Below the pieces are notes generated by a model. That model ran no database searches and was not told the origin of the DNA. It saw only the letters and a list, made by a program, of their open reading frames with translations. A program made the position numbers and the translations under genes. A stretch of 61,735 nt of DNA, filler included, from Actinomycetota bacterium (GTDB lineage: Bacteria; Actinomycetota; Acidimicrobiia; Spongiisociales; UBA4744): NCBI GenBank assembly GCA_013152275.1. It is 7 parts of 7 records of this genome, joined end to end, with 100 filler letters (N's around TTAATTAATTAA, not from the genome) between each part and the next. Parts side by side here need not be neighbours in the genome. Positions count along the whole stretch, not along the records: positions 56,534 to 61,735 come from JAADGS010000009.1; 6 more parts are not named here. One strand, written 5' to 3'. Of the stretch, positions 1-61,735 are shown one piece after another; the first letter of the stretch is position 1, and every line of letters starts with the position of its first letter.

Positions 1-2
1 CC

Positions 3-839
3 GAACCCGCTCCCGCCCCCGAACCCGCGTCCGAACCGGTCCCCGCGCCCAAACCCGCGCCCGAGCCGGTCGCAGCTCGGGTCGCTCCGGCGGCAGCGGC
101 GGATGTGCCCACCCTTCCCGGCGACGAGGTGCGCGATCTGACCCGTGTCCGGGTTCGTATCGCCGAGAACATGATCCGAGCCAAACGGACCGCCGCGCAC
201 GTGTGGACATCGGTCGAGGTCGACTATGAGTCGGTCGAACGTGTGCGCAGCCGCCACCGTGCCGGGTTCAAAGAACAGGAAGGTTTCTCGCTCACCTACC
301 TGCCGTTCATCGCCAGGGCGACCGTCGACGCGCTCAAGGCGTTCCCTGTCGTCAACTCCTCGTTCTACCTGGAACAGAAGAAAGCCGTGTTCCACAACAC
401 GATCAATCTCGGCATCGCCGTCAACGTCGAGGGCAAGGGCCTCATCGTCACGTCGCTGAAGGATGCCGATGGGCTGCGGCTGGTCGGCCTGGCCCGCGGA
501 ATCCGAGATCTTGCCGACAAGGCGCGCTCTGGAAGACTGGAGCCCGACGACGTGGCCGGCTTCACGTTCAGCATCACCAACCCCGGTCCGTACGGGTCCT
601 TCATGTCCGTGCCCATCCTGCCGCAGCCGAATGTCGGGATCCTGTCGACCGAGACGATCGTGAAGCGCCCGACGGTGATCACCTCGGCCGAAGGCCAGGA
701 CATGATCGCCATTCACCCGATCGGATACCTGGGGCTCACGTGGGATCACCGAGCGTTCGACGGCGTGATCGCCGTGCAGTTCCTCAACCGGATCAAGGAG
801 AACCTGCAGAGTTGGGACTGGCAGCAGGAGTTGTCGTGA
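3..839 (+). CDS. Dihydrolipoamide acyltransferase (E2 of a 2-oxoacid dehydrogenase), 5' partial
   Basis: Pro/Ala linker EPAPAPEPASEP in frame from base 3; catalytic DHRAFDG; LTYLPFIARA and NLGIAV segments; upstream of lipoate genes. Confidence 0.93.
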   Translation, partial: EPAPAPEPASEPVPAPKPAPEPVAARVAPAAAADVPTLPGDEVRDLTRVRVRIAENMIRAKRTAAHVWTSVEVDYESVERVRSRHRAGFKEQEGFSLTYLPFIARATVDALKAFPVVNSSFYLEQKKAVFHNTINLGIAVNVEGKGLIVTSLKDADGLRLVGLARGIRDLADKARSGRLEPDDVAGFTFSITNPGPYGSFMSVPILPQPNVGILSTETIVKRPTVITSAEGQDMIAIHPIGYLGLTWDHRAFDGVIAVQFLNRIKENLQSWDWQQELS

Positions 840-845
840 GCCACA

Positions 846-908
846 TCTTCCTTCCCCCTCAGGGGGAAGTGGCCGAGGCGAGGAACGAGGCGCGGCCGAT
901 GGGGGTGG
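846..908. repeat. REP-like double-hairpin repeat, copy 1
   Basis: CTTCCCCC-TCA-GGGGGAAG stem, then TGGCCG...CGGCCGATGGGGG; related copies at 28941, 29042 and 31999. Confidence 0.8.
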
Positions 909-974
909 TGCCATGGCCGGCGGAGGAGCGATACGAAATACCTGGTACTTGGCACTTCGTACTCGGTGTCAGCC

Positions 975-2641
975 ATGACACCTGACACCGGTCTGCGAAC
1001 CCGCTGGCTGGGGCGGCTCCCATACGCCGAGGCGTGGGACCTGCAGAAGGCCATATGGGAGGGTCGCACGACCGGCCGAACCGTCGACGACTATCTGCTG
1101 TTGCTCGAACATCCCCACGTCTACACGATCGGGCGCCACGGCGACCGGGCCAACCTGCTGGTGTCGAACGAGCGCCTCGCCCAGCTGAACGCCGAGGTGT
1201 TCGACATCGACCGGGGTGGCGACATCACCTACCACGGTCCCGGCCAGCTCGTCGGCTATCCGATCGTCGCACTGGACGACACGAAGCGGGTCTCCGCGTA
1301 CGTGCACGGCCTCGAAGCCGCGCTGATGTCCACGCTCGCCGACTTCGGGATCGAATCGTGGACCGAACGTGACTTCACGGGAGTCTGGACCGCCAAAGGC
1401 AAGGTCGCCGCGATCGGCATCAGGGTCGCCCAGGGCGTCACGATGCACGGGTTCGCCGTGAATGTGAACACCGACATGTCGTACTTCGGCCACATCAACC
1501 CGTGTGGCATCACCGACCGTGCCGTCGTCTCGATGCAGGCATTGCTCGGGACCGACATCTCCCTCGAAGAAGTGGTCGAGCACCTCATCCCGCGTTTCGT
1601 CGAGGCCTTCGGGTATGCGAATAGCGAGACACAGCTCGGTGCATTCACACGGGGCCAGGGCCGTGCCCGAACCTTCGAGGTGGATCGGTTGCTCGCCTCG
1701 GGAACGTTCTCGCCGGACCGGCACGAGACCGCACCGATCACGCTCAAGGGCGGGCGCCTCCCCGGTGAGCCCGAACGCCCGGACTGGATGCGGGTGAAGG
1801 CCCACATGGGCGCCGAGTACGTCGCGCTGAAGTCGATGATGCGTGATCTGGATCTCAACACTGTCTGTGAGGACGCCGGCTGTCCGAACATCTTCGAGTG
1901 CTGGGAATCGGGGACGTCGACACTGATGATCCTCGGCGACCGATGCACCCGCGCGTGCAGTTTCTGCGATGTCGCAACCGGCAAGCCGGTCGAACTCGAC
2001 CTCGACGAACCCGAACGTGCCGCAGAGGCGATCGAACGGATGGAGTTGCGCCATGCGGTGATCACGTCGGTGAACCGTGACGATCTCGAAGACGGTGGCT
2101 CGGGCATCTTCGCCCAAACCATCGAGGCCGTGCACCGGCGGGTTCCCGAATGCGACGTCGAAGTGCTGATCCCCGACTTCAAGGGCTCCAAGAAGGATCT
2201 GCAGACGGTGATGGACGCCGGACCGGCCGTTCTGAACCACAACACCGAGACGGTGCTGCGCCTCCAGAGAGACGTCCGGACCGCAGCCAACTACGGAAGG
2301 TCACTCGCCCTGCTGGCGCGGGCCAAATGGCTGAACCCGAACGGTTCGGTCAAGTCGGGACTCATCGTCGGGATGGGCGAGACGAAGGACGAGGTCCTGG
2401 GTGCGCTCGCCGACCTGAGGGCCGTCGGCGTGGACATCGTCACGATCGGCCAGTACCTGCGTCCGAGTGCGAAACATCGTCCGATCCACCGGTACGTTCA
2501 TCCGGACGAGTTCGCCGAGTACATGGACTACGGCGAGAAGCTCGGGCTGGCCCATGTCGAGGCCGGACCGCTGGTGCGTTCGAGCTACCACGCCCGCGAG
2601 GCGATCGAAGCCGCGAGAGCCGGCACCCGGGTCGGCGTGTC

Positions 2642-2645
<4 letters not shown>
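975..2645 (+). CDS. lipA: Fused octanoyltransferase (LipB) and lipoyl synthase (LipA)
   Basis: LipB motifs LEHPHVYTIG, RGGDITYHGPGQLVGY, KVAAIG, HGFAVN, INPCG; LipA motifs CEDAGCPNIFEC, CTRACSFC, VRSSYHA; one uninterrupted ORF. Confidence 0.95.
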
Positions 2646-3730
<1,085 letters not shown>

Positions 3731-3734
3731 GCCA

Positions 3735-3805
3735 CTCCTTTCCCGTTCTTGTGTGAGTTGCCTGCCATATACGCGCGGCGTTCTGACGCAAGAACAGGGG
3801 GGAGG
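3735..3805. terminator. Imperfect inverted repeat between convergent genes (terminator or palindromic repeat)
   Basis: GTTCTTGTGTGAG (3745) versus CTGACGCAAGAAC (3783), with C-rich and G-rich flanks. Confidence 0.45.
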
Positions 3806-3807
3806 CT

Positions 3808-4575
3808 CTAGATCCCGAGCAGCGTGCGAACGGCGCCTTCGATACCCGGTGCGGTTGCCACGAAGCCGGACAGCAACGGGTCCGGCCGATTGAACCGCAC
3901 CGGTTCGCCGTCGATGCCGAACACGACACCGCCGGCGGCCGTGACGAGTGCCGCACCGGCGGCGACGTCCCATTCGTTCTTGGGCACCAGCGTCCAGGTG
4001 GCGTCGGCCAGCCCCGCGGCGACGAGGCCGAGCTTGTAGGCGACCGACCCGAGGTTGCGCACCGAGACCGGGGTTGCGTAGAACCGCTCCCAGTCGCCCC
4101 GTTTCGTCTCGCTGCGCGAAGCCAGCACCAGCGCCCCGCGCACGTCGGTGACCGGAGAGATACATGCCGGTTCTCCGTTGAGGGTCACACCCTCACCGAC
4201 GGCGCCGAGGATCAGCCGGTCACTTGTCGGTGCATAGATTCCACCGGCGACCGGGACGCCATCTTCGACGAGGCCGATCGAGACGCACCACTCCGGGATG
4301 CCGGCGATGAACTCCCTCGTCCCGTCGACAGGATCGACGACCCAGACCCGTCGACAGGCCAGGCGCGACGGGTCGTCTGCGGTCTCTTCGGACAGCCAGC
4401 CGTCATCCTGCTCGGGGAGGATGCCTGCGAGCACTTCGTTGACGGCGAGATCCGCTGCGGTGACCGGGTCACCACCTTCTTTGAGGACAGACTCGATCGC
4501 TCCGGCAGTGAACGCGTCGAGGGTCTCCCCGGCGCGGCGCAACGCCGTCTCGATACGGGCAAGGTCGTGCCTCAT
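3808..4575 (-). CDS. cysQ: 3'(2'),5'-bisphosphate nucleotidase CysQ (inositol monophosphatase family)
   Basis: DPVTAAD, LSEE, WVVDPVDGTREF, EWDVAAG; start overlaps SLC13 stop; in sulfate operon. Confidence 0.88.
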   Translation of the reverse strand: MRHDLARIETALRRAGETLDAFTAGAIESVLKEGGDPVTAADLAVNEVLAGILPEQDDGWLSEETADDPSRLACRRVWVVDPVDGTREFIAGIPEWCVSIGLVEDGVPVAGGIYAPTSDRLILGAVGEGVTLNGEPACISPVTDVRGALVLASRSETKRGDWERFYATPVSVRNLGSVAYKLGLVAAGLADATWTLVPKNEWDVAAGAALVTAAGGVVFGIDGEPVRFNRPDPLLSGFVATAPGIEGAVRTLLGI

Positions 4576-6335
4576 AGAGGCCAGAGGATAGGGATCCCGA
4601 CGAGCAGCATCGCCACGACGACGACGGTGAGTGGCACACCCAGGCGCAGATAGTCGCTGAACCGGTATCCGCCCGGCCCGTACACCATCAGGTTCGTCTG
4701 ATACCCGATCGGGGTGAGGAACGGTGTCGCGGCGGCGACGGCGACACCGAGGGCGAACGCCCGGGGGTTCAACCCGAGTCCTGTGGCGGTGGCCAGCGCC
4801 ACAGGGAGGATCAACAGGGCGGCGGCGTTGTTCGTCACGAGCTCCTTGAGGATCACGGTCGCAATGATGACGCCGGCGAGTGCACCGACCGGCCCGAGCC
4901 CGCCGAACGTGCCAATCATCCAGGTTGCGGCGGTGTCGGCCAGCCCGGACGTCTGCATCCCCGCGGCGATACCGAACGCGGCGGCGATCGTGATGATGAC
5001 ATCCAGGTCGACGGCGGTGCGCGCCTCGGCCGTGGTGACGATCCGTAGCGCCACCAGAGCCGCGGCCCCGAGCAACGCCGCGGTGACGAGTGGTACGAGG
5101 CCGGTGGCCGCCGCGGCGACCATCGCTGCGACGATCAGGCCGGTGAGCGGAGCCCGGCGCCCGGCGACGGGCGGGGCGGCGTCCAGCCGTGCGATCAACG
5201 CGAAGTCCGGACGTTCCCGCCACCGGCGGCCCCAGTCGTGGTCGGCGACGACCAGCAGCGTGTCACCGGGTCGCAGCACGACGTCGCCGAGTTTCGCATC
5301 GATGCGTTGTCCTGCCCGGTGGATCGCCGTGACGACCGCCTGGTAGCGGCCCCGGAACTCGGCCGACCGCAACGTCGTGCCGACGAGCGGCGACGACGTG
5401 CCGATGACGGCCTCGTAGTGGGCGACGTCGGTTGCGTCGAGTCGAGTCATCTGATGATGCTCCGTGGATGCCAACCCCGGGACGGCAATCAGGTCGACGA
5501 CCTGATCGACCCTGCCGACGAACCGGAGTACATCACCGGTGTGCAGCATCGTGTCGCGTCCGACCGGTGTGACCAGCTTGCCGGCCCGCTCGAGCTGGGC
5601 GAGGAACACGCCGCGCAGATGCCGTAGGCCGGCTGCCTCGACGGTGAGACCGTCGAGGTCGGCGAGCACCTGCATCGTGATGTTGAACTGGCGGAACTCC
5701 TCGTCGTCGGCGGCGGCGGGGGACCGCCGGTCCGGCAGCAGCTTCGGAGCGAGGAGGACGATCAGGGCGATCCCGACGACGGCCACAGGCAGGCCGATCT
5801 TGGTGATCTCGAAGAAGCCGAGCGGAGCGTACCCGTCGGCTTCGAGCAGGCCGGAGACGACGATGTTGGTGGCGGTGCCCATCAAGGTGACGACCCCACC
5901 GAGGATCGCGGCGAACGACAATGGCATCAGGTACCTCGACGGTGACTGGCCGCGTCCTTCCGCCCACCGTTCGATCTGGGGGGCGAGCATCGCAACGATC
6001 GGCGTGTTGTTCAGGATCGACGACGCCGCGGTTGTGGGCACGGTGAGCCGGGCGAGGGCGGCGCTCGGACGGTCGCCGTCGCCAAGGACGGTGCGGACGA
6101 GCGGTGCCAACACACCGGTCTTGGCGACTGCGGCGGCGACGATGTAGAGGGCGGCGATCGTTGCGGGGGCGGGGTTGGCGAACCCGGAGAGCGCCTCGGC
6201 CGGGCTGACGATCCCTGCGGTGAGCAGCGCCACCGTGCCGGAGCCGATCGCCGCGGCAGGAGGCAGCATGTCGCGCACCAACACCACGACGACGGCGACG
6301 ACGATTCCGAGGGTGAACCACGCCTGCCAGTTCAT
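4572..6335 (-). CDS. SLC13/DASS permease with two TrkA-C domains (probable sulfate transporter)
   Basis: NNTPIVA, LMPLSFAAILGG..TLMGTATN, TNNAAA, TPIGYQTNLMVYGPGGYRFSDY. Confidence 0.92.
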   Translation of the reverse strand: MNWQAWFTLGIVVAVVVVLVRDMLPPAAAIGSGTVALLTAGIVSPAEALSGFANPAPATIAALYIVAAAVAKTGVLAPLVRTVLGDGDRPSAALARLTVPTTAASSILNNTPIVAMLAPQIERWAEGRGQSPSRYLMPLSFAAILGGVVTLMGTATNIVVSGLLEADGYAPLGFFEITKIGLPVAVVGIALIVLLAPKLLPDRRSPAAADDEEFRQFNITMQVLADLDGLTVEAAGLRHLRGVFLAQLERAGKLVTPVGRDTMLHTGDVLRFVGRVDQVVDLIAVPGLASTEHHQMTRLDATDVAHYEAVIGTSSPLVGTTLRSAEFRGRYQAVVTAIHRAGQRIDAKLGDVVLRPGDTLLVVADHDWGRRWRERPDFALIARLDAAPPVAGRRAPLTGLIVAAMVAAAATGLVPLVTAALLGAAALVALRIVTTAEARTAVDLDVIITIAAAFGIAAGMQTSGLADTAATWMIGTFGGLGPVGALAGVIIATVILKELVTNNAAALLILPVALATATGLGLNPRAFALGVAVAAATPFLTPIGYQTNLMVYGPGGYRFSDYLRLGVPLTVVVVAMLLVGIPILWPL

Positions 6336-6478
6336 TCAGCCGGCTCCGCGGGTGTCACTCGGACCCCCTGCGTCCCTGGCCAAAGCCCCCAAGACCCCCT
6401 CTGTCCCTGGCAAGAGGTTCGAGGGCGCCTCCCCGACGTCGGCCCTGGAGGGGCCTCCCGGGGGAGGAAACGGGGGGC

Positions 6479-8209
6479 TCACCGGTCCCCGTTGACATCC
6501 ACATAGCCGAGCTTCTCCAGCTCGATGATGATCTGGTTTGCAGCCTCCTCAGGGCTCATCGTGCTGGTGTCGATCACCACGTCGGCATTCTGCGGCTCCT
6601 CATACGGATCCGAGATGCCGGTGAACTCCTTGATGATCCCGGCTCGGGCCTTGGCGTACAGGCCCTTGCGGTCACGCTGCTCGCACACCTCGAGCGGTGT
6701 GCTGAGGTAAACGAGCACGTACCCACCGTACGCGGAGATGGCCGCGCGGTTCTCTTGACGGATCTCCTCGTACGGGGCGATCGGCGCGCAGATCGCGATG
6801 CCGCGATGCTTGGTGATCTCCGATGCGACGAACCCGATCCGGCGGATGTTGATGTCGCGATGCTCCTTGGAGAAGCCGAGTTCCGACGACAGGTTCTTTC
6901 GCACGATGTCGCCATCGAGCAGTGTGATGGGACGGCCACCGATCTCGGACAGCTTCACCAGCAACGCGTTTGCGACCGTCGACTTGCCGGATCCCGACAG
7001 GCCCGTGAAGAACACGGTGAAACCCTGTTTGGAGCGTGGCGGGTGGGTACGGCGCAGCTCGGTCACAACTTCCGGATAGGTGAACCATTCGGGGATCTCG
7101 CGACCCTCGGCGAGGCGTTCACGAAGCTCGGTTCCGGAGATGCTGAGTGTGCGGGCGCCCTCGGGGACCTCGTCGATCGGCAGATAGGTGTCCTGGTCTT
7201 CGAGGTACACCATCAGTTTGAACGGCACCATCGCGACGCCAAGCTCCGCCTCGTGCTCTCTGAGGAGATCCTGGGCGTCGTACGGTCCGTAGAACGGAGT
7301 TCCCGACGAGTCCGAACCCGGGCCGGCGTGATCCCGACCGACGATGAAATGGGTCACGCCGTAGTTCTTGCGGATGATGGCGTGCCACAGTGCCTCGCGA
7401 GGTCCACCCATCCGCATCGCCAACGGCAACAGGGACAGCATCGCCGTCTGGCGGGGGTAGCGGTTGAGCACCGCCTGATAGGCACGCACCCGTGTGTAGT
7501 GGTCGACGTCACCGGGCTTGGTCATGCCGACGACGGGGTGGATCAGCAGGTTCGCCCCGACTTCCGTCGCTGCACGGCGAGTCAGCTCGACGTGGGCGCG
7601 ATGCATCGGGTTGCGTGTCTGAAACGCCACGACCGTGCGCCAGCCCAACTTGGCGAACCGGGTCCGCACCTCGGCGGGGGTCAGTCGAAGCTGACGGAAG
7701 TCGTAGTGGACCGGTCGCTGCACACCCTCGAGCGTCCCGCCCACGTAGACCGGGTTGGCGGCATCGAACAGGTAGCCGACGGCCGGATGCTCCGGATTGG
7801 CCGTGCCGAAGACCGCCTCCGCTTCACGGTGCTTGTCGGGTGTCCACACATCCGAGACCGTGAGTGCGGCGAGCATGACGCCTTCGGAATCCCGAAGGGC
7901 GATCTTTCCACCGGTCTCGAGGCCCTCTGCGAAGGATTCGGTGACATCCAGGGTGATCGGTATCGGCCACAGGGTCCCGTCTGCGAGCCGCATCGTTTCC
8001 AGAACCGGTTCGTAGTCGTCGCGGGCCATGAATCCCCGCAGCGGTGAGAACCCTCCGGTCAGCAACAGTTCGAGGTCGTGAACCTGGCGATCGGTCAGAT
8101 CCCATGACGGCCAGTCACGGGACGCCTCTTTGAGTTCGGCAGCTCGGGCCTCGTCGACGAGCAGGTCGACGAGTTCGCCGCCGTGCGGTTTGATCAGATG
8201 GTCGGTCAT
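6479..8209 (-). CDS. sat: Bifunctional sulfate adenylyltransferase / adenylylsulfate kinase (Sat-CysC)
   Basis: AFQTRNPMHRAH, GRDHAG; C-terminal FTGLSGSGKST, LLDGD, KGLYAKAR, FTGISDPYE. Confidence 0.96.
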   Translation of the reverse strand: MTDHLIKPHGGELVDLLVDEARAAELKEASRDWPSWDLTDRQVHDLELLLTGGFSPLRGFMARDDYEPVLETMRLADGTLWPIPITLDVTESFAEGLETGGKIALRDSEGVMLAALTVSDVWTPDKHREAEAVFGTANPEHPAVGYLFDAANPVYVGGTLEGVQRPVHYDFRQLRLTPAEVRTRFAKLGWRTVVAFQTRNPMHRAHVELTRRAATEVGANLLIHPVVGMTKPGDVDHYTRVRAYQAVLNRYPRQTAMLSLLPLAMRMGGPREALWHAIIRKNYGVTHFIVGRDHAGPGSDSSGTPFYGPYDAQDLLREHEAELGVAMVPFKLMVYLEDQDTYLPIDEVPEGARTLSISGTELRERLAEGREIPEWFTYPEVVTELRRTHPPRSKQGFTVFFTGLSGSGKSTVANALLVKLSEIGGRPITLLDGDIVRKNLSSELGFSKEHRDINIRRIGFVASEITKHRGIAICAPIAPYEEIRQENRAAISAYGGYVLVYLSTPLEVCEQRDRKGLYAKARAGIIKEFTGISDPYEEPQNADVVIDTSTMSPEEAANQIIIELEKLGYVDVNGDR

Positions 8210-8334
8210 GCGCGCTTCCTGTGGTATGTCGGTGGTGGGAGTGTAGGTGAATCCGGCCTTCGTGAGGCATCGTTATGGGCGGAGTGCTTGGCCCGGACGT
8301 CGCTACCCTTGCCGCCAACGGATCAGGAGTATTC

Positions 8335-10266
8335 ATGACCACCGAGCAACTTGCCGTCGACACGATCAAAGGCCTCGCCATCGACGCCATCCAGAAGGCC
8401 AACTCGGGTCATCCCGGGGCCCCGATGGGCATGGCCGACATCGCCACGGTGCTCTGGACCAAGTTCCTGAACGTCGATCCCGACGATCCGATGTGGCCGG
8501 ATCGCGACCGGTTCGTGCTCTCCAACGGCCACGCATCGATGCTGCTCTACTCATTGCTGCATCTCAGTGGTTTCCCGGTCACGATGGAGGATCTGCGACA
8601 GTTCCGCCAGTGGGGGTCCCACACGGCGGGGCATCCCGAGATCAGTCACGCGAGAGGGATCGAGATGACCACCGGTCCACTCGGTCAGGGATTCGCCACC
8701 GCGGTCGGCATGGCGATCGCCGAGGAGCACCTGCGGGCGGTCTTCGGCCCCGAGCTCGTGAACCATCGCACCTGGGGGTTCGTCTCGGACGGTGACCTCA
8801 TGGAAGGCATCTCCTCGGAGGCGGCGTCGCTCGCCGGCCATCTGGGACTCGGCAGGCTCATCTACTACTACGACAACAATCACATCACCATCGACGGGAA
8901 CACGTCGATCACCTTCACCGAGGACATTCCCGCCCGGTTCGCCGCCGTGGGATGGCACACGGTCTCCGTGGACGGTCATGACCGGGTCGCGATCGAGGAA
9001 GCGACCCGTGAGGCACTCGTCGTCGCCGATCGGCCCTCGTTGATCATCGCCCGCACGCATATCGGCAACGGTGCGCCCACCAAGCACGACACACCGGGAG
9101 TGCACGGATCGCCGCTGGGCGAGGAGGAGCTTCGTGCAACCAAGGAGCTGATGGGGTTCCCGCCCGACGAGCCGTTCTACGTGCCGGACGGTGTGTACGA
9201 GTTCTTCTCCAAGGCGATGGACCGGGGCCGTGCCGTGCACAAGGCGTGGGAAGAGCGGTTCGAGAGTATCGATGCCGTGACGAGTGGACGCTGGGCGGGC
9301 TACTTCGGTGGCGCGCCGGTTCGGTTGGAGGCACCCGAGTTCGAAGGCAAGATCGCCACCCGGGCCGCCGCGGGCACGGTGTTCGACCAGATCGCCGAGA
9401 AGGTTCCCGGTTTCATCGGCGGCGCCGCCGACCTGGTCGCATCGACCAAGACCGAGATCTCGTTTTCCGGAAGCTTCTCGAAGGAGGATCGGGCGGGTCG
9501 CAACATCCACTTCGGGATTCGTGAGCATGCGATGGGCGCGATCACCAACGGGCTGGCCGTACACGGCGGTCTGCGGCCGTACGGGGCGACGTTCTTCGTG
9601 TTCAGCGACTATATGCGACCGGCGGTGCGCCTTGCCGCGCTCATGGAAGCCGGGAGCATCTTCATCTGGACGCACGACTCGGTGTTCCTCGGTGAGGATG
9701 GGCCGACCCACCAGCCGATCGAGCACCTCGCGTCGCTGCGGGCCATGCCCAACCTGTGGGTGCTGCGCCCCGCGGACGCGACCGAGACGGTCGAGGCGTT
9801 GGAGCTGGCCGTCAACCGGACCGACGGGCCGACCGCACTGGTGCTGACACGGCAGGGGCTCCCTGTGCTGGAGCGGCCCGCCGGAGGCGTCGCCCGCGGC
9901 GGGTATGTGCTGCGCGACGGCGAGGACGTGGTCCTGGTCGCGACCGGATCGGAAGTCCATGTGGCGTTGGGAGCCGCCGAGATGCTGGCCGGCGAGGGCG
10001 TGTCGGCTCGAGTCGTGTCGCTGCCGTCGTGGGAGGCGTTCTTCGCCCAGGATGACGCGTACCGGACATCGGTGCTCGGCGACGGTGTGCCGATCGTCTC
10101 GATCGAGGCCGCCTCGACGTTCGGCTGGGAGCGGATCACCGGTTCGGGCGGTCTCCGAATTGGCATCGACCACTTCGGCGCGTCGGCGCCGGCTTCCGTC
10201 ATCGCCGAGAAATGGGGCTTCACGGCCGAGGCTGTCGCTTCACGAGTGCGGGAGTGGTTGGGGTAG
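8335..10266 (+). CDS. tkt: Transketolase
   Basis: SGHPGAPMG, RDRFVLSNGH, SDGDLMEG, FGIREHAM, GEDGPTHQP; AGGAG RBS before ATG 8335. Confidence 0.97.
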   Translation: MTTEQLAVDTIKGLAIDAIQKANSGHPGAPMGMADIATVLWTKFLNVDPDDPMWPDRDRFVLSNGHASMLLYSLLHLSGFPVTMEDLRQFRQWGSHTAGHPEISHARGIEMTTGPLGQGFATAVGMAIAEEHLRAVFGPELVNHRTWGFVSDGDLMEGISSEAASLAGHLGLGRLIYYYDNNHITIDGNTSITFTEDIPARFAAVGWHTVSVDGHDRVAIEEATREALVVADRPSLIIARTHIGNGAPTKHDTPGVHGSPLGEEELRATKELMGFPPDEPFYVPDGVYEFFSKAMDRGRAVHKAWEERFESIDAVTSGRWAGYFGGAPVRLEAPEFEGKIATRAAAGTVFDQIAEKVPGFIGGAADLVASTKTEISFSGSFSKEDRAGRNIHFGIREHAMGAITNGLAVHGGLRPYGATFFVFSDYMRPAVRLAALMEAGSIFIWTHDSVFLGEDGPTHQPIEHLASLRAMPNLWVLRPADATETVEALELAVNRTDGPTALVLTRQGLPVLERPAGGVARGGYVLRDGEDVVLVATGSEVHVALGAAEMLAGEGVSARVVSLPSWEAFFAQDDAYRTSVLGDGVPIVSIEAASTFGWERITGSGGLRIGIDHFGASAPASVIAEKWGFTAEAVASRVREWLG

Positions 10267-10580
10267 GGATCCAGGTCCCCGGCCTCGCCCTGTGCGGCCC
10301 GGTCGGGTGCGACGACTACGTTCTCGACGGGCAGGGATCACCCTCAGTGAGTGTGCTCGCGCGCTTGGCACTCGCCCTGCGCATCTGCCGGTGACACCGG
10401 GAAGCTGCCATGTCGCAGCGTCCTCTTTCCTCGAATATGCAGGGAGTGTCGAGAGCAACGGCAGTCGGCCGCCGCCCGGTGCCGACGAGCCGAAATCGGA
10501 GCCGCGAACAGTGCACAAATATGTGTATGCTCAATGTCATGCACCGTGCCGACATGGGCGGCTGAGCCGGAGGGATAGTT

Positions 10581-11909
10581 ATGGGTACAACCTCAAAGCG
10601 AGGGTACATTGTCTTGCTCGTAGTGGCCACATTGGTATTCGGGGTGCTCGCCCCGATGGCAGGTGCCCTCTCGCCTTCGACGACGCGGTTGGCGGGTACG
10701 GACCGCTACGGCACTGCGGTCGCGATCTCGCAGGCCGCCTTCCCGACCGGCGCCTCCAACGTGTTCATCGCCAATGGGAGCGGGTTCCCCGACGCGCTCG
10801 CGGGTGGTGTCGCCGCCGCGAACGCCAACGGTCCGATTCTGCTCGTGCAGCAAAACTCGATTCCGGCAGTCACCGCCACAGAACTGACCCGACTGGGACC
10901 CACCGAGATCACGATTCTCGGCGGTACCGCAACGGTGTCGAGCGCCGTGGAGACGGCCCTGTCGACATACGCGGCGACGGTGCGGCGCCTCTGGGGTGCG
11001 GATCGGTTCGCGACGGCCGCTGCGATCGCGAGCGACACGTTCCCGTCCGGTGCCTCCACCGTGGTGTTGGCCGCCGGGTACAACTTCCCTGACGCTCTCG
11101 CCGGTTCGCCTGCTGCCACGAAGCTCAACGCACCGTTGCTGCTGACCCGATCTACCGTGCTGCCGACGGTGACCGCGACGGCCATCACCACGTTGGGTGC
11201 GTCTCGAGTCGTGATCCTTGGTGGCACCATTGCCGTGTCTGCAGGTGTTGAAGCTGCGGTCGGTGCCCTCGCCGGAGTGACATCGGTCGAGCGGTGGGCC
11301 GGTCTCGACCGGTTCGCCACTGCTACGACGATCAGCCAGAAGGAATGGTCCTGTGGGAATTTCACGGTGTATGTGGCCTCCGGTCTCAACTTCCCGGACG
11401 CTCTGGCCGGTGGACCTCCGGCGGGCATAGACGGCGCTCCGATGTTGCTGGTGAAGACCGATTCGGTGCCGACGCCGACGTACGATGAGCTGCGGCGTCT
11501 GCGGGCGGTGGAGGTGTTGATCCTCGGGGGAACCAGCGCAGTGTCGGACACGACCAAGACGGCCATCGACTCGATCTTGGCCATGCCGACGTACAACGAT
11601 GCACCGACGGTCACGATCACATCGCCACCGGACCTGTCGACCTACGTCACCACATGGCAGGGATCGGCGTGGGGGGCGCAGGTCACGTTCACGGCGACGA
11701 CGGACGATGCGAACTGTGATTCGGTCACCGTCACCTGGACGTCGAACGTCGACGGCGCCTTGGGCTCAGGGTCGACGATCTCGCCGACGCTGGAGATCCC
11801 ATTCGGGTTGGATTCCTCGCAGCCCACGATCACCGCAACGGTGACCGATTCGTACGGCGCATCCAGCACCGACTCCATTCAGGTGAAGCTGTTGGTCCCA
11901 TCCCCATAG
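10581..11909 (+). CDS. Secreted surface protein with three cell-wall-binding repeat 2 (CWB2) units and a C-terminal Ig/PKD-like domain
   Basis: Signal peptide; three GxDR(Y/F)...FPDALAG...PxLL...ILGG repeats; APTVTITSP..TWTSNVDG tail. Confidence 0.88.
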   Translation: MGTTSKRGYIVLLVVATLVFGVLAPMAGALSPSTTRLAGTDRYGTAVAISQAAFPTGASNVFIANGSGFPDALAGGVAAANANGPILLVQQNSIPAVTATELTRLGPTEITILGGTATVSSAVETALSTYAATVRRLWGADRFATAAAIASDTFPSGASTVVLAAGYNFPDALAGSPAATKLNAPLLLTRSTVLPTVTATAITTLGASRVVILGGTIAVSAGVEAAVGALAGVTSVERWAGLDRFATATTISQKEWSCGNFTVYVASGLNFPDALAGGPPAGIDGAPMLLVKTDSVPTPTYDELRRLRAVEVLILGGTSAVSDTTKTAIDSILAMPTYNDAPTVTITSPPDLSTYVTTWQGSAWGAQVTFTATTDDANCDSVTVTWTSNVDGALGSGSTISPTLEIPFGLDSSQPTITATVTDSYGASSTDSIQVKLLVPSP

Positions 11910-11931
11910 CCGCATATCGTTGCAGTAGGCA

Positions 11932-11956
11932 GGGGGTCCGGCTTGCCGGGCCCCCT
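11932..11956 (+). terminator. Hairpin after CWB2 gene
   Basis: GGGGGTCCGGC-TT-GCCGGGCCCCC. Confidence 0.5.
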
Positions 11957-12212
11957 CCATCATGGGGAGAACCTGGCGAGGGTCACCCGGAATGTTTCCA
12001 TCCGAGCGCATGGCCGAATGCTCGCGGCACGTCGGCAGAGAGCGCCATCGGCGTTCCATCGGTCGGTCTCACCGTGGCGATGACCTGGTCCTGATCGGAT
12101 ACCGTCCAGAAGTTCGTTTTCTCCCGCACGAGATTGCCATTCGTAGCCAGATACTCCACTCCACGGGGCAGCCCGAGTAGGCTCGGAAGGCAACGACGAT
12201 CGAGGAGTGATC

Positions 12213-14654
12213 ATGGGTTCGCGCACTCGAGAGCGTATCGTTCTCATGTTGGTAGTGGCAGTGGTTTGGGCGGTTCTGCCGCTCTCTATCGGGGGATCAG
12301 GCGGTCGGGGATTGGGCACGCTGCCGAGAGCGGGCGCCGTGGCCTATTCCGCGACATACACGGTCGACACGACGGTCGACGACGCGGCGCTCAGCGCGTG
12401 CACGACGGCGGCCGACGACTGCAGTCTGAGGGGCGCGATAGCCGCAGCGAACGCATCGGCGGGGTACGACGCCATTCTGTTCGACATCCCGGCGGTGTCA
12501 TGTCCCGGCGGCGTGTGCACGATCACCCTGGTCGATGGGCCGATCACGGTGGACGATGAGACGATGATCGACGCCACCTCCCAGCCGCAGAACGATGGTA
12601 CGCACGCCAACGTCTGCGCAACCGAGACCGCTCCATCCTTCATGCGGATACAGGTCATCACCGATCCGACGTCCTTGACGCCGGATGCCTTCTATCTCTC
12701 CGCCACGTCGGGAGTCACGACGATTCGTGGGTTCAGCATCGGTACGAACGTGACGACGGGTTTCTACGGTGCGATCCGTATGTCGGACGGATCCGGTCAC
12801 AAGGTCCAGTGCAACCATATCGGCGTCGATGCGGCAGGCACCGGTCCTCTCGGTTTGGGCCAGCTCAGCATGGGTATCAGCGTCGAAGGGCTGGCGAGCG
12901 GAGTCGTCATCGGCACCGACGGGGACGGCGTCGGCGATGTCGGTGAGCGCAACGTCATCGGCAATGTCGCGTACGGCGTCTATGTCAACGCCAACGACGG
13001 CAACCGGATCTCCGGGAACTACGTAGGGATCGGTGCCGACGGGATCACGAACATCGGGGGGAGCACAGGGTTGTATGTCCGTCAGACTTCAACGGACAAC
13101 ATCCTCGGGACCAACGGTGACGGTGTCGCCGACGATCTGGAGCGCAACTACATCGGGAACGTGAGCACCGGAGTTCTCTGCGACCCGTCGTCTCCGGGGA
13201 TCGGGAACATCGTGGCCGGCAACACGGTGGGCGTCACCCCGGGTGGTGCGGCCGCCGCGACCGATGTGGGCATCGCGATGCGGGGACTCGAGGCCACCAA
13301 TACCGGTTTTGTGATCAGCGGCAACACGGTCGGCAACTCGACGATCGGCATTCAGGTGGACGGTGTGGGATCTTCGGCATCGATCTTCGGCAACTACGTC
13401 GGGACCGATGCAAATGGAGCTGCCGTGTATCCGAACGACACCGGCATCAGCTTGGAGACGGACGGCCAGTACACGGTGCACGACAACCTCATCGCCAACA
13501 GCGGCGTCGCCGGGGTGGCGCTCGGCGGTACCACCTCATTCGGGTCTGCATCGGAGAACAACTGTGTCATCGGCAACGTCGTGGGTGCGCAGAACAACAC
13601 GGGTGTCGGCACGATATTCGAACTCAACTGGTGGGGAGTCGACTCCGGTCCATCGGGGCAAGGGCCCGGTTCCGGAGATCCGGTGAGCGTCGATGTCGAC
13701 TATGACCCCTGGCTGCTCTATCCGCCGAATGTGTGTGCACCTTCGGCGCAGAGACTCTGGGGAATCTCCCGGTTCGACACGGCGGTGGAAGTGTCGCGTC
13801 GCAGTTTTCCCGGGGGAGCGACGACGGTGTTCGTCGCCAACGGGCTTGGGTTCGCTGACGCGTTGGCCGGCGGAGTGCCTGCGGGGTTGACGCCTGCGCC
13901 GATGTTGTTGGTGCGGACCGATTCGATTCCGACGGAGACGGCGACCGAGTTGTCGCGGCTGTCCCCTTCGGAGATCGTGATTCTCGGCGGGACCGCGGCG
14001 ATCTCCGACACCGTGGAGACCGCGTTGGCCGCGTATGCGACGACGGTGCGGCGTCTTGCGGGTGCGGATCGGTTTGCGACGGCGGTCGCGATCGCCACGG
14101 ATGCGTTTCCGTCGGGAGCGTCGACGGTGGTGTTGGCCGACGGGCTGAATTACCCGGACGCGTTGGCAGGGGTACCTGCCGCGGCCAAGTTGGGTGCTCC
14201 GTTGTTGTTGACGCGGACGTCACTGCTACCGACGGTCACGGCGGATGCGATCGTTGCGTTGGGTGCGTCTCGCGTGGTGATCCTGGGTGGTACGAGTGCG
14301 GTCTCCACCGATGTGGAGACTGCGGTGGGTGCGTTGTCCGGAGTGACGACGGTTGAGCGCTGGTCGGGTGCGTCTCGGTTCGCGACGGCGGCGGCGATCT
14401 CCGGTGCCGTGTGGCCGTCGGGTGCGGAGATGGTGTATGTGGCCTACGGGTTGAACTTCCCTGATGCGTTGGCGGGCGGGCCGGTGGCGTTCACCGATGA
14501 TGGACCCCTGTTGTTGGTGTTGACCGATTCGGTTCCGACCGAGACCGAAGCCGAGATCACCCGGCTGGCACCGGACCGGATTGTGATTCTTGGTGGGACG
14601 AATGCGGTTTCGGATGCGGTGAAGACACAGCTCGAGGCACTGGTCGGCCCGTGA
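12213..14654 (+). CDS. Secreted CSLREA-like / parallel beta-helix protein with three C-terminal CWB2 units
   Basis: DCSLRGAI motif; repeated (I/V)xGN(Y/T)(V/I)G beta-helix units; three C-terminal CWB2 repeats. Confidence 0.88.
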   Translation: MGSRTRERIVLMLVVAVVWAVLPLSIGGSGGRGLGTLPRAGAVAYSATYTVDTTVDDAALSACTTAADDCSLRGAIAAANASAGYDAILFDIPAVSCPGGVCTITLVDGPITVDDETMIDATSQPQNDGTHANVCATETAPSFMRIQVITDPTSLTPDAFYLSATSGVTTIRGFSIGTNVTTGFYGAIRMSDGSGHKVQCNHIGVDAAGTGPLGLGQLSMGISVEGLASGVVIGTDGDGVGDVGERNVIGNVAYGVYVNANDGNRISGNYVGIGADGITNIGGSTGLYVRQTSTDNILGTNGDGVADDLERNYIGNVSTGVLCDPSSPGIGNIVAGNTVGVTPGGAAAATDVGIAMRGLEATNTGFVISGNTVGNSTIGIQVDGVGSSASIFGNYVGTDANGAAVYPNDTGISLETDGQYTVHDNLIANSGVAGVALGGTTSFGSASENNCVIGNVVGAQNNTGVGTIFELNWWGVDSGPSGQGPGSGDPVSVDVDYDPWLLYPPNVCAPSAQRLWGISRFDTAVEVSRRSFPGGATTVFVANGLGFADALAGGVPAGLTPAPMLLVRTDSIPTETATELSRLSPSEIVILGGTAAISDTVETALAAYATTVRRLAGADRFATAVAIATDAFPSGASTVVLADGLNYPDALAGVPAAAKLGAPLLLTRTSLLPTVTADAIVALGASRVVILGGTSAVSTDVETAVGALSGVTTVERWSGASRFATAAAISGAVWPSGAEMVYVAYGLNFPDALAGGPVAFTDDGPLLLVLTDSVPTETEAEITRLAPDRIVILGGTNAVSDAVKTQLEALVGP

Positions 14655-14786
14655 TCCTGTGAAGTGAGTGAGCGTGTGGCCGCCCTTCGGGGCGGCCACG
14701 GTTCGTTTGGGCCGTCCGGGGTCGGGAGGTTTCCGAGGTCGGGAGCGCTTTGTGGAGGTCTCCGGGTCGGGGGCGCGTTGGGTGGG

Positions 14787-15572
14787 TCAGGTGATCGGGA
14801 GGTGGCGGAGTCGCACGACGAGGTTGGCGGCGAGAAGTGCGCCGGCGCTGACGGTGAACGTGGCGACGGCTTGGAGGGGGTTGTGGGTGACGTAGCCGAT
14901 GGCGTGGGCGGCTTCGGCGGCGAAGAGGGTGACGCCGCCGGTGGAGAGGGTGATTCCGGCGAGTTCGAACACTCGCCGGTTGCGATGTTTGGTGAGGCTG
15001 GTGAGGGTGAAGATGAGGAAACCGAGAGCGGCGAGACCGAGAGCGACGCGGATGACGGTGTCGAACAGTTCCGGGGCAGGCGGTCGCAGGTCGATTGCTG
15101 CGACGGTGGTTCCGGCGGTGAGGATTGCGGTCCCGTAACGGATGGTCGACACGGCGAGGGTCCGGGGGCTGTGGATGAGTGTGGCGGCCACGATGAAGAG
15201 TCCGACACCGTTGGCGGTATTCGCCCAGTTGTAGGCCGTGCTCGCATCGTTGGAGAGGGACAGGATGATGGCACCGATTCCCATGATCGCGAACGCTGCA
15301 CCGGTGGGGATGGTGGTGAGGTTGTCAGCGGTGATTCGGTACCGCAGGTCGCTGGGGATGCTGCGCAGGGCTCGGGACACGATGGCGCCGGCGTGGTCGG
15401 GGTCCTCGGCTTGGGCATCGAGGTCGGCGGAGCGTTCGGCGAGAAGCCGCTGTCGTTCCTCTGCAGGAAGTCCCCAGGAGATGATGGCGAACAGACGTTT
15501 GGCGATGCGCACCGATATCGATGCCTTTTCGCTCAGGCCGGTGTTTGTCCCTGCTCCCACCTGGTGAGCCAT
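14787..15572 (-). CDS. Multi-pass membrane protein paired with PadR
   Basis: About six hydrophobic segments after a soluble N-terminus; overlaps padR 3' end; start uncertain. Confidence 0.7.
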   Translation of the reverse strand: MAHQVGAGTNTGLSEKASISVRIAKRLFAIISWGLPAEERQRLLAERSADLDAQAEDPDHAGAIVSRALRSIPSDLRYRITADNLTTIPTGAAFAIMGIGAIILSLSNDASTAYNWANTANGVGLFIVAATLIHSPRTLAVSTIRYGTAILTAGTTVAAIDLRPPAPELFDTVIRVALGLAALGFLIFTLTSLTKHRNRRVFELAGITLSTGGVTLFAAEAAHAIGYVTHNPLQAVATFTVSAGALLAANLVVRLRHLPIT

Positions 15573-15916
15573 TCCGGTCGCTTCTTCGCCTGTCGGGCCC
15601 GTGCCACTTCCGCGGTGGCGGCGGCCATACCGTGACTGGTGATCCGATAGTAGCGTCGAGGACGGCCTTCGCGCCCCTGATCCCGGGCAGTATCTGGATC
15701 CTCCCAGTGACTCTCGAGGGCGCCACGGTCTTCGAGGCGACGCAATGCCCGATACAGGGCACCGTGGCTCAACAACGATTCGCCTTCGATCGCGGCGGCG
15801 TAGCGGCCGATCTGGTAGCCGTGGAACTCTTCGACGTCGCTTGTGCGCAGCCGCGCGGCAGCGAGGAGCAGTTTCACCTCGTTGAGAACGAGTTCCGTGT
15901 CGTTACGTCGGCGCAT
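15533..15916 (-). CDS. PadR family transcriptional regulator
   Basis: HGYQI, GALYRALRRLEDRG, SHWE, RPRRYYRITSHG. Confidence 0.9.
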   Translation of the reverse strand: MRRRNDTELVLNEVKLLLAAARLRTSDVEEFHGYQIGRYAAAIEGESLLSHGALYRALRRLEDRGALESHWEDPDTARDQGREGRPRRYYRITSHGMAAATAEVARARQAKKRPEWLTRWEQGQTPA

Positions 15917-15999
15917 GGTGCAGTCTACCGCACCGATCGCGGGAACAGCACGTAGGTGCATATACTACGGATTTCCTTGCTCGCCGGCACAACCCCCCC

Positions 16000-16124
16000 T
16001 TGAACCCAGGGCTCGTAGGGGTCGTGGCGACCCCCCTGAGCCCTGGGTTCAACGGACCACCCCACCTCAACTGAACCCTGGGCTCGTAGGGGTCGTGGTG
16101 ACCCCCCTGAGCCCTGGGTTCAAC
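16000..16124. repeat. Two tandem ~53-bp palindromic units
   Basis: TTGAACCCAGGGCTC...GAGCCCTGGGTTCAA at 16000-16052; near-identical copy at 16072-16124. Confidence 0.9.
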
Positions 16125-16179
16125 GTGGGGGGTGGGGGTGGAAAAGCCGTCCCTACCAGGCGGAGGTACACTCGCCGGC

Positions 16180-16725
16180 GTGAAGATCTACACGAAGAAA
16201 GGCGATGACGGCACCACCGGACTGTTCTACGGCGGCCGCGTCCCCAAGGACGATCTCGCCCCGGAGGCGTACGGAACCGTCGACGAGGCGGTGGCGGCGC
16301 TCGGTGTCGCGAGGACCCATGCCGAGGGTCTCGTGGGTGAACGAATCCTCGCCATCCAGCGTGACCTGTTCGTGATCGCCGCCGAGCTCGCGACGGCGCC
16401 CGACAACCGGCACAAGCTCCGGCCGGGGACCAGTGCGACCACTTCCGAGATGACCGAACGTCTCGAGTCCTGGATCGACGAACTCGTCGACGAGATCGGC
16501 CTGCCCACCGAGTTCGTCGTGCCGGGACAGGCGCCGCTACCCGCCTCGATCGAGCACGCCCGCACGATCGTGCGTCGCGCAGAACGCCGCTGTGTCACCT
16601 ATGCACGCCAGGGCGGCCTCGAAGAGGCGCTGCGGTATCTCAACCGCCTCGCCGACTATCTCTACGTGCTCGCCCGGGCCACCGAGTCCGAGTGGGTACC
16701 CAGCAAACAAGGAGACGAGAAGTGA
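16180..16725 (+). CDS. pduO: ATP:cob(I)alamin adenosyltransferase, PduO type
   Basis: KIYTKKGDDGTTGL, AYGTVDE, ARTIVRRAERR, YLNRLADYLY. Confidence 0.92.
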   Translation: MKIYTKKGDDGTTGLFYGGRVPKDDLAPEAYGTVDEAVAALGVARTHAEGLVGERILAIQRDLFVIAAELATAPDNRHKLRPGTSATTSEMTERLESWIDELVDEIGLPTEFVVPGQAPLPASIEHARTIVRRAERRCVTYARQGGLEEALRYLNRLADYLYVLARATESEWVPSKQGDEK

Positions 16726-18176
16726 ACATCACCGCAGGAGGCTCCCTCGAATCCGAATCGGGGGAGGCGCTGGCCGTACCCGTGTTCGAAGACCGTATCT
16801 GGGGTCCCGGTGCCGACTGGGCAGCAGAACAACTCGGCGGACGACTGGACGAGTACCTCGACGAACAGGACTTCTCCGGCAAGGCCGGCGAGATCGTCGC
16901 CGTACCCACCGGCGGACGACTCGAGTTCCACACCTTGTTTCTCGTCGGTCTCGGATCGGACGTCGACCTCGAGGCGCTCCGAAAAGCGGCCGGCTGGCTG
17001 GGTCGCAAGGCCGCCAAGACGGTGGACGTCGCCACCACCTTGCACCAGGTCGATCTCGACGGTGCGGCCGGTGCGGTCGTGGAAGGGTTCCTTCTCGGCC
17101 AGTACCGGTTCGACACGTACAAGTCGGAGCCGAAACCTGCCAAGACCGAGACGCTGAGATTCGTGGGCGATGGCGCCGAGGATGCGGCCGATGCGGGTGG
17201 CCCTGCACAGGTGGTCGCCGACGCGGTGTGCCTCACCAGGGATCTGATCAACGAGCCCGCCAACGCGAAGGCCCCCGCAGTCCTTGCCGACCGGGCGCGA
17301 GAGATCGGTCGAACCGTCGGGGTCGCCGTCAAGGTCCTCGGACCCGACGAGATCGAGGCCGAACGTCTCGGAGGCCTTGCCGGCGTGTCGCTCGGCGCCC
17401 ACAACCCCGCCCGCCTGGTCGAGTTCAGCTACGAGCCCGCCGACCCGAAGGCGTTCGTGGCGCTGGTCGGCAAAGGGGTCGTGTTCGACTCCGGCGGCCT
17501 CTCGTTGAAAACCGGTGAGGGTATGCAGACGATGAAGACGGACATGTCGGGCGCCGCTGCCGTGTTCGGCGCGATTCAGGCGATCGCCATGCTCCGCATC
17601 CCGGTCAAGGTGATCGGCATCACGCCGCTGACGGAGAACATGCCCGGTGGCGGGGCGATGCGTCCCGGCGACGTGATCCGCCCTCGCAACGGAAAGACCG
17701 TCGAGGTGCTCAACACCGACGCCGAGGGCCGTCTCGTCCTCGCCGACGGCCTGTCGCTTGCCGGCGAAGCCGAACCGGACCTGATCGTCGATGTGGCCAC
17801 CCTGACGGGCGCCTGCAAGGTTGCGCTCGGCGAGAAGATCGGTGGCCTGTGGGCCAACGACGACGAGGCCGCCGAGCAGGTGCTCGCCGCAGCGGCACGA
17901 GCAGGGGAGAGGTTCTGGAAGATGCCGCTCCCCGACGACTACCGCAAGAACATCGACTCGGACGTCGCCGACATGAAGAACATCGGAGCTCGCTGGGGTG
18001 GTGCGATCAACGCGGCGCTGTTCCTCAAAGAGTTCGTCGCCGACGGCGTGCCGTGGGTGCACCTCGACATCGCCGGTCCGGGCCGCTGGCCGAACGACGA
18101 GCACTACCAGTCCAAGGGCGGCTCCGGCTTCGGGATGCGCACGCTGGTCGCCCTCGTCGAAGACTTGGCATCCTGA
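16722..18176 (+). CDS. pepA: Leucyl aminopeptidase (M17)
   Basis: VGKGVVFDSGG, MKTDMSGAA, NTDAEGRLVLAD, WVHLDIAG; GTGA overlap with upstream stop. Confidence 0.96.
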   Translation: MNITAGGSLESESGEALAVPVFEDRIWGPGADWAAEQLGGRLDEYLDEQDFSGKAGEIVAVPTGGRLEFHTLFLVGLGSDVDLEALRKAAGWLGRKAAKTVDVATTLHQVDLDGAAGAVVEGFLLGQYRFDTYKSEPKPAKTETLRFVGDGAEDAADAGGPAQVVADAVCLTRDLINEPANAKAPAVLADRAREIGRTVGVAVKVLGPDEIEAERLGGLAGVSLGAHNPARLVEFSYEPADPKAFVALVGKGVVFDSGGLSLKTGEGMQTMKTDMSGAAAVFGAIQAIAMLRIPVKVIGITPLTENMPGGGAMRPGDVIRPRNGKTVEVLNTDAEGRLVLADGLSLAGEAEPDLIVDVATLTGACKVALGEKIGGLWANDDEAAEQVLAAAARAGERFWKMPLPDDYRKNIDSDVADMKNIGARWGGAINAALFLKEFVADGVPWVHLDIAGPGRWPNDEHYQSKGGSGFGMRTLVALVEDLAS

Positions 18177-18181
18177 ACCTG

Positions 18182-18209
18182 TCAAGGGAATGGCACCGAT
18201 AGTCGATAC
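18182..18209 (+). promoter_or_regulatory. Candidate sigma28 (FliA/WhiG)-type promoter
   Basis: TCAAG-N15-GTCGATAC, 20 bp upstream of the SpoIID gene start. Confidence 0.4.
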
Positions 18210-18229
18210 CTGAAGGTGAGAATGGTGCG

Positions 18230-20470
18230 ATGAACGATCGACTGGCTCGCGTGGCGACGCTGCTGCTGGCCGCCCTGATAGTGGCGGTTCCGGTGCCGGT
18301 CGCCGGCGCGGTCCCCGCCACCGGCGAGGTCGAGTTCGTCGGCGGCGGCTTCGGCCACGGGATCGGACTCAGTCAATATGGCGCCCAGGGCATGGCACTC
18401 GACGGGTACACCGGTGCGCAGATCGCCACCCACTACTTCTCGGGCACGTCGATCGAGCAGGTCGCCGACGTGCTGCCGGCCGACAACTTCCTGCTGACCT
18501 ACGCTCAACCACTGTGGGTCGGCCTGCTCCAGAACAAGCTCACATTCCAGTTCAAGGCGATCGGCGGTGACCTGGAGCTCTGCCAGGCAGGCGACGGTGA
18601 AGGGGCATGCCCGAAATCGGTGACGCCCAAAGACGGCGAGCTGTGGTCGTTCACGTTCGACGGCAGCCAATGCCAGTTCGAGCACAACGGATCCCCGCAG
18701 GGCAACCCCGGGGACTGCTCGGCGAGCATCTCGTGGGCCGAAGGAACCAGGGTGGAGATCCCGGACCTCGGACTCAGCTTCGCTCATGGCTCGTTGAAGA
18801 TCCGTCCCGTCGGTTCGCTCCCGACGTTGAGGTTTCACGTGTCGCTGGCGGTCGGCATCGAGGATTACATCGCAGGCATCGACGAGATGCCGCCGTCATG
18901 GGCTCCCGCCGCACTCGAAGCCCAGGCGATAGCGGCGCGTAGTTACGCGATCGCCAAAGCACAACAGCGTGAGACCGGCGATCGGGTCGGCACCCTCGCG
19001 GATCCAGGTCTGAGCAGTTACTGGAAGGACAAGTGCTGGTGCCATGTGCGACGCACCGCCACCGACCAGGTCTACAACGGGTGGGATCAGGAGCAGGAAC
19101 CGACATGGGTCGCAGCCGCCACGACGACGGCGGGACAGGTGCTGACCCATCCGAACTCGAGCTTCACCCAGAATGGTGTCATCGAAGCTTTCTACACGTC
19201 GTCGTCGGTGGGTGTCACCGAAACGAACGTGGGAGGTTTCGGATCCTCCGTTCAATACCCGTATCTCACGTCCGTCGACGACTACTGGGCGTCCGACCCG
19301 GGGTTCAATCCGAAGGCGGTCTGGTCGAAGACTGCCACGACGGCGACGATCCTGTCGAAGTTGACTGCGACGACGAGGGCCTGGCATGCGGACTTCGACA
19401 CCCTCACCGGTGCGGCTCTGGTGAACGGACCACCTGAGGCGACGGTGCGATTCACGGGTTTGACCGGAGGCGTGGAGAGCTCGGTCGACGTGCCCGGATG
19501 GTGGCTGCGCTCCAGCTTCGGCCTTACCTCTCCCCAGGTGCACACCCTCTGGTTCTCCGGGGTGCATCGGCTGTGGGGTGCCGACCGATACGCGACTGCG
19601 GCGGATGTTTCCGCCGACACGTTCCCCTCCGGCGTCCCCGTCGCGTTCATCGCGGATGGAGAGTCGTTCCCGGATGCCCTGTCGGCCGGCGCCGCTGCAG
19701 CGGCTCTCGGAGGGCCCGTTCTCCTCACTCGTAAGGCCGTGCTGCCATGGGCGACCACCGTCGAGCTTTCGCGTCTCAAGCCTGCATCGATCGTGATCGT
19801 CGGTGGAGAAGGCGCCGTCTCCGCCGACGTCCAGGCGCAGCTAGGCGCCTACACCACCGGGACCGTCGATCGGTGGTCGGGGCTGTCTCGCTATGACACG
19901 TCCGCCGTCATCTCCCAGAACGCGTTTCCCGCCGGTGCGTCGGTCGTCTATGTCACCAGCGGTGTCGCCTTCGCGGATGCGCTCGCCGGGGTTCCGGCGG
20001 CCGCGGCCGACGGAGCGCCGCTGCTGCTCATCCGCCCGGACTCGATCCCGCCAGCCATCGCCACCGAGCTTGAACGTCTTGCACCCTCCTCGATCGTCGT
20101 GCTCGGTGGAACGGCGGCCGTCTCGGCCGATGTCGAGGCACAACTCGGCGCCTATGTGGGGACCGGGGCGGTCGGTCGGATCGGCGGTACCGACCGGTAC
20201 GACACCGCGGTGAAGATCTCACAGAGTCGGTTCGGTCCGGGAACGCCGGTCGTCTACGTCGCGATCGGGACCAACTATCCCGACGGTCTCGGAGGGGGGG
20301 CGGCCGGTGGGTTCGCCGGAGCGCCCCTGCTGCTCGTCAAGGGCAGTTCGATTCCGGAGGTCACACGGGCCGAACTGTTGCGACTGGGTCCCGGGGAGAT
20401 CCGGGTGCTGGGTGGCCCCGGTGTGATTCCGGCGGACCTGGAAACCGCTCTCCAGCAACTCCTTCCATGA
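18230..20470 (+). CDS. SpoIID/LytB-domain protein with three CWB2 units
   Basis: GFGHGIGLSQYGA, EDYIAGIDEMPPSW, LEAQAIAARSYA, DQVY; C-terminal CWB2 repeats. Confidence 0.92.
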   Translation: MNDRLARVATLLLAALIVAVPVPVAGAVPATGEVEFVGGGFGHGIGLSQYGAQGMALDGYTGAQIATHYFSGTSIEQVADVLPADNFLLTYAQPLWVGLLQNKLTFQFKAIGGDLELCQAGDGEGACPKSVTPKDGELWSFTFDGSQCQFEHNGSPQGNPGDCSASISWAEGTRVEIPDLGLSFAHGSLKIRPVGSLPTLRFHVSLAVGIEDYIAGIDEMPPSWAPAALEAQAIAARSYAIAKAQQRETGDRVGTLADPGLSSYWKDKCWCHVRRTATDQVYNGWDQEQEPTWVAAATTTAGQVLTHPNSSFTQNGVIEAFYTSSSVGVTETNVGGFGSSVQYPYLTSVDDYWASDPGFNPKAVWSKTATTATILSKLTATTRAWHADFDTLTGAALVNGPPEATVRFTGLTGGVESSVDVPGWWLRSSFGLTSPQVHTLWFSGVHRLWGADRYATAADVSADTFPSGVPVAFIADGESFPDALSAGAAAAALGGPVLLTRKAVLPWATTVELSRLKPASIVIVGGEGAVSADVQAQLGAYTTGTVDRWSGLSRYDTSAVISQNAFPAGASVVYVTSGVAFADALAGVPAAAADGAPLLLIRPDSIPPAIATELERLAPSSIVVLGGTAAVSADVEAQLGAYVGTGAVGRIGGTDRYDTAVKISQSRFGPGTPVVYVAIGTNYPDGLGGGAAGGFAGAPLLLVKGSSIPEVTRAELLRLGPGEIRVLGGPGVIPADLETALQQLLP

Positions 20471-22647
20471 AGCGGATCATCGTCACGATCGCCGTGCTGG
20501 GCATGCTGCTGTCTGCCGTGCCCGTCGGGAACCCGGCGGTCGCTTCGACAGACACATCGGGCGACGGTTTCGTGGTCGAGGTCGACGCGCAATCCGTAGG
20601 TGGGCTTCCGGCGGGTTCGAGACACATCGTCGGCGATTGGTATGTGGTCCCCGGCGATGTGCGCAGCATGGGCACGGTGGTCACGCTGCCCGGCGTCCGC
20701 AGAATCGACACGAATCCGAGGGCACAGCTTCCCCCATCGGAACAGCCCGTGGAAGCGGTCGCTCTCGCCTCACTCGCGATACCGTATGCGAGCGACCCCA
20801 CGGATCCTTCATACGGTCTGCAATGGCACTTTCCTCTCGTCGACGCGCCGGCGGCGTGGTCCTTGTCGACGGGGGCCGGTGTGACGGTCGCCGTCATCGA
20901 TACCGGCGTGTCGAAAGGACCGGACCTCGCCTGTCATGACTTCGTCGACGAGTACGACGCGCTCACCGGAACGAGCGGTCCTGGTGTGGCAGCCGACTGG
21001 TCGGGGCACGGCACGCATGTCGCCGGCACGATCGCACAGTGCACGAACAACGGGATAGGGGTGGCCGGGCTCGCCTACGACGCACGGCTCATGCCGATCA
21101 AGGCCATGGATTCGGGAGGTGGCCCGGCAGCGGTCGTGGCGGATGCGATCGTGTGGGCCACCGACCATGGTGCGGACGTCATCAACATGTCGCTCGGCTG
21201 GCCTTGCACGGGTACGTGGGCCGAGCAGCCGGACTGTGTGCAGGCGGTCGTGTCCTCGGCCATCGAGTATGCCGCCGATCATGACGTGTTGCTCGTCGCC
21301 GCGTCGGGGAATGACGGCTATTGCGCGCCAACGGCCGGCTGGGTCTCCTTCCCCGCGAATCATCCGGACGTCCTCGGTATCGGGGCGGTGGATGCCGCCG
21401 GCGCCGTCACCGGCTACAGCGACTGTGGCGTCGATCTGAGTATGACCGCGCCCGGAGGCGACACGAATGCCGACCTCAACGCGGACGGCAATCCCGACGG
21501 TGTGTTGCAGGAGAGCTTCAACGTCGACGGTTTCGGCCTGTTCTGGATGGAAGGGACGTCGAGCGCGTCACCGCACGTCGCCGGAGCGGCGGCGATGCTC
21601 CGCGCAGCGAATCCTCGGGTCCCCGCGGTCGGCGTCAGGGCGGCACTCGAATCCACGGCGACCGACGCGGGAGATCCCGGGACCGATCCGGTCTACGGTG
21701 CCGGAGTTCTCGACATTGCAGCCGCGCTTGCCTCCCCGCACCTCGAGGTGGAGCGGCATGCAGGTCCCGACCGCTTCAAAACGGCGGCCGCGATCTCCCG
21801 AGGGGCGTTCGATGCCGCCGGGACCGTCTATGTGGCGGCAGGTGAAGGGTTCGCGGACGGGCTGGCCGTCGGTCCGGTGGCCGGGATCGATCACGCGCCG
21901 GTCCTCCTGGTCGAGCAGGCCGGTGTCCCCCAGGCGACGTTGGACGAGCTGACCCGGCTGGCGCCGGCCGACATCGTGATCATCGGGGGAACCACGGCCG
22001 TATCGAGCGACGTGGAGACACAACTCGGCGCGTACGGGACGGTCCGAAGATTGGGAGGGACGGATCGGTACGACACGGCACACCTCATCGCTCACGACGC
22101 GTTCCCGACCGGCGCTTCCACCGTCATCGTCACCACGGGCCTGAACTACCCGGACGGCCTGGCCGCCGGTCCGCTCGGCGCATCGCTCGGCGCTCCGGTG
22201 CTGCTCACCCGGCCCGACAGTCTCGTGCAGGCGACGATCGACGCGCTCGCCGACCTGAAACCCGGCTCGATCCTCGTCGTCGGCGGCGAAAGCGCAGTCT
22301 CGGCGGATGTCGTCACTCAGCTGGAGGCGCTCACATCCGCGTCGGTCACGCGGCTCGCAGGAGCGGATCGCTACGAGACGGCGGCGACGATAGCGCAGGC
22401 GGCGTACCCGTCGGGGGCAGGCGTCGTCTATGTCGCCACCGGGTTGGACTTCCCGGATGCCCTCACCGCAGGGCCGGCATCCGCGTTCGGCGGAGGGCCG
22501 CTGCTGCTCACACATCCCACCTCGATTCCGGCGGCGACGGCGGCCGAACTGCAACGGATCGGACCTTCGCGCATCGTCGTCGTCGGCGGGCGAGGAGCGG
22601 TCTCCGATACCGTCCTGCTGGGCCTCGCCGCGTACATCGTTCCGTGA
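20467..22647 (+). CDS. S8 subtilase with three CWB2 units
   Basis: VAVIDTGV, HGTHVAGTI, AASGN, GTSSASPHVAG; C-terminal CWB2 repeats. Confidence 0.94.
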   Translation: MKRIIVTIAVLGMLLSAVPVGNPAVASTDTSGDGFVVEVDAQSVGGLPAGSRHIVGDWYVVPGDVRSMGTVVTLPGVRRIDTNPRAQLPPSEQPVEAVALASLAIPYASDPTDPSYGLQWHFPLVDAPAAWSLSTGAGVTVAVIDTGVSKGPDLACHDFVDEYDALTGTSGPGVAADWSGHGTHVAGTIAQCTNNGIGVAGLAYDARLMPIKAMDSGGGPAAVVADAIVWATDHGADVINMSLGWPCTGTWAEQPDCVQAVVSSAIEYAADHDVLLVAASGNDGYCAPTAGWVSFPANHPDVLGIGAVDAAGAVTGYSDCGVDLSMTAPGGDTNADLNADGNPDGVLQESFNVDGFGLFWMEGTSSASPHVAGAAAMLRAANPRVPAVGVRAALESTATDAGDPGTDPVYGAGVLDIAAALASPHLEVERHAGPDRFKTAAAISRGAFDAAGTVYVAAGEGFADGLAVGPVAGIDHAPVLLVEQAGVPQATLDELTRLAPADIVIIGGTTAVSSDVETQLGAYGTVRRLGGTDRYDTAHLIAHDAFPTGASTVIVTTGLNYPDGLAAGPLGASLGAPVLLTRPDSLVQATIDALADLKPGSILVVGGESAVSADVVTQLEALTSASVTRLAGADRYETAATIAQAAYPSGAGVVYVATGLDFPDALTAGPASAFGGGPLLLTHPTSIPAATAAELQRIGPSRIVVVGGRGAVSDTVLLGLAAYIVP

Positions 22648-22748
22648 CGATCGCAGATTTTTCCAGAATATCCTCGGCTGAGACACCCCATAGCGATACC
22701 ACCCGGGGGTAGACTCGCCCGGCAGTGGATTTGTCCAGGAGGTGGAAT

Positions 22749-23954
22749 ATGCATAGGCGTTCCGTTTACGTTCTCGTGAGTGTCGTGTTCATGCTTGTCG
22801 TCGGTGTCGTGGCGGCAGGTGCAGCAACTCAGACCGACGCCCCGTCCCAGCAGGAGCTGGCACAGTACCTGCAGCAGTCGACGTGGCATCAGCCCGTGGA
22901 CTACCCGGACTGGCAAGGACCGACAAGCGGAGGCACCCAGGCCACCGACACCGCCCGGCCGGAGGCGACGATCGTCAGCGCCATCGGTTCGGCGTTGACC
23001 GACGGGTGTGGCGATGCGAGTTCGGGGGCAGCCGACATCAACACCGTCGACGTCGAGCTGCAGGATGATGGGAACTGGCGGTTCACCGTCAATCTGTGCG
23101 CCGCGCACGATCTCAGCGACGAGACGGGATGGAAGATCGATTTCGCCACAACCGCATATCACTCCGACGGTGACACCAGTCCTACACCGGTGACCACCTA
23201 TACGGCGTCGATCACCCATGAGATCGAGTACTACTCCCTTCTCGCTCCCTACAACGGAATCTACGAACCCAACGCCGCCGTCTACTACAACGACGGATCG
23301 GATTTGTTCGTAACGGGACGACCCGACGGCGACACCTTGTCGTGTACAGCGCACAGCACCGTCTTGTTCGGCGACCCGGATCGGGGCTACATAGGAGGGG
23401 TCACGGCGGCGACGGGGTTCACGATCGATATCAATCCGGCGTGCTTCGGGAGTCCCGACCAGGCGTGGCTGGCGGTCTCGGGCCCAGGCGACTCCATATC
23501 GTACGACGGTAGTTCGATCCACGCGACGTTCGGGCAGACGGCTCGTATCTCGGGTGCCAGCCGGTTCGACACCGCGGTCCAGATCTCCCGGCGCGCCTTC
23601 CCGCTGGGAGGCAGGTACGGTTTCGGTACGTGGGGCGCCTATTTGACCCCGGAGAGCTACGTCATGGGAGCGACGAGGGTCGTATACCTGACGAACGGGC
23701 TCAACTATCCGGACGCACTGGCGGCATCGGCGTTCTCTTCATCGATGATGGCAGGCCAGGCCGGTCCGGTGCTCTTCTGGAATGCGGTGGCGGGCGTTGT
23801 GCCCGATGAGACCCTCGGCGAGATCTGCCGGATTCAGCCGGGAAAGATCATCGCGCTCGGAGGGACTCTGGCGGTGAGCGATGCTGCTTTGGCCGAAGCT
23901 CAGACGGCAGCCAATTCCAGCGACTGCTTGACCGATTACGGGCTGGCGAACTAA
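22749..23954 (+). CDS. Secreted protein with a single C-terminal CWB2 unit
   Basis: Signal peptide; RISGASRFDTA...NYPDALA...GPVLF...IALGG. Confidence 0.8.
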   Translation: MHRRSVYVLVSVVFMLVVGVVAAGAATQTDAPSQQELAQYLQQSTWHQPVDYPDWQGPTSGGTQATDTARPEATIVSAIGSALTDGCGDASSGAADINTVDVELQDDGNWRFTVNLCAAHDLSDETGWKIDFATTAYHSDGDTSPTPVTTYTASITHEIEYYSLLAPYNGIYEPNAAVYYNDGSDLFVTGRPDGDTLSCTAHSTVLFGDPDRGYIGGVTAATGFTIDINPACFGSPDQAWLAVSGPGDSISYDGSSIHATFGQTARISGASRFDTAVQISRRAFPLGGRYGFGTWGAYLTPESYVMGATRVVYLTNGLNYPDALAASAFSSSMMAGQAGPVLFWNAVAGVVPDETLGEICRIQPGKIIALGGTLAVSDAALAEAQTAANSSDCLTDYGLAN

Positions 23955-23970
23955 GAGAACACGTTCCTGA

Positions 23971-24001
23971 AGTGTGGGGCCGGCCAGGTCGGCCCCACAC
24001 T
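23971..24001 (+). terminator. Hairpin terminator
   Basis: AGTGTGGGGCCG-N7-CGGCCCCACACT, perfect 12-bp stem just after the stop codon. Confidence 0.65.
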
Positions 24002-24081
24002 CGCGTCGAGCAACATCGGTCGGCCGGTACACTCGCGAACCGTGATGTTGCTGTCCGAGTTACGAGCCCGCGTGTGACGAG

Positions 24082-25152
24082 ATGAGAGTCGTCAGCATCG
24101 TCGGGGCCCGCCCACAATTCGTCAAGGCCGCCGCCGTGGGCAGGGAACTGCGAACGGCTGCGACCGAGATCCTCGTGCACACCGGACAGCACTACGACGC
24201 TGGAATGTCCGAGGTCTTCTTCGACGAACTGGGGATTCCGGAACCCGATCTGAACCTCGAAGTGGGCTCTGGGCCTCACGGTCGTCAGACAGGCCGCATG
24301 CTCGAACGTATCGAAGAGGTTCTCCTCGTGGAGCAACCGGACTGGGTCCTCGTCTACGGCGATACGAACAGCACGCTCGCGGGTGCTCTCGCCGCAGCGA
24401 AGCTCCACATCCGCGTCGCACATGTCGAGGCGGGCCTTCGTTCCTTCCGGCGCGACATGCCAGAAGAGGTCAACCGTGTCGTCACCGACCACGTGTCCGA
24501 TCTGCTCTTCTGTCCGACGCAGACCGCGGTCGATCACCTTGCCGCCGAAGGAGTCACCGAAGGTGTGATGCTCGTCGGGGACGTCATGGTCGACGCGATC
24601 GGACTCGTTCGCGGTCGCATCGATGCCGGCCGACTACGCCGACTGCGCGTCGACGGCCCGTATCTGCTTGCAACCCTCCACCGTGCCGAGAACGTCGACG
24701 ACGCGCAACGACTCGGCCAGGCGCTCGGTGTCTTGGCCGCCATGCCGGAACGTGTCGTGATCCCCGTGCACCCGCGCACCGCCGCGGCCATGCGGCGCCA
24801 CGACCTCACGTGGCCCGTGAATGTGGCCCCGCTCGCCCCCGTCGGCTACGTCGATATGCTCACGTTGGTGGCCGGCGCCGATGCGGTACTCACCGACTCC
24901 GGGGGGCTTCAGAAGGAATCGGTGCTGCTCGGCACACCGTGCATCACCCTGCGCAAAGAGACCGAATGGGTCGAGACCGTGGACGCCGGCATGAACCGGG
25001 TCGTCGACCTCGACGCGCAGGCCGCTCGAGAGGCCCTCGAGGAGCTTCGCGGGGCAGACAACGCCGGAATCGAACACATCTTCCCTCCGGGGGCATCACG
25101 TCGAATCGTCGAGGCGCTGCAGGGCCGATCTCCTGTGGGTGAACCTCGTTGA
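24082..25152 (+). CDS. wecB: UDP-N-acetylglucosamine 2-epimerase (non-hydrolysing)
   Basis: GARPQFVK, HTGQHYD, VYGDTNST, HVEAGLRS, PEEVNR, TDSGGLQKE. Confidence 0.96.
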   Translation: MRVVSIVGARPQFVKAAAVGRELRTAATEILVHTGQHYDAGMSEVFFDELGIPEPDLNLEVGSGPHGRQTGRMLERIEEVLLVEQPDWVLVYGDTNSTLAGALAAAKLHIRVAHVEAGLRSFRRDMPEEVNRVVTDHVSDLLFCPTQTAVDHLAAEGVTEGVMLVGDVMVDAIGLVRGRIDAGRLRRLRVDGPYLLATLHRAENVDDAQRLGQALGVLAAMPERVVIPVHPRTAAAMRRHDLTWPVNVAPLAPVGYVDMLTLVAGADAVLTDSGGLQKESVLLGTPCITLRKETEWVETVDAGMNRVVDLDAQAAREALEELRGADNAGIEHIFPPGASRRIVEALQGRSPVGEPR

Positions 25153-26778
25153 TGCGCGGTCGCTCGGCCAGGTGGGCGATACTCGCGCTGGTGACCGGTC
25201 TCATCGTGGCCGGATACATTGTGCACACATCACGAAGCAGGCAGTGCTCGGCGACGCAACTGCAGGAAGCCAGGTCGGAGTATCCGGACGCCGTCATCGA
25301 CGATGACGGCGTGGTCATGGCACGTCTGGACGGCATCGGCGACGTCTACCACCCGCAGGCGGCGATGCTGTTTGTCACCGACGCGCTCAAGAAGGGAGAC
25401 ATCGACCCGGCCACCGATTGTGTCATCCGCTCGACCGGGCAGTGGCTGATCTCCTCGCTGGAGCAACACGGCGACGCGTGGTACTGGTTCTATCCATTCG
25501 ACTGGCCATACGGGAACAACGACGAGCTGCTCAGCCGTGCCCCGTGGCCTTCGGGTCTCGCCCAGGGCAACGGGCTGATCGCGCTGGGGATGCTGGCCGA
25601 CTACACCGGAGACCCGGCATACGACGAGACCGCCCACCGCGCGTTCACCGCGTTCACCGCCGACGACTCACGAATCCGGACGACACTGCCCGACGGAGGG
25701 CTGTTCTTCCAGGAGTACGAAACAGCCATCCCGACGTTCGTGCTGAACGGCAACCTGGACGCGTTGATCGGCGTGGCCGGGTACGCGAAACGCTATGACG
25801 ACCAGAAGGCATGGGCCATCTTCCGCCGAGGGATCGACGGCCTGCGGGAACTGCTCCCCAGGTTCAGCGTGACAACTCCCCAAGGTGAGGTCTCCGCGTA
25901 CGACCTGATCCGGCTGCATCCGGATCTTCGGCTGCGCGCGTCCGGCGGCTCGGCGACCGTGGATCTCTCCGGTCCGCAGGGGTTTACCGCATCCGCCACG
26001 ATCGAGCCCTCCCCGGGCGATTCACCCGAGCTGATCACAAACGGAGGCTTCGAACAACTCGACGCATCCGGTTCGGATCGACCCGAAGATTGGAAGGCGA
26101 TCATCACCGCGGGTGGGGACAACTTCGCATTTCCCGACGGCCACGCCTACGAGGGCAGGAGGTTCGCTCAGATCACCACATCGGGAGAAGGATGGGAGGT
26201 CCTGGGACAGACGGTCGGTAGCGAGCAGGTAGGCAAGGGCTCCTACGGCATCTCGTTCTATGCGCGCGAGACCGCTGAAGATCCCTGGAAGGGTCACCGT
26301 CGTGGGTGAATGCCCGAGCGGCAGGAGCATTCTCGGCGACAAGTTCCAGATTCGGTCCCGGGAGTGGGCACCGTACGGGTTCGTCTTCGACGTACCCGAG
26401 GAAGGTTGTGACCTGCTCGTGGAGCTGTACGAGTTCACGTCGTCGACGGCCGGCGGTGTCATCGACTTCGACGATATCTCACTTCGTCGCCTCGACGACC
26501 GAGGGACCGCTCTGGTGCTTCCTCTTTCCGTCTACGAGCAGCCGAACATCCACATTTCTTGGTCCGGGGACGGCGGACTGGAAGTGTTCTACGAAGGTGC
26601 GTGGCGGCCGCTCGAGGTCACCGACGGGGAGTTGCCGATGTACCTGCAAGGTCGCAACATTCATTTCGGTTATCACGACGGCCATGTGCGCCAACTTCGC
26701 AAGCTCTACTCGCTGAGCGGCGAAGAGTTCCTTCTCGAGTACGCGACGCGTTGGGCGGCCATGACCCCGGAGGGGTAG
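25152..26778 (+). pseudogene. D-glucuronyl C5-epimerase-like membrane-anchored protein with an inserted beta-sandwich (CBM-like) domain, split by a +1 frameshift near 26283 (ORFs 25152-26309 and 26260-26778)
   Basis: WPSGLAQG, FQEY...FVLNG, GIDGLRELLPRF, SAYDL in ORF1; terminal YHDGHVRQLRKL...YATRW in ORF2; deleting one C of GATCCCTGGA fuses the frames. Confidence 0.72.
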
Positions 26779-26814
26779 CGCCTTCGTTCGAGCCTGCCCG
26801 TCCGACGATCAGAT

Positions 26815-28840
26815 CTACGGGGTCCAACTCCAGAGAGCGGCCTCGATGGCGTCGGAGATGACGGTCGCCCCCCCGACGACCACGATCACGTGCGGGGAGA
26901 GGCGTGTGAGCTCCAGCCGCCCGCCATAGGGGATGGTGTCGCGTTGTGAGAGCAACAGCGGACCTCCGGCGGCGGCGGCGGCCGGTCCGGCCGACAGGGC
27001 GTCGGGGAACGATTCTCCCGTCGCCATGTAGACGGTCTGGGGGCCCGGACCGAAGATCCTCTGCGAGACCGCCTGGGCGGTGTAGTAGCGGTTGGAACCG
27101 GCGAGCCGTTCTACGGCTCCCGTGGTGAGACTCGCAAGGTTCGATGCGACCGAGTCGGAGACCGCTACCGATCCACCGATGACATAGATCTTCTGCGGTG
27201 CGAGGCGTTGCAGCTCGGCCAGAGTCTCGGCAGGGATCCAACCGGGATGTACGAGCAGGACGGGCCCACCGACGGCGGCGGCCGCCGGGCCTGCAGTCAA
27301 CCCGTCGGGGAAAGACTCGCCGGTCACGATGAATGCCGCCGGGACGCCGGGGGAGTAGGTTCTCGCGGACAAGGCCGCGGCCGTCGCATATCGGTTGGAG
27401 CCGGCGACCCTCGTCACGGAGCCGGAGGTGTAACCGGCGAGTTCCTGTTCCACGCTCGTTGCGATCGCGGCGGTTCCGCCGAGGACGACGATGGAGGCGG
27501 GTTGCAGCCGGCGCAGCTCTGCAGCGGTCTCCGGAGGCAGCACCGAGCGTCGCGTGAGCAGGATCGGGCTGTGCTCGAATCCGGCGACGGCACCGGCCGC
27601 GAGCGCATCGGGGAACGTCTCGCCGGTGGCGATGTACACCGTGGCGGCGCCCGGCGTGAACGCCTCCTGTGCGACCGCGACGGCGGTCGCGTAACGGGAA
27701 GTCCCCGCGGCGCGAATCACACCGATGCGAGAGGTGGGGAGATCGAGCCCCTGCCCGCGAGTCACGAGCGCGTACTCCTTGTACACCCGATCGTAGGCCG
27801 GGAAACTGTATCGATACTCGACCTCCACCCGGTAGGACCCATCATCGAGCACGCCACCGTTCTCCCAGCCGAAGTTGTACATGTAGGTGTCACCGGCGAC
27901 GAACCCGAACTTGTCATAACCGGATTCATACACGAGGCTGCCGCCAGGATCGAAGATTCGTGTCCGGACGATGCCGGTGACCGGTACATTGCCGGTGTTC
28001 TCGAAGTACTGGCGGACGTAGATGGACGATCCCCAGGCGTCGATTTCGCCCCACGTCCGGGCGTCACGGATGATCTCGCCGTAGACGCCGTCGGGTTGAC
28101 CTGCCCAGATGACCGACTGTTTGAACAGCTCCAGGGCGATGTCACCCTGCTGCACACCTCCGAAGAGCTGGCCGGCGAGGGCCAGTGAGTACTCGGGGAA
28201 GAAATCGATGATGGACGTGTCGAAATAGACGATGCGGCCCAAGCCGTACCGGATGGCTTCGGCCGCCGGGAAACCGTCGTACTGGGTGACGTCGACACCC
28301 TCGTAGGACCCCGGGTTCGTGATGCTGAATCGAAGGAGTGGCTGCACGTTGGAGCTTGCGACCCGTGCGAATTCGGCGCCGGCACCGGTCGGTCGATTCA
28401 ACCGAACTGTCGTGAGCCCCAGGTTGGCGAGTGCCTTCTGCACGATGGGATGGTTGCCTCCTCCCGGGTCGAGGACCAGAGACAGCTCATTGGGCGTCGG
28501 ATCGTTGAGGAAGTCCATCTGGTACGCCTCGCTGAGCGGCCCCCACTCCCATGCCTCCTGGTTCATCTCGAGGGGCCACAGACCCCAGCCTCCTCCGGGG
28601 AGAGGGAACTCGCGAGGTGACGCCAGCACGGGGACGAGACCGCCGCCACCGGCGATCCAGTCCCGTACGGTCAGCGACGCCGACTCGTTCATGACCCGGG
28701 TGTACGGGAGCACGATCACGTCGAAAGCAGCGAGTCGGCCGGGATCCTCGAGATCCGCGTCGCTGACCCACGCCGGGTTCATCCCGACGCGCTGCAAGGC
28801 ATCGAATGCGGCCTGCTGGCGGCCGGCGACATCCCAGCCC
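26815..28840 (-). CDS. Surface protein with an N-terminal GATase-like/beta-galactosidase trimerisation-like domain and three CWB2 units, 5' partial
   Basis: FDVIVLPY...WIAGGGGLV and YGLGRIVYF segments; three CWB2 repeats; runs into linker. Confidence 0.8.
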
Positions 28841-28940
28841 NNNNNNNNNNNNNNNNNNNNNNNNNNNNNNNNNNNNNNNNNNNNTTAATTAATTAANNNN
28901 NNNNNNNNNNNNNNNNNNNNNNNNNNNNNNNNNNNNNNNN
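28841..28940. other. Artificial contig linker (others at 34444-34543, 40039-40138, 45575-45674, 51037-51136, 56434-56533)
   Basis: N44-TTAATTAATTAA-N44, giving stops in all six frames. Confidence 0.99.
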
Positions 28941-29097
28941 GAAGTGGGTGAGGAAGCTTTGTGACGAACCCGATGGGGGTGTCCCAGAGCCGGCACAGCC
29001 GGAGCCACCCCCTTAGGGCGAAGCGCCGGACCCATTCTTTCCTTCCCCCTCAGGGGGAAGTGGGTGAGGAAGCTCTGTGACGAACCCGATGGGGGTG
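28941..29097. repeat. Cluster of REP-like double-hairpin repeats (partial copy, inverted half-unit, full copy)
   Basis: GAAGTGGGTGAGGAAGCTYTGTGACGAACCCGATGGGGGTG occurs twice; CTTCCCCCTCAGGGGGAAG at 29042. Confidence 0.8.
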
Positions 29098-29209
29098 TGG
29101 TGGCGGAGGGGGAAGATTCTCGCCCTACGGTCCCACGCAGACACACGCCGCGATAGCGAATACTCAGGTACGAAATACGACACGCGGAACCCGGCTCACG
29201 AAGCGACCG

Positions 29210-29890
29210 CTATCCCAGATCCAAATGCTTCGCCGCCTCCCGGAAGCTCAGTCCGGACAGCTCCTCCCGGTGTTCGAGCAGGAACCTCGACACCGAGACC
29301 GAGTCCGTCTTTGCGTACTCGCGTAACGCCCATCCGATCGCCTTACGAATGAAGAACTCTTTCTCGTGAGCCCGCCGCAGGCAGTAGTCGAAGAGCCGGT
29401 CGGTATCGGTGCGGTCCTTGTGCTTGAGTTGAGCGAGGATCGCCGTCCGACGCAACCAGAGGTCCTGATCGTCGATCCACGCGTCGAGTGTCGGCCACAT
29501 CCGGTCGGGCTCTTCGAGCAGGACCTTGCCGATGAGATTCGCCGCCACCGAATCGACGAAGTCCCACCATGCACCATCGACGATGAGCCGCCGGTAGAGG
29601 TCGAGGTTCTCGAAGGTGATCCACCGCCGTTCGGCGATCGCGAGACCGACGGCGACGTATTTCTCTTCCCGGTGCGGGAGATCCCAGAGGGCCATCACCG
29701 CTCCCCGGTACTCGGCCTGCGACCTGATCGGGTACCGGACCAGCGCCTCCCTCAGAATCACCCGCCGTTGCGGCGTCGGCACCCCGTGGAACGGCATCTC
29801 GGTCTTCATGTAGGCAGCCATCGCCACCGCCCGATCAGAGTCGGCGCGAGCCGACAGCTCATCCGCGACGAACGAGACGATCCCATCCAC
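29210..29890 (-). CDS. alkD: DNA alkylation repair protein (AlkD family)
   Basis: AYMK..FHGV, REEKY, WWDFVD, WLRRTAI, EFFIRKAIGWALREYAK. Confidence 0.9.
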   Translation of the reverse strand: MDGIVSFVADELSARADSDRAVAMAAYMKTEMPFHGVPTPQRRVILREALVRYPIRSQAEYRGAVMALWDLPHREEKYVAVGLAIAERRWITFENLDLYRRLIVDGAWWDFVDSVAANLIGKVLLEEPDRMWPTLDAWIDDQDLWLRRTAILAQLKHKDRTDTDRLFDYCLRRAHEKEFFIRKAIGWALREYAKTDSVSVSRFLLEHREELSGLSFREAAKHLDLG

Positions 29891-29899
29891 AACACCCTC

Positions 29900-30697
29900 C
29901 TACCCCCAGGGCGGAATCGCGACGCCCGGTCTGAGGGCGAAGACGAAGAGCCAGAACAGAGCCGCCACGAGGACCGCGGGCACGACCGGGACCGTGGGAA
30001 CGGTGGGGCTCCACTGACGGTCCACCCCTGTGATAGGGGCAATCGCGAGGGCGCCCAGCACGATGACCCCGCTGGCGATCAGTCCCAACGCCAACCCCGG
30101 GTCGGGGAACATGAAGGCGGCGACGATCGCCCCGCCGATCAGCCACGGGACGGCGGCAACGAGAAGCATGACGCGGACGCGGCTGACGCGTGTCTCCAGC
30201 AAGCTCGCTCTCGGGGCGAACTTGAGGAATGCGGGCGCGGCCATCATCCCCATCCCGAACACCGCCGCGGCGGCAACCCCGGCGAGGATCCCGAGGAAAC
30301 GCTCCGGCAGGTCGGCGCTCGCGGCGATCGCAGCCCCGATCCCGTCCGGATCGAACGGGGCGGCGAGGATCACCTGAAGACCGGTGCGGAACAGGTGCAG
30401 CATCGTCCACAGCACGGTCAGCCTCGCCACACCGTGTGGACCCGGTCCGGGGTAGACGAGGAGAAGCACGACCCCGACTCCGAACACCGTCAGGAGTCCG
30501 CCGGCCAGGGCAAGGTCCGGCCCCGCCGCCTCGAACGTGACGGCCGCATGCGAAAGCACCGGTTGTCGCCCTTCGATCCAGCCAAAACCGGCCAGTCCGC
30601 CGAGATAGAGGAGCTGGGCCATGACATAGCCGAACACAAAGGTGAGACAGGACGTCACCACCACAGTGGTCAGTCCCCGGCTATGACGTTCCGCCAT
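29900..30697 (-). CDS. Hypothetical integral membrane protein
   Basis: About seven hydrophobic segments; stop 10 bp upstream of alkD start; start uncertain. Confidence 0.7.
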   Translation of the reverse strand: MAERHSRGLTTVVVTSCLTFVFGYVMAQLLYLGGLAGFGWIEGRQPVLSHAAVTFEAAGPDLALAGGLLTVFGVGVVLLLVYPGPGPHGVARLTVLWTMLHLFRTGLQVILAAPFDPDGIGAAIAASADLPERFLGILAGVAAAAVFGMGMMAAPAFLKFAPRASLLETRVSRVRVMLLVAAVPWLIGGAIVAAFMFPDPGLALGLIASGVIVLGALAIAPITGVDRQWSPTVPTVPVVPAVLVAALFWLFVFALRPGVAIPPWG

Positions 30698-30842
30698 GGA
30701 CTTCAGCCTACGCGAAGGAACATCACCGACGATGGCAATTGGAGGTTCTGCCTGATGCTGCACCGACCTTGTGAAACACTCGACGCGTCGCCCAACCCTC
30801 CGCCTCGATGGTTTCTGAGGGTGAGAGCGATTCGGAGGAACG

Positions 30843-31307
30843 GTGAGCGCCGATCAGGAACGGGCCTTCACTCGCTTCGTCAAGGAAACGGAGCCGAAAC
30901 TCTCGTACGCGCTCGCTGCGGCGTATGGCCCCGAGATCGGGTCCGAGGCCACGTCTGAAGCGCTCGTCTATGCCTGGGAGCACTGGCCCAAGATCCGGAC
31001 GATGCAGAACCCTGCCGGATACCTGTATCGGGTCGGCCAGAGCAAGGCTCGTCGCTTCCTGCGGCCCAGGGTGACCTTTCCGGCGCCCCAGATGAGGGAT
31101 CCGTACGGGTTCGAACCGGGTCTCCCTGCAGCGCTCGAGTCGCTCACGAAGAACCAGCGGGTCGCTGTCGTGCTGGTGCACGCCCTCGCATGGACCGAGC
31201 GCGAAACCGCCGAGTTGATGGACGTGTCCCGGGCAACGGTGCGCACCCATGTGGAACGGGCACTGGCCCGTCTGAGAGCGACAATGGAGGTGCAGGTCGA
31301 TGTCTGA
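30843..31307 (+). CDS. ECF RNA polymerase sigma factor
   Basis: Region 2 (EALVYAWEHW, NPAGYLYR) and region 4 (LTKNQRVAVVLVH, ETAELMDVSRATVRTHVERALARLR). Confidence 0.9.
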   Translation: MSADQERAFTRFVKETEPKLSYALAAAYGPEIGSEATSEALVYAWEHWPKIRTMQNPAGYLYRVGQSKARRFLRPRVTFPAPQMRDPYGFEPGLPAALESLTKNQRVAVVLVHALAWTERETAELMDVSRATVRTHVERALARLRATMEVQVDV

Positions 31308-32055
31308 GCTGCAGACCCAACTGCGCGACTACTTCGACGACGTCGTCGAGCGGGTCGGCGTGCAGGACGTGATTGCCCAGGTCCACGTTCGTCGACAGCC
31401 GCGTTTGCGTGGACCGGTGCGGGCGGCCGTGACTGCGGCCGCTGCAGTGTTCGTGGGCGTCGGCTCGGTCGTCGTGGCGCTCTGGCTCTTGCAGGGCGGC
31501 CCGAGGCTGTATCGGTCCTCGGGCGCGCCGGTGCCGACCACAACGGACGCGTCGTGGGTGCTGCCGGCGTTGATCGGCGTCGCAGCGGTGCTGGCACTCG
31601 GCGCCCTGGGAGTGTTTGTTTCGTGGGGATCGAGGAGAGGGGAAGGAATGGAAACCATCGAGAAGACAGCAAAGCTGAGAATCGAGCCTGGAAAGACCAA
31701 CCGTTGGCTGATCGTTGCGCTGGTGGTGCTCCTCGTCGCCATCGCTGCCGGAGCCGCCTGGTTCCTGCTGAGCTCACCGGTACCGAGCGACGTGCAGGCC
31801 CTGCTGGACGACTACATCGCCGCGTGGAATGCCCACGACGGCGACGCAGTGCTCGCAACCATAGGCACTGGAATGCACGTCTCGAGCGCCGGAACATTCA
31901 ACGGCGCCCGACTCGCATCGTTCGTGGACTCCATGCCGAGCGGATGGACCGCGACCATGACCACACCCCCATCGGGTTCGTCACCGGCGCTCTTCTTGCT
32001 TCCCCTAGCAGGGGAAGTGGCCGAGGCGAGGAACGAGCCGAGGTCGATGGGGTAG
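31300..32055 (+). CDS. Membrane protein, putative anti-sigma; ends in a SnoaL-like segment that runs into a REP-like repeat
   Basis: Overlaps ECF stop; MSELQTQLRDYFD N-terminus; three TM segments; LLDDYIAAWNAHDGDAV. Confidence 0.65.
   Translation: MSELQTQLRDYFDDVVERVGVQDVIAQVHVRRQPRLRGPVRAAVTAAAAVFVGVGSVVVALWLLQGGPRLYRSSGAPVPTTTDASWVLPALIGVAAVLALGALGVFVSWGSRRGEGMETIEKTAKLRIEPGKTNRWLIVALVVLLVAIAAGAAWFLLSSPVPSDVQALLDDYIAAWNAHDGDAVLATIGTGMHVSSAGTFNGARLASFVDSMPSGWTATMTTPPSGSSPALFLLPLAGEVAEARNEPRSMG
31999..32055. repeat. REP-like double-hairpin repeat inside the CDS 3' end
   Basis: CTTCCCCT-AGC-AGGGGAAG TGGCCGAGGCGAGGAACGAG...GATGGGG matches the copy at 851. Confidence 0.8.
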
Positions 32056-32158
32056 AGAATCTTCCGTGCAGGGGAAGGTGCCTGAGTCGCCGCTCTTGCC
32101 CCGCGGTCTCATGCTGACAAGCGCCGCGATACCGAGGACGGCGAGTGACGCGAGCCCC

Positions 32159-33757
32159 TCAGGCCAACGCCACCAGCTCCAGCATCGACTCGTCGAAGAA
32201 CGCGGTGTCACCGTCGGGCATGAGCATCACCCGGTCGGGTTCGAGGCGGGCCACGAAGCTGGTGTCGTGGCTCACGAGGATGATCGTCCCTTCGTAGCGC
32301 TGCAGCGCGGCCAGCAACGCGTCCTTGGCCTGGGGGTCGAGGTTGTTGGTCGGCTCGTCGAGCAGCAGCACGTTCGCTCCGGCCATGACGAGTTGTGCCA
32401 ACGCGAGTTTCGTTTTCTCCCCTCCAGACAGGGTGCCTGCGTCCTGATCGATCTTGTCCGCGAGGAGGAAGTGGCCGAGCACGGTGCGCAGCACCTTGTC
32501 GGGCTGATCCGATACCTTGCGGAGATGGTCGAGGACCTTCACACCGGCTTCGATCTGTTCGTGCTCCTGTGCGTAGTAGCCGACACTGGCCCGGTATCCG
32601 GGGGTCACCTCCCCAAGGTCGGCATGTTCGACGCCGGCGAGGATGCGCAGCAGGGTCGTCTTGCCGGCACCGTTGAGGCCCATGATCAGCAGCCGCTCCC
32701 CCCGATTCGTGTCGACGTCGACATCGACGAAGACGAGGTTGTCGCCGTAGGCCTTGGTCAGGCCCGATCCGGTGAGCGGGGTTCTCCCCGACGGGACGGG
32801 CTGGGGGAAGCGGACCGCCACGTTCTTGCCTCTGGCCCGGACTTCGACGAGGTCCCGTTTGATCCGGTCGACCCGGGTCTCCATCGACTTGGCGACTTTC
32901 GCCATCTTCTCGGTGGTGCCTTTGAAACGGCGGATGTTCTCTTCGAGCCTGGCGATCTTGCGCTCCTGCTGCTTGCGCTCCTTGATCCGCTGGGCTCGGC
33001 GGCGCTCCTGCTCGACCAGGAAACTCGAGTAGTTCCCCCGGTACGGTTCCAGTATCCCGGCTTCGAGCGAAAGCACCGACGTGATCGCCTCGTCGAGCAG
33101 TGGCAGGTCGTGGCTGACGACCATGAGCGCTCCCCGATAGGAGGCGAGGTAATCCATCAGCCAGGCTTTCGCGTCGAGGTCGAGGTGGTTGGTCGGCTCG
33201 TCCAGGAGCATGACATCGGTCTCGGCGAACAGGATGCGAGCAAGTTCGACTCTCCGCCGCTGCCCGCCGGACATCGATGCCACCTGTTGGGTGAGATCGT
33301 CGTTGCCGATCCCGACGGCCGCTGCGGTTTGTTTCGCCTCGGCTTCGACGACGTAGCCGCCTGCGGCGTCGAACTGGTCTTGAAGACGCGCGAAATTGCG
33401 GATGGCACGGTCTCGACGCTCCCCGTCGAGGCGCGCGACCTTGCGGCGCGCCTCTTCGATCCGCCGCAGGAGGACACCGACGCCCCTGGCGGCGAGCACC
33501 CGCTCGAGGGCGGTCATGTCGGGACGTTCGAGGTCGGGAAGGGAGGCCTCCTGGGAGAAGTAACCGAGGTTGCCGGAACGCAACACCGACCCACTCTTCG
33601 GAGCCTCGTACCCGACGAGGGTCCGAAGCAGTGTCGTCTTGCCGGCCCCGTTGCGGCCGACGAGCCCGACCTTGTCGCCCGGGTGCAGCGTGAAGGAGGC
33701 GTCGTGCAGCAGCGTGCGGTCGCCGACTTCGATGTGGAGATCTCTCACGATGAGCAT
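32159..33757 (-). CDS. ABC-F family ATP-binding protein
   Basis: Two ABC domains (GRNGAGKTT/MSGGQ/LLDEPTNHLD and GLNGAGKTT/LSGGE/LLDEPTNNLD); no TM segment. Confidence 0.95.
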   Translation of the reverse strand: MLIVRDLHIEVGDRTLLHDASFTLHPGDKVGLVGRNGAGKTTLLRTLVGYEAPKSGSVLRSGNLGYFSQEASLPDLERPDMTALERVLAARGVGVLLRRIEEARRKVARLDGERRDRAIRNFARLQDQFDAAGGYVVEAEAKQTAAAVGIGNDDLTQQVASMSGGQRRRVELARILFAETDVMLLDEPTNHLDLDAKAWLMDYLASYRGALMVVSHDLPLLDEAITSVLSLEAGILEPYRGNYSSFLVEQERRRAQRIKERKQQERKIARLEENIRRFKGTTEKMAKVAKSMETRVDRIKRDLVEVRARGKNVAVRFPQPVPSGRTPLTGSGLTKAYGDNLVFVDVDVDTNRGERLLIMGLNGAGKTTLLRILAGVEHADLGEVTPGYRASVGYYAQEHEQIEAGVKVLDHLRKVSDQPDKVLRTVLGHFLLADKIDQDAGTLSGGEKTKLALAQLVMAGANVLLLDEPTNNLDPQAKDALLAALQRYEGTIILVSHDTSFVARLEPDRVMLMPDGDTAFFDESMLELVALA

Positions 33758-33856
33758 GAATCCTGCAGGCTACCCGACACCGACCCCTCTCTGGTCGATG
33801 CGAGCGTCGGATGGCGACGCCCGCATTGATCAGGAATATGGATACCATCTCTGCTC

Positions 33857-34240
33857 ATGAAACTCGCTATCGCCTCCAGCAACGGTGCCACCATCCAACG
33901 CCACTTCGGCCGGACCAAGGACTATGTCGTCGTGACCGTCGAAGACGGCCGCGACGTCGCCCGTGAAGTCCGCCCCGTCGAGTCACCGGCACAACTCGTC
34001 GAGGTCGGCGGTCACGGGCCCGGCCAGTTCGAATCCCGCATGCGGACCATGATCGCGTCCGTGAAGGACTGTGACGTCCTCGTCGCCGGCGGGATGGGCT
34101 ATCCGATGGTCGATGCCATCGAGCAGGCCGGCCTCGACGTGATCTTGACCAACGAGCGCCTCGTCGACGACATCGTCGCCTCCTACCTGGCGGGCACGCT
34201 CGAACACGAGCCCGAGCTGGCCCACGAGCCCTGCCACTGA
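33857..34240 (+). CDS. NifB/NifX family (FeMo-cofactor-binding-like) protein
   Basis: MKLAIAS..G..I..HFG, DCDVLVAGGMG. Confidence 0.85.
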   Translation: MKLAIASSNGATIQRHFGRTKDYVVVTVEDGRDVAREVRPVESPAQLVEVGGHGPGQFESRMRTMIASVKDCDVLVAGGMGYPMVDAIEQAGLDVILTNERLVDDIVASYLAGTLEHEPELAHEPCH

Positions 34241-34544
34241 CGATCTCCTCGGTGCGCGAGCCCGGCTTCGCCGGGGATACGTTCCTGACGGGAGGCTCTT
34301 CTCCCCCTTGGCGCCATGCGTCGGCTTGACGGCCTCCTTCCCGGTTGAGGCGGTGACTGGCTCGTTGGCCTGACGAGACGTCCACGGGGAAGGTCCTACA
34401 CGTTGCCGCGAAGGATTGCTCTCGGCCGATACGTTGGTAGCTTNNNNNNNNNNNNNNNNNNNNNNNNNNNNNNNNNNNNNNNNNNNNTTAATTAATTAAN
34501 NNNNNNNNNNNNNNNNNNNNNNNNNNNNNNNNNNNNNNNNNNNC

Positions 34545-35510
34545 ATGCGAAACGATCCGACCCAGCGGGCGCTGCAACTCCTCTCCCTGCTGCAGACCCA
34601 CCGGCTGTGGCGCGGTGCCGAACTCGCCGAGCGCCTGGAGGTCACCGAGCGAACGATTCGCCGTGACGTCGACCGACTGCGCGACCTGGGCTACCCGGTC
34701 GACGCCACGCCTGGCCGCGACGGCGGATACCGACTCGCGGCCGGAGCGCACCTGCCGCCACTCGTGCTCGACGACGACGAAGCCGTGGCCGTAGCAGTCG
34801 GATTACGCGCGGCCGCGGGTGCAGCGATCGGCGGCATCGAGGACACGTCGGTGCGGGCACTCGCCAAGATCGAACAGCTGCTTCCCGACCGCCTACGACG
34901 TCGCGTCTCCGCGCTCCACGCCAGCGTCGTGTCGCTGCGATGGCCGCACGGCGACGACGGGGTCGTCGACCCCGACGCACTCAGCGTGCTCGCCTCGGCG
35001 TGTCGGGACCACGAAGAAGTCCGCTTCGACTATCAGCGCCGCGACGGCGACGGCAGCCGTCGTTTGGTCGAACCGCACCAGTTGGTCACGGCCGGCCGCC
35101 GCTGGTACCTCGTCGCATGGGATCTTCGTCGCACCGATTGGCGCACGTTCCGCCTCGACCGGCTCAGCAGCGCGCAACTGGCGGGCGTGCGTTTCGCTCC
35201 GCGCAACATCCCCGGCGGCGACGGTGCCGCGTTCGTCGCGGCGTCGATCGCCTCGATACCTCGCGAACTCGAGACGCTTGTGGCCGTGAGCACCCCCTAC
35301 GAACAGGTCGCTGAGGCATTGTCATGGGTCGACCACACGCCCGTCGACACCGGAGCCGACTCGTGCACGATTCGACTCCGATCCGACAAACTCGATTCCC
35401 TCGTCATGGCGGTGGTCCGACTGGCGCTTGGTGCGTCGGTTCGAGTCGTCGAACCCCGCGCGGTTGCCGACGAAGTGGACGCGCTGATCGGTCGCCTCAA
35501 CCAGCGGTGA
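34545..35510 (+). CDS. HTH-WYL transcriptional regulator (YafY/PafB-like)
   Basis: ELAERLEVTERTIRRDVDRLRDLGYPV; RRLVEP..LV...RWYLVAWD; WRTFRLDR. Confidence 0.93.
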   Translation: MRNDPTQRALQLLSLLQTHRLWRGAELAERLEVTERTIRRDVDRLRDLGYPVDATPGRDGGYRLAAGAHLPPLVLDDDEAVAVAVGLRAAAGAAIGGIEDTSVRALAKIEQLLPDRLRRRVSALHASVVSLRWPHGDDGVVDPDALSVLASACRDHEEVRFDYQRRDGDGSRRLVEPHQLVTAGRRWYLVAWDLRRTDWRTFRLDRLSSAQLAGVRFAPRNIPGGDGAAFVAASIASIPRELETLVAVSTPYEQVAEALSWVDHTPVDTGADSCTIRLRSDKLDSLVMAVVRLALGASVRVVEPRAVADEVDALIGRLNQR

Positions 35511-35619
35511 TGCGAGGCAATCGTGGCGTGGCATGACGTGCCGACCAGATCGTCGCAGCTCGACGACGGAGCAGGTCCGCGACGCGTTGGCAGTGATTCG
35601 TGAGGCCGGGCTACGCCAT

Positions 35620-35852
35620 GACGGCGCCGAGCAGTCTGGTAGCTCGTCGGGCGCATAACCCGAAGGTCGCGGTTTGATTGCTGCGTCCGCGGCCCAGTGA
35701 GACGGGTCTCTTCGCTGGTTTCGAGTCCGTTCCGGCCTTGAAACCGCTACTCGCTTCGGGTCCGAAAATGTCGCGTATCTGGTGTGGAGTCTGTGACGAG
35801 TTCGGTGGGCTGTTGTGTGACTGTTTTGGGTAGAGATCCCGCCCCCGCTACG
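35620..35852 (+). pseudogene. Degenerate initiator tRNA-Met(CAT) split in the T-stem by a ~160-bp insert
   Basis: GAGCAGTCTGGTAGCTC-G-TCGGG-CG-CAT-AA-CCCGA-AGGTC-GCGG, then the insert, then ATCCCGCCCCCGCTAC at 35836; 5' acceptor strand and U33 are mutated. Confidence 0.75.
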
Positions 35853-35855
35853 AAG

Positions 35856-35891
35856 AAAACCCTTGGGACACCTACATTCCCGAGGGTTTTT
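35856..35891 (+). terminator. Hairpin after the tRNA 3' end
   Basis: AAAACCCTTGGGA...TCCCGAGGGTTTT followed by more T. Confidence 0.55.
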
Positions 35892-35947
35892 TCGCATTGG
35901 GAGTACATGTTCACGGCGTTTGGTCTGCATCCGGCCCGCACTAGACA

Positions 35948-36776
35948 CTAAAGCGGTGCTAGGCCGTCGCCCCAGCGCGGGCGGGCGAATACGGCGTCGA
36001 GGGCATCTGACACCTTTGATCGATCCTCGGGATACAGATGTCCGTACCGGTCCGTTGTGATCATGATGGATTTGTGTCCGAGGTGCTCCTGTACGACTTC
36101 AGCTTGGCAGTCTTGAGCTACGGATTGATGCCGCTGTGTGCCGCAGATCATGGATACGCAAAGCAGGATCGAGTTCCACTCGAAGGATGGCTGCTTTCCA
36201 GACTCTTCTGCGAAAGTTGGGCCAGTCGATCGGTCCGCCGACTGTTGACGTGAATACGAGAGCATCGGGTTCTGGTGGAACGGCTGCGCTGAGGTGGTCG
36301 CCGAACATCTCGAATAGGGAGTTGGGCAGGGCCACGGTTCGAGTCTCATAGTTCTTCGTCGATGTGAAGACCTTTCGACCGTGGACGTCAGTGGCGGAAT
36401 CGGGGATGACGAGTTCGTGCAGCGGAGGATTCACTCGTTCCCTTCGCAGTGCGGTTGCCTCGCCTTCCCGGATGCCTGTGTAGGCAAGTGTCCAGATAAT
36501 TGTCTGGTGTTCCTTGGGAATCTCGTTGGCAAGACGTTCGACTCCGACGGGGGAGAGGAACAGCATCGGGTTGCGCATTCGTCTTGGCAGCGAGATGCCT
36601 TCAGCTGGGTTGGCTTGGATCATCTGGCTACGAACGGCTGCACCGAGAGTGCTCGATATGAGGCTGTGTGCCTGATGGATGCGAGATGCCGAGAGACCCT
36701 CATCGTGCATCGCCAATATCCATTGCTCGATTTGGATCGCCCTGATATCTCGGAGGCGGGCCGACCAGAGCCGCAA
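35948..36776 (-). pseudogene. Tyrosine integrase, frameshifted and N-terminally truncated
   Basis: LAYTGIREGE and RIHDLRHTAAS in ORF 36099-36776; VQEHLGHKSIMITTDRYGHL in a different frame; points toward the tRNA 3' end. Confidence 0.88.
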
Positions 36777-36963
36777 CCGAACCCACCCACAGACTCATCG
36801 CAACGCCCCGTGAATGATCGGGGGTAGCTGTGTTCTTCGGGGGCGTCATCCTTGATGATGGCGATGGCACCCCAGCCCCTCAATCACCACGCCGCGGTGA
36901 GTCGTTCTGCTACTGTGTTTCGCAGTCAGTACAGCCGATGTGGGAGACGATGTGGGAGACATT

Positions 36964-37425
36964 GTGACAACAACCTCAAGAAGCGGACAGCGAATTGCTT
37001 TGATACTCGCCTTGTTGACTGTTGTGTCAATGTTGGTGGTGGCGAACGCCCCCGCGGCGTCTGCGGGTACCGCGAGCTGTCCGTTCGACTCGAAGGCCGT
37101 GAAGGTGTACAACAGCTATTCGCCGGAATCTGGTCGGATGTGGGGAGCGACCGACTCGCGAGGTACCGAATGTAGTGGATATGTGGGCATCTATCTCTGG
37201 ACAAAGGCGCTGGCATGGTCCGGCGGTTGCCTCAATTTTTCTGGCAAGCGTATACACCACGGCACAGATGACGACGGGTATGTGTCCAGGGTTGCGTACA
37301 GGGATATGAGCTATTTCTATCTTGGTGGCGGGTCGTACGCGGGCTGCACAGCGCATGAGTACGGACGCTCAGGCTCCTTTCCCGCCGGTACGGGTCACAA
37401 TCTCCACGGATTGCCAACAAATTGA
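36964..37425 (+). CDS. Small secreted Gly/Tyr-rich protein with four Cys
   Basis: Signal peptide ending APAASA; GGAGA RBS before GTG. Confidence 0.72.
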   Translation: MTTTSRSGQRIALILALLTVVSMLVVANAPAASAGTASCPFDSKAVKVYNSYSPESGRMWGATDSRGTECSGYVGIYLWTKALAWSGGCLNFSGKRIHHGTDDDGYVSRVAYRDMSYFYLGGGSYAGCTAHEYGRSGSFPAGTGHNLHGLPTN

Positions 37426-37479
37426 GAACCGCAGACCGGGCGTCGAAGTTCGCTTGATGCGGAAAGTGGCGGCATTCGC

Positions 37480-38499
37480 TTGACGCGGATAGTGGCGGCA
37501 CTCGCCGCATTCGTATTCGTAGTAGCTGCGTGCACCAATCCGACGGTTGCGGATGTTTCACCATCCGACTCAGCAGACGGTCTACGGATATTTGACTTCA
37601 TCCCTGGTGTCGAAGAGTTCGGCTCTGGGGAACAAATAGCTATTGAGAACGCTCGCGAACAGGCACAGCAGCAGGCGATTTCGGATTGCATGGCCGAACA
37701 GGGATTCGTGTACATTCCTGTGGTCCAAGTACTTCGTGACGACGATGCTACCAACTTGGAAGCCGAACGTGAATACGCTGCCCAGTATGGATTTGGCATC
37801 TCGACAGCAGTTCTCGCCGACCTACAGCGAAACGGCTCCATCGGTCAAGGCGATGAAAACGATTTGTCCGGCGAACACGATCCGAATGATGAGATTGTAC
37901 AGGCCATGGGAGAGTCGGAGCGCAACAGATACGAGGCCACCCTGTACGGCCCAGAACTCGACATCGACTTTAGCAACATGACCCAGGATGAGATAGACGC
38001 AGCCGTGGACGCTTTTGAGTTTTCCGGCTGCGAGTACGACGCCTTCAGCGTTGAGACCGTGCTTTCGCGCTTCAACAGCAAGTTCGGCGGAGCGATGGAT
38101 GATGCCACTAAGGGCCTAGAGTTCGACCCTCGAATCGTCTCCGCACGGGAACAATGGCCTGCATGTATGGCGGAAGGCGGCTATGAGTTCCAGAGCCAAA
38201 CTGCTGTCACTACCTACATCTTCAGTCTTCTTGAGAGCACCGGCGCGGTCTCTGACATCCAACTTGTCGAAGGTGGCTCTGCTTTCGAAATCGGCGAGGT
38301 TGTGAGCGATCCTCAGGGTGAGTATGCGGCTGCGGTCGCAGAGGTCGCTGCCGCGGAAGTCGCAGTGGCTATCGTCGTGTTCGGATGCAACGAGAGAGTC
38401 CAAACCGTACGACAGCAGGTGTACGTCGAGGCCGAGCAAGCGTTTGTTGTTGAGAACCTGAAGGACCTGGAACGGTTCCGGTTGGACAATGAGCGATAG
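37480..38499 (+). CDS. Acidic lipoprotein with repeated CMAExG(F/Y) motifs
   Basis: Lipobox VAAC; SDCMAEQGF and PACMAEGGY, each followed later by another Cys. Confidence 0.8.
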   Translation: MTRIVAALAAFVFVVAACTNPTVADVSPSDSADGLRIFDFIPGVEEFGSGEQIAIENAREQAQQQAISDCMAEQGFVYIPVVQVLRDDDATNLEAEREYAAQYGFGISTAVLADLQRNGSIGQGDENDLSGEHDPNDEIVQAMGESERNRYEATLYGPELDIDFSNMTQDEIDAAVDAFEFSGCEYDAFSVETVLSRFNSKFGGAMDDATKGLEFDPRIVSAREQWPACMAEGGYEFQSQTAVTTYIFSLLESTGAVSDIQLVEGGSAFEIGEVVSDPQGEYAAAVAEVAAAEVAVAIVVFGCNERVQTVRQQVYVEAEQAFVVENLKDLERFRLDNER

Positions 38500-38739
38500 T
38501 AGTGCATCGACGTATTTCAATCAGCCAGGTTGTTACTGCATGTTCTAGCGTCTTCGATAGTGTGAAGCCCACGATGCCGTCAGTACTTGGTTGCAGACAC
38601 GGATGGAGCAGTGGGGGTCGTCTCTTGGTTCTTTGCCTCTATCGTGTCAACTTTGATATCCAGCGCCAAAGGTACCGCCCAGACGCTGCAAGCTACTAGT
38701 CCCGATTCGTCACCGGGGTTGGGTGGTTGAGGTGTCGAG

Positions 38740-39300
38740 GTGCGCGAAAACGCCCTCCTGGTAAGGAATACTGAGGTTGTGAAGATATTGGTTTCCAAAA
38801 CAGAAGGGCATCTCCGAGACGAACCTAACAGTACACACAACGTGACCGTGGAATCGGGTGGAACTCGGGTGGTGGGTCATATCGGGTTGCATGCTTTGGG
38901 CATGTGTGCTGACCACCTCGGGGTCGGTGAGACGCTCTCACGAGAAGTGGGTTGGGCCGATCCCGGGGTACAGGTCAATGACTGGGGGTAGGTGTTGACC
39001 GCATTTCAAGAAAGGGTTTGGGTTCCATCCGTTGTCCTGGTTTGATGATTCAACCGGTGGAGTCCTCGCCACGCATCTCCGTGCGGGGAAAGCCAAAGCA
39101 AACGACGTTGCTGACCTGCTGAGCGTTCTCGATGACGGTGTCTCCCAGGCTCCCCACACAGGTTCGAGCCGGTCAACTACACGGGCGATGATCCTGCACT
39201 GGTGCAACGCCAGGGTGTGGTGCGTTCCGATTCTGCGGGTGGTCCGCGAGACAACACGAAACGGTGCGAATGTGTACGAAACAGTGGCAGGTTGAAACCC
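38740..39300 (+). mobile_element. IS1380-family transposase remnant with stops, frameshifts and a deletion
   Basis: VVGHIGLHALG..ADHLGVGETLS; KKGFGFHPL..FDDSTGGVLA..LRAGKAKAN; VRSDSAG. Confidence 0.7.
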
Positions 39301-39357
39301 TTGGTATGTCCGGCATTTCACCACGAAGACCGTGTATGGCTGAATCGCCAGAACAGC

Positions 39358-39565
39358 CTCATAGCTCGAGGGTTGCGGTTTGATTGCTGCGTCCGCGGTC
39401 CAGTGAGACGGGTCTCTTCGTTCCTGTCGAGTCCCTATCGGGCCTCGATGTCTCTACCTCGTTCTGTTGTGTCTTTTGATGGCCGTGTCTGTTTTGGAAT
39501 TCGTCGACAGGTTCGGCGCTCACTCGGGTGGCCGTTCTAGGTTCAAGTCCCGCCCCCGCTACGAA
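39358..39565 (+). repeat. Second split tRNA-Met fragment (att-like repeat) with a related ~160-bp insert
   Basis: CTCATAGCTCGAGGGTTGCGG; 39375-39420 matches 35669-35714 at 45/46; ends GGTTCAAGTCCCGCCCCCGCTAC. Confidence 0.85.
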
Positions 39566-39639
39566 ATCAAGGGCCCGGGAACTATATGTTTCCGAGCTTT
39601 TGTATTTCTTCGCTCGGGTGTTGGTCGTCGGCCTCCTTG

Positions 39640-39766
39640 TTACGAGTTGTCTTCTTGGACCCAGGTCTGGAAGGCCTTGACGTCAGTTGGGGTGAGCGCC
39701 TGGAGGGGGACGTCTCCGATGCCTGGAGTGATGTACCGCCGGGTGCGTACCTCGTAGTCGTGCCAT
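39640..39766 (-). pseudogene. Integrase N-terminal (SAM-like) domain fragment
   Basis: DYEVRTRRYITPGIGDVPLQALTPTDVKAF; same position relative to the tRNA 3' end as the first integrase. Confidence 0.55.
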
Positions 39767-39922
39767 CCCGCGCTGATCGTGTGCGCGGCAGCGTTGGTCC
39801 GATCGTGGTTGCGTAGATCCGAGATGCCCGCAGTGTGATTCCCAACCCCCAACATAGGTTTGCGCCAGCGGGCATCTCGGCCCGGCACCAATCGAAGGTC
39901 AGCCAGCCGGTCCTCGCTGAGC

Positions 39923-40038
39923 TCAGGCGACATCCTGGCGGGCTGGTGGTGGTGTCTGTTTCTTGAAGAGTCCGGCGGCGATGGTGTAGCCGAAGAGCGT
40001 CCCGAATCCCATCTGGGTGAGGAGTCCCAGCAGGTCGG
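39923..40038 (-). CDS. 3' end of a membrane protein gene (partial)
   Basis: DLLGLLTQMGFGTLFGYTIAAGLFKKQ...stop. Confidence 0.4.
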
Positions 40039-40139
40039 NNNNNNNNNNNNNNNNNNNNNNNNNNNNNNNNNNNNNNNNNNNNTTAATTAATTAANNNNNN
40101 NNNNNNNNNNNNNNNNNNNNNNNNNNNNNNNNNNNNNNG

Positions 40140-40208
40140 GCGACGGTGATCATCGCGTCGCACGACCGGGACGTGATCGGCGCGTGCGATCAGGTGGTGG
40201 CGCTGTGA
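40140..40208 (+). CDS. ABC transporter ATPase 3' end (partial)
   Basis: ATVIIASHDRDVIGACDQVVAL*; paralogous to 56538-57128. Confidence 0.8.
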   Translation, partial: ATVIIASHDRDVIGACDQVVAL

Positions 40209-41305
40209 GACGCCTCGCGGGTCTCGTCGCAGAAGCGATCCGGATGGCGGTCGCGCGGCCCGTCTCGTCGGCGATCACCGGACTGATCGTCGCCGGGGTG
40301 TGCGGCGTGATCCTTTCCACGACCGGCCAGTCCGTACAGGCCGAACGACAGGTCCTCGGCCGTATCGACGACGCCGGCACCCGCAGCGTTGTGGTCACCG
40401 ACACGAACGGGTCCGCAGGGATCCGTCCCGACGCCATCGGTCGGATCGGGCGGCTGTCGGGTGTGGAGTGGGTTGTCGGGTTCGGATCTGCGGCCGATGT
40501 GCACGCCGCAGGGATCCCTGGCGGGAACCCGGCTGCGGTGCGTGCCGTCTACGGGGCTCTCCCGCCGGAAGTCGACACCTCAGCCTGGGATGGGACACCT
40601 GGCACGGTCCTGGTCGGACCCGACGCGCAGACCACACTCGGCCTCGACATTCCCGCCGGCGGTGTGGCGACCCGAGACGGGACCGACTATGCGGTCGTCG
40701 GCTGGTTCGACGCCGCCGACCCATTGGGGTTCTTGAACCGGTCCCTGCTCGCCGCCCCCGACCCAGATGCTGTCGACCCGACCCTGCGCACCATCGAGAT
40801 CCTCGTCGACCGTCCCGAAGACGTCGCTGCGGTCGCTGACGCCATCTACGGCCTCCTCGATGCCCAAGACCCCACCTCGGTCGGTATCCAAACCTCGGAG
40901 ACGCTCGCCCAGATCCGCAAAGCCGTCCAAGGTGAACTCGGCCGATACTCGAGACGGCTCGTCACCCTCATCCTCGCCGTCGGATTGATACTGGTCGGAC
41001 TAAACGTCTACGGGACGGTCACCACCGCACGACGCGACTACGGACGCCGCCGCGCCCTCGGCGCGTCCCGACCCGACATCATCACCCTCGTCACCATCCA
41101 AACCGTCACCATCGCCATCGGTGGCACCCTCGCCGGCTCCATCGCCGGCGGCGCAATCATCTGGCAGCTCACCGCAACCGCACCCGACGCCGGGTTTACT
41201 GTCGCTATCGCCATCCTCGCCACCCTCACCGCCGGGATTGCAGCCATCCCGCCCGCGATGGTCGCCGCATGGCGCGACCCCGTCTCCATCCTCCGAGTCC
41301 CCTAA
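40205..41305 (+). CDS. FtsX/MacB-like ABC permease
   Basis: N-terminal TM, extracellular domain, RRDYGRRRALGAS, three C-terminal TMs, AAWRDPVSILRVP. Confidence 0.9.
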   Translation: MRRLAGLVAEAIRMAVARPVSSAITGLIVAGVCGVILSTTGQSVQAERQVLGRIDDAGTRSVVVTDTNGSAGIRPDAIGRIGRLSGVEWVVGFGSAADVHAAGIPGGNPAAVRAVYGALPPEVDTSAWDGTPGTVLVGPDAQTTLGLDIPAGGVATRDGTDYAVVGWFDAADPLGFLNRSLLAAPDPDAVDPTLRTIEILVDRPEDVAAVADAIYGLLDAQDPTSVGIQTSETLAQIRKAVQGELGRYSRRLVTLILAVGLILVGLNVYGTVTTARRDYGRRRALGASRPDIITLVTIQTVTIAIGGTLAGSIAGGAIIWQLTATAPDAGFTVAIAILATLTAGIAAIPPAMVAAWRDPVSILRVP

Positions 41306-42026
41306 CCAGGACGATTCCCGTCGTTTACACGTGACGCTCCGCCGGATCCGGACACAAACCCATCGTGGTGACGATCTTGCCCGGTCCCGTCGGGTCCGTC
41401 GGCTTGTGAACCGAGTGTCGAGATTGGACAAAGAAGAGGGCGCTAGACCGCAGAAAGGACGTGAACGAAGGGCCGTCTACACGACAAGGAGAGCCGCAAC
41501 ATTGGCACTACCAGGAACCCAACATTCATCATGCACCGAATCCGATGCCGTATCTGTACTCAACGACGATGTGGCAGTCGGGAAGGTCTTCCGTGTGGTC
41601 CACCGCACTGGGAGACAATATCCTCAATGACTCTGGGTTCGACTACTCCGGCAGCTGCGTTCCCAGTAAACACAGGCGTTTCCGAGGTTGCGGTGAGACT
41701 TTCACGAAAGGGTCCAACCTGGGGTTTTTCAGGCGAGATTCCGGCTCACCTCCAGCCTAAGGACCCGGCTACCTCCACGTTATCCACAGGCAACTGAGGG
41801 GCGACGCCAACCGACGCCGTGGACTCCGGATCAAACTCCTTCGAATTCGAAAACCCAGGATCTCTGTTGCAGCAGATCGCCAGAGGTTGAGATTGACGGA
41901 CAACGTCATGAAGCGGAATCTGGTCGGCCGTCTCGTCAAGTTTGACCTGCCCTTTCCAGTTCTCCTTCAGGATTCTCTCAAGCTTCCTGAGGACGAGAGC
42001 GACCAAACGGTGTTGGCTGAGCCGAT

Positions 42027-43481
42027 CTATGTAGCGGGGGATCCCCCTGGTTCTGTGAGCTGGGAGGCATGCAACCCCTTCATGTCGGTGGTCACCAAGA
42101 AGATGGTGCTGGTGCCCGGTTGCACGACGAGGTGCCCGAAGGTCGGTCCAAAGCTCGGGTCCACGACACTGTCGAAGTATGAGGCCGGTAGCGGCGCCAC
42201 ACTGGTCAAGGTGCCGTCGGGAGCGATCGACGCCAGCGCGGCGACGTTCCCGTCGTTGTCTGCGCCGACGAGCAGCACCGACACCGTGTTGTCTTGCCCC
42301 GACACAACCTCGACAGGAGCGACACCGATGCGGGTGTTCGGGTCGTCTGCCAGGTGCGGAACAAGACGCACGCGAACCGGCGGGTCACCGTTGAACTCTA
42401 CGGCGACCTCACCCGTCTCGCCGTTGTAATCGACACGAAACTCGACACCACCTCGAGTTCGTAGCCACTCCACCCCGTGGACCACCGACGCACCCAACTC
42501 GGTGATCGACAAGTGTGGGTAGAGCGGATATCGGGTCCTCCCATAGATGACCTTTCCGTCGTCGGTCAGCAGCCAGAACCCCTCCGACAGCGGCAGGGTC
42601 CGCACCTGACCGCCGCGGATCACCACAACCTGCTCGAACGCAATCGCTACGAACGTTCCATCGTCCAGTACGGTCGGGTCCCATGCAGACACCCTTCCCA
42701 CATCGAACGCCTGCTGCAGCACTCCATCACCGTCGAACACGGCGACCCGATGCTTCTGCGAGTCGAGCACCCACCAGGACCCGTCCGGACCGACCGCTGC
42801 AAACTCGGGACCCACACCCGGAAGCTGATCGAACCCCAACTGATCCTCGGAGTCGCCATAGCCGATCGACAGCACGTCCCGCCACCACCCCGACGTCGCA
42901 TCTGCAGGTCCCGAAAGGGTCACCGTCACATCCCGCACCACCGGCGCAGGCGCCGTCGTCGCCACAGGGACCGTCGTTGTAGTCGACGCTGATGCCCTGA
43001 GTGCCGCCTGCCGATCGCGCCCCGGGTCATAGGTGACACTCTCGGCGATCCGCAGCAGAGTCTCCGTATCCAGTGACTTGCTCACCGTCTCGACCCGAAC
43101 ACCGTCGCCGACGTATTCCAATATGCGGGGCTCCCCCTCGATCACCGTGAACGTGCGCCCGTCACGCACCACATCCACACCCCGGATCGGATACGGCGCC
43201 GGAAACAGCGAGCGACCCACCGCAAACCAGGTTCCATCATCAGCGACGAACCGATGAAACATCGCCGACTCATGCCCTTCGTTGAACACGAACGAATACC
43301 CGGCAGGGACATACCCGATACGCAACCCACTCGCCCCGTCGTCATCCAAAGCCGGCGCAACCCAACTGGTAGCAGTCCCACCCCCTGGCACGAACGACCC
43401 ACCAGTGCCCTCCCCCAACGTGGATCCGCTACAAGCCGCCACCACAAGCGCCACCACCGCCACAACGACCGCCCTACGCAT
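42027..43481 (-). CDS. Lipoprotein with a Thr-rich linker and a beta-propeller-like C-terminus
   Basis: Lipobox VAAC; GYVPAGY; GPEFAAVGPDGSWWVLDSQKHRV. Confidence 0.75.
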   Translation of the reverse strand: MRRAVVVAVVALVVAACSGSTLGEGTGGSFVPGGGTATSWVAPALDDDGASGLRIGYVPAGYSFVFNEGHESAMFHRFVADDGTWFAVGRSLFPAPYPIRGVDVVRDGRTFTVIEGEPRILEYVGDGVRVETVSKSLDTETLLRIAESVTYDPGRDRQAALRASASTTTTVPVATTAPAPVVRDVTVTLSGPADATSGWWRDVLSIGYGDSEDQLGFDQLPGVGPEFAAVGPDGSWWVLDSQKHRVAVFDGDGVLQQAFDVGRVSAWDPTVLDDGTFVAIAFEQVVVIRGGQVRTLPLSEGFWLLTDDGKVIYGRTRYPLYPHLSITELGASVVHGVEWLRTRGGVEFRVDYNGETGEVAVEFNGDPPVRVRLVPHLADDPNTRIGVAPVEVVSGQDNTVSVLLVGADNDGNVAALASIAPDGTLTSVAPLPASYFDSVVDPSFGPTFGHLVVQPGTSTIFLVTTDMKGLHASQLTEPGGSPAT

Positions 43482-44994
43482 CAAGAACCTCACCCGCGAT
43501 CAAACACCCTCCATCGCCAGAACCACCACAACCGGCCCCACGCTGCGCCCCGGCACGACAGACGTCGGTTTCATGACCGCTCATCAGGGTCGACTCCCCG
43601 GTCGGTGAGGACCCCGTGGGCGATCCGTCGGTGCCATCGGTTGTGACCGGCGGCCAGGTGGCCTCCGACGTCGACCGTGGGAGCACGAGGACGGCGCCGT
43701 CGTCGTGCAGCACTATCGGGGAGCCTCTATACGCCTGGTAGGTGTGGCCTCCCCAGATGATGATACCGTCACCTGCCGCGACGAGACTGCCAACCCAGCG
43801 GGTCCCGAGACTGTCGGGTGCGAGACGCTCCCACGTGTCGGCGGCCGGGTCGTACGCCAGACCGGCCATCGGTGCGACCCCAGGCATGCCCGCCACGGTG
43901 TGCCCCCAGAACACGACCTTCATGCCGGTCCACACCGCCGGCACCGCAGAGAGGTTCACCGGCGGGAGTGCCGTGAGCCGCCACTCACCCAGCTGCGGGT
44001 TGTACGCCGCGAGCGGTGCCGGCTGGTCGGGGACCCCGTGCGGGGAGAACAGCACCTCGGTGCCGGTCCACACACCCACAAACACCATGCTCGAGCGGAC
44101 ACCGGGCGGATCGGCGATCTCCGACCAACTGTCGGTCACCGGGTTATAGGAAGCCCAGGACGGGTCACCGTCGGTGGCGTCACCGTTCCCACCGATGATC
44201 ATCTCGTGCCCCGTCCACACCCCAACCCCAGGGCTCTTGGCACCCAGCGGTGATGAAGCCAGGACACGCCACGTACCTGTCGCCGGGTCATAGGCGGCAC
44301 CGTCATCGGTCGCAACCTGTAGATCACCGGAGCGCTCGACCATCCCACCCCAGACAATCAACTCGGCACCGGTCCACACGTTGAACATGTACGAGCGCCC
44401 CTCGATCGGTGCGGGCGGGATCGCACTCCACGAATCAGAAGCAGGGTCGTACGCGAACCCGTCATTCGCCATGTCGAAACTCTGCGTATCCCCGACCGTA
44501 CGGTCACCACCCCAGATCAGCAGCCGACTGCCGGTCCACACCGCAGCAGGCTGGCTGCGTGCCTCCGGAGCGGCCGCCATCGGACGCCACACCCCCGTGG
44601 CCGGGTCGAAAATGTCACCCGTCGCCTGCGTCTCGACTGGACCCATCGGGTTCCCCCACGCCAACAACTCTCGACCGGTCCACACCGACACATGACCAGA
44701 CCGGGCAACCGGACCGGCCGGCATCGACGCCCACTGCCCAACCACCGGCAACAACGTGGTCGTCAAAGTAGGAGGCTGCGTCGCAGGAACCATGGAGGTC
44801 GTGGTCACAGGTAGCGTGGCCGTCGATGTCGAATCAGAATCGGTGACCATGACCTCAGCACTCGATGGTGGCACCGTCGAAATAGAACCTATCGTGCAAC
44901 CGGCAGCGATCAGCGACACCACAAGCACGGCGACCAGCCACCGTACGGTGGAGGACCCGGCGAACCGTGCCGAACGTCGCTGTCGGCTCATCAT
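43474..44994 (-). CDS. Kelch-repeat lipoprotein
   Basis: Lipobox AAGC; repeated VWTG..L.VWGG...YDP....W units. Confidence 0.85.
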   Translation of the reverse strand: MMSRQRRSARFAGSSTVRWLVAVLVVSLIAAGCTIGSISTVPPSSAEVMVTDSDSTSTATLPVTTTSMVPATQPPTLTTTLLPVVGQWASMPAGPVARSGHVSVWTGRELLAWGNPMGPVETQATGDIFDPATGVWRPMAAAPEARSQPAAVWTGSRLLIWGGDRTVGDTQSFDMANDGFAYDPASDSWSAIPPAPIEGRSYMFNVWTGAELIVWGGMVERSGDLQVATDDGAAYDPATGTWRVLASSPLGAKSPGVGVWTGHEMIIGGNGDATDGDPSWASYNPVTDSWSEIADPPGVRSSMVFVGVWTGTEVLFSPHGVPDQPAPLAAYNPQLGEWRLTALPPVNLSAVPAVWTGMKVVFWGHTVAGMPGVAPMAGLAYDPAADTWERLAPDSLGTRWVGSLVAAGDGIIIWGGHTYQAYRGSPIVLHDDGAVLVLPRSTSEATWPPVTTDGTDGSPTGSSPTGESTLMSGHETDVCRAGAQRGAGCGGSGDGGCLIAGEVLDA

Positions 44995-45359
44995 GAGGGA
45001 GGGCCTTGCTCGATCGCGGCGGCGGGTACGAGATCGTGGCATGCCGTCACCGTCAAGATCCACACGAGATCAGCAGGCAGTGGCTCTCCTACGATGTCGG
45101 TCGCGTCATCACCGACTTCTTTGGCGACCGTCCAGTCCCAGGCGCCGTTGACGCATCCACGCTGGGCGACTTGCACCCACACATCGGTCGGTGCGGTGAT
45201 ACCGGTGTTGTTCACACCCGTCAACATCAACTGGTGAGCCGTGTCAGCATCGATAGTGGCCGTAGGGAAAGCAGGTTGCGATCCGCAAGAGACCAGGAGC
45301 ATCCCCAACACGACAGCCACCACCGCAACGAGCCGCCAGGTGATCGGTCTGGGGCTCAT
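44991..45359 (-). CDS. Small lipoprotein
   Basis: Lipobox LVSC; two further Cys; stop overlaps the next start. Confidence 0.7.
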   Translation of the reverse strand: MSPRPITWRLVAVVAVVLGMLLVSCGSQPAFPTATIDADTAHQLMLTGVNNTGITAPTDVWVQVAQRGCVNGAWDWTVAKEVGDDATDIVGEPLPADLVWILTVTACHDLVPAAAIEQGPPS

Positions 45360-45808
45360 CGGCTCGCGACCCTGACGCCAACCCATGATGCGCTCATCAC
45401 CTCTCCTCCTTACCTATTGGTGTATTCGCCGGAGGACGCTTTCGGGTTCCCACCGTGGGCCCAGATGTGTCGTCACGGGTTCGTGTCGAGGTTGTCGACG
45501 ATGGTGGGGACCGTGTGGGTGGCGTCCCAGACGTGAGTTCCGGCGGGAACCCCGAATGCTGCTTCGAGGAACGTNNNNNNNNNNNNNNNNNNNNNNNNNN
45601 NNNNNNNNNNNNNNNNNNTTAATTAATTAANNNNNNNNNNNNNNNNNNNNNNNNNNNNNNNNNNNNNNNNNNNNTCGTCAGGACCGCGGGTGGTGAGGAG
45701 AACCCGAGGGTGGCGGTGTTTGTCGAGATTGTTGATGATGATGCTCGTGCGGCTGAGATCCTGGCGCCACTTGTCGACGCACTCGGCACCCTGCCCTAGA
45801 ACACCGAC

Positions 45809-46387
45809 ATGGCTTCAACCAACAACGCGTTGCCGACGTCTCCCACCGCCCTCGGGGATGACGTCCGGGTCCAGCTATGGGGTGGCGGAGACGGCGCGTC
45901 CACCTGTGAGATAGGTCCGAGAGTCCGCAGGCAACGGAGCCTGCGCCGCTGTTTACGGACTCTCGTAAGCAACCGAGTCTTCGTGGTTGGTCCGAGAAAC
46001 CGAAGGTTTCTAGCAAGCAACGGAGCTCGCGACGTTGCCGTTGTGGGCTTGGAGCGACTCGTCGACGTCTGGAACACCGCGAATACGGTGTTGGTCACAG
46101 TTGAGGTGATGAGCCTCAGTGGCGCCAACGTCGCTTCTTTCCGTTCCAAGTACCCCTCCGAGTGGGTGATGTCGGTCATCCAGAGACTCCAAGGCCCAGG
46201 CGGAACAGGTTCGGTCGGTGTCGGTCGATCACCATGGGGAGAGGATCGGTGCGGTCCCATCCCAGCAGATGCTCGACGTCGACGCCGCCCTCCGAGTCCA
46301 CCTCACCCTGTAGAGCGCTCTGTCGTGGTGTGGTGCCCGGCGCCTGTGACAGGATCTCTGCACGATCGTGTCGGACCTACGCGATAG
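45809..46387 (+). CDS. Hypothetical protein, possibly decayed
   Basis: 192-aa ORF whose central part looks protein-like; no recognised motif. Confidence 0.3.
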   Translation: MASTNNALPTSPTALGDDVRVQLWGGGDGASTCEIGPRVRRQRSLRRCLRTLVSNRVFVVGPRNRRFLASNGARDVAVVGLERLVDVWNTANTVLVTVEVMSLSGANVASFRSKYPSEWVMSVIQRLQGPGGTGSVGVGRSPWGEDRCGPIPADARRRRRPPSPPHPVERSVVVWCPAPVTGSLHDRVGPTR

Positions 46388-46418
46388 AGTGTCACACAGG
46401 TCGACACAGGGATTACTC

Positions 46419-46679
46419 GTGAAGTTTCTTCACTACGAACTACAGGCTGCGGAGGGCGACACGATCGTTGTCACTCTGGACAAACAGGCGAACGTGAGAG
46501 TCTTGGACGCGAGCAACTTCGAGCGGTACCGGCGCGGAGAAAGGCACCAATACCTTGGTGGGAAAGCTCTTGTGCGCCCAGCGCGTATCCCTGTGCCCCG
46601 CTCGGGTCGTTGGCATGTCGCAATCGACCTCGGTGGGTCGACGGGCTCCGTGAAAGCCAGCGTGTCCGTTGAGCGGTAG
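46419..46679 (+). CDS. DUF1883-like small protein
   Basis: GDTIVVTLDKQANVRVLD..NF..YRRG...YLGG, IPVPRSGRWHVAIDLGG. Confidence 0.82.
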   Translation: MKFLHYELQAAEGDTIVVTLDKQANVRVLDASNFERYRRGERHQYLGGKALVRPARIPVPRSGRWHVAIDLGGSTGSVKASVSVER

Positions 46680-46726
46680 CAGCGCGGGCGCAGTGCGTAT
46701 GGGTTGTGTGCCGGGTCTCACCGCTC

Positions 46727-47632
46727 ATGTTTGAGATCATCGACGTCACGGAGTGGCAGATCGCCCAAACGATTGAGGCAATCGGGACACGACCAAAGCA
46801 ATGGTTGCTGGATGCAGACGAAGCGTCGTGGCTCTTCAAGGAAGCCCGGTCAGACGATGAACGACCCAGCGGACAGGACTGGGCGGAGAAGGCCGTGGCT
46901 GAACTCGCACAGTTGTTGGGCGTCGCCGTCGCAACCGTTGAGCTCGCACACTGGCGTGGCAGGAGAGGCATCATATCGTTGAATTTTGTTACCAACGGAG
47001 CCATGCTCGTTCATGGCAACGAGTTGTTGTCAGCGGAGGATCCCGGTTACCCGCAAGATCAGCTACGGAACGACACTCCGGGATACACGGTGCAGGCTAT
47101 TCGAGACGTACTAGAGCCTTACGCGGGTCACTCCGTCGGAAGCTTTCCGTCAACTTCGGCATTCGAGAGTTTCTTCGGATATCTCGTGCTCGACGCGTGG
47201 GTGAACAACACCGACAGGCATCACCGGAACTGGGGGATCGTGCTCGATCGCGTGAACGTGCTTGCCCCCAGTTTCGATCATGGCAGTTCGCTCGCGTTTG
47301 GGGAGACGGATGCGAACCGAAGTCGGTTGCTCTCAGGAGGAGATGGAGCAATTCGGCGATGGCTCGACAACGGCCGGACGAGATCCTTCGAGGGTATGCC
47401 GTCGATGCTTGATCTCGTCGTCCGCGGGTGGGAGTTCATCGAGACGACCGAGCGGACCGTGTGGATCGATCGACTGACGAACCTACGAGATGACGACGTG
47501 GACGAGGTGCTAGACCGGATACCGGCGGACGGCCCGACCGGCGTCGTTTTGTCAGATGTATCTCGTACACTGTGCAGGGAGATCCTCCGTATCAACCGCT
47601 TAAGGCTTCTCGATGCTCTCACAACTCACTGA
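46727..47632 (+). CDS. HipA-like (PI3/4-kinase fold) Ser/Thr kinase
   Basis: GTRPKQW, LFK, DWAEK, DAWVNNTDRHHRNWG, LAPSFDHGSSL. Confidence 0.9.
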   Translation: MFEIIDVTEWQIAQTIEAIGTRPKQWLLDADEASWLFKEARSDDERPSGQDWAEKAVAELAQLLGVAVATVELAHWRGRRGIISLNFVTNGAMLVHGNELLSAEDPGYPQDQLRNDTPGYTVQAIRDVLEPYAGHSVGSFPSTSAFESFFGYLVLDAWVNNTDRHHRNWGIVLDRVNVLAPSFDHGSSLAFGETDANRSRLLSGGDGAIRRWLDNGRTRSFEGMPSMLDLVVRGWEFIETTERTVWIDRLTNLRDDDVDEVLDRIPADGPTGVVLSDVSRTLCREILRINRLRLLDALTTH

Positions 47633-48362
47633 AGAGACCGGAATCGGCACGCACCCGGACGTACCGGTACGGCGCTTGGTTGTTGCGTGGCAAGACCCCG
47701 AGGAGCGAACGTATCACAAGGTCGGGTACTTGGAAGTGTTCGACGGTCCGAAGTTCCGATTCTTCTACGACACCGAGGCCGTGGCCGAACTAAAGAACTT
47801 CGAGCCATTCCCGAACTTTCCCGACGAGCCGTACATCTACCAATCTTCTGAACTGTTTCCGTTCTTCAACAACCGGGTGATCTCTCAAAAGCGACCCGAG
47901 TATTCCACGCTGCTTCGCGCTGTCGCACTCGCGGAAGATGCGTCACCAATCGAGATCTTGGAGCGCTCAGGCGGGGCGCGCGAAACCGACACGATCCAGG
48001 TCTTCGCAGTGCCCGTCGCGGATGAAGACGGTGTTGTTGATTTTGTGTTCCCGGCACATGGAGTCCGGTATGTCAAGGGCGCCGATGAGCGAATCGGACA
48101 ACTGCAGCCGGGTGACGTGCTCGAGTTTCGAGAAGACTATGCGAACGAATACAACGCCGAAGCTCTGTTAATAGCGTCAGGGCAGCCGCTCGGCTGGGTT
48201 CCCGATTTCCTGTTGCCGGCGGTTCGATCCCTGACGACAGGCTTCGGTGCGTACCGGTTAACGGTTGAGGCGGCGAACGGCCCCGGCGTTCCGTTTCACT
48301 TCCGACTCCTCTGCCGCTTGACGGTCGAAGACGCCGGAGACTGGGACCCGGATTCGGTGTAG
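47613..48362 (+). CDS. HipS-like N-terminus plus HIRAN-domain protein (putative antitoxin)
   Basis: LVVAWQDP, YQSSELFPFFNNRV...RPEY, SGGARETD; HGVRY, E..NEYNAEAL, LGWVP; overlaps the kinase. Confidence 0.85.
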   Translation: MLSQLTEETGIGTHPDVPVRRLVVAWQDPEERTYHKVGYLEVFDGPKFRFFYDTEAVAELKNFEPFPNFPDEPYIYQSSELFPFFNNRVISQKRPEYSTLLRAVALAEDASPIEILERSGGARETDTIQVFAVPVADEDGVVDFVFPAHGVRYVKGADERIGQLQPGDVLEFREDYANEYNAEALLIASGQPLGWVPDFLLPAVRSLTTGFGAYRLTVEAANGPGVPFHFRLLCRLTVEDAGDWDPDSV

Positions 48363-48481
48363 TCGGGGTACTTGTGGTGGACGGTCCCCAGGATCTCGCG
48401 CCATGTTTGGCGGATCGCGTCGTTATCCGTGTCCGTCCGGTGCGGGCCGAACATGTCATACCTAGCGGATAGATTGGTCGG

Positions 48482-48952
48482 ATGACCAATGAGACATTTA
48501 CCGCACCGTGGGACCCGGTCTCGAAGAACTTCGTTTCCATGAGCTACGAGTCCTTGGACCAAGCCGCGAACGCGTTCGTCCTGTCGAGGAACACTCCTCG
48601 TCGTGTAGCACGGATGTTGGCTCGCTCGCGAAAGCAATTCAAGACGGCTGGGGCGGACTATGACAATCTCGTGTCGTGTGTTCAGTCTGCGTTCAAAGCA
48701 ATCGAATTTCTTCTGTGCGACGCGCTGGGTGATGCATGCGGGGAGAGGGACACCCTGGGCATGTTGATTCCCAAAGCACAGGAGGCCGGTCTACTGACCG
48801 AATACGACCATGGGTATCTTCGGGAGTTCGTTCTTCGCTTCCGCAATCTGGTTACTCATGATGAAATGCGGTTCACGCCGGGCATGTCGCACGAAATGAT
48901 GTCTGGGGTTCACAGGTTCGTGGTGGAGTTCAGCGACAAGCATCTCTCGTGA
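48482..48952 (+). CDS. HEPN-like protein
   Basis: Helical; AFKAIE, TLGMLI, and Rx4H motif FRNLVTH. Confidence 0.65.
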   Translation: MTNETFTAPWDPVSKNFVSMSYESLDQAANAFVLSRNTPRRVARMLARSRKQFKTAGADYDNLVSCVQSAFKAIEFLLCDALGDACGERDTLGMLIPKAQEAGLLTEYDHGYLREFVLRFRNLVTHDEMRFTPGMSHEMMSGVHRFVVEFSDKHLS

Positions 48953-49135
48953 TGCAGCCCGGCGGCGACTTCTCCGCGCCGGATGTCATATCATCGGCAT
49001 CCGATGCCCCGAAGAGCGTCGTAGTGAACCGTGTCAACTCTCGCCGATACAGCTCGTACAAACCACCCCCGGTGCGAACTTCACTCAACCGTTCCACGAG
49101 TTCGCATGCGGCGGCGGGCCGCTAGCCTCGAGTTC

Positions 49136-50329
49136 ATGTCGCGGGATCTGAGAATTGTTGGTAGCGAGTGGCCTGACCTGGATGCGTTGGGTGTTTGGCT
49201 TGTGGGGCTCGGCCGGTGGGACGTCAGAGTTGGAGGGGGTGTTACCTCGGTCCATCGTCTGACACGTGGCGAGATCTCAGGTGTGTTCTCGCTCGACGGG
49301 CCGGTTCGCGTCGAGGCCGAGGATCTGCCCCCGGAACTTGCGTCGGCGGTGTTGGTGCCGCGATGGCTGATTGAGATCAATGTGCCGCTCGGCGCCAGCG
49401 ATGCAGTTTGGAAGATGGCGCTGCGGGTGGGTCGCCGTCTTGCAGACGAGATGGTGGGGGTGGTGTTTGACCCGCAAGAGGATGAGATCGTTTGGCCTCG
49501 GTCGAAGAATCGGCGCCTTGCCCGAGTCGACAAGTCACCGGCGTCGACCGACATCGACTTCAGCTGGGCGATCCCCGAACATGGGTCTGCCGAGTCGCTG
49601 CCACGCGATCTGATCGCCTTGTTACGGGGCCTGCTTCCCGAGGCCCTTCCCCGCAGATATGGCTCCTTTGAACCTCTCCAGCACCGTTTCGATGACGGGG
49701 AGGAAGCGTTCTACGACTTGTGGCGTTCCGAGCAGGCGTCGTGGGTGGGGATGGTGTCCTGGAACGCGACGATGCCGGTCCGCAGCGGCTCTGTCTTTTT
49801 CCCCTCGCTGCGAGAACCTGAGGAAGGTGTGTTGGCGGGTTCGTTGCGTTTGACGATCGATGGGCGGGTCTTCGAGGATTCCCGGTGGCGTGACCTGGCT
49901 GTAACTCTGTTGGACCAGGTCGGCGGATTAACCAACGCTCTCTATGCCCGGGCACGGGTGGAACAGCACTACACGGGAGGGATTCCGGCATCGGAGTCTG
50001 ACAATCGGGCCCCGGGAATCGTGTCGCGAACGGCTTGGCGGGGGATACCCGATCACCCGGCGTGGCTGATGTGGATTGGGGAGACGTACGTGGATGCCAT
50101 CGGCGATGCGGTGCCCTCGGAAGGAACGACTCTTACCGAGCAGGGTTTACTCATCGCCCTTTCCGAGGAACCCCGTTTCGCCGTCGAGTTGCTGCCCTGG
50201 CACGATCGGTTCCCGGTCGAGTTCTGTCGACAGCCCGAAACACCGATGGTCGCTCGACCCATGGCCACCGAACGCCTCATCGATCCCATCCGAATCGCGG
50301 ACCACATTCCTGTCATTGACCCACATTGA
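49136..50329 (+). CDS. Hypothetical protein (immunity-protein-like motifs)
   Basis: 397-aa ORF; GVVFDPQED, PRRYGSFEPL, WRGIP..PAWLMWIG..Y. Confidence 0.7.
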   Translation: MSRDLRIVGSEWPDLDALGVWLVGLGRWDVRVGGGVTSVHRLTRGEISGVFSLDGPVRVEAEDLPPELASAVLVPRWLIEINVPLGASDAVWKMALRVGRRLADEMVGVVFDPQEDEIVWPRSKNRRLARVDKSPASTDIDFSWAIPEHGSAESLPRDLIALLRGLLPEALPRRYGSFEPLQHRFDDGEEAFYDLWRSEQASWVGMVSWNATMPVRSGSVFFPSLREPEEGVLAGSLRLTIDGRVFEDSRWRDLAVTLLDQVGGLTNALYARARVEQHYTGGIPASESDNRAPGIVSRTAWRGIPDHPAWLMWIGETYVDAIGDAVPSEGTTLTEQGLLIALSEEPRFAVELLPWHDRFPVEFCRQPETPMVARPMATERLIDPIRIADHIPVIDPH

Positions 50330-50464
50330 TTGTTCGGATCCTCCGGTAGCGCACCATCTGGACCCAGCGCTCTGGGGAGGGATCGGGCGCGGTTCGCCTT
50401 CAACCGCCGCTGTAACCGGCGGGGACGGAACCGTTTGGTCTACCACCGAAGGTTCCATGGCCGT

Positions 50465-50629
50465 TCACTTCTCTCTTCGGATACCTTTGAACGTGCCGCC
50501 GCTGCGCTTGACGCTGGTGAAACGTCCGGTGGTGTCACGCATGGTCCATAGACCCGTCTTTGTGTTCTGGCCTTGTGAACGATTCGACACCGCACCTTTG
50601 CGGCGGCCCTTCTCGGTTTGTTTCGCCAT
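50465..50629 (-). CDS. 54-aa basic protein
   Basis: RKGAVSNRSQ..NTKTGLW..RD..GRF..VK..G..FKGIRREK; GGAGG RBS. Confidence 0.75.
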   Translation of the reverse strand: MAKQTEKGRRKGAVSNRSQGQNTKTGLWTMRDTTGRFTSVKRSGGTFKGIRREK

Positions 50630-50751
50630 GAGATCATCCTCCCGTTGCTGAGGTGTCGACAAGCCTGTGTGCCGCTACCCGCGCCGTCGCGCCCGTGGAG
50701 GATCGGTCCGACCCGACCCCGAGGGCGGCACACGCGCGGTGGGTATTCAAG

Positions 50752-50943
50752 CTAGATATCCGAAGTTTCGGGGCGGCGCATCCGGGTTTTTATCCGCCGA
50801 ATGATGCGGTCCGCATCGTCTTGGGCGATTTCTTCGGGGGTGCGGTCCGCTCGTCGCCTCTCACGTTCGAGTTCCGGCAAGAAATACTCCCGGATGGCTT
50901 CCACGGAGACGAACCCGCGTGATCGCCTTGCTGGTCTACCCAT
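50752..50943 (-). CDS. 63-aa hypothetical protein
   Basis: AAGGAGG RBS; charged helical sequence. Confidence 0.55.
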   Translation of the reverse strand: MGRPARRSRGFVSVEAIREYFLPELERERRRADRTPEEIAQDDADRIIRRIKTRMRRPETSDI

Positions 50944-51136
50944 CGGTTGGCCCTCCTTGTCTGGCCTCATAGTACCGAACCTGGGTTCCGTGCACATGAC
51001 TCAGTGTCTGACAAGCGGACGGGAGGGGGACCGGTTNNNNNNNNNNNNNNNNNNNNNNNNNNNNNNNNNNNNNNNNNNNNTTAATTAATTAANNNNNNNN
51101 NNNNNNNNNNNNNNNNNNNNNNNNNNNNNNNNNNNN

Positions 51137-51412
51137 TTCCGGGGAGAGCATCGCCTCGAACCGTTCCCATTCGGTGTTCCTGATGAGCACACCGACGGGC
51201 GCCCCGGTCGTTACGCCATAGCGGACTCCCGCCAGGATCTCGACGCTATCCCGTTCGATGCGCATTCGAGGCCCTCGCCCGTACCCCCGCCGGCGGCGCT
51301 CGAGTTCGGCCGCGAGCCCTTCGGTGAGGAATGCAAGGCCGGCCGGCAGACCGTCCACGATCGTGACGAGTCCCGGTCCGTGTGACTCACCTGCAGTGAG
51401 AAAGCGCATCAT
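51137..51412 (-). CDS. aroC: Chorismate synthase, 3' truncated by contig end
   Basis: MRFLTAGESHGPGL, RRRGYGRGPRM.IE.D, GVRYG.TTGAP. Confidence 0.95.
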
Positions 51413-51452
51413 CACGATGCAGTCTCGAAGCATTGCGCCGGCGAAGCAAGTC

Positions 51453-51959
51453 CTATTTGAGGATCTCTTGGCCGACCGAGAGTTCGAAGGCATTGTCTCC
51501 GTACAGGAACACACCGCTGTCGGCGTCGAGCGAGACAACCATGAAACTGCCCCCGAACGCGTCACCGACGCCCACGTCGTAGCTCACCGAGTCCACTTCC
51601 ACGGTGGCCCGGAGCACTCCGCCAACATCCGTGATCCCGACGAGTCGGACGCGAGTTCCCGACGGCTCATAGGTGCCCGTGGAACCGTCCCCGGTTCCTG
51701 CCGGTGAGGATTCGGTGATGAGCGGACGAAACGGATCTCTCGGCTGCGACAGTTGAAAGGAACCGGCCACGGGTGCAGGACCGGCCACGCCGGCTGCCGC
51801 CGGAGGGGCAAGCCCTGTCTGGGCAAGCGGTCCGCTCAGAGCCGGAGAAGAAGTCCCGAAGATCGAAGGGGCGATGACCAGCCATGCGGCTGCGATGGCT
51901 GCGCCGATCAGCAGGATCGAGATTGCGGTCGCCCAACCTGTCCGCCGGTTCCCCATCAC
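51453..51959 (-). CDS. Type IV pilus accessory protein (PilP-like position)
   Basis: N-terminal TM; RDPFRPL motif; beta-rich C-terminus; follows pilO. Confidence 0.7.
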   Translation of the reverse strand: MMGNRRTGWATAISILLIGAAIAAAWLVIAPSIFGTSSPALSGPLAQTGLAPPAAAGVAGPAPVAGSFQLSQPRDPFRPLITESSPAGTGDGSTGTYEPSGTRVRLVGITDVGGVLRATVEVDSVSYDVGVGDAFGGSFMVVSLDADSGVFLYGDNAFELSVGQEILK

Positions 51960-52549
51960 TCACCTCCGTCCGGAGTCGTTGTTGTCGTCGTGTCTCCGAC
52001 ATCTTCGGTCACGAGGTCGCCCGTGGTGAACGCCTTGGCGGAGATCGTCACATCCAACACGGTGAACCCGTCCTTGTCGCTCGGAGTGGCCGCGATGCCG
52101 TCGATGCGGACCAACCGTTCGAGCTCCGAGATCCCGTACAGGTAGCCGAGCACTTGAAAGAACTGACCTTCGATCCTGATCGATATGGGTATCTCGAAGT
52201 AGTCCTGATTCTCGACCTGTGTGGGGTTCCCGATCGTGCTGCCCAGCCAATCGATGCCGGTCTCGTCGGCAAGCGCGTCGAGGTCGTCGATGAGCGCCGG
52301 CATCTGCGGTGTCGGTGGGATCTGTGCATCCATCGCACCGATCGCGGAGATATAGCTCAACTCGTTGTCCTGAATCGTCTTTCGGGCGGCCAGCTGTGTG
52401 CGAAGCAGGACTTCCGTGTCACGCTCGGTCTGGAGCTGCGCCTTGGTGTCGGCGATCCCCTCGTTGATCGGCCGCATGGAGAACATGTACCAGAGCGCGG
52501 TCAGGAGCACGATCACGAGGAAACCAAAGACGACTCCGGTTCGCTTCAT
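51956..52549 (-). CDS. pilO: Type IV pilus biogenesis protein PilO
   Basis: TM plus coiled coil; IP..PQMPALI; EGQFFQV..YL..I..LERLV. Confidence 0.88.
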   Translation of the reverse strand: MKRTGVVFGFLVIVLLTALWYMFSMRPINEGIADTKAQLQTERDTEVLLRTQLAARKTIQDNELSYISAIGAMDAQIPPTPQMPALIDDLDALADETGIDWLGSTIGNPTQVENQDYFEIPISIRIEGQFFQVLGYLYGISELERLVRIDGIAATPSDKDGFTVLDVTISAKAFTTGDLVTEDVGDTTTTTTPDGGE

Positions 52550-53166
52550 TCCGGCACTTCCGGGATCCGTTCATCCACTCTCGTCGACACGCTCGGCTGC
52601 ATCAGCGAGGCGCTGGACTGGAAGTCCACCACGGGGATCTCCCCGATCGCAGACATCTGCGCCGAAGTGACCCACCCCCCCGCCAGGGCCGGCCACACAT
52701 CGCTGTCGACGACGCGAAGCCACGTCGACGCATCCGGATAGTCGAAGGCCGTCGCTCCCACCTGCACCTGCCCGACCACACCCGGTATATCCCCACTCGC
52801 GTCGACACTCCCATCGAACGATGTCAGCCAGACGCGATCCGGGATGACACGGGCGAGATCGTTGAACAGTTTTCCCCAGGCAACGTCCCTCTCGAGAGCC
52901 GACCGTATCCGTGCCACACCGTCTTCGTATCCGGTCCGCAGGTCCGCGGAGTCGCCAAGCGCGTCGATCTGCTGCTGCGTGGCCTGATTCGCCTGCTTCT
53001 GTGCGATCAACTCGTCTTCGACTCCTTGGGCCTTCCCGCCTTGCCAGTAGGAGACGAGAGCGAGCAGTACGACGTAGAGAATCCCCAGCGTGACCAATCT
53101 GGCGACCTTGCGCCGCGACTCCTTCTTCTGGGCAATCTCTGGCGGCAGCAGGTTGATCGGGCGCAT
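52546..53166 (-). CDS. pilN: Type IV pilus biogenesis protein PilN
   Basis: INLLP motif; TM; LARVIPDRVWLTSF. Confidence 0.9.
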   Translation of the reverse strand: MRPINLLPPEIAQKKESRRKVARLVTLGILYVVLLALVSYWQGGKAQGVEDELIAQKQANQATQQQIDALGDSADLRTGYEDGVARIRSALERDVAWGKLFNDLARVIPDRVWLTSFDGSVDASGDIPGVVGQVQVGATAFDYPDASTWLRVVDSDVWPALAGGWVTSAQMSAIGEIPVVDFQSSASLMQPSVSTRVDERIPEVPE

Positions 53167-54230
53167 CAGGCTTCGCTCCACAGGCCGAGCCCGACTGCGA
53201 CAGGCAGGACCGGCTGCACTTGGGCCAGCTCGGCTTCCGACATACCCAGTTTGCCGAACTTGAGGGTGTCGTCTCCAACGATCCGAACGGCCTCGATGGG
53301 AAGCTCCAACGACTGACCCATCCGGTTGGCCAGGTGTGGGAGGCGTGCACCGTTGCCGGAGATGAGGATCCTGTCGACCGCAGTGCCGCCGGATTCGGAG
53401 CGGTAGTAGTCGATGGAGCCGCGAACCTCTTCGATCAGCGCGTCGGTCTCTTCCGTGAGGGCTCGCTTGCCTTCATCCTCCTCCGAAGCGGCGTCACCGT
53501 CGGGAGTGACTCCCGTCTTGCGCTTCCTTCGCTCGGCTTCCTGGAAGTCGAGCGAGAGCGCCTCGGCAAGGACACGTGTGAACTGCTCGCCACCGATGGG
53601 CACGATACGCAGAAAGCGAACCGTCCCGTTTCGAACGATGGCCACCTGTGTCACACCCGCTCCGATGTTCACCACGGCGCGAGCACCCTCGTCGAGTTGC
53701 AGGTCGGGGCCGACGATCGCCCTGACGAGGGCGAACGCCTGGAGGTCGATGGCCATCGGCTTCGCCCCGACCCCGGAGATGACTTCGAGCACTTCGTTGG
53801 CCATTTCACGCTGCGCGGCGATCACGAGAACGGACAGCATCGCCTCGCCGTCGGGCGTGCTGAACTCCTCCAATGGCACGAAATCGAGGATTGCCTCTTC
53901 GACCGGAATCGGAATGTACTCGGCGGCACGGAACGGCAACGACTCCCTGAGTTCCTCTTCGGACATGTAGGGCACGTCGACCCGACGGACGATGACACGC
54001 TGGTTCGCAATTCCCACGACCACGCGTTTGTGAGGGAGCTTTGCCGTCTTCCACAGCTGGGTCAGAGCGTCCCGTACCGTCGACGGCTCAACGATCTCAC
54101 CGGCAACAACGGCACCGATGGGCAGTGACACCTGTCCGTAACGTTTGAGGACAGGTACCCCTTTTCCCGTCTGCACCACTGCAGCCCGGACCGCACTTGT
54201 GCCGATATCCAGACCGACATTGATCGCCAT
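53166..54230 (-). CDS. pilM: Type IV pilus assembly protein PilM
   Basis: VGLDIGTSAVR; YIPIPVEEAILDF; ISGNGARL; VAVGLGL. Confidence 0.94.
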   Translation of the reverse strand: MAINVGLDIGTSAVRAAVVQTGKGVPVLKRYGQVSLPIGAVVAGEIVEPSTVRDALTQLWKTAKLPHKRVVVGIANQRVIVRRVDVPYMSEEELRESLPFRAAEYIPIPVEEAILDFVPLEEFSTPDGEAMLSVLVIAAQREMANEVLEVISGVGAKPMAIDLQAFALVRAIVGPDLQLDEGARAVVNIGAGVTQVAIVRNGTVRFLRIVPIGGEQFTRVLAEALSLDFQEAERRKRKTGVTPDGDAASEEDEGKRALTEETDALIEEVRGSIDYYRSESGGTAVDRILISGNGARLPHLANRMGQSLELPIEAVRIVGDDTLKFGKLGMSEAELAQVQPVLPVAVGLGLWSEA

Positions 54231-54423
54231 GACTCTCCGCCCTGGCCGGGCAGGCTCCCGGCCTGTTGCGACTGACCCACAGCCGCACGCACCGAATTAC
54301 ATCGGTGTCATTTGGAGCCTACCAACGCGCCGCGGCGCAGGCAAGCAAAGAGGTGGAACGCGCGTCGCGCACCATGCTTCGTGCTCGACACCGTCGCGGC
54401 CGGATACGGCCCGACATGCCCCG

Positions 54424-55188
54424 TTACGTCCGGAGATACCAGGACAGGAGCGACTGCCCCACCGGGATCGCGATCCACGCTCCGGCGATGAGGGCGGGGC
54501 CGAACGCGATCGGATCCTTCCTCCCACGAAGGCGTGTCACCAGGAGCGTGATCGCTGCCAGGCCACCCAAGGAGAAGGCCAGGAAGATGCCCGCCACCAA
54601 GGTGCCCCAGGATGCATACGCCAGAAACAGCCCGAGGAAGAAAGCCAGTTTGACGTCCCCCATGCCGAACCCGCCGCGAGCCGCCAGCGCGATGATGAAC
54701 AGCAGAACGAAGTAGATCGCACCGCCCATGAGTGCTCGAGGCAGATTCTCGACGGCGTGATCTGCGTACGCTCCCCCGGCCAACAGCAGCAGACCGACGA
54801 TCGTCCCGGGGTACAGGATGCGATTGGGGATTCGGTGGTGGTCGAGGTCGGTGAGCGCGAGAACGATCGTCACCGCCGCAAACCACAGGTACGGGATCAG
54901 GATCCATTGCTGCCCGATGAACCAGGCGGACGCCCCGAACACCCCTGCGGTGAAGACTTCGACGAGCGGGTAGCGGATCGAGATCCTTTCTCCACAATCA
55001 CGGCAGCGGCCCCCCAGCAGCAGCCAGGAGAGAACGGGGATGTTGTCCCATGGGCGAATCGGATGGCCGCAGTGCGGGCAGGCGGACGGCGGGTTGACCA
55101 CCGATAGCCCGAGTGGGATGCGGTAGGCGACGACGTTGAGAAAGGATCCGACCATCAGGCCTGCCAGGGCAATCGTTGCGGAGAGCAT
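54424..55188 (-). CDS. pilD: Prepilin peptidase
   Basis: GSFLNVV.YR.P, CPHC...CRDC, IS.RYPLVE, GMGDVKL, FGPAL. Confidence 0.95.
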   Translation of the reverse strand: MLSATIALAGLMVGSFLNVVAYRIPLGLSVVNPPSACPHCGHPIRPWDNIPVLSWLLLGGRCRDCGERISIRYPLVEVFTAGVFGASAWFIGQQWILIPYLWFAAVTIVLALTDLDHHRIPNRILYPGTIVGLLLLAGGAYADHAVENLPRALMGGAIYFVLLFIIALAARGGFGMGDVKLAFFLGLFLAYASWGTLVAGIFLAFSLGGLAAITLLVTRLRGRKDPIAFGPALIAGAWIAIPVGQSLLSWYLRT

Positions 55189-55190
55189 CG

Positions 55191-55646
55191 CTACCAATCG
55201 AGCCCGGCGCAATCGGCCATGTCGTCGACATCGCTCCGCGCAGTGCCGAGACACTTGTACAGGCCGGCGCTCGCGCCGGCACGCACGTGCCGAAGGCCGA
55301 ACCATGTTCCCGAGTTGGAACGGGCATAGAGGAGGACGGAGTCGTCGACGTTCACGACGGTTGCCACCACGATATGAATCGAGTCGTCCGCAGCACCGCT
55401 CCAGTCGAGGCTCGGCTCCAGGGCCGAGAGGCTCGCCCCGTTCGCCGTGTAGATGCCAGCGTCTGCAGCAAAGACCTCCTCCGTCTTCTGACCGGTGACC
55501 AGCGTAGCCTGGGCGGCGGTGTCCTGGGCTCTGTGTCTGGCGCCCAGCAGTGTGGGCACAGCGATGCTCAGCAGTATCGCCATGATCGCGAGCACGACCA
55601 GCAACTCGGTGAGCGAGAACCCTGCGTCGTGCCTGTCCTGGTGCAT
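55191..55646 (-). CDS. Type IV pilin (second or minor)
   Basis: Class III signal AG|FSLTELLVVLAIMAILLSIAVP. Confidence 0.9.
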   Translation of the reverse strand: MHQDRHDAGFSLTELLVVLAIMAILLSIAVPTLLGARHRAQDTAAQATLVTGQKTEEVFAADAGIYTANGASLSALEPSLDWSGAADDSIHIVVATVVNVDDSVLLYARSNSGTWFGLRHVRAGASAGLYKCLGTARSDVDDMADCAGLDW

Positions 55647-55655
55647 ATCTCTATC

Positions 55656-55682
55656 TCATCGGCCTCCGGCGGGGAGACCTGA
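55656..55682 (-). promoter_or_regulatory. Candidate sigma28/WhiG-type promoter
   Basis: TCAGG-N14-GCCGATGA on the minus strand, 10 bp before the pilin ATG. Confidence 0.55.
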
Positions 55683-55693
55683 GATGAACGGAA

Positions 55694-55719
55694 GAGAGGG
55701 TGGCCGTGGCCACCCTCTC
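55694..55719 (-). terminator. Terminator after the major pilin
   Basis: GAGAGGGTGGCC-N2-GGCCACCCTCTC palindrome. Confidence 0.7.
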
Positions 55720-55741
55720 AATCGTATGTTCGTGAGCTGTA

Positions 55742-56218
55742 TTACCAGCTGGACTGGTTGCACTCGGCAACCGTGTCGATGGCCGCAGCCGTTGTAGCCG
55801 AGTTGTAGGTCGTCCCACCACCCGACGTGTCGTCTGCGATGCAGAAGAACGTACCGGATGCGCTCTCGGTGACGAGAACGACGGTGGAGGCGGTGGCTAC
55901 GGGAATCCCGATCTTCGACGTGCTGACGTTGGCAAGAGTATCGAAGTCGAGGCTCGGTTCGAGCGCCTCATATGCCGTGATCGTACCGGCGATATTCGTG
56001 CTCAGGTAGGTCTCTCCATCCACATAGAACACCTTCGCGGCGGTAAGCCCGTTGCGAAGATTGCTCTGCGCGGCCCGATCCTGTGCCTTCTGACGTGCAC
56101 CCAGGAATGTCGGGATGGCGATCGCCATGAGAATGGCAATGATCAGCACGACCACCATCAACTCGACAAGGGTGAAGCCTTCGTCGCTGTGAAGCCTTTG
56201 ATGGATCTTCTCCATCAT
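55742..56218 (-). CDS. pilA: Type IV major pilin
   Basis: EG|FTLVELMVVVLIIAILMAIAIP; two C-terminal Cys; AGGAG RBS. Confidence 0.92.
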   Translation of the reverse strand: MMEKIHQRLHSDEGFTLVELMVVVLIIAILMAIAIPTFLGARQKAQDRAAQSNLRNGLTAAKVFYVDGETYLSTNIAGTITAYEALEPSLDFDTLANVSTSKIGIPVATASTVVLVTESASGTFFCIADDTSGGGTTYNSATTAAAIDTVAECNQSSW

Positions 56219-56259
56219 GATTGCTCTCCTTCCGGGCCGTCTCTCGACCCTCGAACGGT

Positions 56260-56287
56260 GTATCGGTCTCCATCCGCGTTTGGTTGA
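56260..56287 (-). promoter_or_regulatory. Candidate sigma28/WhiG-type promoter
   Basis: TCAAC-N15-ACCGATAC upstream of pilA. Confidence 0.45.
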
Positions 56288-56537
56288 GTGTTTTTCGCGA
56301 CGTTCGTCACGTATCGACGGGTTCCCGAGAGCCATGTATTTCGAGTTTCGTACCTCGAGGCAGGATCGATACGAGACCGCGGGGCAATACCTCTATTGGT
56401 CCCCCCAGGGAGCGAAGCGACCGTTGGGGGGAANNNNNNNNNNNNNNNNNNNNNNNNNNNNNNNNNNNNNNNNNNNNTTAATTAATTAANNNNNNNNNNN
56501 NNNNNNNNNNNNNNNNNNNNNNNNNNNNNNNNNAGAG

Positions 56538-57128
56538 GTGATCTTCGACGGGTTCTCACACCTGTTCCCTGCAGGGGTGGTGACGGGGGTGACGGGCAGG
56601 TCGGGGTCGGGCAAGTCGACGTTGTTGTATCTGGTCGGGTTGTTGCTGACCCCGTGGTCGGGACAGATCCGGTATGGGCAGGTGGAGGCCGGTGGACTGT
56701 CGGATGCGGCACGCTCGGCGATACGCGCTTCGAGGGTGGGGTTCGTGTTTCAAGATGCGGTGTTAGATCCGTCCCGGAGCGTGTTGGACAACATGATCGA
56801 GGGGGCCGTGTATGCGGGTCTGGGTCGGGTGCAAGCGACCGAACGGGCGACCGTGTTGGCGGACAGGTTCGAGGTGGGGTTGCGGCTGGGGCACAAGCCG
56901 GGGGAGGTGTCGGGTGGCCAGGCGCAACGTGTCGCGTTGTGTCGGGCGTTAGTGAACCGTCCCGACATAATCTTGGCGGATGAACCGACCGGGAACCTGG
57001 ACGATGTGACCGCCCGTGTCGTGATCGACGCGCTGGTCGGGTTGGCACACGACCAGGAGGCGACGGTGATCATCGTGTCGCACGATCACACGGTTGCTGC
57101 CGCCTGTGACGAGGTGGTGGAACTGTGA
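56538..57128 (+). CDS. ABC transporter ATPase (LolD/MacB-like), 5' partial
   Basis: GRSGSGKST, GFVFQ, VSGGQAQR, LADEPTGNLD, SHD. Confidence 0.93.
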   Translation: MIFDGFSHLFPAGVVTGVTGRSGSGKSTLLYLVGLLLTPWSGQIRYGQVEAGGLSDAARSAIRASRVGFVFQDAVLDPSRSVLDNMIEGAVYAGLGRVQATERATVLADRFEVGLRLGHKPGEVSGGQAQRVALCRALVNRPDIILADEPTGNLDDVTARVVIDALVGLAHDQEATVIIVSHDHTVAAACDEVVEL

Positions 57129-58225
57129 GACGCCTCGCAGGGCTGGTCGCCGAGGCGGTACGGATGATGGCGGCCCGTCCGGTGTCGTCGACGGTGACCG
57201 GGCTGATCGTGGCTGCGGTGTGTGGGGTGATCCTGTCAACGACCGGACAGTCGGTGCAGGCGGAACGGCAAGTCCTGGCCCGTATCGACGATGCCGGCAC
57301 CCGGAGTGTGATCATCACCGATACCAACGGGTCCGCCTGGATTCACGCCTCGGCGGTGGATCGGATCGGGCGCCTGTCGGGTGTCGAGTGGGCGATCGGG
57401 TTGGGTCCGGCTGTCGATGTGCACGCCGCCGGTATCCCCGGTGGCAACCCAGCGGCGGTGCGGGCCGTCTACGGTACCCTTCCGGTCGAGGTGACCACCT
57501 CAGGGTGGGACCAGACACCCGGCACGGTTCTGGTCGGCCCCGTCGCACAAACCACCCTCGGACTCGAAGTCCCCGCCGGTGGGGTCGCCACCAGCGACAA
57601 CGTCGACTATGCGGTCGTCGGCTGGTTCAATGCGACCGACCCGCTCGGGTTCCTCAACCGGTCGCTGATCGCCGCACCCGACAGCGGCGATGTCGATCCG
57701 ATCATCCGTGCCATCTACGTGCTCACCCGACAACCAGAAGACGTTGCAGCTGTCGCCGATGCCGTCGTCGGGATCGTTGATCCCGAGGACCCGACAGCGG
57801 TCGGAATCCAAACCTCCGAAACGATCGTCGAGATCCGCAAAGCCGTCCAAGGAGAACTCGGCCGCTACTCCAGACGGCTCGTCACCGTCATCCTTGCCGT
57901 CGGGTTGATCCTCGTCGGATTGAACATCTACGGATCTGTCACCACCGCCCGACGAGACTACGGGCGACGCCGCGCCCTCGGCGCATCACGACCCGACATC
58001 ATCACCCTCGTCACCACCCAAACCGTCACCGTCGCCCTCATCGGCGCCCTTACCGGCAGCGTGGCCGGTGGGGCTGTCATCTGGAAACTCACCGGCACCC
58101 CACCCGACCTGTCGTTCACCACCGCTATCGCCACTCTCGCCATCCTCACCGCAGGCATCGCCGCCATCCCACCCGCCGTCATCGCCGCCTGGCGCGACCC
58201 CGTCTCCATCCTCCGAGTCCCTTAG
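57125..58225 (+). CDS. FtsX/MacB-like ABC permease, close paralog of 40205-41305
   Basis: Same architecture; many identical stretches; ends AAWRDPVSILRVP. Confidence 0.9.
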   Translation: MRRLAGLVAEAVRMMAARPVSSTVTGLIVAAVCGVILSTTGQSVQAERQVLARIDDAGTRSVIITDTNGSAWIHASAVDRIGRLSGVEWAIGLGPAVDVHAAGIPGGNPAAVRAVYGTLPVEVTTSGWDQTPGTVLVGPVAQTTLGLEVPAGGVATSDNVDYAVVGWFNATDPLGFLNRSLIAAPDSGDVDPIIRAIYVLTRQPEDVAAVADAVVGIVDPEDPTAVGIQTSETIVEIRKAVQGELGRYSRRLVTVILAVGLILVGLNIYGSVTTARRDYGRRRALGASRPDIITLVTTQTVTVALIGALTGSVAGGAVIWKLTGTPPDLSFTTAIATLAILTAGIAAIPPAVIAAWRDPVSILRVP

Positions 58226-58391
58226 ATCCAGTTCTCCTGGAGTCTCCGCGCGACAACACGCCTGATCTGGACACAGACAGGGTATGGCGATGCTTTGGGA
58301 AGGAAGGAGAGGAGGGAGTATGAGACGACTCATTGTCACAATTCTGGTCATGGCCATGATCATGACCATGGCGGCTGCACCAGCGGTGGCG
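58202..58391 (+). repeat. 190-bp cassette-head repeat A (permease tail, intergenic region, signal peptide)
   Basis: Aligns without gaps to 59672-59861; about 9 mismatches by manual count. Confidence 0.95.
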
Positions 58392-58626
58392 ACCCCGGGA
58401 AGTGACTACTTCGCGACGAGGTATTGCACGATCTATCAGGGAGTGTTTATCTACAGCCGGGCCGCCGGCTAGCGTCTTGTTCGAGTGGGAAGGGCATTTC
58501 ACGTACAACTACACCCCCACAGCGGCCTACTGGGGCGTCCAGACGAACGACCCCGAAACGTGGGCGCGGATCAGCTGGGACAGCTACAAGATCACCGACG
58601 GGGCATACTGCAAGAGTGTCCTCTAG
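58320..58626 (+). pseudogene. Secreted peptide precursor 1, +1 frameshift at about 58470
   Basis: MRRLIVTILVMAMIMTMAAAPAVA|TPGSDYFATRYC...SRAAG*, continuing in the +1 frame as SVLFEWEG...GAYCKSVL*. Confidence 0.75.
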
Positions 58627-58630
58627 CCAG

Positions 58631-59206
58631 ATGCAGAGCATGCTGCGGAGCGTTGGCGCCGTTTACCTTCTCTTGATACTCGCGACGGTGACGGCCTGTA
58701 GCCGATCAGATGAATCGCCGGCAGCACGTGTCGGCACGAACGCTGGGGCCACCGAGGATTCGATTTCTCGGTGGCCCCCCGTGTCGCTGCTGCCGGACGA
58801 GTTCTTCCCCCGCCTCGTCAAGTGTCTGAATGATCACGGCTATGCGGTGACACTGAATCCTGACTACACGATCTCCGGGCATGGGAGTGTCGATTCGGAG
58901 CAGTTCCTCCAGACACGTGACGAGTGTGCTCGGGAGATTGACCCGGGGTACGTGGAGGATCCGCCGCCGTTCACCGAGACGCAGCTCGAGAGCTTCTATT
59001 CGTACGTCAAGGCCGAGGCGGCGTGTTTCGCGGAGCTGGGGTACCCGCTGGTGCAGGTGCCGTCGTTCGATAAGTTCTTGTCAGACCTGCCGGTGCTGTT
59101 CGACCCCGTCGCGGTGCTCATCGAAGATCTTGGAGTGTCTCCCACCAACGAGGAAATCGCCACTTGCAGATGGCGGAACAAGCCGGAGTGGCTCGTAGCA
59201 CCGTAG
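58631..59206 (+). CDS. 4-Cys lipoprotein 1
   Basis: Lipobox VTAC; KCLNDHGY..DEC..ACFAELGY..ATC. Confidence 0.82.
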   Translation: MQSMLRSVGAVYLLLILATVTACSRSDESPAARVGTNAGATEDSISRWPPVSLLPDEFFPRLVKCLNDHGYAVTLNPDYTISGHGSVDSEQFLQTRDECAREIDPGYVEDPPPFTETQLESFYSYVKAEAACFAELGYPLVQVPSFDKFLSDLPVLFDPVAVLIEDLGVSPTNEEIATCRWRNKPEWLVAP

Positions 59207-59243
59207 CGGCGGAGAGTGCATGCTCTTGACAGAGGGATCGAAG

Positions 59244-59309
59244 ATGAGGACAGTCGTAATCCTCGTGTTGGTCATCGCTCTGGCGGCCGTGATCGCACTG
59301 CCCGCCTGA
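59244..59309 (+). pseudogene. Orphan signal-peptide remnant (probable dead precursor)
   Basis: GAGGG RBS; MRTVVILVLVIALAAVIALPA*, reading on as ATVWKFG. Confidence 0.45.
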
Positions 59310-59429
59310 GCGACTGTGTGGAAGTTCGGATCTACCACCGTCCTCGAAGAGGTGGCGGCAGCGGTCAAACGCCGTAGTTCGCGGCTTCAGAGATTCCGTC
59401 ACGCGCGAGTAGCCCGCCCGATGAGATGA

Positions 59430-59654
59430 CTCCCGCCGCGCTCAGCCTGACGAACCCAATTCCGCATCGTCTCAGTCGAACAGCCAATCTTGCCAGCGAT
59501 CGACGTGATCGCCGCCCACTCCGACTCGTACTCCACACGATGCTCCAACACGCGACGAACCGCACGTTCGCGCACCTCCAGTGAATACCTTGATGGTCTA
59601 GACATGACTCCATCCTCCCAAGGATCAGAGTGATATTCCCCAGGTTTGGTGGAG
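59430..59654 (-). mobile_element. IS3-family fragment (OrfA N-terminus and terminal IR-like sequence)
   Basis: [18 protein letters not shown]...[31 protein letters not shown] from 59605; TGATATTCCCCAGGTTTGGTGGAG at 59631. Confidence 0.85.
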
Positions 59655-59671
59655 TCGGGATAGTTGAATCG

Positions 59672-59861
59672 GTCTCCATCCTCCGAGTCCCCTAGATCCA
59701 GTTCTCCTGGAGTCTCCGCGCGACAACACGCCTGATCTGGACACAGACAGGGTATGGCGGTGCTTTGGGAAGGAAGGAGAGGAGAGAGTATGAGACGACT
59801 CGTTGTTACGATTCTGGTCATAGCCATGATCATGACCATGGCGGCTGCACCAGCAGTAGCG
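59672..59861 (+). repeat. 190-bp cassette-head repeat B
   Basis: Direct repeat of 58202-58391, offset 1470 bp. Confidence 0.95.
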
Positions 59862-60089
59862 GAAGGGGGTGGCACTATGAACTGCGGGAGCGGGGGATAC
59901 GCGACTACCCACTCGTACACGTCGGGAGGGAGCAATCACTTCCTAGCCCCCCACTGGGTTGCGGGGTTCACGACCCAACAGGTGCGGACGGTGTACTGGG
60001 CCCCAGTTTACTCGTACGGGTGGACCGATTGGTCACTCTACGTAAGAGGGACCTACTACTCGAGCTGGGGGACCTGCGATGTGCAGTAG
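59790..60089 (+). CDS. Secreted peptide precursor 2 (99 aa)
   Basis: MRRLVVTILVIAMIMTMAAAPAVA|EGGGTMNC...SWGTCDVQ; Trp/Tyr/Gly/Ser/Thr-rich; strong RBS. Confidence 0.85.
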   Translation: MRRLVVTILVIAMIMTMAAAPAVAEGGGTMNCGSGGYATTHSYTSGGSNHFLAPHWVAGFTTQQVRTVYWAPVYSYGWTDWSLYVRGTYYSSWGTCDVQ

Positions 60090-60092
60090 GTG

Positions 60093-60791
60093 ATGCAGGT
60101 GGTGGGTGGCGGCATCGAGAGGGCTCTGGCGTGGTTCTGCCTGCTGGTGTTCCTGGCGGCAGCTTCGGCATGCACGCGACAGACGGCGGATGCCCGAGCG
60201 ATCGAGGTTTCGACACCCTCCACATCCTCGACGTCTGAGACGGTTGTTAGTACGACCGGTGATGGGGATGCTGGATTCTCGTGGGCTGCGCAGGTCCCGG
60301 ACTGGCCGCCCGGGTATGTCGATCCAGGGAACGGTCCGTACCCCGTCGAGGGCGTAGAGCATGTGAAGTATCGGATCGCCTGTCTCGAATACCTCGGTTT
60401 CGCGGTCACGCCAACGGTTGACAGGCTCAGCTACATGTTCGACTACAGGGGATTGACTCCCGAGGACGCGGTCGCGGTCGACCAAGAGTGCTATCAGCGG
60501 GCCATCGACATCGGCCTCGTTCGCGAGTATCGGGACATACCAACGGATCTGAGCCTCAAGTACGAGACAGAGATGCAGACCCAACGGTGCCTGGAGGAGC
60601 ATGGGTTTCGCGTCGTGGACCCCCCAACGCTCGACTCGTACATCGACAGTGGCGGGACTAATTGGAGCGCCTTCGACGCCTACGGGGGACGTCTGGACGT
60701 GTTTTCTACAGAAGGCATGACCTTGGACGAGCGCGAGTGGCTGGATGCAGAGATCGCCTGTCCTCCGGGTGAAGAGATCCCCGGCGGGTAG
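60093..60791 (+). CDS. 4-Cys lipoprotein 2
   Basis: Lipobox ASAC; ACLEYLGF..QEC..RCLEEHGF..IAC. Confidence 0.82.
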   Translation: MQVVGGGIERALAWFCLLVFLAAASACTRQTADARAIEVSTPSTSSTSETVVSTTGDGDAGFSWAAQVPDWPPGYVDPGNGPYPVEGVEHVKYRIACLEYLGFAVTPTVDRLSYMFDYRGLTPEDAVAVDQECYQRAIDIGLVREYRDIPTDLSLKYETEMQTQRCLEEHGFRVVDPPTLDSYIDSGGTNWSAFDAYGGRLDVFSTEGMTLDEREWLDAEIACPPGEEIPGG

Positions 60792-61003
60792 CGGATCCCG
60801 TCTGTCGATGACCTTTCGAGCATGGGCGAGCGACAGTCAAACGGTGTCTGGCCCAAGAGGGACTCCGACTATCTGCAACTCACCAAAGAACAAACCCGAG
60901 CATCTCGCGAACCACTACTGGGAACCGCAACTCGAACCCTGATGTAGAGGGCGGGCGGGAGTCCACGCGAGACAAGTCGCCCGGGTAGGGAGGCTTCCAA
61001 GCC

Positions 61004-61305
61004 GCCACCGACCCGCTCGCGTTCTTGAACCGGTCGTTGCTCGCCGCAGCCGACCCGACGATCCCCGATCCGACACTGCGGGTCATCTACGTGCTCACCC
61101 GACGACCAGAAGACGTCGCGGTCGCCCTCGCCGGTGCCATCGCAGGAGCAGTCATCGGCGGAACGTCATCTGGCGACTCACCGGCGGCCCACCCGACCTG
61201 GCGTTCACCACCGCCATCGCCACCCTCGCTGCCGGCATCGCCGCCATCCCACCCGCAACTATCGCCGCCTGGCGCGACCCCATCTCCATCCTCTGAATCC
61301 CCTGA
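61004..61305 (+). pseudogene. Internally deleted remnant of the ABC permease 3' half (head of cassette 3)
   Basis: TDPLAFLNRSLLAA, IYVLTRRPEDVA, AAWRDPISIL*IP; deletions and frameshifts. Confidence 0.85.
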
Positions 61306-61598
61306 ATGTCCTTCTGTCGAAATCAGCGCGCGACAACAGGTCTGATCCGTACACAAACACAGTGTGGCAGCGATGGTGTTCGTTTCCGGTGAACCGGTTG
61401 CCCGGACAGGCAAGGAAGCGGCCGTCTCCGAAGGAGGGCAGCGGAGGTCTTCTGGACGGCCGGTCATCGGCCCGTACTCGAGGGGGCCGACTTGCTGGAA
61501 GTAGTGAGACGACGGTGCCGCTGGCGCACTGCCCGCTACCCGGAAAGTGGCAGGTTGGTGATGCCTATTGGAACGATGGCGTCCAGGGAAGGGAGGAG

Positions 61599-61735
61599 AT
61601 GATGAGGCGACTCATGGTCACGGTAACGGTCCTGGCGATGCTCATGGTGTTGGCGGCCGCACCAGCACTTGCGGCGAATGTGTCCGCCAATTGCGGAACC
61701 GGCGGCTTCTTCTACACACGCGGCACCGCGGACTA
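61599..61735 (+). CDS. Secreted peptide precursor 3 (3' partial)
   Basis: GGGAGGAG RBS; MMRRLMVTVTVLAMLMVLAAAPALA|ANVSANCGTGGFFYTRGTAD. Confidence 0.8.
   Translation, partial: MMRRLMVTVTVLAMLMVLAAAPALAANVSANCGTGGFFYTRGTAD

Follow-up and report, generated by a model that had tools for sequence, protein, structure and literature searches.

The window is the whole stretch of DNA that was analysed (61,735 nt). Its source is an uncultured actinobacterium from a hydrothermal vent, whose genome is a metagenome bin of 100 contigs. Positions 56534-61735 are the whole of a 5.2-kb contig (C43), to which all sequence right of an artificial spacer belongs. The spacer and the features that follow it are:

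56434..56533, no strand: artificial spacer (N run, TTAATTAATTAA, N run) joining two contigs
56538..57128, + strand: ABC ATPase, 196 aa kept, 5' end lost at the contig start (PF00005, E 2.2e-25)
57125..58225, + strand: FtsX/MacB-type permease, 366 aa (PF02687, 34.5 bits, cut-off 25.5)
58202..58391, + strand: head 1, comprising the final 24 nt of the permease gene, a 94-nt spacer with a purine-rich RBS, and the 24-codon Sec signal of peptide 1
58320..58472, + strand: peptide 1, first part, signal plus 26 residues, ending in TAG at 58470-58472
58447..58626, + strand: peptide 1, second part, in the +1 frame (tblastn)
58631..59206, + strand: lipoprotein 1, 191 aa, lipobox V-T-A-C, four-Cys core domain
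59399..59671, - strand: fragment of an IS3-family element, 5' end and part of orfA (PF01527, 32.1 bits, cut-off 24.1)
59672..59861, + strand: head 2, a copy of head 1 (181/190 identical)
59790..60089, + strand: peptide 2 precursor, intact, 99 aa; mature part 75 aa with Cys 8 and Cys 72
60090..60791, + strand: lipoprotein 2, ~232 aa, start at GTG 60090 or ATG 60093
60992..61302, + strand: permease pseudogene (head 3), from tblastn, with direct repeats D4, D6 and D7
61599..61735, + strand: peptide 3 precursor (P0028), first 45 codons, the rest on contig C20 and followed there by a lipoprotein

An earlier note on this DNA had placed the array behind an ATPase and a permease. Both genes are there, but the region is a contig of its own and the ATPase is cut at the contig start. 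The top NCBIfam rows of the ATPase are LolD (154 bits) and a lactococcin-972-group ABC model (142 bits; cut-off 254.85 bits), both far under their cut-offs. The permease has its top PDB matches in MacB (5gko, E 0.0056) and in a Streptococcus pneumoniae entry (5xu1_M, E 0.0069), and paralogues on C37 (79% aa identity) and C12 (60%). What had been called an ABC exporter is a pump of the MacB/FtsX type, and in paralogous loci as well as related ones a peptidoglycan-binding adaptor accompanies it. It is no classical peptide exporter, and the peptides are headed by Sec signals.

Heads 1 and 2 are 95.3% identical (9 mismatches in 190 nt; blastn E 4.6e-83), in agreement with the ~95% over 190 bp given before, and the longest identical run that they share is 67 nt. 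Ungapped identity in their flanks is 22-27% rightward (30-225 nt) and 23-35% leftward (30-120 nt), and the right boundary lies directly past the A-V-A codons, at the signal cleavage site, exactly where it had been described. The view that each unit is headed by a copy of the permease 3' end is partly correct: heads 1 and 2 are a repeat and head 3 is a decayed one, but head 2 retains only 24 nt of the permease and abuts the IS3 fragment, whose outer end adjoins its first base. This fragment has blastn matches to annotated IS3 transposases and resembles an IS3 copy on C20 (83%) as well as C69 (95% over 40 nt). The pseudogene lacks the N-terminal half of the permease and residues ~219-317; its remaining pieces correspond to residues 166-218 and 318-366. 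The last 91 nt of C43 are identical to the end of C20. C20 carries the rest of peptide 3 and a lipoprotein behind it, so that the partner of unit 3 does lie beyond the window, as had been anticipated; four lipoproteins and three further peptide genes continue the array there.

The peptides constitute one very divergent family with a Sec signal, a signal end of the form A-x-A and a Cys near either end of the mature part. Two mature peptides of ~75 aa had been reported. This is true of peptide 2, which is intact and has a relative in genome G012 (49% identical) that is paired with a lipoprotein-2-type gene; peptide 1, however, is frameshifted and interrupted by the TAG. Over 23 aa its N-terminal part shares 48% identity with an intact relative in G003, its second part matches L010 in tblastn (E 4.3e-9, 51% over 45 aa), and a relative in L018 has a single continuous frame. 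One run-specific contig spans the frameshift site (run X1, 58355-58661); it shows 0 differences and has no indels listed. Peptide 1 is a pseudogene broken by a frameshift, and its peptide type is intact in G003 and G031. The mature parts of peptides 1 and 2, said to be unalignable, are so as DNA, yet as proteins they belong to the same family. Sec export, cleavage after A-x-A and a disulfide bond between the two Cys would be expected for these peptides. Their pI of 4.6-8.7 is near-neutral to acidic; many Gram-positive bacteriocins are cationic. In searches with curated family and PDB profiles the peptides match no toxin family, and PF09683 (lactococcin 972) matches none of them and, genome-wide, nothing in these loci. 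The predicted peptide structure has a pLDDT of 42.7, and its fold therefore gives no clue to function.

A lipoprotein within 5 bp of each peptide had been noted, and the gaps are indeed 4 nt between the stop of the peptide-1 frame and lipoprotein 1 and 0-3 nt between peptide 2 and lipoprotein 2. The latter consists of a signal, a low-complexity Ser/Thr linker and the four-Cys core domain, and its AlphaFold2 model (mean pLDDT 71) has a helical core. The doubled Cys motif extends to the whole family: the four Cys are invariant in all 28 aligned core domains (28/28), and the doubled C...G(Y/F)...C is an internal two-fold motif. The cores are strongly acidic (pI 4.1-4.7), and the proteins are presumably lipidated. 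The lipoprotein family comprises 2250 cluster representatives at E<=1e-10, every one of them named "hypothetical", and has no match in Pfam, NCBIfam or PDB; that neither peptide nor lipoprotein matches a curated family bears out the earlier impression of an undescribed family. Copies of lipoprotein 1 occur on C98 (68% identical) and C12 (54%), contigs on which lone lipoproteins are found. Peptide 1 is broken while the neighbouring lipoprotein 1 is intact, and in G003 a lipoprotein of this type lies downstream of the intact type-1 peptide.

In its canonical form the unit is an operon of five genes in the order peptide, lipoprotein, peptidoglycan-binding adaptor, ATPase and FtsX permease, which occurs in several actinobacterial lineages (among others in a Propionicimonas MAG, in G033 and on C62 of the window's genome). 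Its distribution is patchy: of 401 genomes sampled from the phylum, 8 carry it. Among nine distant loci from six genomes, all outside the window's family, adaptor and ATPase are directly downstream of the lipoprotein in eight, a Sec peptide with terminal Cys is upstream of it in seven, and lipoprotein and pump occur without a peptide in two. Two of the three peptide genes in the window have a lipoprotein downstream, and the same holds for the peptide genes on C20, C12, C51 and C62. Most genomes possess an own pump beside each pair, as does the complete genome G135 with four separate copies, whereas the window's lineage has many pairs per pump. The ratio of peptides to lipoproteins in G033 is about 1:1 (8 to 9, counting broken ones), which means that a large excess of lone immunity genes is not general. 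IS3 elements adjoin the pairs, and carriers hold many copies.

The genome and its relatives hold a variety of peptide/lipoprotein pairs, and individual types are shared by different genera and families (type 1 in G000, G003 and G031; type 2 in G000 and G012; the C62 type in G033). Payloads vary among relatives, as predicted, for they differ behind a shared permease tail in two genomes of one genus. Lipoproteins co-vary with the peptide type: in 14 of 19 pairs the closest relatives of peptide and lipoprotein are themselves members of one pair, and the two sets of distances are correlated over these 19 (Mantel Pearson 0.83, Spearman 0.36; observed value reached in 1 of 5000 permutations). Linked genes, however, co-diverge regardless of contact between their products, which counts against pairing as evidence of binding. 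Within types, pairwise dN/dS values are 0.15-0.33 (peptides) and 0.15-0.26 (lipoproteins), against 0.22-0.44 for pump genes; the values of both partners are not above those of the pump, and no hint of an arms race is seen at this coarse level.

The operon order bears on the origin of the heads. The permease-tail/leader repeat had been interpreted as a site of diversifying recombination, but the ancestral operon puts the pair before the pump, and the heads are best understood as remnants of duplicated operons trimmed by deletion and IS3 insertion rather than as built-in recombination sites. A conserved leader with a variable payload is likewise no general rule, because identity in the peptide-5/C51 pair is higher in the mature part (77%) than in the signal (42%); at this locus the pattern reflects a local recombination event. 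Most likely, the array would have grown by tandem duplication of whole operons and subsequent loss of surplus pump genes, and the 190-nt head would have been copied between units in at least one recent recombination.

It is very unlikely that heads or strain variants were misjoined and that neither the unit order nor the choice of peptide behind the permease is real. Such an artefact would suit a 100-contig bin, and the run-specific contigs do not confirm linkage across the head repeats because those of k=31 break within both heads (58211-58355; 59759-59825); moreover, a second, 95% identical copy of lipoprotein 3 on C78 hints at a strain mixture or a further copy. On the other hand, the ends of contigs share exactly 91 nt in this assembly. 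The final k was therefore presumably 91, and at this value heads with no longer shared run than 67 nt would form separate paths. A run-specific contig (59499-59759) bridges the IS3/head-2 junction, this junction and 59825-61674 each lie within single contigs in two runs, and G003 has the same order of permease, type-1 peptide and type-1 lipoprotein.

Several known systems share parts of this layout. Lactococcin 972 is likewise an unmodified Sec-signal protein of similar size beside an ABC ATPase and a membrane component, and the ATPase's second-best NCBIfam row points to that group, but PF09683 matches no peptide here. The lactococcin 972 system is not known to include a lipoprotein. The peptides here keep a terminal Cys pair, whereas lactococcin 972 has no cysteines (PMC8538875). 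YknWXYZ of Bacillus and Spr0693-0695 of S. pneumoniae combine a MacB-type permease, a separate ATPase and a peptidoglycan-binding membrane-fusion adaptor in hosts without a classical outer membrane (PMC5985334, PMC5768738), although their similarity to the permease is weak (E about 0.006). YknXYZ guards against the Sec-dependent, disulfide-bonded SDP peptide (PMC5985334, PMC8538875), working from outside the membrane (PMC5985334). In contrast to YknWXYZ there is no YknW-like membrane protein, and in contrast to both systems the pump operon includes a peptide gene and its cognate lipoprotein, which are multiplied. NisI, a two-domain lipoprotein, binds nisin and works with the ABC transporter NisFEG (PMC5985334, PMC8538875). 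The lipoproteins here resemble NisI and SpaI in having two similar halves and in their proposed binding of an own secreted peptide, and the pump would resemble NisFEG and SpaFEG as a second protective layer acting from outside the membrane (PMC8538875). However, a PDB profile search with the lipoproteins gave no NisI or SpaI match, the peptide is an unmodified Sec-signal protein of ~75 residues and not a lanthipeptide, and the pump is of MacB/FtsX type with an adaptor and not LanFEG. In CDI/Rhs orphan modules, too, varied toxin-like genes and partner genes stand in rows, and short stubs of homologous sequence precede the downstream units, but here there is no large delivery protein, the entire mature protein varies, the stubs derive from the neighbouring pump gene instead of the toxin gene, and recent recombination is seen in only one head pair.

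Our preferred interpretation, to which we give a probability of roughly 0.45, is a Sec-secreted bacteriocin-like protein with a lipoprotein for immunity and a MacAB-like protective pump. Patchy spread, multiple copies, IS3 neighbours, lone lipoproteins and the intact lipoprotein 1 next to a broken peptide are signs of a conflict-type accessory system. Type-specific pairing, four-Cys lipoproteins with a lipobox, their acidic cores with the two-fold motif, the five-gene operon and the precedent of YknXYZ, STII and NisI speak for toxin and immunity; the absence of cationic character, of toxin-family matches and of an arms-race signal in dN/dS speaks against them, and an own pump per pair in most genomes would fit a pump with its cargo equally well.

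A machine without antagonism also deserves attention, although we consider it doubtful: the Sec-delivered small protein would be the substrate, which the lipoprotein, as a specific adaptor, passes to the adaptor/MacB pump, and which is freed through the wall for another use (a signal, a surface or matrix protein, a metal or nutrient binder). The pair is integral to the pump operon in several lineages, with lipoprotein, adaptor and ATPase in succession in eight of nine loci; the separate copies of G135 each have their own pump, and both partners are under purifying selection. MacB-type pumps also export Sec-delivered small disulfide proteins oxidised outside the cytoplasm, e.g. STII, which is Sec- and Dsb-dependent and exported by MacAB-TolC (PMC5985334, PMC8538875), and the 10-kDa dispersin of Aat (PMC5985334). 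MacAB-TolC and Aat are, unlike the pump here, Gram-negative three-part pumps with an outer-membrane duct, and they have neither a cognate lipoprotein partner nor polymorphic arrays. If the lipoprotein served its own cargo only, it would be difficult to account for lone lipoproteins and for an intact lipoprotein 1 next to a defective peptide 1. The two distant loci with lipoprotein and pump but no peptide also speak against this reading, and many pairs per pump, patchiness and IS association resemble accessory conflict genes. Improbable, in our opinion, are polymorphic secreted ligands with lipoprotein surface receptors that serve kin or self recognition or signalling instead of killing. A secreted protein that is paired by type with a partner anchored in the membrane, old and stable types common to several genera, and dN/dS < 1 would suit them, but no kinase, regulator or other signal-relay gene consistently adjoins the pairs in the examined loci (small HTH-like ORFs are present only in G033), a lipoprotein without transmembrane or cytoplasmic part is unable to signal alone, and a dedicated ATP-driven pump is unexpected.

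The gene pairs are part of an unnamed gene set dispersed across actinobacteria. Under the toxin-immunity interpretation, we infer that the ~75-residue two-Cys proteins would be secreted bacteriocin-like toxins, that on the outside of the membrane each lipoprotein would bind its own partner and neutralise it, and that the pump with its wall-binding adaptor would hold the toxin off the producer's membrane or expel it through the wall.

Since the window strings together short contigs with spacers in between (N/TTAATTAATTAA/N, six of them: 28841-28940, 34444-34543, 40039-40138, 45575-45674, 51037-51136 and 56434-56533), gene neighbourhood is not readable across the joints. The array discussed here lies on contig C43 (5202 bp), which is present whole at 56534-61735 and belongs to an assembly of 100 contigs (3.07 Mb); the stretch is present in three public runs from one hydrothermal-vent study. 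The pilus genes to the left of C43 belong to another contig and are not neighbours of the array: at 53166-56335 (minus strand) a PilM-like, a prepilin-peptidase-like and two pilin-like ORFs (prepilin-type N-terminus) form a cluster for a type IV pilus or pseudopilus that has no relation to the array. On C43 itself, an Rfam search returned nothing at E<=1, and promoter and terminator scans stayed at chance level (1 versus 0.9 expected; 2 versus 2.1 expected). The genes of C43, followed by those of other contigs of the same genome that carry parts of the system, are:

56538-57128: ABC ATPase, 5' end cut by the start of C43
57125-58225: FtsX-type permease
58320-58626: peptide 1, split over two frames
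58631-59206: lipoprotein 1
59399-59671, minus strand: IS3 fragment
59790-60089: peptide 2
60090-60791: lipoprotein 2
60992-61302: permease pseudogene
61599-61735: first 45 codons of peptide 3, the remainder on C20
C20, read from the C43 junction: rest of peptide 3 and lipoprotein 3, then peptide 4 and lipoprotein 4; further on, another permease tail, peptide 5 with two lipoproteins, and a longer IS3 copy (orfA and orfB-like ORFs)
C12: adaptor, ATPase and permease with a divergent peptide-lipoprotein pair; also one lone lipoprotein
C37: permease, 79% identical to that of the window
C51: one peptide and two lipoproteins
C62: peptide, lipoprotein and adaptor
C78 (L005, G000:C78:15628-16182, minus strand, at the contig end): lipoprotein 95% identical to lipoprotein 3
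C98: two lipoproteins standing alone, of which one is broken

C43 finishes with 91 nt that recur without change at the end of C20, on which the array continues; the partner that the earlier note had predicted for unit 3 beyond the window, lipoprotein 3, indeed follows the completed peptide 3 there. Two explanations offer themselves for the lipoprotein on C78: a further, almost identical copy, or a variant from another strain within the bin.

The pump on C43 consists of an FtsX-type permease (PF02687, 34.5 bits, cut-off 25.5; MacB 5gko in the PDB at E 0.0056) and a separate ABC ATPase (PF00005, 90.3 bits). The gene upstream of this ATPase is missing because the contig starts inside it. On C12 a peptidoglycan-binding adaptor (PF01471, 49.9 bits; HlyD_3 at 21.3 bits, just under its cut-off of 22.2) stands directly before ATPase and permease, and likewise in the relative G033, in Propionicimonas and in 8/9 distant loci. 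The Propionicimonas MAG, from another class, possesses a Sec peptide with a terminal Cys pair, a lipoprotein, a peptidoglycan-binding adaptor, an ATPase and a permease, and G033 and C62 show this peptide-first order of five genes too. Across 401 evenly sampled genomes of the phylum, with at most ten candidates scored per genome, the lipoprotein core was detected in eight (E<=1e-8). Nine distant loci came from six carriers outside the window's family: the lipoprotein is directly followed by adaptor and ATPase in eight of them, and a two-Cys Sec peptide precedes it in seven (six recognised by pattern, one by eye). Because this canonical order recurs in distant loci, the peptide-lipoprotein pair is part of the pump operon; the arrangement in the window, with additional pairs following the permease, is derived. 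The complete genome G135 has four pump operons, and two of these (L031 and L043) contain the lipoprotein with no peptide gene in the 600-800 nt upstream; they may be resistance-only versions of the module.

The lipoproteins align well; each has a lipobox Cys, then a low-complexity linker, then a core some 140 residues long. Four invariant Cys are found in this core, and the motif C-L-x-x-x-G-F/Y occurs in it twice, just as the C(L/F)xxxG(Y/F) doubling had been read from the window. By alignment, the lipobox Cys column is common to 10 of 11 sequences (e.g. V-T-A-C, V-S-G-C, A-A-G-C); lipoprotein 2 has A-S-A-C, offset by two alignment columns. Precursors of the peptides measure 93-111 aa and their mature parts 67-86 residues, of which 14-28% are aromatic and 24-41% Gly/Ser/Thr, with a pI of 4.6-8.7; at pI 4.1-4.7, the cores of the lipoproteins are strongly acidic. 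The mature peptides had been called otherwise unalignable. They are very divergent (17-49% identity to peptide 2), yet they form one family with an invariant Cys near the N-terminus, another, almost invariant, 1-10 residues before the C-terminus, and a Trp and a Gly that are likewise almost invariant.

Sequence searches of Pfam, NCBIfam and the PDB return no family for either protein, in agreement with the first impression that no described family has this layout, and PDB profile searches with both gave only signal-region or chance matches. When 5.8 billion proteins were searched by word index, 12 lipoproteins and 19 peptides turned up, of which two had a name, in both cases 'hypothetical protein'. 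The lipoprotein-core profile matches 3716 cluster representatives at E<=1e-3 (2250 at E<=1e-10); among ten clusters looked up, four are named, all 'hypothetical protein', from Acidimicrobiia and Propionicimonas MAGs, and a Pfam domain is absent from all 13 core matches checked. In the ESM Atlas the best clusters for peptide 5 reach 0.84, all without a name, and the Propionicimonas lipoprotein has 30 clusters at 0.9 or above, a Pfam family in none. For lipoprotein 2, AlphaFold2 gives a model with a helical core (pLDDT 71); it has no Foldseek match in the PDB at E<=0.001, which does not make it a new fold, and its best VIA-align score against 48,161 chains (Z 4.8) is not convincing; the model of mature peptide 2, from a 15-row alignment, is too poor for a structure search (pLDDT 42.7). 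Both protein families and the five-gene operon are without a curated model, and in the limited literature collection searched we found no description of such a peptide-lipoprotein-pump gene set.

Lactococcin 972 membership was rejected, as PF09683 matches neither the peptides (no match for 10 sequences at E up to 1-5) nor anything in their loci; its single match in a six-frame search of the whole genome is sub-threshold and lies elsewhere (C100, E 0.127, 14.9 bits), and TIGR01653 does not match the peptides either. The C43 ATPase scores 142 bits with the model of the ABC proteins of the lactococcin 972 group (TIGR03608), below the cut-off of 254.85, and higher with LolD (154 bits). NisI and SpaI did not appear in the PDB sequence profile search with the lipoprotein, nor any immunity protein among the VIA-align matches listed for its model of pLDDT 71. 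A polymorphic toxin of CDI/Rhs type was rejected given precursors of only 93-111 aa and no large conserved delivery protein. CDI/Rhs orphan modules differ from the present units, which share only the signal and are preceded by stubs that are permease remnants. Propionicin T1 of Propionibacterium, a Sec-dependent bacteriocin encoded beside an ABC-like gene, may be a relative.

Among close relatives the full-length lipoprotein profile A4 'matched' 41/41 genomes, most weak matches covering the signal and linker part only; for this reason only best matches at E<=1e-14 were counted, which leaves 14 of the 41. The peptide profile A6 found only its own input sequences or near copies, in 6/41, and misses the type-1 peptides (the kind of peptide 1) known in G003 and G031. 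Counts of peptides obtained by profile are for that reason minimum values, and the proposal that lipoproteins greatly outnumber peptides was dropped. Long arrays exist in G009, G018 and G033. The whole of that in G033, a two-contig genome, begins right after rpoA-rpsD-rpsK-rpsM (L021, G033:C1:177000-196999), with two adaptor genes and a fragment, ATPase, permease, about eight peptides and about nine lipoproteins; small HTH-like ORFs at 8319-8798 and 10356-10826, just before the adaptor genes, may be regulators of the system. The loci of G009 (L020, G009:C7:594000-612786) and G018 (L022, G018:C5:503000-514060) contain many frameshifted lipoprotein, adaptor and permease pieces: where it is large, the locus decays quickly.

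Pairs are inherited as units. Eight genomes supplied 19 peptide/lipoprotein pairs; for 14 of these, the pair nearest by peptide is also the one nearest by lipoprotein, and a Mantel comparison gave a Pearson correlation of 0.83 and a Spearman correlation of 0.36, the observed value being reached in 1 of 5000 permutations; kinship and linkage inflate these figures, which show joint inheritance and not protein contact. With this limit, the expected co-variation of lipoprotein and payload is borne out. Payloads also vary behind a shared head, as had been anticipated: in G000 (the window's genome) and G002 (same genus) the stretch of peptide 4, lipoprotein 4 and permease tail is 91% identical and is followed by the peptide-5 unit in the former and a different unit of the peptide-3/4 kind in the latter. 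As a general rule, however, 'conserved leader, variable payload' fails, since peptide 5 and its relative on C51 are 42% identical in the signal but 77% in the mature part. Pairwise dN/dS, which is blind to a few fast sites, comes to 0.15-0.33 in the peptides, to 0.15-0.26 in the lipoproteins and to 0.22-0.44 in the pump genes, at dS values around 1 or higher; the types are old and evolve under purifying selection.

Heads 1 (58202-58391) and 2 (59672-59861), which run from a permease 3' end to the end of the signals of peptides 1 and 2, are identical at 181 of 190 positions (blastn E 4.6e-83), and identity ends directly after the A-V-A codons; outside, ungapped identity falls to 22-27% over the next 30-225 nt rightward and 23-35% over 30-120 nt leftward. 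The reported 95% identity up to A-V-A is thus real and far beyond chance. That each unit is headed by a permease 3' copy holds only in part: head 2 retains just the final 24 nt of a permease gene, and head 3 is a pseudogene without the N-terminal half and an internal piece. The first base of head 2 touches the outer end of the IS3 fragment (59399-59671), which is recognised by PF01527 (HTH_Tnp_1, 32.1 bits, cut-off 24.1) and by blastn matches annotated as IS3 family transposases; 59451-59630 is 83% identical to the IS3 copy on C20 and 59632-59671 95% identical to an IS end on C69. Because head 2 abuts IS3 and head 3 is a permease pseudogene, the left edges are scars of lost pump genes. A single recent event of recombination or conversion best accounts for the 95% pair. 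The interval separating lipoprotein 1 from the IS3 fragment holds a 21-codon ORF (59245-59310, plus strand) that resembles a bare signal peptide, a hydrophobic run followed by a stop; along 30 nt it is 73% similar to the peptide 3 signal (repeat D9), and it may be what remains of a peptide gene that was lost. Another head type, about 190 nt after the stop of the permease, occurs at C37:1164-1352 (L007) and at about 4525-4700 of C20 on the minus strand (L001); it is common to C37, C20 and G002 at 76-87%, and no peptide gene was seen behind the C37 copy.

Peptide 1 is not the single complete ORF it had been taken for: its frame ends at a TAG (58470-58472) after 26 mature residues, and the rest continues in the +1 frame to 58626. 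A contig specific to sequencing run X1 covers 58355-58661 without difference, and none of the runs lists an insertion or deletion, which places the break in the data and not in a slip of assembly; X1 may, though, be the source sample. The family peptide profile gives the two pieces 2.6 and 1.6 bits, not significant, and membership follows from intact relatives: G031 (another family of the order) has a type-1 peptide in one frame, and G003 (same family, other genus) has one, intact, between the permease and a gene of the lipoprotein 1 type. A misassembled unit order is very improbable. Run-specific contigs (k=31) break inside both heads and leave linkage across them unconfirmed. The IS3/head 2 junction is bridged by one such contig (59499-59759), and 59825-61674 is covered in one piece in two runs. 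The heads share no identical run of more than 67 nt, and contig ends of the assembly overlap by exactly 91 nt; we infer that at a k of 91 the two heads are separate assembly paths. G003 has the same succession of permease, type-1 peptide and type-1 lipoprotein.

As to function, we favour, at a probability of roughly 0.45, a toxin-antidote reading. The peptide is predicted to be exported by Sec and cleaved after A-x-A, the lipoprotein Cys to be lipidated and a disulfide to be formed; outside the cell the small protein would act as a bacteriocin-like toxin, each lipoprotein would be its type-specific antidote on the cell surface, and the adaptor/MacB pump would hold the toxin off the membrane or drive it out through the wall. 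Several features argue for this: the gene architecture, the pairing by type, a patchy distribution in many copies with IS elements alongside, the lone lipoproteins, and the intact lipoprotein 1 beside a broken peptide 1. Precedents point the same way: the lipoprotein NisI with the ABC transporter NisFEG (PMC8538875), YknXYZ against SDP and MacAB with STII (PMC5985334; for the MacB-type pump also PMC5768738). On the other hand, the peptides are not cationic and lack toxin-like features, no trace of positive selection is seen, and in most genomes each pair has a pump to itself. The main rival is a pump-and-cargo machine with the lipoprotein as loading adaptor, which we hold to be unlikely; peptide-receptor recognition is less likely still, and distinctly improbable.

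The wider picture, more tentative than the toxin-antidote reading itself, would be that of an undescribed actinobacterial warfare module of disulfide-clamped toxins, each with its own two-repeat lipoprotein antidote, and a wall-spanning MacAB-like pump, with old and stable types, of which some Acidimicrobiia would stack libraries by operon duplication, pump loss and pump-tail/leader recombination. The logic of secreted peptide, lipoprotein partner and ABC pump is already known. The pairs are small and easily expressed, and cognate versus non-cognate protection is directly testable. The lipoprotein family is without a name or domain model, so that thousands of genes would gain an annotation from even a modest result on function. 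According to PMC5985334, the role of MacB-type pumps and wall-binding adaptors in Gram-positive bacteria is an open question; the module, if true, would be a natural case of a single-membrane bacterium whose MacB-type pump has both a protein substrate that is known and a lipoprotein partner of its own. If the toxin-antidote reading holds, these genes would represent a new class of ribosomal, unmodified protein antibiotics with their antidotes, in a phylum known mostly for small-molecule antibiotics.
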